Virus record (IMG/VR): IMGVR_UViG_2547132269_000006
Length of the DNA: 4,427 nt
Origin: a virus
Taxonomy: Duplodnaviria > Heunggongvirae > Uroviricota > Caudoviricetes
Reading direction: 5' to 3' (one strand)
The notes under the pieces were generated by a model. That model saw only the letters and a list, made by a program, of their open reading frames with translations, was not told where the DNA came from and made no database searches. Positions 1 to 4,427 of this stretch are shown here, one piece after another; within the stretch, counting starts at the first letter, position 1; the number at the start of each line of letters is the position of its first letter. Both the position numbers and the translations under genes were made by a program.

Positions 1-184
1 TCGGGCTGGCTACTTAACCCCTGACCACTGTCTGGTAACTCGAAGTATTGCCCTGCGTTCTGTGGGGCGGGGTGGGTTTATGGATACAATTCACAAATTA
101 AAATTTAACTGGTCAACATGTTTATTATTAAATTTGTAATTGCGAGCTGTTGCATCAGTCCCAAAATGGGACTACTATACAGTT

Positions 185-487
185 ATGAAGATTATCTCAG
201 TTAAAACACTCAGGGATTTTTGGGCGGAGAATCTTGATGCAGAACAACCGCTAAGGGCATGGGGGGATGAGGCGGCAAAAGCTGACTGGAAAAGCCCAGC
301 AGACATTAAGGCACAATACCGAACGGCCAGTATATTGAAAAACCGGCGCGTGGTATTCAACATAAAAGGTAATCATTACCGTTTAATTGTTGCAATTGCG
401 TATCAGCGAGGATGGGTATTTGTTAAATTCATCGGAAACCACAAGGAATACGATGCTATTGATGCTGATACCATCAAACTGGAGTAA
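185..487 (+). CDS. higB: HigB-family type II toxin (RelE/ParE-fold mRNA interferase), 100 aa
   Basis: ATG at 185 gives MKIISVKTL..., which resembles the N-terminus and the core VFNIKGNHYRLIVA...HKEYD motif of E. coli HigB (YgjN) as I recall it. Stop TAA at 485-487 lies 2 nt before the next ATG, with the toxin first and an HTH antitoxin second, as in HigBA. The TTG at 140 in the ORF track adds 15 residues with no family support. No clear SD precedes 185. Confidence 0.85.
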   Translation: MKIISVKTLRDFWAENLDAEQPLRAWGDEAAKADWKSPADIKAQYRTASILKNRRVVFNIKGNHYRLIVAIAYQRGWVFVKFIGNHKEYDAIDADTIKLE

Positions 488-489
488 GC

Positions 490-849
490 ATGAACATCAA
501 ACCTATTCGTACAGAGCAAGATTATGAAGCCGCGTTGCGTGCTGTTGAACCCATGTTCGACAATGAGCCCGAAATTGACACGCCTGAGGGGGATTTTTTT
601 GAGGTGATGTGTTTGCTAATAGAGGAATATGAAAAAAAACATTATCCCATTGAGCCACCATCCCCAATTGAAGCTATAAGATTTCGCATGGAACAGCAGG
701 GGCTGACTGTGAAAGATTTGGAACCCGCAATTGGGAAAAAAAATCGGGTTTATGAGGTGTTGAATGGTACCAGAAGCCTTACGTTACCAATGATTCGCCG
801 TCTTCATAATCAATTTGGTATCCCCCTGGAAAGCCTGGTTGGATTATAA
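490..849 (+). CDS. higA: HigA-family antitoxin, XRE-type HTH DNA-binding protein, 119 aa
   Basis: GGAG at 481-484 sits 5 nt upstream of ATG 490. The C-terminal LTVKDLEPAIGKKNRVYEVLNGTRSLTLPMIRRLHNQFGIP resembles the HTH region of E. coli HigA (YgjM) from memory. It is tightly coupled to the upstream toxin gene. Confidence 0.85.
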   Translation: MNIKPIRTEQDYEAALRAVEPMFDNEPEIDTPEGDFFEVMCLLIEEYEKKHYPIEPPSPIEAIRFRMEQQGLTVKDLEPAIGKKNRVYEVLNGTRSLTLPMIRRLHNQFGIPLESLVGL

Positions 850-864
850 AATCTGCTAGTCATT

Positions 865-913
865 TGCCTGATGCTCGTTCCAGAAAAGGAATGCATCAGG
901 CAGTTTTGTTTTT
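865..913 (+). terminator. Putative intrinsic terminator for the higBA transcript, placed between convergent genes
   Basis: Perfect 10-bp inverted repeat TGCCTGATGC (865-874) / GCATCAGGCA (893-902) with an 18-nt loop that can pair internally (TTCC/GGAA), followed on the + strand by GTTTTGTTTTT (903-913). The right arm overlaps the last codons and stop (896-898) of the minus-strand repressor gene. No U-tract follows on the minus strand. Confidence 0.5.
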
Positions 914-1288
914 CTGCCGCAGTAACTCTTCAAGTTTCCGTTTATAGAAATCGCGTTTTTGCTCCATATCACGAATGATCTGCTCTGCGTCGCTTTGAGG
1001 TAACTCATCTAAAAGCGATATGATTTTTCGTTGTTGTTCTGTAAGTTGCGGTTGGTTGTCATTACTGGATACAGCCATTTTATCGCCGAGAGTTTCTTCT
1101 TCCATAAAGAACCAATGGACGGGATGTTGTGAGAGCTCTGCTAATTTTTCCAGTTTATCCATTCTTGGCATCACGCCTTTCAACCAACCTTGCACGGATT
1201 GGGGTTTTACACCAAGACGTCTTCCCAGCTCTGACTGGTTTATATTCAATTCCTGCAACACCTGCTGAAGGCGTTTTACAAAGATCAT
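896..1288 (-). CDS. Prophage repressor, short CI/DicA/RacR-type XRE HTH protein without an S24 peptidase domain, 130 aa
   Basis: ATG at 1288 (minus) is preceded by GAGGGG at 6-7 nt spacing; the ORF-track start at 1294 is a GTG two codons upstream. The N-terminal HTH (QSELGRRLGVKPQSVQGW) and an acidic/basic helical C-terminus (LLDELPQSDAEQIIRDMEQ...KRKLEELL) match DicA-like repressor architecture as I recall it. It is divergent from a Cro-like gene across an AT-rich operator region. Confidence 0.8.
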   Translation of the reverse strand: MIFVKRLQQVLQELNINQSELGRRLGVKPQSVQGWLKGVMPRMDKLEKLAELSQHPVHWFFMEEETLGDKMAVSSNDNQPQLTEQQRKIISLLDELPQSDAEQIIRDMEQKRDFYKRKLEELLRQKNKTA

Positions 1289-1426
1289 CACCACCCCTCG
1301 TAAACTAGTTCCGCGATCCTACAGAAAAAATTGATAAGTGGCATTACAAATAGAAGTTGAAATTTAAATTTAAATTTAAATTTAAATTTGTAATTATCGG
1401 TGTCATCGTAAAGTTCGGAGGGAAAC
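1289..1426. promoter_or_regulatory. Divergent promoter/operator region of the lysogeny switch (PRM-like leftward, PR-like rightward)
   Basis: A 138-bp AT-rich intergenic region lies between the divergent repressor and Cro-like genes. It contains inverted octamers ATTACAAA (1343-1350) / TTTGTAAT (1387-1394), the (AAATTT)5 tract, and a candidate rightward extended -10 TGtAATTAT (1389-1397) with a -35-like TTTAAA about 17 bp upstream. The promoter hexamer assignments are inference only. Confidence 0.6.
1360..1389. repeat. Perfect tandem hexamer repeat (AAATTT)x5, self-complementary
   Basis: Read directly: five uninterrupted AAATTT units from 1360 to 1389, bounded by G on both sides. Confidence 0.95.
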
Positions 1427-1687
1427 ATGCAAAAAAGTACTCAAGTGAAAATCCTGTCAATAATGAGCCAATCAGAATTAGGGCGTCGTCTTGGTAAAAC
1501 ACCGCAAACCATAAGTGGGTGGTTTAAAAAACGAGTGCCAGCGGAGGAGGTTATACCAGCATGTGAGGCGCTTGACTGGGGAGTAACTCCGCATGAATTG
1601 CGCCCTGATAAATACCCTAATCCAACCGATGGTTTACCTGTTGAGTATCAGGCTAACGCACAAGCAGCGGCGGGAGTTGATTCATGA
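1427..1687 (+). CDS. ydaS: Cro-like HTH regulator, YdaS family, 86 aa
   Basis: GGAGGG sits 6 nt upstream of ATG 1427. The HTH (SQSELGRRLGKTPQTISGW) is followed by a ...TPHELRPDKYP motif that I associate with YdaS/Cro-like proteins. It is the first gene of the rightward operon, opposite the repressor, and its stop overlaps the next start (ATGA at 1684-1687). The symbol is assigned by family resemblance and synteny with Rac racR-ydaS-ydaT. Confidence 0.75.
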   Translation: MQKSTQVKILSIMSQSELGRRLGKTPQTISGWFKKRVPAEEVIPACEALDWGVTPHELRPDKYPNPTDGLPVEYQANAQAAAGVDS

Positions 1688-2121
1688 AAATCAAGCATGA
1701 GCACATCCGCATGGCGATGAATGCGTGGCTGCTTTATCCGAGGGTAGGGCGCAAAAAAATCGCTGATGATATAGCGACAGCATATTTTGAGCTTGAAATG
1801 ACTTATCCACCAATGCATGACACCTCTACGACAGAGGGTATTGGATTGAACATACAAAATATTTTTCGCTGGCTTGAAAAGGATACGCCTGATGCTGTTG
1901 AAAAAATTCAGGCACTAATTCCAGCTATCCTGACTGTTCTTCCGCGTGAACTGCGTTATCACCTCAGTATTTTTGACACTGTTGAGCGCCGTGCATTACT
2001 GGCGGCCCAGGAAGCGTTGAGCACGGCAATTGATGCGCATGATGATGCAGTCCAGGCAGTTTACCGGAAAGCGTATTTCAGCGACGGCGGGTCATCCGGC
2101 GAGTCTGTTGTGGTGCATTGA
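1684..2121 (+). CDS. ydaT: CII-like regulator, YdaT family, 145 aa
   Basis: The N-terminus MKIKHEHI... and the internal QNIFRWL...LIPAIL..LPRE motif match my recollection of YdaT. The start is translationally coupled to the Cro-like gene (ATGA overlap), with GGGAG 7 nt upstream. Confidence 0.8.
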   Translation: MKIKHEHIRMAMNAWLLYPRVGRKKIADDIATAYFELEMTYPPMHDTSTTEGIGLNIQNIFRWLEKDTPDAVEKIQALIPAILTVLPRELRYHLSIFDTVERRALLAAQEALSTAIDAHDDAVQAVYRKAYFSDGGSSGESVVVH

Positions 2122-2141
2122 TATTTATGCCAGACCCCTGC

Positions 2142-2174
2142 TGATTCTGTTGATTGGGGAATCACAGAATATCA
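2142..2174. promoter_or_regulatory. Overlapping inverted repeats in the 89-bp gap between the CII-like and O-like genes
   Basis: ATTCTGT (2144-2150) pairs with ACAGAAT (2164-2170), and inside it TGATT (2151-2155) / AATCA (2160-2164) flank GGGG. There is no downstream T-tract, so this is more likely a protein-binding site or weak attenuator than an intrinsic terminator. Confidence 0.3.
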
Positions 2175-2210
2175 CCAGAGGATGGTTCGTCACAAGATGA
2201 TGAGGCAATT

Positions 2211-3221
2211 ATGGCCGCATTACCATACATGCAACTGTACATAGCTGATTACCTGGCTGACACCATGCATTTGTCCGCAGAGGAGCACGGTGCGTATTTG
2301 TTGCTGATGTTCAATTACTGGCAAACAGGGAAACCAATACCTAAAAACAGGCTGGCAAAAATTTCCCGTCTGACTAACGAGCGATGGGCTGATGTGGAAC
2401 CATCCTTGCGGGAGTTTTTTTGCGATAACGGCGATGAATGGGTGCATCTTCGGATTGAGGAAGATCTGGCATCAGTCAGGGAAAAATTGACCAAAAAATC
2501 AGCCGCCGGAAAAGCATCTGTTCAGGCCAGAAGAAGCAGAAAGGAAGCATATGTTCAAACAAAACAAGAGAGAGATTTAACAGGTGTTCAAACAAATGTT
2601 GGTGTTGTGTTTGAACATGACGCAAACACAAAAGCAACTAATAAAGATACAGATCTAAAAGAATTAAACCCCACACATAACGTGCGTGAACGCGAGAGTA
2701 TTCCGACCAGTGAGTCGCATGGTGCGCCGTTGCAGACAGCCGAACCTGAATACCTGGACGGCCTGAGCGAACCGATCGGGAAATTTTCGATGACTACTGT
2801 CTGGCAGCCGTCGCCGGATTTTCGACAACGGGCAGCAGTGTGGGGTATGGCTCTGCCTGAGCCGGAATTTACACCTGCTGAGCTTGCCGCATTCCGGGAT
2901 TACTGGATGGCGGAGGGGAAGGTTTTCACGCAGGTTCAGTGGGAGCAGAAATTTGCCCGCCACGTGCAGCACGTCAGGGCACAGGTAAAACCAGTCAGCA
3001 AGGGGGTAAGCCATGCAGCATCAGGTGGCACGGCATCACGGGCAGTTCAGGAAATCCGGGCAGCACGCGAACAGTGGGAACGTGAAAACGGATTTATCAG
3101 CAACGGAAACGGCCTGGAAGCTGTGGGAGCTTATGGGGGAGGTGTATTCGAACCGCTGGACTCAGAAGAACGGGGCCGCACCTTCGAAGCTCTGGATTGC
3201 CCAGATTGGTGCGATGACTGA
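2211..3221 (+). CDS. Phage replication initiator (O-like): DUF1376-type N-terminal domain plus DnaT-like C-terminal domain, 336 aa
   Basis: ATG 2211 has GAGG 5 nt upstream. The N-terminus (YMQLYIADYLADTMHLSAEEHGAYLLLMFNYW) fits the DUF1376/YdaU pattern. The C-terminal GKFSMTTVWQPSPDFRQRAAVWGMALPEPEFTPAELAAFRDYWMAEGKVFTQVQWEQKFARHVQ closely parallels the E. coli DnaT C-terminal domain as I recall it. Codon usage in the last 70 codons is good (all Leu CTG, all Glu GAA). The TTG at 2154 is an unsupported extension. Confidence 0.8.
   Translation: MAALPYMQLYIADYLADTMHLSAEEHGAYLLLMFNYWQTGKPIPKNRLAKISRLTNERWADVEPSLREFFCDNGDEWVHLRIEEDLASVREKLTKKSAAGKASVQARRSRKEAYVQTKQERDLTGVQTNVGVVFEHDANTKATNKDTDLKELNPTHNVRERESIPTSESHGAPLQTAEPEYLDGLSEPIGKFSMTTVWQPSPDFRQRAAVWGMALPEPEFTPAELAAFRDYWMAEGKVFTQVQWEQKFARHVQHVRAQVKPVSKGVSHAASGGTASRAVQEIRAAREQWERENGFISNGNGLEAVGAYGGGVFEPLDSEERGRTFEALDCPDWCDD
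2550..2635. repeat. Iteron-like repeats inside the O-like gene linker, a candidate replication origin
   Basis: TGTTCAAACAAA occurs exactly at 2552-2563 and 2585-2596, an inverted copy TGTTTGAACA lies at 2608-2617, and a related CAAACACAAAA at 2623-2633. An AT-rich stretch follows (2637-2669). The position between the two initiator domains mirrors ori-lambda inside gene O. Confidence 0.4.
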
Positions 3222-3675
3222 ACAGCAAATCCGTCTGGTCTGCCGTCAGTGCATGGACCGCTGCCGGGCGGGTGAAACGTGGCCCCCGGACCTGGCTGAG
3301 TTTGTTGCGCTGATTTCGGAGAGTGGGGCAAATCCATTTGGTCTTACGGTGGATGCCGTGATGGAAGAGTACCGGCGCTGGCGCAATGAATCCTGGCGAT
3401 ACGACGGGAGTGATAAATACCCGTGGCCACAGCCTGTGCTGTACCACATCTGCCTCGAAATGCGTACCAGAGGGATTGAGCGCCAGATGACGCAGGGTGA
3501 GTTAAAACGACTTGCGGAACGGCAACTGACGAAATGGGCAAAGCATGTTGGTAACGGGATGAGTGTTCCGCCAGTGCGACGACAACTGGAAGGGGCGAAA
3601 CACCCGCAAGGGCCAACGCCAATTGAACGGCTGAAACAGGAATACGAACGCCGGAAGGCAGCTGGTTTTCTTTGA
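3214..3675 (+). CDS. Lambda-P-like replication protein (DnaB helicase loader family), 153 aa
   Basis: The sequence resembles the C-terminal two thirds of lambda P as I recall it (PPDLAEFVA vs PSPGQFVAW; a shared YPW motif; TQGELKRLAERQL vs TDAELRRKAADEL). ATG 3214 overlaps the O-like stop (ATGACTGA), which suggests translational coupling. An upstream in-frame ATG at 3013 with a GGGGG SD exists, but that frame has poor codon usage within the overlap. Confidence 0.7.
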   Translation: MTEQQIRLVCRQCMDRCRAGETWPPDLAEFVALISESGANPFGLTVDAVMEEYRRWRNESWRYDGSDKYPWPQPVLYHICLEMRTRGIERQMTQGELKRLAERQLTKWAKHVGNGMSVPPVRRQLEGAKHPQGPTPIERLKQEYERRKAAGFL

Positions 3676-3708
3676 ATCTGAGAAACGATTTTGTCGGAGG
3701 AAATTTTA

Positions 3709-4227
3709 ATGGAAACCGTATTTGACGCACTGAAAGCACTGAAAAGAGCCTCTTCACAGGTAGTGGCGGCCCGCCTTGGAATCAGCCGTGAAGATGCGGT
3801 CAACGAACTGTGGAAACTGAAGCGCCGCGGTGAAGCGGATAACAAGGGGTCGATGTGGTGGCTGATTCAGGCTGGTGAAAGTGAACCGGTGTCACCGGTA
3901 CCGAAAGTGACAGCGCAAATGCTGACTGAGGCGATTGAACAACATGGCCCACAAACGGCGGATGAGCTGGCACTGATGTTCGGGATTACCTCCCGCCGGG
4001 CGAATTCATCGCTGGCCATGGCAATCAGCAAAGGGCGTCTGATTCGCGTGAATCAGGGCGGTAAATTTCGTTACTGCATACCGGGCGCTGATTTACCGGC
4101 AGAGCCGGAAGCTGCATCCGTAGCGGAAACCGATGGTAAAGCCTTTCCTCAGCCAGCAGGTGTTGCGTTACCAGTTCGGGAAGCAGAAACGCTACGGCCT
4201 TCGATATGGACATCCGATAAATGCTGA
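3709..4227 (+). CDS. Hypothetical phage protein with two tandem winged-helix-like modules, 172 aa
   Basis: GGAGG sits 8 nt upstream of ATG 3709; the TTG at 3691 in the ORF track is less likely. Two repeats of a helix-turn-helix plus wing pattern are visible ([37 protein letters not shown]...MWWL and [43 protein letters not shown]). This may correspond to a DUF1627-type protein, but I cannot confirm the family. Confidence 0.7.
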
Positions 4228-4240
4228 TGAGCGCCACGTC

Positions 4241-4354
4241 ATGATACCTAAAGAAAATGGCTGCTGGATTTATCTGGCTGATTTAGAGCACGTACTACGT
4301 GTTGCTGGTATTCGCATCAAAGGAGAGGAGCATGGAAATCAAACCAGAAGATGA
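4241..4354 (+). CDS. Possible small protein, 37 aa
   Basis: ATG 4241 lies 13 nt after the upstream stop. It is the only non-overlapping part of the 4133..4354 ORF. There is no convincing SD, and the 3' end overlaps the next start by 23 nt. Confidence 0.2.
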   Translation: MIPKENGCWIYLADLEHVLRVAGIRIKGEEHGNQTRR

Positions 4355-4427
4355 GTTAAGTAATATTGTTTTATTTCCGGTAAAAGAGGATGACCCACGT
4401 AATCAGGTTAATTTTCTTTATGAGCCA
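4332..4427 (+). CDS. Hypothetical protein, 5' partial view (gene runs off the window end)
   Basis: A strong SD (AGGAGAGGAG) lies immediately upstream of ATG 4332. The frame is open to the window end (MEIKPEDELSNIVLFPVKEDDPRNQVNFLYEP...). No family recognised. Confidence 0.45.
   Translation, partial: MEIKPEDELSNIVLFPVKEDDPRNQVNFLYEP

Follow-up and report, generated by a model that had tools for sequence, protein, structure and literature searches.

In phage lambda, the rexAB genes are carried as cargo between cI and the leftward promoter PL, and both CI and Cro bind the operators OL and OR. The immunity region of the cryptic prophage CP-933P is ordered PL933P, parE2, paaA2, paaR2, PRM, PR, ydaS, and ydaT (PMC8630535). 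PL933P carries OR-like operators, and repression of this promoter by both PaaR2 and YdaS has been shown experimentally (Jurenas et al., mBio 2021, PMC8630535). For RacR of the Rac prophage of E. coli K-12, four operators in the intergenic region are described (PMC9638921, PMC11879457). Here, we analyzed a stretch of phage DNA of 4,427 nucleotides, which is referred to as the window and is a complete immunity region of a lambdoid prophage of the Rac/CP-933P type. A preliminary description of this DNA had pointed to an exact 14-bp repeat shared by the region upstream of higB and the operator region of the lysogeny switch, and had offered two readings of it, an OL-type operator and a HigA autoregulation site.

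Organization of the immunity region

The order of elements in the window was PL/OL, higBA, a PaaR2-like repressor gene, a divergent OR, a gene for a YdaS-like Cro analogue, and ydaT for a CII analogue, as follows.

1-78, minus strand: leader of a leftward operon of the ydfA/ydfB/ydfC-DicF-dicB type; left edge of the immunity-specific segment
79-142: PL/OL
185-487, plus strand: higB (Pfam HigB_toxin, 1.4e-32; RefSeq annotation)
490-849, plus strand: higA (Pfam HTH_3, 4.3e-6; RefSeq annotation)
896-1288, minus strand: immunity repressor, PaaR2-like, with an XRE-type HTH and a C-terminal helical domain (Pfam HTH_3, 6.3e-9)
1295-1426: divergent OR
1427-1687, plus strand: ydaS-like cro analogue (Pfam YdaS_toxin, 1.7e-8)
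1677-1694: YdaT-box TTGATTcatgaaAATCAA, equal to TTGATT-N6-AATCAA and spanning the ydaT start codon
1684-2121, plus strand: ydaT, cII analogue (Pfam YdaT_toxin, 1.2e-10)
downstream of ydaT, plus strand: DUF1376/DnaT-type and lambda-P-type replication genes (open reading frames, Pfam)

Open reading frames, Pfam, PaaR homology, and RefSeq annotation together showed a repressor gene divergent from a cro-type gene, which is followed by the cII analogue. The repressor had no S24 peptidase domain, and its gene is preceded by a Shine-Dalgarno sequence. It is a full-length homologue of a PaaR-like repressor, that of the paaR-paaA-parE locus L002 (31% identity over 123 residues, E = 4e-21). A further locus from O157:H7, L042, was considered as CP-933P itself and rejected, since no published primer matched it; it is another PaaR-PaaA-ParE locus and was used as a heteroimmune sibling only. 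TTGATT-N6-AATCAA is the YdaT site given in two publications (PMC9986795, PMC11879457), and such a box over the ydaT start is described for both Rac and CP-933P.

The same arrangement was annotated in 148 of the 5426 complete E. coli genomes, one of them O26:H11 str. 11368, and carriers of this immunity type included O26:H11, O111:H11, and Bos taurus or bovine isolates. In those genomes, a ydfC-dicB-exonuclease operon lay on the opposite strand to the left of the immunity region. Positions 1-78 of the window matched 3046 of the 5426 genomes, with most matches ending at ~78, and a leader of this type was also found upstream of ydfA-type genes in L002 and in a third locus, L003. On the other side, the segment 1575-1700 is conserved across immunity types and matched many hundreds of genomes; the YdaT-box falls in this segment and coincided with the right mosaic boundary. 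The stretch between 78 and ~1575 was confined to the 148 genomes. Because homology to thousands of other prophages stops at 78 and resumes at ~1575, positions 79-1575 behave like a classical immunity-specific segment that would run from PL/OL into cro. The two copies of the 14-mer are located at the two regulatory ends of this segment.

An Rfam search of the window, leader 1-78 included, found no family, and the leader showed no unusual fold (z = +1.0). Within the leftward operon of L003, downstream of the proposed PL, positions 1993-2465 contained a DicF-like stretch scoring 43.3 bits, which is under the Rfam gathering score of 48, together with isrK and C4 antisense RNA matches above threshold beside a Rha-family gene. 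Inside the DUF1376/DnaT replication gene of the window, GTTCAAACAAA-type words were repeated and inverted at 2551-2640; by analogy with the lambda O gene, these words may be origin iterons. As for the repressor, none more than 40% identical was present in the sequenced-phage collection, and a protein-pattern scan of species-representative genomes gave zero matches. Three DNA-pattern matches in species-representative genomes (Rickettsiaceae, Bacteroidota, and Flavobacterium) were ignored, as this was about the number estimated to occur by chance.

The repeated 14-mer and its occurrence by chance

A search of the window located TTAAATTTGTAATT exactly, on the plus strand, at 128-141 and 1382-1395, as the preliminary description had reported. 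The first copy lies 44-57 nt upstream of the higB start, so that its distance of 44 bp from the ATG at 185 was likewise as described. The second copy lies, again as described, at the right edge of the (AAATTT)5 tract, which occupies 1360-1389; it consists of the final 8 nt of this tract followed by GTAATT. The exact identity between the copies is 14 nt, and the bases on either side are not shared. Allowing up to three mismatches, degenerate inverted copies were found at 1342-1355 (TTCTATTTGTAATG) and 89-102 (TTTAATTTGTGAAT), both on the minus strand.

We then asked how often such a repeat arises in shuffled sequences. When the whole window was shuffled with preservation of dinucleotides, an exact repeat of at least 14 nt in either orientation occurred in 8% of the shuffles, and one of at least 13 nt in 29%. 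The window also contains an unrelated perfect inverted repeat of 13 nt that has no evident meaning. A regional null, in which 79-184 was shuffled 5000 times and 1295-1426 was held fixed, yielded a common word of at least 14 nt in three of the 5000 shuffles (P = 0.0006), and the same null confined to the AT-rich cores gave P = 0.0014; A+T content was ~70% in both regions. Thus, the earlier statement that a 14-bp match is unlikely in 4.4 kb was only moderately true of the window as a whole, where a repeat of this length is not rare, but such a word is rare between the two regulatory regions (P ~0.001).

The candidate leftward promoter and its probable operator

The left region contained the following features.

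87-101, minus strand: OL left arm CAATTCACAAATTAA, overlapping the PL -10
88-116, minus strand: candidate PL, with -35 TTGACC (116 to 111), a 17-nt spacer, and -10 (93 to 88)
128-141, plus strand: OL copy of the 14-mer, forming the right arm of the inverted repeat and located upstream of the PL -35
150-178, plus strand: higB promoter, with -35 TTGCAT (150-155) and -10 TACTAT (173-178)
158-172: candidate HigA operator GTCCCAAAATGGGAC, a perfect palindrome in the higB promoter spacer
864-914, plus strand: terminator hairpin and T-run that end higBA (-26.1 kcal/mol, z = -3.45, followed by GUUUUGUUUUU)

PL, PR, and the higB promoter were assigned by eye and by conservation; a simple promoter scanner, at its own thresholds, made no call for any of the three. 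The -35 element of PL (GGTCAA on the plus strand) is conserved, and its -10 element, TGAATT in the window, is TAAATT or TAGATT in every relative. As read from these elements, the candidate promoter would start near 81 and transcribe the leader and the ydfA-type genes leftward. Positions 87-101 are the reverse complement of 128-142 except for one indel and one mismatch. Because 128-142 thus mirrors 87-101, which overlaps the PL -10, the OL sequence reads as a two-arm dyad flanking the PL -35, with the 14-mer as the arm upstream of the promoter.

For comparison, we used the heteroimmune loci L002 and L042. In both, a promoter-like TTGACA...TAGATT lay at the same offset from the leader as the candidate PL, with the repressor operon's terminator before it. 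Furthermore, the OL and OR of these loci had common words of their own, 16 and 17 nt in length, which differ from the 14-mer. The left part of OL (AATCTACAA.TTAAAA) was similar in the heteroimmune phages too, and it may for this reason belong to the core promoter and not determine specificity. A rightward promoter that uses the OL copy of the 14-mer as its -10 was also considered and rejected, because TAATTG has no conserved final T and the sibling arm offers no -10 either.

The probable rightward operator and features private to this copy

The right region contained the following features.

1342-1355, minus strand: OR left arm, containing ATTACAAAT (1343-1351), in the zone of the repressor-gene promoter
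1357-1362, plus strand: TTGAAA, the PR -35 in relatives
1360-1389, plus strand: (AAATTT)5 tract
1382-1395, plus strand: OR copy of the 14-mer, right arm of the OR inverted repeat
1389-1397, plus strand: PR extended -10 TGTAATTAT, overlapped by the OR copy of the 14-mer

The OR dyad is formed by ATTACAAAT (1343-1351) and ATTTGTAAT (1386-1394). At the sequence level, dyad-related repeated sites (1342-1355 and 1382-1395) overlap the rightward promoter, and a second cluster of sites, 87-101 and 128-142, flanks TTGACC at the candidate leftward promoter, on the far side of the repressor gene and the cargo. In relatives with three AAATTT units, PR reads TTGAAA-N17-AATTAT with TG before the -10, and the 14-mer spans the end of the PR spacer and the extended -10. 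The preliminary description had placed the second copy over the PR -10, which agrees with the conserved TGTAATTAT. The OR right arm was kept as ATYTGYAATYAT in homologues whose repressors are 71-100% identical. Centre to centre, the arms were ~28 bp apart at OR in the usual three-unit form versus ~39 bp at OL.

Two changes were private to the window when judged against the relatives that were retrieved and aligned. The AAATTT tract had five units only here and three in the 31 aligned loci and in the metagenome contig L049; the best of the 148 complete-genome matches was 12 bp shorter than the query. Through this expansion, TTGAAA lies 12 bp farther from the PR -10. With five units, the spacing of the OR arms changes from ~28 to ~40 bp, which is near the ~39 bp of OL. 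In addition, C at position 91 was found only in the window, the relatives having T at 91 (and T or C at 90); it turns the PL -10 into TGAATT, with loss of the conserved A at the second position (-11). If they are real and not assembly errors, the five-unit tract and C91 would be expected to weaken both early promoters.

Conservation among loci of the same immunity type

A footprint was made from 32 loci of this immunity type, comprising 15-16 distinct sequences; the window itself was excluded from the diversity figures. The values for each segment were as follows.

128-138, first 11 nt of the OL 14-mer: 2 of 11 columns variable, pairwise diversity 0.024
142-149, OL spacer just downstream: 8 of 8 columns variable, pairwise diversity 0.458
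109-120, PL -35 zone: 7 of 12 columns variable, pairwise diversity 0.222
OR left arm and -35 zone: 0 columns variable, pairwise diversity 0.000 (15 distinct relatives)
1382-1395, OR 14-mer: 4 of 14 columns variable, pairwise diversity 0.082
1396-1415, OR transcribed leader: 12 of 20 columns variable, pairwise diversity 0.156

Across the 15 distinct relatives, only two of the 21 columns of block 88-108 were variable. Most relatives are 95-99% identical. As to the expectation that homologous prophages conserve the 14-mer at both positions, the exact word was present at both sites in only 18 of the 32 loci, its final three bases varying between relatives; it was the 11-nt core TTAAATTTGTA that was kept, at OL in 30 of the 32 loci and at OR in 28. 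We also sought co-variation of the 14-mer between OL and OR across the relatives and saw none; variants at the two sites were independent.

More distant homologues were found in Salmonella and Sodalis, whose repressors show 71-74% identity overall. The HTH (the first ~55-60 residues) was almost identical, with one to six substitutions each, and the divergence lay mostly in the linker. Their OR was built in the same way, with ATTRCAATT as the left arm, ATYTGYAAT as the right arm, and the box TTGMAATTT. The cargo slot beyond the repressor gene, by comparison, was exchanged: in L030-L041 it contained higBA, a 424-aa PLDc_2 protein, PaaA2 with a TM2-domain protein, or nothing. By lineage, three Salmonella lineages carried higBA, PLDc_2, or PaaA2 plus other genes, and Sodalis carried nothing. 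Sodalis, which has no higBA, nevertheless kept the leader, a TAGAGT/TTGACT promoter, and the upstream OL arm TTTAAATTTAAAATTGCAGAT; such an OL without higBA was seen in this one locus type, represented by two short contigs. The siblings have other words, Sodalis keeps the arm, and plasmid higBA cassettes do not have the word, as would be expected if the word travels with the repressor. Against this, an OL was also sought within 3.5 kb in Salmonella L036-L039, which represent two lineages with PLDc_2 or PaaA2 cargo, and was not found there.

The higBA cassette and its candidate operator

Seven non-phage higBA cassettes from plasmids were compared (two from E. coli and one each from Salmonella, Enterobacter, Diaphorobacter, Pantoea, and Vibrio), whose HigB proteins are 55-87% identical. 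Within 400 bp upstream of higB, a match to the 14-mer with up to three mismatches was absent from all seven. What these cassettes all keep are (G/A/T)TCCCA-N3-TGGGA(C/A) palindromes (a motif also written TCCCA-N5-TGGGA). There are usually two copies, separated by 25-40 bp, of which the proximal one falls within the spacer of the promoter. The prophage copy keeps the proximal palindrome only, at 158-172, which is likely the HigA operator as judged from its sequence and position. The 14-mer bears no resemblance to the TCCCA/TGGGA palindrome, and the alignment of plasmid higBA to the window begins at ~157. Thus, the element conserved with higBA in other contexts is TCCCA-N5-TGGGA, and it is not the 14-mer.

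The higB ATG lies 6 nt past the -10 TACTAT and has no Shine-Dalgarno sequence, as is also the case in the plasmids L005, L006, and L051, which suggests that the higB mRNA is leaderless; the homologue in L004/L050 has a 27-nt leader with AAGGA. At the other end of the cassette, the hairpin at 864-914 extends over the 3′ end of the convergent repressor gene, stop codon included, and may serve as a shared or bidirectional terminator.

Discussion

The 14-mer is probably one arm of the left and right repressor operators, OL and OR, and thus a word of the phage rather than of the toxin-antitoxin module. The OL-type reading of the preliminary description draws support from position, dyad, conservation, the Sodalis locus without higBA, and the gene order of CP-933P; PL/OL is positionally equivalent to that of the heteroimmune siblings and the word is more conserved than its flanks. 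In the mechanism that we propose, OL and OR would each be a long-range inverted repeat on ATTTGTAA(T), with the 14-mer as the well-matched right arm and the left arms degenerate. We infer that these arms, at both OR and OL, would be bound by the repressor and also, once it reaches higher levels, by the Cro analogue. Repressor on the OR right arm, at the extended -10 of PR, would shut off ydaS-ydaT and the replication genes. The OR left arm lies in the -35 zone of the promoter of the repressor gene itself, and binding there probably tunes that promoter. At OL, the PL -10 would be covered by the left arm, with the 14-mer, upstream of the -35, serving as a second site for cooperative binding. An oligomeric repressor could bridge the 1.25 kb between OL and OR, as in lambda.

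The same conservation may be viewed from the promoters alone. An UP element is A+T-rich DNA at approximately -40 to -60 that stimulates transcription via the alpha subunit of RNA polymerase. Arm conservation at OR is also explicable by the PR spacer and extended -10, and at OL by an UP-element position, such that the OL copy would be an UP element or curved DNA, the two copies would be identical because AT-rich promoter DNA is similar, and the repressor would bind elsewhere. TGTAATTAT would make a plausible extended -10, and in the three-unit relatives it is separated from TTGAAA by 17 nt; 121-141 falls at approximately -40 to -60 of the proposed PL start and -44 to -64 of the higB start, so that its A+T content and position suit both promoters; and both regions are ~70% A+T. 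However, UP elements need no dyad, and the OL copy mirrors the arm over the PL -10; at this position the heteroimmune siblings carry a palindromic word of their own, specific to their immunity; the null that respects local composition still gives P ~0.001; and TAATTG leaves the OL copy without a usable -10 on the plus strand. We therefore regard an explanation by promoter architecture only, the main rival, as unlikely. That the match arose by chance in AT-rich, low-complexity DNA and has persisted through the close kinship of the relatives is very unlikely, even though a repeat of this length appears in 8% of whole-window shuffles, a meaningless 13-nt inverted repeat is present as well, the simple AAATTT tract supplies eight of the 14 bases of the OR copy, and most relatives are nearly identical. 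Against it stand the low probability between the two regulatory regions (P = 0.0006-0.0014), the divergence of the spacer 142-149 in every column next to a core that has not diverged, and the Salmonella and Sodalis homologues, which keep the arms with repressors only 71-74% identical.

The other reading of the preliminary description, that the 14-mer is an autoregulation site of HigA or the HigBA complex that also occurs in the lysogeny switch and couples the toxin-antitoxin module to the lysis-lysogeny decision, is hardly tenable. It would fit the position of the 14-mer 44 bp upstream of higB and ~30 bp upstream of the proximal palindrome, which is roughly the place of the second palindrome in plasmids. 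We reject it because the seven non-phage cassettes have no 14-mer within 400 bp upstream of higB, even at three mismatches, and all conserve the TCCCA-N5-TGGGA palindrome instead, and because plasmid homology begins only at ~157; Sodalis, moreover, keeps the arm without higBA. The position does raise another proposal. As the 14-mer sits where plasmid promoters have their distal palindrome, the phage repressor at the OL right arm (128-141) might replace the missing distal HigA operator and so couple higBA to the lysogeny switch, which we consider quite improbable. If it were true, transcription of higBA in a lysogen would be governed by whether repressor is bound or by an OL-OR loop enclosing higBA, the toxin-antitoxin balance would shift on induction or loss of immunity, and a canonical, separately transcribed toxin-antitoxin cassette would be wired in cis to the lysogeny switch.

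With the repressor-operator reading preferred, the analysis assigns a regulatory grammar, consisting of arms, a candidate PL, PR, and a separate HigA operator, to an uncharacterised immunity type. It also extends the CP-933P layout, with its slot for defence or addiction cargo between repressor and OL, to prophages that carry higBA or cargo of the PLD or PaaA2 type, and defined oligonucleotide targets for binding and reporter assays result from it.

Compared with known systems, the window is closest in gene order to CP-933P, which shares with it PL, toxin-antitoxin cargo, a non-cleavable CI-like repressor, divergent PRM/PR, YdaS, and YdaT. Both have operator-like repeats in the intergenic region and at a promoter beyond the toxin-antitoxin cargo, which in the window is a candidate promoter, and their repressors belong to the same family, as seen from the 31% identity to a PaaR-like protein. 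They differ in the operator word, whose consensus is GTTTAGTAA in CP-933P (PMC8630535) versus ATTTGTAAT in the window. They further differ in that paaA2-parE2 is co-transcribed with the repressor gene, whereas higBA is convergent with it and has its own promoter and terminator, and in that the CP-933P repressor gene is leaderless, whereas that of the window has a Shine-Dalgarno sequence. The Rac region of E. coli K-12 has the same switch proteins (RacR, YdaS, and YdaT) and a YdaT-box over the ydaT start, as in the window, although the available portions of its descriptions (PMC9638921, PMC11879457) give no counterpart of OL. The palindrome at 158-172, inside the promoter spacer, is typical of HigA operators in higBA promoters; the 14-mer differs from it and does not travel with higBA.

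With lambda, the window shares two operator clusters that flank the repressor and its cargo, with near-identical words over PL and PR ~1-2 kb apart, a distance compatible with looping, and its cargo slot resembles the position of rexAB. Each lambda operator has three 17-bp sites, in mirror orientation, whereas each region of the window looks like a two-arm dyad, the best-matched arm points the same way in OL and OR, and TTGMAA at the PR -35 may be a third box; unlike the lambda repressor, that of the window has no S24 autocleavage domain. The layout is thus most likely of the textbook lambda type in an uncharacterised immunity type, rather than a new coupling of a toxin-antitoxin module to a phage or a new mechanism.

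Follow-up and report, generated by a model that had tools for sequence, protein, structure and literature searches.

In phage lambda, the genes rexA and rexB lie between OL/PL and the repressor gene, are expressed in the lysogen and bring about abortive exclusion. What fills the corresponding slot in the present prophage, and what its occupant does, is the question raised by two open reading frames, higB and higA, on the plus strand of the window (the whole stretch of viral DNA analysed, 4,427 nt; Table 1). A sequence-only reading had taken them for a HigB/HigA toxin-antitoxin pair in the rexAB-equivalent slot. As regards identity and architecture alone, homology and sequence features indicate with high confidence that 185-849 holds the two genes of a HigB/HigA toxin-antitoxin cassette, which regulates a promoter of its own. 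The wider statement, which we favour on balance, is that 150-913 constitutes a complete, functional type II HigB/HigA cassette of the K-12 YgjN/YgjM type, carried as fixed cargo of a Qin/Rac-like prophage immunity module and serving in defence.

Table 1. Features of the immunity region and its left flank, in window coordinates.
Feature	Position	Strand	Description	Basis
Conserved flank	1-78	-	Outside the immunity-specific block	Match in 3,025 of 5,426 E. coli genomes
Inferred OL/PL region	79-149		Operator-like half-sites TTCACAAAT (90-98) and TTAAATTTGTAATT (128-141)	
Candidate leftward promoter	116-88	-	-35 TTGACC (116-111), -10 TGAATT (93-88)	Sequence reading
higBA promoter	150-178	+	-35 TTGCAT (150-155), 17-nt spacer, -10 TACTAT (173-178)	Comparative conservation
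Predicted HigA (or HigBA) operator	157-173		Perfect palindrome AGTCCC-N5-GGGACT in the promoter spacer	Conservation
higB	185-487	+	100 aa, PF09907 (E. coli K-12 YgjN/HigB) family	Family and structure matches
higA	490-849	+	119 aa, predicted antitoxin and autorepressor; N-terminal toxin-binding region, C-terminal HTH_3	Family and structure matches
Hairpin and U-run	865-913	+	Hairpin 865-902, U-run GUUUUGUUUUU 903-913	Read as intrinsic higBA terminator
Prophage repressor	896-1288	-	DicA/Gifsy-like, HTH_3, without S24 self-cleavage domain	Family matches
OR-type divergent control region	1289-1426		Between repressor and cro-like gene; operator copies 1343-1351 and 1382-1395, (TTTAAA)4 tract	

The identity of the pair, as first read from the letters, was borne out by searches of family and defence databases, in which HigB matched PF09907, HigA matched HTH_3 and the defence-system models of PADLOC gave only a partial match, to PD-lambda-2. 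HigB covers the entire Pfam PF09907 profile (positions 1-74 of 74; E=1.4e-32; 112.2 bits against a cut-off of 27), and its residues 1-93 align to the solved E. coli K-12 HigB (5IFG/5YCL; E about 3e-7). Its homologues are uniformly about 100 aa long. Nine residues that are invariant across 10 sequences, K-12 HigB and BP-4795 ORF22 among these, are kept (F58, N59, G62, N63, R66, H86, E88, Y89 and D90), among them those of the C-terminal H-x-E-Y-D motif. In particular, H86 and Y89 are the equivalents of H88 and Y91 in SehA, a protein reported to lose toxicity in the H88A and Y91A mutants (preprint, bioRxiv 10.1101/2024.07.09.602740). Similarly, HigA carries its HTH_3 domain at residues 63-115 (Pfam), and its residues 6-112 align to residues 24-132 of the solved K-12 HigA (5IFG_B; E=3e-9).

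The two genes are arranged toxin first and coupled: the higB stop codon (485-487) is separated by 2 nt from the higA ATG at 490, and a GGAG motif (481-484) is contained in the 3' end of higB. Purifying selection acts on both, with dN/dS values of 0.08-0.22 for higB and 0.02-0.06 for higA among immunity-cassette variants, saturated values and spurious matches of distant cassettes (dS = -1, 'stop') having been left out. The toxin is already named as such in RefSeq, and a literature search by the RefSeq protein accessions of the pair found no papers. A search of the whole window against Rfam, at E up to 1, found nothing.

The regulatory elements of the cassette were read from folding energy and comparative conservation, not from automatic scans. 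The consensus promoter scan made no call at the higBA promoter, which has 7/12 consensus matches. The predicted operator lies, as in K-12 HigBA, in the cassette's own promoter: it is a palindrome in the -35/-10 spacer that occurs once in the window (0.04 copies expected by chance). Its arms are the same in cassettes from plasmids, chromosomes and phages, while its centre varies. Binding of HigA and HigBA to promoter palindromes is established for K-12 HigBA (PMC11980606); here, HigA, alone or with HigB, would bind the palindrome and thereby autoregulate the cassette, whose expression in the lysogen would come from its own promoter and not depend on that of the repressor.

The higB start codon follows only 6 nt past the -10 box. 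Of 39 distinct upstream regions of relatives, 24 share the same geometry (TTGnnn, palindrome, TAnnnT, 6-7 nt, ATG), with 12-15 nt from palindrome core to ATG; in the rest, with two exceptions, this distance is about 30-33 nt, by virtue of a 17-20 nt insert with a Shine-Dalgarno sequence. Since the short-spacing class is devoid of this insert, the higBA mRNA is probably leaderless, starting at or next to A185. Upstream of the -35 box the closest cassettes carry a second, distal HigA palindrome, in place of which a phage operator sequence stands here, 9 bp from the -35 box. As far as the sequence can be read, PL and the higBA promoter point away from each other, this operator lying between their -35 boxes.

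At the other end, the pair on the plus strand converges on the repressor gene on the minus strand, an orientation that had been recognized at the outset. The intervening gap was correctly described as hairpin-bearing, although it counts 46 bp from the higA stop (849) to the repressor stop codon (896-898) and not the 47 bp claimed. The hairpin, formed by a 10-bp outer stem and an inner TTCC/GGAA stem, has a folding energy of -23.5 kcal/mol (z = -4.4; 0/200 shuffles fold as well). The final codons of the repressor gene fall within it, and the repressor stop codon within its 3' arm. It had been proposed to be shared by the two genes; however, no U-run follows it on the minus strand. Because the U-run is found on the plus strand only, the hairpin is better read as a higBA terminator than as a symmetric, shared one, and it would stop antisense transcription from entering the repressor gene. 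The automatic terminator scan missed it, the scan being limited to loops of 3-8 nt and the hairpin loop being larger. The hairpin does not belong to the mobile cassette, since homology with other cassettes ends at the higA stop.

The start of the repressor at 1288 is that of RefSeq, and the open reading frame listing offers a GTG at 1294. The 14-mer TTAAATTTGTAATT is found exactly twice in the window, at 128-141 and 1382-1395 (0.07 matches expected by chance). Segment 79-149 further shares a repeat family with 1343-1406 and is conserved in sequence among immunity-cassette variants. A shorter 9-mer, ATTTGTAAT, was found three times with one mismatch allowed, a count equalled by 40/200 shuffles and thus not significant. 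Because the 14-mer recurs upstream of higB and in the repressor-cro region, we infer an OL-type operator to the left of higBA, as is the case with lambda rexAB.

Bases 1-78 (up to 1-103), which carry no annotated feature, match the genomes counted in Table 1 and lie directly upstream of the DUF1391/ydfA gene in three related prophages (L016, L017 and L018). They are probably the transcribed leader of the early-left (ydfA/ydfC-DicF-dicB) operon. The flank gave no Rfam hit, and the minus strand of the conserved leader (1-84) does not fold significantly (z = +0.28). With the operator repeat taken into account, higBA falls between OL/PL on its left and the repressor 3' end on its right, that is, in the slot of lambda rexAB. 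In L016 and L018 the slot is empty and about 95 bp separate the repressor from the conserved flank; in L017 the slot contains relBE.

The recurrence of the 14-mer and the wider prophage context together sustain the claim of a rexAB-equivalent position. The O26:H11 strain 11368 of E. coli carries this DNA deep within a lambdoid prophage, where int-exo-dicB-DicF-ydfC lie to one side of the pair and the cro, replication, lysis and terminase genes to the other; the pair is thus prophage-borne and not part of a chromosomal core beyond the prophage boundary. The integrase of this prophage is frameshifted. RNA hits in the O26 context were limited to DicF and a sub-threshold STnc100, neither of which falls within the window.

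Within this immunity type, the higBA pair is old and fixed, because all 148 complete E. coli genomes with this repressor have higBA adjoining it (148/148) and because the block from position 1 to about 1630-1929 co-diverges to about 90%, with replication modules that differ. Searches of E. coli for the immunity type without higBA, at megablast and blastn sensitivity, found none. The same cassette, from the -35 box to the higA stop, is also present with sharp homology limits on IncFII-like plasmids, beside parA/parG-type partition genes and hok, and in the chromosomal core, between ybaB and recR, and it is therefore regarded as mobile cargo of separate origin.

A separate acquisition had also been suspected from a higher AT content of the region. 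The region is indeed AT-richer than the replication genes (about 43% vs 51-56.5% GC). However, the repressor (42.5% GC) and the upstream region (42.4%) are as low as higB (43.2%) and higA (43.1%), and the composition step falls near 2650 and not at the higBA edges; GC content was thus rejected as a sign of separate higBA acquisition.

The association with an immunity region is not general to the cassette, since relatives in 28 other viral contigs sit among structural genes. When the closest neighbours to the left and right were compared with protein families in 29 diverse viral contigs with cassette relatives, none matched an HTH or S24 repressor family; the matches were to tail sheath, portal, terminase and baseplate proteins. 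Considered together with the related prophages, the OL-to-repressor segment of Qin/Rac-like prophages appears as a cargo site that repeatedly captures RelE-superfamily toxin-antitoxin modules.

With respect to function, HigA would keep HigB inactive, and a failure of HigA supply would let HigB arrest translation, by analogy with K-12 HigB through ribosome-dependent mRNA cleavage. PF09907 toxins are described as mRNases that depend on the ribosome, are encoded ahead of their antitoxins and are autoregulated through palindromes (PMC11980606). This biochemical step is assigned by analogy, because Salmonella SehA, a PF09907 relative, has been reported to inhibit RNase III and not to cleave mRNA. 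The likeliest benefit, suggested tentatively and by analogy, would be an abortive-infection-type exclusion of other phages, triggered when an infecting phage shuts off host gene expression or depletes HigA in another way. A defence role is plausible because the same slot harbours proven systems, namely RexAB in lambda and HigBAC in H-19B-type Stx phages, and the work of Mets et al. (2024; bioRxiv 10.1101/2024.02.24.581848), which also cites the exclusion role of lambda RexAB, lends independent support by analogy to its functional plausibility. Many O26, O103 and O45 Shiga-toxin-producing strains have the higBA pair, many of them together with HigBAC in another prophage, so that the pair could matter for how susceptible these pathogens are to phages and for how stable their prophages are.

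Under the exclusion role, cells losing the prophage would inevitably be killed as well, as a side effect. As the sole function, this would amount to pure addiction or stabilization, in which cells or recombinants losing the prophage or the immunity block are killed or arrested and incoming phages are unaffected. Such a role is unlikely, although several observations agree with it: it would equally yield the 148/148 repressor linkage, deletions of the pair being counter-selected, and the original hig phenotype was a higher plasmid stability (Mets et al., 2024). The plasmid-borne cassettes beside partition and hok genes represent a classic addiction context, an observation that speaks against defence. 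On the other hand, integrated prophages are rarely lost, the frameshifted integrase of the O26 prophage implies little excision to guard against, and the other known occupants of the slot, RexAB and HigBAC, act on incoming phages.

The exclusion role could also take a more specific form, in which the repressor operator, having replaced the distal HigA operator, would let the repressor co-control a leaderless transcript. The rewired cassette would then provide a chaperone-independent abortive defence against heteroimmune phages that is tied to lysogeny, a proposal to which we attach a low probability.

That the cassette is a selfish passenger, hard to lose, inserting wherever it is tolerated and benefiting neither phage nor host, is improbable on the whole. 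Its occurrence at unrelated sites (the ybaB/recR core, the tail, portal and terminase genes of viral contigs, and plasmids) would fit such a passenger, and low dN/dS is also expected of a self-maintaining module. However, the cassette has remained whole while the immunity block diverged by about 10% in nucleotide sequence, its upstream edge has been remodelled beside a phage operator, and the slot repeatedly contains toxin-antitoxin or exclusion genes.

A part in the lysis-lysogeny circuitry is very improbable. HigA or convergent higBA transcription would here modulate the repressor or PL, or the repressor would control higBA through the operator, and the convergence of higBA transcription on the repressor gene, the back-to-back promoters and the phage operator in place of the distal palindrome could all be read in this way. 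Against this, the HigA palindrome is unique in the window, being absent from OR and from the vicinity of PL, higBA and the repressor gene are kept apart by a strong terminator, and related prophages work with the slot empty.

Exclusion of other phages remains the tentatively preferred role, and comparison with known systems helps to define the cassette that would exert it. The arrangement itself is already known, and the higBA pair is an ordinary new example of it and not a new kind of system. That the pair is a PD-lambda-2 defence system, as the PADLOC matches might suggest (PD-Lambda-2_A model, E=4.9e-39; PD-Lambda-2_B model, E=1.7e-42), can be practically discounted and was rejected on gene content, as the B match covers only profile positions 1-119 of 402, HigA matched no peptidase family in Pfam, and no third gene is found, higA being followed by the gap with its terminator hairpin and then by the convergent repressor gene. 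PD-lambda-2 includes a HigB-like component and protects against lambda-vir (Vassallo et al., 2022; PMC9519451). It resembles the present pair in its HigB-like first gene and in the HigA-like N-terminal part of its second; however, its toxic part is the peptidase-bearing B protein and its third gene is needed for defence, neither of which is present here.

Lambda rexAB shares the slot with higBA but has no sequence relationship to it and includes no toxin-antitoxin pair of the HigBA type. Further, rexAB is co-transcribed with cI from the repressor promoters, whereas higBA runs on the other strand from a promoter of its own to a terminator of its own. The relBE pair of the E. coli O18 prophage L017 is likewise a RelE-superfamily pair, with the same conserved left flank and a repressor of the same family. 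It belongs to another toxin family, is antitoxin-first and is co-oriented with the repressor, immediately downstream of it.

Among solved relatives is the K-12 HigB/HigA pair (YgjN/YgjM; PDB 5IFG, 5YCL and 6KML), which has in common with the present one the PF09907 toxin, the toxin-first order, an antitoxin with an N-terminal region and a C-terminal HTH, and palindromic operators in the promoter (PMC11980606). Both proteins align full length to the pair in the window. Nevertheless, the two HigB proteins are only 27% identical, K-12 HigA has 138 aa as compared with 119 aa, and the K-12 pair is chromosomal and outside a prophage immunity region. The subfamily in the window is further set apart from K-12 by a GTCCC-N5-GGGAC operator of its own and by a promoter that is probably leaderless.

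A further comparison is with HigBAC, a toxin-antitoxin-chaperone system of lambdoid prophages (E. coli NT1F31), which defends against lambda-vir and Bas25 from a locus described as a RexAB-equivalent, variable defence locus (Mets et al., 2024). In phages H-19B and BP-4795, cI is immediately followed by a module of the same three-gene content, in which HigA is long and the third gene is SecB-like; ORF20 of BP-4795 matches the PD-T4-9_C model (E=3e-11). HigBAC and the present pair are alike in their slot, bounded by the repressor gene and the leftward early genes, in a PF09907 HigB that is 43% identical and in the HigA core, the present HigA being 43% identical to residues 9-120 of the 218-aa BP-4795 HigA. 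It stops at residue 119, where the C-terminal extension of the BP-4795 protein begins, an extension of roughly 100 aa that reaches residue 218. The window also has no open reading frame resembling the SecB-like third gene. HigBAC follows cI directly and is read in the same direction, whereas the present pair is convergent and has its own promoter; the HigBAC operator half-sites, TTCCC/GGGAA, also differ. Identity with HigBAC was thus ruled out, both the chaperone-addiction (ChAD) tail and the SecB-like chaperone being missing. For the same reason the sensing route of HigBAC, in which a phage tail protein competes with the ChAD tail of the antitoxin for the chaperone (Mets et al., 2024), cannot operate here. 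If the higBA pair does exclude phages, it would represent a minimal natural counterpart of the three-gene HigBAC in the same slot, and the contribution of the chaperone and of the antitoxin tail to phage sensing could then be tested directly.

The window corresponds to the early region of a lambdoid prophage, with its regulatory and replication genes (see table), and there is very little doubt about the identity and architecture of the higBA module within it. Over positions 1-4190 it shares 99.3% identity with E. coli O26:H11 11368, in which int-exo-dicB-DicF-ydfC lie to the left of the pair and cro, replication, Q-region, lysis and terminase genes to its right. Prophage genes thus stand on both sides, and the pair does not belong to the chromosomal core. 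The sequence-only reading had located the genes correctly but had given the gap to the repressor as 47 bp. A mosaic joint is present at ~4190, where ~1.24 kb is missing relative to O26, from the end of DUF1627 through DUF977 and DUF4406 into the start of an RseB-domain gene; identity falls there from 99.3% to 89.9%. The genes at 1427-2121 have the Pfam names 'YdaS_toxin' and 'YdaT_toxin', but their position and PHROG annotation are those of cro-like and CII-like prophage regulators rather than of a toxin-antitoxin pair. A RelE/ParE-family toxin and a ParD antitoxin form a second such pair in the O26 prophage (L001, the O26:H11 11368 context, 23411-23973), to the right of higBA and ahead of the Q/lysis region.

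Features of the window in 5' to 3' order, with strand and annotation names
Feature	Position	Strand	Remarks
Short conserved flank	1-78		
AT-rich control region	79-184		
higB	185-487	+	
higA	490-849	+	
Gap with hairpin	between higA and repressor		46 bp
DicA-like repressor	896-1288	minus	HTH
Divergent control region	1289-1426		
cro-like gene	1427-1687		Pfam name 'YdaS'
CII-like gene	1684-2121		Pfam name 'YdaT'; PHROG 'CII-like transcriptional activator'
DUF1376-DnaT replication gene, lambda-P-like gene, DUF1627 gene	rightmost, in that order		

The 14-mer TTAAATTTGTAATT occurs exactly twice in the window (0.07 expected by chance), at 128-141 and, in the repressor-cro region, at 1382-1395; the partner half-sites of this operator-like repeat are at 90-98 and 1343-1351. 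The region 79-149 is read as the putative OL/PL, with a candidate leftward promoter on the minus strand (-35 box TTGACC; -10 box TAAATT in O26), which would put higBA between OL/PL and the repressor gene, the place of rexAB in lambda. The two 14-mer copies flanking higBA and the repressor agree with the rexAB-equivalent slot proposed earlier. Compared with rexAB, however, higBA runs in the opposite direction and lies outside the repressor transcript. Bases 1-78, directly to the left of the sequence specific to the window's immunity type, are found in prophages of 3,025 of 5,426 complete E. coli genomes with 93-99% conservation. This segment, situated directly 5' of the first early-left gene (ydfA/DUF1391) and between that gene and the leftward promoter region, is annotated in none of the 3,025 genomes; Rfam gave no match to it, and no significant fold is predicted for its transcribed strand.

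Two variants set the control regions of the window apart. The leftward -10 box (88-93, minus strand) reads TGAATT in the window, TAAATT in O26 and TAGATT in other variants, and loss of the A at position 2 may weaken the predicted early-left promoter. In the repressor-cro control region (1357-1394), the window has TTGAAA(TTTAAA)4TTTGTAAT, while the motif, where located in related sequences (17 from O26 and IMG/VR contigs), is always (TTTAAA)2, and all 148 E. coli matches are 12 bp shorter over this region. The extra 12 bp increase the operator half-site distance from ~31 to ~43 bp and would turn the likely rightward -35 box TTGAAA into TTTAAA. The (TTTAAA)4 tract looks like a slippage variant and could alter the switch.

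HigB matches PF09907 across the entire Pfam model (E=1.4e-32), and its residues 1-93 align with the solved structures of E. coli K-12 HigB (5IFG, 5YCL). Similarly, the C-terminal part of HigA is an HTH_3 domain, and residues 6-112 can be aligned with K-12 HigA, bearing out the original naming of both genes. In an alignment spanning 27-88% identity, HigB keeps all nine invariant positions, including the C-terminal H86-x-E88-Y89-D90 motif. The genes are 2 nt apart, with GGAG immediately 5' of the higA start codon. One IMG/VR contig (L029, ~3806-3994), otherwise 99% identical in this block, has higA cut to 62 aa and higB intact, which is due to a sequencing error or else to natural disruption of the antitoxin.

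Upstream of higB, TTGCAT (150-155), a 17-nt spacer, TACTAT (173-178) and 6 nt precede the ATG, and a perfect palindrome, AGTCCC-N5-GGGACT (157-173), fills the promoter spacer. Its arms are kept and its centre is variable among 39 distinct upstream regions, from relatives down to ~50% protein identity. The same short palindrome-to-ATG distance, with no space for a ribosome-binding site, is found in 24 of these regions, and all but two of the remaining 15 have a 17-20 nt insert with such a site. This either-or spacing indicates that the higB mRNA is probably leaderless here. HigB-family loci (L004-L075) fall into two classes, with the ATG 6-7 nt past the -10 box and no Shine-Dalgarno, or with a 17-20 nt insert containing one, suggesting that toxin translation may have switched repeatedly between leaderless and leadered forms. 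The closest cassettes have a second palindrome ~30 bp upstream, which in the immunity version is replaced by the phage operator 14-mer; it seems unlikely that the prophage repressor influences higBA through this adjacent operator.

At the other end of the pair, a hairpin shared with the repressor had been proposed. A hairpin does lie between the converging genes (865-902; folding energy -23.5 kcal/mol, z = -4.4), with the repressor stop codon inside its 3' arm, but it is not symmetric. Because a U-run follows it on the + strand only, it reads as a putative higBA terminator, partly made of the last repressor codons, rather than as a symmetric two-way terminator.

All 148 complete E. coli genomes carrying the repressor have higBA contiguous with it, and neither was found without the other among complete E. 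coli genomes. In viral-contig variants, the block from 1 to ~1630-1929 is held together at 90-99% identity and the replication genes to its right are exchanged; dN/dS within the immunity block is low (higB 0.08-0.22, higA 0.02-0.06). Because of this linkage, block conservation and low dN/dS, higBA is, on comparative grounds, an old, selected and fixed part of the immunity cassette and not a recent insertion. The similar GC contents of higB (43.2%), higA (43.1%) and the repressor (42.5%) agree with this. GC content steps from ~44% to ~56% near 2650, within the DUF1376-DnaT gene, and is 51-56.5% beyond ~2650. The pair is thus AT-richer than the replication genes, as had been judged by eye, but with the repressor similarly low this is no sign that higBA arrived separately from it.

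Nevertheless, the cassette is mobile. Relatives of HigB with 70-88% identity, each 100 aa long and followed by a HigA of 119-121 aa, occur in unrelated settings, including IncFII-like plasmids (next to partition genes and hok), the chromosomal core ybaB/recR interval and another phage-like element; homology to the window starts at the -35 box and ends with the stop codon of higA. Across 29 further, diverse viral contigs, the Pfam-matching neighbours of HigB relatives were tail sheath, portal, terminase and baseplate genes, with no repressor among them. Further, of the prophages with the window's left flank, those of O157:H7 Z563 and E2348/69 have nothing in the slot (L016/L018, 3579-3673), and one of E. 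coli O18 has a relBE pair there, co-oriented with the repressor (L017, 3682-4160). The slot is therefore a cargo site at which RelE-superfamily modules have been captured more than once.

Prophage-borne toxin-antitoxin pairs have repeatedly been found to be defences, and the same slot houses proven exclusion or defence systems in lambda and H-19B-type phages. For these reasons, lysogen-expressed abortive exclusion of other phages is tentatively favoured, by analogy, as the benefit conferred by higBA. Pure addiction, which the plasmid contexts of the cassette and its perfect linkage to the repressor both support, is rather unlikely. That the pair is a selfish passenger is improbable, and a role in the lysis-lysogeny switch itself is more improbable still.

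Among known systems, the PADLOC PD-lambda-2 A and B models match the pair strongly. Membership fails, however, as the B match is confined to positions 1-119 of a 402-position profile and a third gene is absent; in PD-lambda-2 the toxic part is the peptidase-bearing B protein and a third gene is required (PMC9519451). In the Stx phages H-19B (L003) and BP-4795 (L002, 4001-5342), cI is followed immediately, on its own strand, by three genes, which are unannotated in the H-19B record. These encode a HigB (95 aa) that is 43% identical to that of the window, a 218-aa HigA of which the first 120 residues can be aligned with window HigA, and a match to the SecB-like chaperone model PD-T4-9_C. In gene content, this set corresponds to the HigBAC system (Mets et al., bioRxiv 10.1101/2024.02.24.581848), which protects against lambda-vir and Bas25 and is triggered by the phage tail protein taking the place of the antitoxin tail on the chaperone. 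Both the antitoxin tail and the chaperone are absent from the window pair, which is therefore not a HigBAC member and could not use this trigger.

The pair fits best among the plain HigBA systems of the K-12 type (PF09907), a family of ribosome-dependent mRNases with toxin-first order and palindrome autoregulation (review, PMC11980606). Since the PF09907 relative SehA of Salmonella is reported to inhibit RNase III instead (preprint, bioRxiv 10.1101/2024.07.09.602740), the biochemical step of HigB can be proposed by analogy only. HigBAC-type modules are present in 88 of 5,426 genomes, and O26:H11 11368 and many other strains have both types at separate loci (NC_013361.1 1226101-1226765 and 1568978-1570330 in O26:H11 11368, the window-type one within a lambdoid prophage). 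The co-resident HigB proteins are 43% identical, and the promoter palindromes have a single-base difference in each half-site (GTCCC in the window type, TTCCC in the HigBAC type), which may keep the modules insulated.

In RefSeq the toxin carries the label 'type II toxin-antitoxin system HigB family toxin', and a HigB-type module occupying the rexAB slot is an idea already in print; a literature search by RefSeq protein accession found no paper on the two-gene, convergent version. The value of higBA is mainly as a natural minimal comparator for HigBAC and as a further case of cargo at a recurrently used site.

Follow-up and report, generated by a model that had tools for sequence, protein, structure and literature searches.

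The 4,427-bp stretch of DNA analysed here (hereafter referred to as the window) carries the control region of a prophage, in which the gene for a short repressor and the gene for a YdaS/Cro-like protein diverge from a common 138-bp gap. To the left of the repressor gene lie an OL-like region and the higBA pair, and the YdaS/Cro-like gene is followed by genes encoding the CII-like protein YdaT, a DUF1376/DnaT protein, a lambda-P-like protein and a DUF1627 protein (Table 1). All of the coding sequences in the window are intact. Within the 138-bp gap lies a perfect hexanucleotide repeat, (AAATTT)5, at positions 1360–1389, which overlaps predicted operator and promoter elements. The original prediction was that this slippage-prone tract could act as a reversible modulator of lysogeny stability.

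Table 1 Coordinates of the genes, predicted operators and predicted promoter elements of the window
Feature	Position	Strand	Sequence	Remarks
OL-like region	88–138			Two operator-like sites, 92–108 and 122–138, 30 bp apart, upstream of higB
Predicted PL −35	111–116	leftward	TTGACC	Reverse complement of 111–116
Predicted PL −10	88–93	leftward		Reverse complement of 88–93
higB	185–487	+
higA	490–849	+
Repressor	896–1288	−		130 residues; Pfam HTH_3/HTH_26 at residues 8–53 only; RefSeq annotation of identical protein
PRM-like candidate −10	1316–1321	−	TAGGAT	Overlaps OR3
OR3, predicted operator	1320–1336		TACAGAAAAAATTGATA	Overlaps predicted PRM −10
PRM-like candidate weak −35	1339–1344	−	ATGCCA	17-bp spacer; abuts OR2; sequence reading
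OR2, predicted operator	1345–1361		TACAAATAGAAGTTGAA	Best consensus match of the sites; overlaps ancestral PR −35, abuts predicted PRM −35
PR −35 hexamer, ancestral	1357–1362	+	TTGAAA	17 bp to −10 in relatives, 29 bp in window
Substitute −35-like hexamer	1369–1374	+	TTTAAA	Repeat unit at 17-bp distance; without the conserved G
OR1, predicted operator	1376–1392		TTAAATTTAAATTTGTA	3 mismatches to consensus; equivalent at fixed offset in 8 relatives; right half is consensus ATTTGTA, weak left half consists of repeat units; overlaps PR spacer and −10
PR extended −10	1389–1397	+	TG-T-AATTAT
YdaS/Cro-like	1427–1687	+		First gene from PR; Pfam PF15943, phrog_35
YdaT (CII-like)	1684–2121	+		Pfam PF06254; phrog_163 'CII-like transcriptional activator'
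DUF1376/DnaT	2211–3221	+
Lambda-P-like	3214–3675	+
DUF1627	3709–4227	+

Repressor type and prophage context

Pfam found no S24 peptidase (autocleavage) domain in the repressor. The protein is 32% identical to the CI regions of Gifsy-1 and Gifsy-2 and 39.6% identical to the CI of SPN3UB (tblastn), and it aligns with DicA over its full length at 22% identity (E = 2e-7). On this homology we assign it to the short, non-cleavable DicA/Gifsy type, whose hallmarks it shares: a length of ~130–135 residues with an N-terminal HTH_3 domain and no S24 domain, and homology to GfoR/GtgR or DicA. Repressors of the DicA/Gifsy GfoR/GtgR class are short, have an N-terminal HTH and no Ala-Gly cleavage domain, and are inactivated by antirepressors (PMC10448788, PMC3121763); no antirepressor gene was identified within the 4.4-kb window. 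Relatives of the window carry the dicB, ydfC and DUF1391 genes leftward, as does Qin, whereas the dicA–dicC intergenic sequence of Qin is unrelated to that of the window. The exact repressor protein occurs in about 11,800 assembly blocks and is found in Shiga-toxin-producing strains of serogroups O26, O103, O111 and O45. It is among the commonest E. coli prophage repressors, and its switch appears not to have been dissected before. A megablast search with positions 850–1700 returned no match among 50,697 phage records, and tblastn detected only distant CI proteins.

Several features of the window lie outside the control region. With OL/PL on one side and the repressor gene on the other, the higBA genes form an inserted module. 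The likely higB promoter, TTGCAT (150–155) and TACTAT (173–178) separated by 17 bp, ends 6 bp before the ATG at 185; its −10 pattern TAnnAT is conserved in relatives, and the transcript would be leaderless or nearly so. Further downstream, TGTTCAAACA is directly repeated at 2552–2561 and 2585–2594 and inverted at 2608–2617, with an A/T-rich stretch after it (window 2551–2618). The repeats and this stretch fall in the linker that joins the DUF1376 domain to the DnaT domain and, by analogy with lambda, in which ori is located inside gene O, may be origin iterons. Compared with the O26 prophage, the window has a 3-bp insertion (ATG) at 2200–2202, just upstream of the DUF1376/DnaT start at 2211, and 14 substitutions, eight of them in the first 476 bp and six in the other 3.7 kb; this clustering in 1–476 suggests that a recombination boundary lies close to OL/higB. 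At the other end, the match to the O26-type prophage stops at 4190, a mosaic junction that falls within the DUF1627 gene, at its 3′ end (window 4190–4427). The DUF1627 protein has 172 residues here and 241 in a relative, and the exact protein was found only on the contig of the window.

A perfect hexamer tract in the divergent control region

The tract proved to be as described at the outset, five hexamers without interruption (Tandem Repeats Finder: period 6, 5.0 copies, 100% matches), and lies far beyond chance. With up to three mismatches allowed, the 18-mer (AAATTT)3 has five overlapping matches in the window, all of them within 1354–1395, against a chance expectation of 0.02 from 200 dinucleotide-preserving shuffles, none of which reached five matches. 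Its assignment to the divergent repressor/Cro control region also holds, and it overlaps predicted operator sequence as well. The tract is 100% A+T, contains TpA steps and is self-complementary; as single-stranded DNA, the segment 1340–1400 folds into a hairpin of −9.3 kcal/mol (z = −3.7).

Short tandem repeats are prone to mis-assembly, and the window is a short contig built from short-read data, so that the tract might in principle be an artefact of assembly or sequencing laid over a true three-unit allele. We regard this as extremely improbable. The window is the entire contig logan:ERR200287_19, which is also present in NCBI and is recorded with identical sequence in five samples; its recurrence in five samples and in both Logan and NCBI makes an assembly error unlikely. 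Moreover, a 30-bp tract fits inside single reads, and in k-mer assemblers k-mers with at least four units cannot come from reads holding only three.

Three predicted operators at fixed spacing

We aligned the repressor-to-cro regions of relatives from E. coli, Salmonella, Sodalis and Arsenophonus and of two further contigs, and the alignment revealed conserved islands within otherwise diverged sequence. When 17-mers were scored against the operator model TACAAAT-N3-ATTTGTA, three 17-bp sites were found in each of eight diverse relatives, at offsets that are always +25 and +19. The 48 half-sites pooled from these loci give the counts T46 A28 C37 A44 A35 A37 T35, and hence the consensus TACAAAT. 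In the window alone, six sites with four mismatches or fewer were found against 2.4 expected, a number reached by 5 of 300 shuffles, which adds modest support. In distant relatives OR3 is a near-perfect 17-bp palindrome, exemplified by TACAAAGTTTCTTTGTA in the relative L057. The OR3–OR2 offset is 25 bp in all relatives, and the OR2–OR1 offset is 19 bp in the relatives (Salmonella, Sodalis and three of the five Arsenophonus-group relatives keep it) versus 31 bp in the window.

The locus shows two features of a lambdoid tripartite operator: divergent repressor and cro-like genes that flank a short control region, and three related pseudo-palindromic sites at conserved spacing. The HTH recognition region of the repressor, VKPQSVQGWL, is invariant down to 52% identity, so the homologues are expected to bind the same DNA. 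Two other candidates for the operator, an 8-2-8 palindrome (AAATTTAA-NN-TTAAATTT) and a 14-bp element (TTAAATTTGTAATT), were dropped for the 17-bp model, the only one with three sites at fixed offsets in every relative. The earlier suggestion that the tract is an array of repressor half-sites holds only weakly, in that the repeat unit carries the degenerate left half of OR1 (TTAAATT, with 4 of 7 matches to TACAAAT).

Predicted promoters of the switch

In the three-unit relative L001, a promoter scan identified TTGAAA-17-AATTAT with an upstream TG as a rightward promoter, PR, which overlaps OR1 and OR2. The scan also called the equivalent PR, with a TAATAT/AATATT −10, in the distant relative L057. 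It did not call PR in the window, and it returned no promoter for the Sodalis relative, in which the hexamers score 8/12, just under the threshold. The TTG of the −35 element and the sequence TGTAAT of the extended −10 (window 1389–1394) are invariant in the eight relatives, down to 52% repressor identity, and no indel separates them. The tract does not lie between the −35 elements of the two divergent promoters, as had been thought. In the relatives its first three bases are the final AAA of the PR −35 (TTG/AAA); from there it occupies the 17-bp spacer as far as the TG of the extended −10 (TGnAATTAT). Besides these −35 bases and the entire spacer, the 18-bp element takes in the place where OR2 and OR1 adjoin, including the degenerate left half of OR1. 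In the window, the hexamer TTTAAA that a repeat unit places at 17 bp from the −10 scores 8/12, under the scan threshold, and may serve as the −35. The promoter and operator functions assigned here are predictions from consensus and conservation.

For the leftward direction, TAGGAT, TAGTAT or TAGAAT is found at the position of the candidate −10 in the E. coli, Salmonella and Sodalis relatives. Combined with the candidate −35 abutting OR2, this hexamer makes a plausible promoter for the repressor gene, similar in type to lambda PRM, although it did not pass the scan owing to its weak −35. Another leftward candidate for the repressor promoter, ATGACA-16-TAAATT with its −10 inside the tract, was ranked lower, as its −35 is unconserved in relatives.

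Tract length across relatives

Over positions 477–2199, the 12 additional bases of the tract are all that distinguishes the window from the O26-type prophage. When 321 bp spanning the tract were used as a query, 148 of 5,426 complete E. coli genomes gave a match; among the matches listed, the matching segments are 309 bp (or 306 bp) long, and identity peaks at 96.3%, exactly what a 12-bp gap alone produces, as expected for three-unit subjects. Alleles with four, five or six units would have scored higher and are therefore absent among the 148 matching genomes. A synthetic two-unit query reached at best 98.1% in the same genomes, corresponding to a 6-bp gap, so two-unit alleles are likewise absent among them.

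The same length was found elsewhere. A flank-anchored pattern search that permitted 6–36 bp between the flanks retrieved 17 IMG/VR contigs and two metagenome contigs, with 18 bp in each, and all 23 IMG/VR loci retrieved by anchoring on the repressor, which are partly the same contigs as the 17 matched by pattern, have 18 bp as well. The repressor-to-cro gap measures 126 bp in 10 of 10 contigs with an identical repressor (a small fraction of the occurrences of this protein, which is indexed in 11,830 assembly blocks) versus 138 bp in the window; it measures 124–129 bp in Salmonella, Sodalis and the two further homologue contigs, and 115 bp in Arsenophonus. Among all loci compared, with repressors 52–100% identical, the additional 12 bp is confined to the contig of the window, and no four-unit intermediate was seen among the E. 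coli, IMG/VR, metagenome and identical-repressor loci. The pattern TTACAAATAGAAGTTG-N6-36-GTAATTATCG had no match in a set of one genome per species, in which the E. coli representative evidently lacks the prophage. A literature search for AAATTTAAATTT returned unrelated primer or construct sequences only.

The middle unit of the relatives differs between alleles, being AAATTT, AAAATT, AAGTTT or AAAGTT, while the length is unchanged, and about half of the alleles examined contain an interrupted repeat that retains 18 bp. Such interrupted alleles at constant length indicate that selection acts on the length and the operator/promoter content of the element, not on a slippery repeat. The variable sites are positions 9–10 of the 18-bp element (equivalent to window 1368–1369); they correspond to positions 5–6 of the weak left half of OR1, and their variation may tune operator strength. 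From the sequences compared, we take the ancestral element to be a fixed-length 18-bp A/T block of the form AAATTT-AAnnTT-AAATTT, which is a perfect (AAATTT)3 in the O26-type lineage, and the tract of the window to be a +12-bp (+2-unit) derivative of it. An invariant copy number among homologues had been named beforehand as the outcome that would count against a reversible modulator, and the copy number is essentially invariant, at 18 bp, with only the window differing. Of the original prediction, the idea that slippage alters promoter and operator spacing also stands, at +12 bp in this case; routine reversible modulation is not supported, the length being fixed in the relatives.

Changes at the leftward promoter and in endosymbionts

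The leftward early promoter PL (TTGACC-17-TAAATT) was called by the scan in the three-unit relative L001 and was not called in the window. Here the contig of the window carries a substitution, T92C, that is unique among all loci examined. On the minus strand it changes the PL −10 from TAAATT to TGAATT, with loss of the second-position A, and it also alters the first base of a conserved TACAAAT half-site.

Indels at the same spot as the 12-bp insertion were found among the five endosymbiont relatives recovered. In Phlomobacter (L069) and in one Arsenophonus copy (L072), the homologous A/T tract (~511–527, minus strand) has undergone a 7-bp deletion, from TTGAAATTTAAAATTAAATCTGTA to TTGAAATTAAATCTGTA, which leaves a PR spacer of 10 bp and an OR2–OR1 offset of 12 bp. 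The two deletions are independent events, and together with the insertion they mark the tract as a hot spot for slippage in either direction. Since these indels are rare, restricted to single lineages, not made of whole hexamer units and located in decaying genomes, they bear the signature of mutation and not of programmed phase variation.

Proposed effect of the insertion

We consider it probable that the tract is the PR/operator core of a lambdoid-type switch that has been enlarged by slippage, by 12 bp and in one lineage, and that the enlargement damps early lytic transcription and is not a programmed switch. In such a switch, the repressor, and probably the Cro-like YdaS too, would block RNA polymerase at PR by binding OR1 and OR2, while the promoter of the repressor gene itself would be flanked at its −35 by OR2 and overlapped at its −10 by OR3, in a lambda-like manner. 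The insertion displaces the true −35 to 29 bp from the −10, so that the surrogate TTTAAA alone remains, and increases the OR2–OR1 distance from about 1.8 to about 2.95 helical turns. OR2 would then no longer overlap the −35 in use, and repression should persist because OR1 still covers the spacer and the −10. The most likely outcome would be that cro, ydaT and the replication genes are transcribed less, with repression at OR1 kept. That one lineage has changes in both predicted early promoters and yet keeps its genes intact points to a damping of early lytic and toxic gene expression in a resident prophage. The direction of the effect could be different, given that an extended −10 works without a good −35 and that the displaced A/T repeats could act as an UP element, in which case PR might not be weakened. 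With the operators about 2.95 turns apart, their same-face alignment may survive, which could be the reason that the observed allele is +12 rather than +6.

The last point is also the starting point of the most serious alternative, in which the additional 12 bp, by adding about one turn of the helix, leave OR1 and OR2 facing the same side and yield a retuned, adaptive immunity variant instead of damage. The 31-bp spacing is near an integral number of turns and near the 30 bp that separate the OL sites, and could thus denote a functional, re-spaced switch rather than a crippled one. The +6 allele, which would place the operators on opposite faces, was never seen among the loci compared; the extended −10 and OR1 are untouched, TTTAAA stands at exactly 17 bp, and the genes are intact. 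However, every non-degenerate relative keeps both the 19-bp spacing and the TTG of the −35, and the allele is confined to a single lineage; moreover, the PL −10 has lost its key A through T92C, a change easier to reconcile with damping than with retuning. We therefore judge an adaptive re-spacing to be unlikely, although it deserves more weight than the remaining readings.

A contingency locus, in which reversible gain and loss of AAATTT units retunes the spacing and hence the stability of lysogeny, appears highly unlikely. The window does have the anatomy of known phase-variable promoters, a perfect and uninterrupted tandem repeat in the spacer of the predicted PR; it shows that a change in unit number can arise and persist (five samples), indels occur at the same spot in two endosymbiont copies, and five perfect units slip more readily than three. 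In phase-variable loci such as Haemophilus influenzae hifA/hifB, where the unit number of a (TA)n repeat in the divergent promoter spacer changes the spacer length, repeat-number polymorphism is frequent within and between strains. By contrast, the length here is fixed except in one lineage and many alleles are not perfect repeats: no length variant, and thus no repeat-number polymorphism among close relatives, was detected in the 148 E. coli genomes, the 17 IMG/VR contigs (23 repressor-homology loci), the two metagenome contigs and the 10 identical-repressor contigs. The interruption of about half of the examined alleles at unchanged length, the conservation of spacing down to 52% repressor identity, the 7-bp endosymbiont deletions, which are not whole units, and the missing four-unit intermediate argue in the same direction. 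A narrower version, in which two-unit jumps within the O26-type lineage toggle between a three-unit inducible state and a five-unit damped or locked state, with face alignment kept and the five-unit allele revertible, seems to us just as improbable. Equally little probability attaches to a structural or nucleoid-protein element (an H-NS, Fis or IHF site, a bent segment or a cruciform) whose expansion would silence the switch region more strongly. H-NS typically targets A/T-rich promoters that were acquired horizontally, and the base composition, the TpA steps, the perfect self-complementarity and the hairpin potential of the tract would suit such an element. Yet its period of 6 bp does not keep phase with the helical repeat of 10.5 bp, and classic bending by phased A-tracts, which requires a helical phase of ~10–11 bp, was rejected for this reason; what is conserved is not A/T content alone but specific bases (TTG, TGTAAT and the TACAAAT half-sites) at exact spacing, and the palindromy and hairpin potential are accounted for by operator symmetry.

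Discussion

The predicted organization of the region resembles that of lambda OR. Both have divergent repressor and cro genes and three 17-bp pseudo-palindromic sites, of which OR1 and OR2 overlap PR, OR2 also lies directly beside the −35 of the repressor promoter and OR3 extends over its −10, and both have a second operator set at the leftward early promoter, all of these features being predicted in the window. In contrast to lambda, the repressor here has 130 residues and no cleavage domain, the operator consensus is TACAAAT-N3-ATTTGTA with spacings of 25 and 19 bp, and only two clear OL sites were found. The PaaR2/YdaS/YdaT region of CP-933P from E. coli O157:H7 likewise has a repressor gene divergent from ydaS–ydaT and a toxin–antitoxin module in the immunity region. 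In CP-933P, multiple operators overlapping PRM and PR and a PL/OL analogue have been demonstrated experimentally, with 18-bp palindromes (half-site GTTTAGTAA) in a 97-bp intergenic region (PMC8630535); the repressor and operator sequences differ from those of the window. Its toxin–antitoxin genes belong to the repressor operon (PMC8630535), whereas higBA in the window is a separate unit on the opposite strand.

The allele is unusual but its kind is ordinary: it is the lambdoid-type PR/OR of a DicA/Gifsy-class repressor with a rare 12-bp slippage insertion. The comparison yields a testable map, with three predicted operators and promoters, of an E. coli prophage immunity type that is very widespread. 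The microsatellite represents no new regulatory principle; it is a natural promoter/operator-spacing mutant, ready-made for testing spacing rules. More broadly, the low-complexity PR spacer is a recurrent site of indels, +12 bp in the window and −7 bp twice in endosymbionts, and such indels offer one simple route to the silencing of resident prophages.

Follow-up and report, generated by a model that had tools for sequence, protein, structure and literature searches.

Do the two divergent regulators of a lambdoid prophage read the same operator bases when part of their helix-turn-helix (HTH) motifs is nearly identical? The question is raised by a window of 4,427 bases (the whole stretch of viral DNA that was analyzed), in which a repressor gene on the minus strand (positions 896–1288, 130 amino acids from the ATG) and a Cro-like gene on the plus strand (1427–1687, 86 amino acids) are transcribed away from each other across a 138-bp control region (1289–1426). 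A first-pass annotation of the sequence pointed to a near-identical segment in the two proteins and predicted from it that both use the same operator bases. The two peptides that it quoted are both present: QSELGRRLGVKPQSVQGW comprises residues 18–35 of the repressor (1184–1237), and SQSELGRRLGKTPQTISGW comprises residues 14–32 of the Cro-like protein (1466–1522). What they imply depends on where the identical residues sit in the fold, on how the two proteins vary together in related prophages, and on which sites are conserved between the genes.

The prophage region and its two regulators

Over 851 bases, the window is 98.6% identical to a prophage region in 138 complete Escherichia coli genomes, and the prophage family is found in 148 of 5,426. 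Genomes with this region are largely from Shiga-toxin-producing lineages (e.g., O26, O103, O111, and O45). A megablast search of positions 850–1700 against a phage collection gave no match; the element is known only as a prophage. The annotated order in strain E2865 is integrase, exonuclease, dicB, ydfC, higB, higA, an HTH protein (minus strand), a “transcriptional regulator,” a YdaT family protein, DUF1376/DnaT, replication protein P, and DUF1627, so that the gene set is flanked by dicB, ydfC, the exonuclease gene, and the integrase gene. Pfam and PHROGs agree on the gene calls of the window, which include HigB (185–487), an HTH antitoxin (490–849) and, after ydaT, a DUF1376 plus DnaT protein, a lambda P-like protein, and DUF1627. 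By its gene content, the window covers the immunity and replication genes of a lambdoid prophage (Rac/Qin/CP-933P-like) of Shiga-toxin-type E. coli. Relatives of this prophage family occur in Salmonella, Sodalis, Serratia, and Arsenophonus. Both regulators are already in RefSeq under generic names (the repressor is WP_000578360.1; one of its relatives is named phage repressor CI and another DicA).

The repressor gene occupies the CI/DicA/PaaR2 position, and its product scores 36.2 bits against Pfam HTH_3 (cutoff 23), which places it among the XRE/Cro-C1 type HTH proteins. The AlphaFold model, based on an alignment of homologues, has an N-terminal five-helix XRE domain (helices at residues 2–14, 18–25, 29–36, 43–53, and 57–61 by DSSP; pLDDT above 90 for residues 1–60), a disordered linker (62–83), and a long C-terminal helix (100–129). 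Foldseek superimposes the head on P22 c2/operator complexes with an rmsd of 1.1–1.2 Å and the model on 434 CI and Cro with an rmsd of 1.6–2.0 Å; SinR was also matched. Pfam finds HTH_3 and HTH_26 only in the 130 residues, and no S24 peptidase domain (the LexA-like autocleavage domain). Because this domain is missing and the C-terminus is modeled as a linker and a long helix, the repressor is of the DicA/PaaR2/RacR kind and not an SOS-inducible CI of the lambda/434/P22 type. The pairs DicA/DicC (Qin) and RacR/YdaS (Rac) of E. coli K-12 are likened to the window by annotation name only, through the one repressor homologue that is called DicA. DicA and RacR are short and noncleavable, and they occupy the place of cI in defective lambdoid prophages in which dicB and ydfC are also present.

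The Cro-like protein (PHROG 35) is above the Pfam cutoffs for both YdaS (PF15943, 34.6 bits; cutoff 30) and HTH_3 (24.9 bits; cutoff 23). Its gene lies directly upstream of ydaT and is divergent from the repressor gene, and both profile and position place it in the YdaS/Cro family. The AlphaFold model (also based on an alignment of homologues) has a mean pLDDT of 90 and the all-alpha Cro fold, with helices at residues 3–12, 15–22, 26–34, 39–48, and 55–58 by DSSP. [quoted passage not shown] Both heads are modeled with a pLDDT of at least 90 as five-helix bundles with a helix 2–turn–helix 3 unit, which is the XRE fold.

The identical run and the recognition helix

BLASTP aligns residues 16–41 of the repressor (INQSELGRRLGVKPQSVQGWLKGVMP) to residues 13–38 of the Cro (MSQSELGRRLGKTPQTISGWFKKRVP), with 15 of 26 residues identical and 20 positive (E = 2e-9, in a single comparison). 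Beyond these 26 residues, helices 1, 4, and 5 of the two proteins do not align. The run of eight consecutive identical residues that was noted at first is real, but it has nine (QSELGRRLG). Helix 2 comprises residues 18–25 of the repressor (1214–1237, minus strand; aligned to helix 2 of 434, residues 17–24) and residues 15–22 of the Cro (1469–1492, plus strand), both by DSSP. QSELGRRL therefore makes up the entire helix 2, with the turn glycine as the last residue of the run, i.e., G26 of the repressor (1211–1213, minus strand), which completes the run 18–26, and G23 of the Cro (1493–1495, plus strand), which ends the run 15–23. The recognition helix comes after this, at residues 29–36 of the repressor (PQSVQGWL; 1181–1204, minus strand; by DSSP and by alignment to the 434 repressor) and residues 26–34 of the Cro (PQTISGWFK; 1502–1528, plus strand; by DSSP). 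The first-pass annotation had assigned the shared segment to the DNA-recognition region, and had named a location outside the recognition helix as the finding that would count against its prediction. The identical run is indeed located outside that helix, whereas the motif as a whole extends into it.

The recognition helices themselves have only P, Q, G, and W in common (4/9); of the five positions that differ, three have conservative changes (S/T, V/I, K/T). In the phmmer alignment of the repressor head to the 434 repressor there is a one-residue offset, such that P29-Q30-S31-V32-Q33-G34-W35 corresponds to Q28-Q29-S30-I31-E32-Q33-L34 of 434. Positions 28, 29, and 33 of the 434 repressor reportedly read bases in its operator complexes; at the equivalent positions, both window proteins have P, Q, and G. 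Across 23 Cro homologues, W32 is invariant and Q27 nearly so, and G31 is variable (G/A/F/V/L/I/S).

It is useful to set the pair beside those of well-studied phages, whose sequences, except that of P22 C2, were checked against the PDB. The window repressor and Cro are identical at 13 of the 19 residues of the HTH motif (9/10 in helix 2 and the turn, 4/9 in helix 3). The corresponding values are 10/19 for 434 CI/Cro (6/10 and 4/9), 9/19 for P22 C2/Cro (4/10 and 5/9, subject to the C2 sequence used), and 5/19 for lambda CI/Cro (3/10 and 2/9). The claim that the window pair is closer than lambda CI/Cro is thus correct, but lambda is the extreme case and, with so few HTH identities, a weak yardstick for what is unusually close. 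Within the recognition helix, the window pair is no closer than the pairs of 434 or P22. Lambda CI/Cro follows the same switch logic as the window pair, but its Cro has another fold and its CI is of the RecA-cleavable type. The repressor and Cro HTHs of 434 are clearly homologous and have QQSI in common in helix 3; beside the pairs of 434 and P22, that of the window is unexceptional. The window pair is more alike than the 434 pair in helix 2 and the turn, and its repressor lacks the cleavable C-terminal domain of 434 CI. The P22/Xfaso1 lineage resembles the window in its all-alpha Cro fold and in a helix 3 that ends in W, whereas helix 2 is much less alike in P22 C2 and Cro than in the window pair.

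More can be learned from related loci. A search anchored on the conserved Cro C-terminus, VTPHELRPD.YPNPTDG, recovered 80 loci from 185,579 species genomes. The 19-residue motif was cut from each Cro and from the divergent repressor, which gave 64 loci with credible pairs and 54 unique pairs. Clade A comprises 16 unique pairs, including that of the window, and its motifs begin with xQSELGRRLG in both proteins. Clade B comprises 38 pairs, with Cros of the form SA..LA..LGVS.M.VS.W and repressors of the form SK.DMARIAGV.PQ.VN.W. Helix 2 identity in clade A is not partner-specific (6.88 of 10 residues between partners vs. 6.57 after shuffling, p = 0.08). Given that this identity is clade-wide, the identical run says little about base specificity. 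For helix 3 the result is different: partners have 4.31 of 8 residues in common vs. 2.83 after shuffling in clade A, and 3.11 vs. 2.53 in clade B (p < 5e-5 in both cases). Because related loci inflate shuffling tests of this kind, the pairs were also collapsed into specificity types. Partner identity in helix 3 was then 3.86 vs. 2.15 for 12 types (p = 5e-4), with p of ∼0.002 for the six clade A types and ∼0.04 for four types; each of these values is at or near the smallest that the permutation allows. The test draws on few independent types (4 to 12), from loci that are related. Examples of covarying helix 3 pairs are NSQTVSVW/NSQTVSNW, QQTVWQW/QQTVQQW, PQAISSW/PQAIQQW, and SQQTVFKW/TQQTIQKW. 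Ranked within clade A, the window pair comes out at the top in helix 2 (9/10) and near the bottom in helix 3 (3/8 plus W), and the low helix 3 value speaks against shared operators. The telling signal is the modest, partner-specific match in helix 3, and the conspicuous run is a clade-wide scaffold.

Origin of the likeness

The same motifs suggest how the clade A Cro may have come by its head. Clade A Cro motifs are near those of clade A repressors (10.2/19), almost as near as they are to each other (11.0), but far from those of clade B Cros (6.0), despite the fact that both Cro clades have the VTPHELRPD.YPNPTDG half in common. Clade B Cros, which have this same C-terminal half, score 6.4/19 against clade A repressors. 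The head of a clade A Cro would in this respect be repressor-like, not Cro-lineage-like. One explanation is an ancient partial displacement, in which the clade A cro took its helix 2–helix 3 segment from the repressor lineage, giving a chimeric YdaS-type Cro. DNA similarity to other E. coli prophages begins within cro, at ∼1577, as might be expected of such a boundary, although it may only mirror the stronger conservation of the C-terminal half. There is also a documented precedent in phage 434, where cro was displaced by a duplicated cI DNA-binding domain and the whole Cro domain is a cI-derived paralogue (PMC6649833). However, 434 Cro aligns to the cI domain over 63 residues (E = 2e-14) and the window pair over just 26, with helices 1, 4, and 5 excluded. 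Whole-domain displacement of the 434 type does not describe the window Cro, the C-terminal half of which is YdaS-type. Convergence on an XRE-like helix 2 is the other explanation to consider. On balance, we view partial displacement as a serious possibility, although not one on which we would rely. The more detailed version, in which the clade A cro is a chimera of a repressor-lineage helix 2–3 and a Cro-lineage C-terminal half, with the two helices 3 then tracking one another by selection and without gene conversion, is a little more doubtful still. Partial displacement would complement shared operators, as a case of paralogy maintained by selection.

It could be argued that the likeness is simply the generic XRE/HTH_3 consensus and, as such, uninformative about shared DNA targets. 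Both proteins do match Pfam HTH_3, the residues Q, E, L, G/A, L, and G of the run are frequent in the family consensus, and helix 2 identity is, as noted above, not specific to partners. However, the match in helix 3 does depend on the partner, with a p that stays at or near the attainable minimum when the pairs are reduced to types, and the BLASTP E-value (2e-9) is low. Given the clade B background of 6.0–6.4 of 19 residues, the 13/19 of the window pair is also far above the family level. We consider a generic consensus unlikely to account for the likeness.

The Pfam names YdaS_toxin and YdaT_toxin could be taken to mean that the window encodes a YdaS/YdaT toxin–antitoxin pair, with the Cro-like protein as one of the two partners and its HTH used for autoregulation only. 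Toxicity upon overexpression is reported for YdaS/YdaT of Rac (PMC5700377; PMC5700373). Against this, genomic context and experiments identify YdaS as a Cro analogue and YdaT as a CII analogue (PMC8630535; PMC9986795; PMC5917428). The work on CP-933P argues against such a role for its homologues and resolves the toxin names of Pfam (PMC8630535; PMC9986795). The ydaT-like gene of the window (1684–2121, plus strand; Pfam YdaT, PF06254), which overlaps the cro stop codon, is assigned to PHROG 163, a CII-like transcriptional activator (E = 5e-37), and the published YdaT operator consensus is found at the cro/ydaT junction. A toxin–antitoxin role thus strikes us as very unlikely. The sequence at the junction is an inverted repeat, TTGATT-N6-AATCAA, that spans the cro stop and the ydaT start (1677–1694, plus strand; an exact match, vs. 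0.03 expected). The published YdaT OM operator has this consensus and lies at the end of ydaS in CP-933P (PMC9986795). The window therefore has a candidate YdaT operator that is identical to the consensus and in the equivalent position.

The weakest explanation is DNA copying. Coding DNA identity is 50/78 (64%) over the 26 aligned codons, 38/57 (67%) over the 19-codon HTH, and 20/27 (74%) in the identical run, so the initial by-eye estimate of 70%–75% is accurate for the core run only. Seven of the 15 identical residues are specified by different codons. With DNA identity at only this level, the similarity is not a recent copy, as the first-pass annotation had concluded. Although the two HTH-coding segments are inverted and ∼240 bp apart, an arrangement that permits conversion, and amino acid identity is high, recent duplication or ongoing gene conversion is ruled out at the DNA level in the window and in 24 related clade A loci (in which the segments are identical at no more than 38/57 nucleotides, the longest exact run is 14 nucleotides, and third-position identity at identical residues is 39%), and we give it almost no credence. 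The likeness of the motifs appears to be kept by selection on the protein, not by copying of DNA.

Candidate operators and the proposed switch

The intergenic region has the layout of a lambdoid switch, with divergent genes and a short, OR-like region with repeated sites; overlap with promoters was judged by eye. The 9-mer ATTTGTAAT occurs three times in the window, vs. 0.07 expected, and none of 200 shuffles reaches this number. Two of these exact copies are within the control region: site 1 (1343–1351, minus strand) and site 3 (1386–1394, plus strand), the latter overlapping, by eye, an extended −10-like element, TGTAATTAT, at 1389–1397. The third is at 132–140 (plus strand). Identical copies of a longer 14-mer, TTAAATTTGTAATT, are found at 128–141, upstream of higB, and at 1382–1395 (both on the plus strand). 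The copy at 128–141 forms an OL-like pair of sites with ATTCACAAAT at 89–98; the left arm of this OL-like region in E2865 is ATTTGTAAAT, on the minus strand.

Two candidate operators can be proposed. The first, O-b (1346–1360), is a 15-bp palindrome of the form ACAA-N7-TTGA, with the sequence ACAAATAGAAGTTGA, which spans sites 1 and 2 and overlaps a −35-like hexamer, TTGAAA. The second, O-a (1321–1334; ACAG-N6-TTGA), is nearest to the repressor gene and was identified by eye, and is thus tentative. The form of O-b is 434-like. The 14-bp operators of phage 434, to which its CI and its Cro both bind, are of the form ACAA-N6-TTGT.

Because the VKPQSVQ.W helix of the repressor is invariant down to 47% identity (V27, K28, P29, Q30, S31, V32, Q33, and W35 in 18 homologues), loci were taken from Salmonella, Sodalis, and Serratia, and Arsenophonus and Phlomobacter were added; with E. 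coli, the resulting alignment comprises ten loci from six genera. The core block CA.T.CAA.T-N5-TTG.AATT, with an A/T tract and then [T/C]TG[T/C]AAT after it, is kept in 10/10 loci, whereas the remaining intergenic DNA is dissimilar. Site 1 has the form ATT[A/G]CAA[A/T]T throughout the ten loci, and CAA and TTG of O-b are invariant at fixed spacing. The counterpart of O-b in one Salmonella locus is a near-perfect palindrome, GCAATTaTgAATTGC, and that of O-a in Serratia is a perfect one, TACAGAAATTTTCTGTA. The spacing between sites 1 and 2 is constant (13 bp). Between sites 2 and 3, seven loci have 19 bp and two have 12 bp, as against 31 bp in the window. Where helix 3 is of another type, the repeats are different ones, e.g., TTGATAAATTATTTATCAA with NSQTVS and TATCGATAT with AQTVNG.

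Several observations affect how these sites should be read. Within the single window, the degenerate patterns RCAR-N6/7-YTGN, CAA-N7-TTG, and ACA-N8/9-TGT are not significantly enriched (the degenerate palindrome pattern has 14 matches vs. 6.3 ± 3.0), and so the operator model draws its weight from cross-genus conservation only. In turn, the conserved heptamers coincide with the −35-like (TTGAAA) and extended −10-like elements, and thus their conservation may in part reflect the promoter. A promoter scan of the intergenic region returned no terminators and one weak match on the minus strand, and did not report the extended −10-like element at site 3. We also considered sites 1 and 3 as the arms of one long inverted-repeat operator, but this is unlikely, as the distance between the arms varies by lineage (24, 31, and 43 bp). 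Overall, the operator map of the control region should be taken as tentative.

The gap between sites 2 and 3 in the window is filled by a tandem repeat, (AAATTT)5, at 1360–1389. The A/T repeat tract is 12–14 bp shorter than this in all 148 complete E. coli genomes with the region (three units in E2865), so that the window has an expansion within its candidate PR promoter.

An “evolutionary code” proposed for Cro proteins pairs Pro at position 1 of the recognition helix with T at +2 of the operator, and Ser/Thr at position 3 with G at +5 (PMC6649833). Both window proteins have the Pro and the Ser/Thr of this code, and the second and fifth bases of ATTTGTAAT are T and G, respectively. We infer that the code would fit ATTTGTAAT for the repressor and the Cro alike. 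In the orientation that the code implies, sites 1 and 3 have no obvious symmetric half-site next to them.

The closest experimental parallel is CP-933P of E. coli O157:H7. DNase I footprints show that PaaR2 (in the CI position) protects ∼78 bp, and YdaS (the Cro) 65 bp, of a 97-bp intergenic region, and that the two footprints overlap (PMC8630535). Each protein represses the promoter of its partner more than its own, and both repress PL (PMC8630535). As in the window, the CP-933P repressor gene is divergent from ydaS-ydaT, replication genes follow, a toxin–antitoxin module lies beside the repressor gene, and the repressor is without a LexA-like cleavage domain. There are also differences. The window higBA genes are on the strand opposite to the repressor gene, whereas paaA2-parE2 is inside the repressor operon of CP-933P. 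The window is of a different immunity type. The CP-933P half-site, GTTTAGTAA, is absent from it, and CP-933P YdaS (PDB 8co2) is undetectable by sequence from the window Cro, the match being one of fold only. One of the recovered loci (L002, from O157:H7 strain 86-24), with a RelB/ParE module beside the repressor gene, was considered as a possible CP-933P. Because GTTTAGTAA is missing from its intergenic region and 8co2 is not matched by its Cro, it is taken to be another prophage.

Is it then the case that repressor and Cro read the same bases? From the sequence and from the CP-933P analogy, we conclude that they likely share operators. The prediction of the first-pass annotation thus stands as the best reading, based on the covariation of helix 3, the CP-933P footprints, and the conserved intergenic sites, but the nine-residue run, from which it was made, says little in its favor. 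We consider it probable that the locus is a switch of a divergent CI/DicA/PaaR2-type repressor and a YdaS-type Cro that use shared A/T-rich sites, with helix 2 as a scaffold and helix 3 covarying. The minus-strand gene would encode the lysogeny repressor (analogous to CI, DicA, and PaaR2, with a linker and a helical tail after the XRE head and no RecA-cleavable domain) and the plus-strand gene the Cro analogue of the YdaS family, to be followed by the CII analogue YdaT and then by the replication genes. Both HTH proteins would most likely bind, as dimers, at one short set of A/T-rich sites with a ATTTGTAAT/TTGNAAT core in the 138-bp intergenic region, and a second set is proposed upstream of higBA. 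Competition between repressor and Cro for these sites would then give a bistable switch. Actual binding, the bases read, and the order in which the sites are occupied are what we infer here. Helix 2 and the turn (QSELGRRLG) would be the scaffold that is common to all clade A repressors and Cros, and helix 3 (P-Q-S/T-V/I-x-G-W) would covary between partners across immunity types, as expected for proteins that read the same bases.

What the window adds to the known CI/Cro/CII (YdaS/YdaT) switch is a new immunity type. Similar motifs are to be expected of a repressor and a Cro that compete for the same operators, as in phage 434; the design is thus a known one, of which the window provides a new example. 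The principle of shared operators has stood in textbooks since phages 434 and P22 were studied. The recognition-helix covariation across the family is a dataset that is useful for HTH specificity rules and, should the chimera reading be true, it would allow the residues of the recognition helix to be tabulated against operator bases for two different proteins at one site. For this E. coli prophage family, the region defines immunity specificity, and the shared A/T-rich sites would offer a handle on superinfection immunity and on how a repressor without a RecA-cleavable domain is induced.

The AAATTT repeat and the rightward promoter

Between sites 2 and 3, two of the candidate operator sites in the 138-bp repressor-cro intergenic region (1289-1426), the window carries five tandem copies of AAATTT (1360-1389). 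The annotated copy of the same prophage region in E. coli strain E2865 has three units, and this 12-bp length change is the sole difference from the window across 250 bp. In all 148 complete E. coli genomes that have the region the tract is 12-14 bp shorter than in the window; the five-unit length was found in none of them (0/148). Through the repeat expansion, the distance from a conserved TTGAAA (-35-like) to TGTAATTAT, an extended -10-like element, goes from 17 to 29 bp (with TTTAAA, a weaker hexamer, occupying the 17-bp position in the expanded allele), and the spacing of sites 2 and 3 goes from 19 to 31 bp. The expansion could have weakened or retuned the rightward promoter. Alternatively, the five-unit tract could represent an uncommon allele, or an error introduced during assembly.

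Candidate control points upstream of higB and at the cro/ydaT junction

An OL-like set, comprising the same candidate sites as the intergenic region, lies upstream of higB (89-141). Its left arm is ATTCACAAAT (89-98; in E2865 this arm is one base shorter, its minus strand reading ATTTGTAAAT), and the other arm, TTAAATTTGTAATT (128-141), is identical to 1382-1395. Because a TTGACC hexamer (116-111, minus strand) is located between the two arms, 89-141 may include a leftward, PL-type promoter controlled by the same repressor. Just 5′ of the higB ATG at 185, within 151-184, is the palindrome GTCCCAAAATGGGAC (158-172), flanked by TTGCAT (-35-like) and TACTAT (-10-like) hexamers. HigA likely autoregulates through this palindrome, and the higB transcript may have almost no leader.

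At the cro/ydaT junction, TTGATTCATGAAAATCAA (1677-1694), an exact TTGATT-N6-AATCAA inverted repeat with a chance expectation of 0.03 in the window, bridges the stop codon of cro and the start codon of ydaT. It is identical to the YdaT OM operator consensus of the O157:H7 prophage CP-933P (PMC9986795), and its position is also the same. By analogy, the match in both consensus and position implies a putative PRE-like, CII-type control point.

Mosaicism and the gene slot beside the repressor

Some 420 further E. coli genomes, O157:H7 among them, resemble the window at the DNA level (80-82%) only from ~1575-1579 onward, over the 3′ half of cro and the start of ydaT; in these genomes other immunity types take the place of the repressor gene and the HTH-coding 5′ half of cro. 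On these alignments, about 1577 looks like a mosaic junction within cro. As in the window, higBA adjoins the same repressor type in Salmonella loci L088 and L089, and other members have a PLD-like gene or unrelated genes where higBA would stand. Thus, the slot next to the repressor holds variable cargo.

Repressor architecture and recognition helices

The repressor (896-1288, minus strand) lacks an S24 peptidase domain. Residues 62-130 are modeled as a disordered linker followed by a helix of ~30 residues (100-129), which could mediate oligomerisation, a role reported for PaaR2, which is octameric.

In clade B, the larger of the two groups of HTH pairs (loci L005-L084), helix 3 of Cro carries Met at the position that Gln occupies in the repressor (S.M[TA][IV]S.W versus [ST]PQ[SA]VN[GN]W). 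Despite this difference, helix 3 covariation is still partner-specific (3.11 versus 2.53 of 8), which argues that near-identical recognition helices are not required for operator sharing.

Follow-up and report, generated by a model that had tools for sequence, protein, structure and literature searches.

A probable replication origin inside the linker of the DUF1376-type initiator gene of a Rac-like Escherichia coli prophage

The replication initiator gene of a Rac-like Escherichia coli prophage carries, in the stretch that encodes the linker between its two protein domains, three short near-palindromic boxes followed by an A-rich, easily melted tract. We consider it very probable, judging from the sequence, that this segment (2552-2672 of the 4427 bp of DNA analysed, hereafter the window) is the replication origin of the prophage and thus lies within the gene for its own initiator. 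The boxes are conserved as DNA in homologous genes, are spaced in phase with the helix and change together with the N-terminal domain of the protein that encloses them. The arrangement itself is an expected one; its location is new for the DUF1376/YdaU family of initiators, and we found no sequence-level description of such an origin in the literature on oriJ, ydaU or DUF1376.

A copy of window positions 2150-3250 is present at 99.6% identity in E. coli E2865 and is annotated alike; at that locus RefSeq gives an initiator CDS of equal length and names the P-like gene 'replication protein P'. This gene region is matched in 1842 of 5426 complete E. coli genomes. The features on which we rely are collected in Table 1. 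The frame of the P-like gene extends without a stop from 3013 onward, and its similarity to Pfam Phage_lambda_P starts about 10 codons before the annotated ATG (3214). P may begin upstream of 3214, in which case it would overlap the 3' part of the initiator gene by as much as about 200 nt, or the open extension from 3013 may instead be fortuitous.

Table 1. Positions of genes, domains and candidate origin elements in the window
Feature	Position	Strand	Basis or remark
Window: immunity and replication region of a lambdoid, Rac-like E. coli prophage	4427 bp		Gene content
HigB-like toxin	140-487
HigA-like HTH protein	490-849
cI-type repressor	896-1294	-
YdaS/Cro-like gene	1427-1687
YdaT/cII-like gene	1684-2121
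O-like replication initiator, 336 aa (DUF1376 N-domain, linker, DnaT-like C-domain)	2211-3221	+	ORF list, Pfam
DUF1376 domain coding region (predicted winged-helix DNA-binding domain, putative box-binding module)	2223-2471	+	Pfam E 5.7e-26
Box 1, TGTTCAAACA	2552-2561	+	Extended match ATGTTCAAACAAAACA at 2551-2566
Box 2, TGTTCAAACA	2585-2594	+	33 bp from box 1
Variable spacer	2595-2607		Extra TGTT half-sites (2597, 2603)
Box 3, TGTTCAAACA on the minus strand	2608-2617	-	23 bp from box 2
A-rich, easily melted tract, candidate DNA-unwinding element	2619-2672	+	Composition, nearest-neighbour stability, likeness to the lambda tract
Mosaic joint	2655-2663		Upstream N-module and boxes versus downstream C-module and P
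DnaT C-terminal-like domain, annotated ssDNA-binding	2784-2984	+	Pfam E 3.1e-17
Lambda-P-like helicase-loader gene	3214-3675	+	Pfam Phage_lambda_P E 1e-15; overlaps the initiator stop (ATGACTGA)
DUF1627 gene	from 3709

The original prediction, made from the DNA alone, drew attention to two 12 bp direct repeats and an inverted copy between the two domains of the O-like protein. The repeats are real: the exact 12-mer TGTTCAAACAAA occurs at 2552-2563 and 2585-2596 and the inverted 10-mer TGTTTGAACA at 2608-2617, and the Pfam extents of the DUF1376 and DnaT-like domains (Table 1) confirm that all of them fall between the two. The core TGTTCAAACA matches perfectly at three sites and no more in the 4427 bp window, all of them inside the initiator linker at +342 to +407 of the gene, and each box is a near-palindrome of the form TGTT-N2-AACA. 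Half-sites (TGTT or AACA) number 12 in 2500-2640 compared to about 1.9 expected from the window average, an enrichment of roughly six-fold. Three non-overlapping copies of any 10-mer, on either strand and within 100 bp, were found in none of 2000 dinucleotide-preserving shuffles, and the same clustering of any 9-mer in four of 2000. The term iteron-like, used in the original prediction, is apt, although the boxes are shorter than those of lambda (about 10 bp compared to 18 bp) and their orientation is mixed.

An AT-rich stretch had also been noted after the repeats, and both its composition and its nearest-neighbour stability bear this out. The most AT-rich 30-mer of the initiator gene (83% AT, A-rich on the coding strand) begins at 2639. 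No other 40-mer of the gene is as unstable as 2630-2669, which is also the third least stable in the window (-42.8 kcal/mol; mean -54.5, sd 4.5); the operator region at 1359-1398 is more extreme. This core contains a remnant of a (GATACA)n repeat, GATACAGAT, at 2646-2654, where one and a half GATACA units are kept, and a GATC at 2652-2655.

The protein in which these elements are embedded consists of two recognizable domains. Its N-terminal part matches DUF1376/YdaU (PF07120) with 91.1 bits against a gathering cut-off of 30.1, and its C-terminal part matches the DnaT C-terminal domain (PF17948) with 62.5 bits against a cut-off of 25, as well as solved DnaT C-terminal domains (PDB 6aep and 4ou6; E 1.2e-20 for 6aep). 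A confident AlphaFold2 model of residues 1-113 (pLDDT 89) has a helix-turn-helix and a beta wing followed by a long helix, so that the N-domain is predicted to be a winged helix, and the structural matches of this model include origin-binding proteins.

Lambdoid origins lie in the middle of gene O and consist of iterons and an AT-rich tract (PMC7466680). Two iterons with the tract suffice for unwinding according to earlier work as cited in the same paper. That the boxes described here number just three and are short weighs against the origin reading. The original prediction had seen in the repeats the logic of ori-lambda, and each expectation of that likeness that could be tested at the sequence level (placement, DNA-level conservation, N-domain specificity and predicted fold) agrees with what we found. 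In the annotated lambda record the iterons occupy +349 to +433 of O, almost the same offset as the boxes in the window, and the most AT-rich 30-mer (83% AT) stands at +445 in ori-lambda and at +429 in the O-like gene, A-rich on the coding strand in both. The two tracts are alike in character and both contain ACACAAAAG. Each element lies in mid-initiator gene, between a DNA-binding N-domain and a P-interacting C-domain and with a P-like loader gene next in order, and each sets repeated dyad-symmetric initiator sites beside an A-rich tract on their 3' side.

There are also clear differences. Lambda has four iterons of 18 bp in a single orientation (six in the version of ori-lambda carried by Stx phages), whereas the three boxes of the window measure about 10 bp and differ in orientation. 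The N-domain here is DUF1376, the C-domain is DnaT-like and the P-like protein, annotated at 153 aa, is shorter. A profile comparison of lambda O with DUF1376 detected no similarity (hhalign probability 0.1%), and the parallel is thus one of architecture rather than of demonstrated homology. By analogy, the element may work like ori-lambda even though its initiator stands outside the O family (Phage_rep_O), Pfam assigning it to DUF1376.

Homologous DUF1376 genes were collected in two ways. A tblastn search with the N-domain returned 57 phage records, six of which were retrieved, and a scan with a 4-sequence alignment, limited to one genome per species, added 53 further loci of 42-97% identity. 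Nearly all homologous loci carry two to five short boxes at about +340 to +420 of the gene, most with the palindromic core CGTT-C/G-AACG, followed by an A-rich run that is very often (GATACA)n. Boxes in the same position were seen in phages or prophages of Pseudomonas (where the box is CGTTCAACG), Moraxella, Acinetobacter, Rhizobium, Citrobacter, Enterobacter, Kluyvera, Pantoea, Serratia, Rahnella and Azotobacter, and in several MAGs. When each locus of 4-6 kb was searched for the 100 bp window richest in exact 8-mer repeats, this fell in the box zone at 17 of 39 loci compared to about one expected. The core hexamer occurs 20.6 times per kb inside the zone and 1.8 times per kb elsewhere, an 11-fold difference in density.

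The original prediction had proposed asking whether homologues conserve the repeats as DNA more strongly than they conserve the encoded linker. In some 35 homologues the box core turns up in each of the three reading frames (0, 1 and 2) and in either orientation, and this variety is seen even inside one gene. Measured from centre to centre, the boxes are 11 bp apart in 31 cases, 22-23 bp in 13 and 33 bp in two, all close to multiples of 11 bp. It is therefore the DNA and not the peptide that is conserved, and the periodicity is that of the helix and not of the codon. The same conclusion follows from Moraxella phage Mcat25, in which the annotated DUF1376 gene is short (CDS 2001-2435) and has the boxes at its 3' end; beyond them come an AT-rich intergenic stretch and a separate downstream ORF.

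These data bear directly on whether the repeats might be a by-product of a low-complexity linker, produced by duplication or slippage and devoid of function as DNA. As the original prediction pointed out, boxes 1 and 2 encode the similar peptides VQTK and VQTN, and the microsatellite-like GATACA tract, which varies in length, lies in the same linker; both fit such an explanation. However, box 3 is inverted and encodes VFEH, the spacing of 11 bp in homologues is not a multiple of three, the boxes of Mcat25 lie outside any interdomain linker, and the boxes differ with the type of N-domain. Frame, strand and spacing together largely refute a pure linker-peptide repeat, and we regard this explanation as extremely improbable.

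Some DUF1376 relatives depart from the common gene plan. In six loci (L112, L114, L116, L117, L119 and L140) the middle of the gene, at about +300 to +500, has given way to a GIY-YIG/T5orf172/MUG113-like segment (GYVYFI...IKIGYSKNPW), the coding DNA of which is rich in CCGTAG/CTACGG repeats, and in other relatives (P0047, P0065 and P0084) there are fusions to HNH domains.

Within the species, we compared 51 distinct sequences with N-domains 97-100% identical. Nucleotide diversity is 0.0215 in the boxes, compared to 0.078 in the spacers and 0.057 at third codon positions of the N-domain, and is highest (0.15) in the spacer 2595-2607. Variants inside the boxes are without exception rare alleles, the ten common polymorphisms of 2545-2640 all lying outside them, and box 2 is the best conserved of the three. 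The signal is modest (about p = 0.02 by hand calculation), and some close relatives have point changes or a 2-nt deletion in a box. Damage of this kind would be expected in decaying cryptic prophages, and would also be compatible with weak constraint.

Initiator domains have also been exchanged in nature. The window is a mosaic in this respect: positions 2204-2654, which comprise the N-module with its three boxes, match the first half of ydaU in the Rac prophage of K-12 at 95.6% identity, and 2641-3250 are 97% identical to the genes for a 'DnaT-like protein' and 'replication protein P' in O157:H7 prophages. Among 80 close relatives the N-module and its boxes are joined, after ...AATAAAGATACAGAT, to at least three different continuations, and the joint lies just 3' of the A-rich tract. 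Conversely, two O157-type prophages share the C-module of the window from AACCCCACACATAAC onward and have N-domains unrelated to DUF1376 (BLASTP E > 0.7), and at the same position in the gene their boxes are quite different. One of this pair (L142 2437-2486 and L143 2439-2504) has five copies of (T/A)GTCACGA at a spacing of 10-11 bp; the other has AAAGACACCCAAA twice and GGAACCCAAAG twice, with ACACCCAAA-type boxes at 22 bp. The two arrays are candidate origins of two further initiator types. Boxes thus stay the same with the same N-domain and change when it changes, as expected for binding sites of that domain, and the pattern parallels the classical result with hybrids of lambda, phi80 and 82.

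The continuations found after the N-module include one of the K-12 type with an insertion of about 115 aa. In this ydaU variant (L063 1450-2649; also L049, L058 and L077) the insertion directly follows the A-rich tract and has a motif ...DIVVTD...ELD..., the C-terminal half being otherwise of the K-12 type; it possibly has a nuclease-like fold.

The position of the joint raises the question of whether the conserved sequences are a recombination joint or homology patch that serves to shuffle N- and C-modules, and not an origin. The joint stands immediately 3' of the A-rich tract and is flanked by the short shared strings AATAAAGATACAGAT and AACCCCACACATAAC, and a homology patch would account for the shared A-rich or GATACA tract. 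It would not, however, account for boxes that are specific to the N-domain, have dyad symmetry and are helically phased. A joint at this point is compatible with origin function because it keeps each initiator domain with its partner, and we consider the patch explanation, taken instead of an origin, very improbable.

The K-12 counterpart may connect the boxes with a reported origin. Rac is reported to have an active origin, oriJ (PMC3945230; also Potrykus et al. 2000, as cited in another paper). Recent papers call the K-12 prophage replication-defective, which speaks against the origin reading. K-12 Rac shares the ydaU N-module and all three boxes with the window, but unlike the window has a different C-terminal half and a DnaC/IstB-like loader, YdaV. 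We found no sequence-level coordinates of oriJ in the accessible literature, and the only published 'oriJ' primers that we found, those of PMC3945230, amplify the Walker-A region of ydaV (L001 4078-4232), about 0.7 kb downstream of the boxes. This amplicon contains no repeats and no AT-rich tract; it lacks origin-like features and we treated it as a nearby copy-number probe. That the boxes are probably the sequence basis of the long-known oriJ is a prediction rather than a finding.

The primer position might instead suggest that replication starts at another place, such as within the loader gene or past it, and that the boxes are initiator or regulator sites for autoregulation, roadblock or copy control. 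Initiators often repress their own genes via inverted repeats, as do plasmid Rep proteins, and boxes 2 and 3 form an inverted pair. However, the bare ydaV amplicon does not favour an origin there, the boxes lie 340 nt inside the gene with no promoter-like site found in 2200-3000, and an unwinding-type tract always follows them. In addition, many homologues have all-direct repeats 11 bp apart, which are typical of origin arrays and not of operators. A purely regulatory role is thus unlikely, though we give it more weight than the other alternatives.

The inverted copies could also act through a hairpin in RNA or single-stranded DNA (2585-2617 or 2598-2638), with a role in attenuation, in stability or in the assembly of a primosome. 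The DNA of 2545-2645 does fold into a hairpin, but its z-score is marginal (-1.98), the box region matches no Rfam family and no plus-strand terminator-like site was found in 2200-3000. The inverted arrangement is moreover not conserved, boxes in Rahnella, Moraxella and a Methylococcaceae MAG being direct copies only, and a hairpin function is accordingly very hard to credit.

Origins within initiator or replisome-organiser genes are known elsewhere, as in oriL of SPP1 (in gene 38) and in RepA_N plasmids such as pSK41; these involve other protein families, hosts and repeat sequences. The iteron origins of plasmids (RK2, R6K, pPS10 and F) resemble the present element in having phased repeats, a winged-helix initiator and an adjacent AT-rich unwinding element. 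Their iterons, however, are 17-22 bp long, all direct, intergenic and usually accompanied by DnaA boxes. We rejected assignment to this class, as the boxes of the window are 10 bp, of mixed orientation and intragenic, with no match to a DnaA box within 200 bp. A search of PLSDB for a natural plasmid relying on the module found only prophage-like copies in very large plasmids.

We propose that an origin at this site would be used as follows. Dimers of the winged-helix DUF1376 N-domain would bind the three TGTT-N2-AACA boxes, which, with distances of 33 and 23 bp between them, face roughly the same side of the helix, and would form a complex similar to the O-some. This complex would destabilise the adjoining A-rich tract (2630-2669), and the DnaT-like C-domain together with the lambda-P-like protein would bring host DnaB onto the opened DNA. 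Initiator binding, melting and helicase loading are steps that we infer, as is any role of transcription from the upstream pR-like promoter.

The GATACA remnant led to a broader comparison. At least 120 IMG/VR contigs contain (GATACA)n of four or more units (loci L146-L264). Among the matches listed, the tract is read as Asp-Thr in 115 of 120 and lies mid-gene in an ORF of 200-450 aa in 89 of 120; most of these 89 listed tracts are directly preceded by arrays of boxes with contig-specific sequences (GTAACG, GTGACG, GAACGCA, AACCCAA and others). Most of the 89 listed ORFs have no Pfam match, and such matches as there are mostly relate to replication (DUF1376, DnaT, Phage_rep_org_N and DnaB_2; also DUF6291). 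When hexamer tracts of any kind encoding Asp-Thr were scanned for, GATACA was the type met most often; some of its hosts are GC-rich, and among GC-richer synonymous tracts the box and mid-gene context was seen at only about 7 of 75 loci, by a reading of the listing by eye. We found nothing relevant in the literature on the hexamer GATACAGATACA.

It is conceivable, and we put it forward tentatively as the less probable reading, that a box array with a (GATACA)n or A-rich tract is a portable origin cassette of many unrelated phage initiator families across bacterial phyla, in which GATACA is selected as DNA, being a shared site of unwinding or helicase landing rather than an Asp-Thr linker that is simply tolerated. 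If so, origins and the cognate sites of their initiators could be predicted from a simple sequence signature in thousands of uncultured phages, and DUF1376 and several other DUFs would gain a function.

For the Rac-type prophages themselves, carried by a large fraction of E. coli genomes, the boxes and tract offer a concrete and testable location of the origin. DUF1376/YdaU is likely, from these comparisons, to be an origin-binding initiator domain with the consensus CGTT-C/G-AACG, represented in E. coli by TGTTCAAACA, and the rule known from lambda, of an origin inside the initiator gene that travels with the domain that reads it, would extend to unrelated initiator domains. Uses may be found in annotating the replication modules of phages and prophages, in predicting incompatibility between co-resident prophages and in building minimal replicons. 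The main value is that oriJ and the function of DUF1376 become directly testable.

Further observations concern the flanks of the window. Between the divergent cI-like and cro-like genes lies an (AAATTT)n dyad array, ATTACAAAT...TTTAAATTTAAATTTGTAATT (1343-1398), in the least stable DNA of the whole window, and a second, related copy (86%) is found upstream of higB at 93-141; the two are probably two operator regions of one repressor. At the other end, the DUF1627 protein and its counterpart in E2865 agree at 160 of 161 residues, after which the sequences part; the protein of the window stops at 172 aa, that of E2865 at 241 aa. The final 238 nt of the window (about 4190-4427) match Stx-phage DNA on the opposite strand, and the picture resembles a mosaic or rearrangement joint by which the DUF1627 gene has been cut short.
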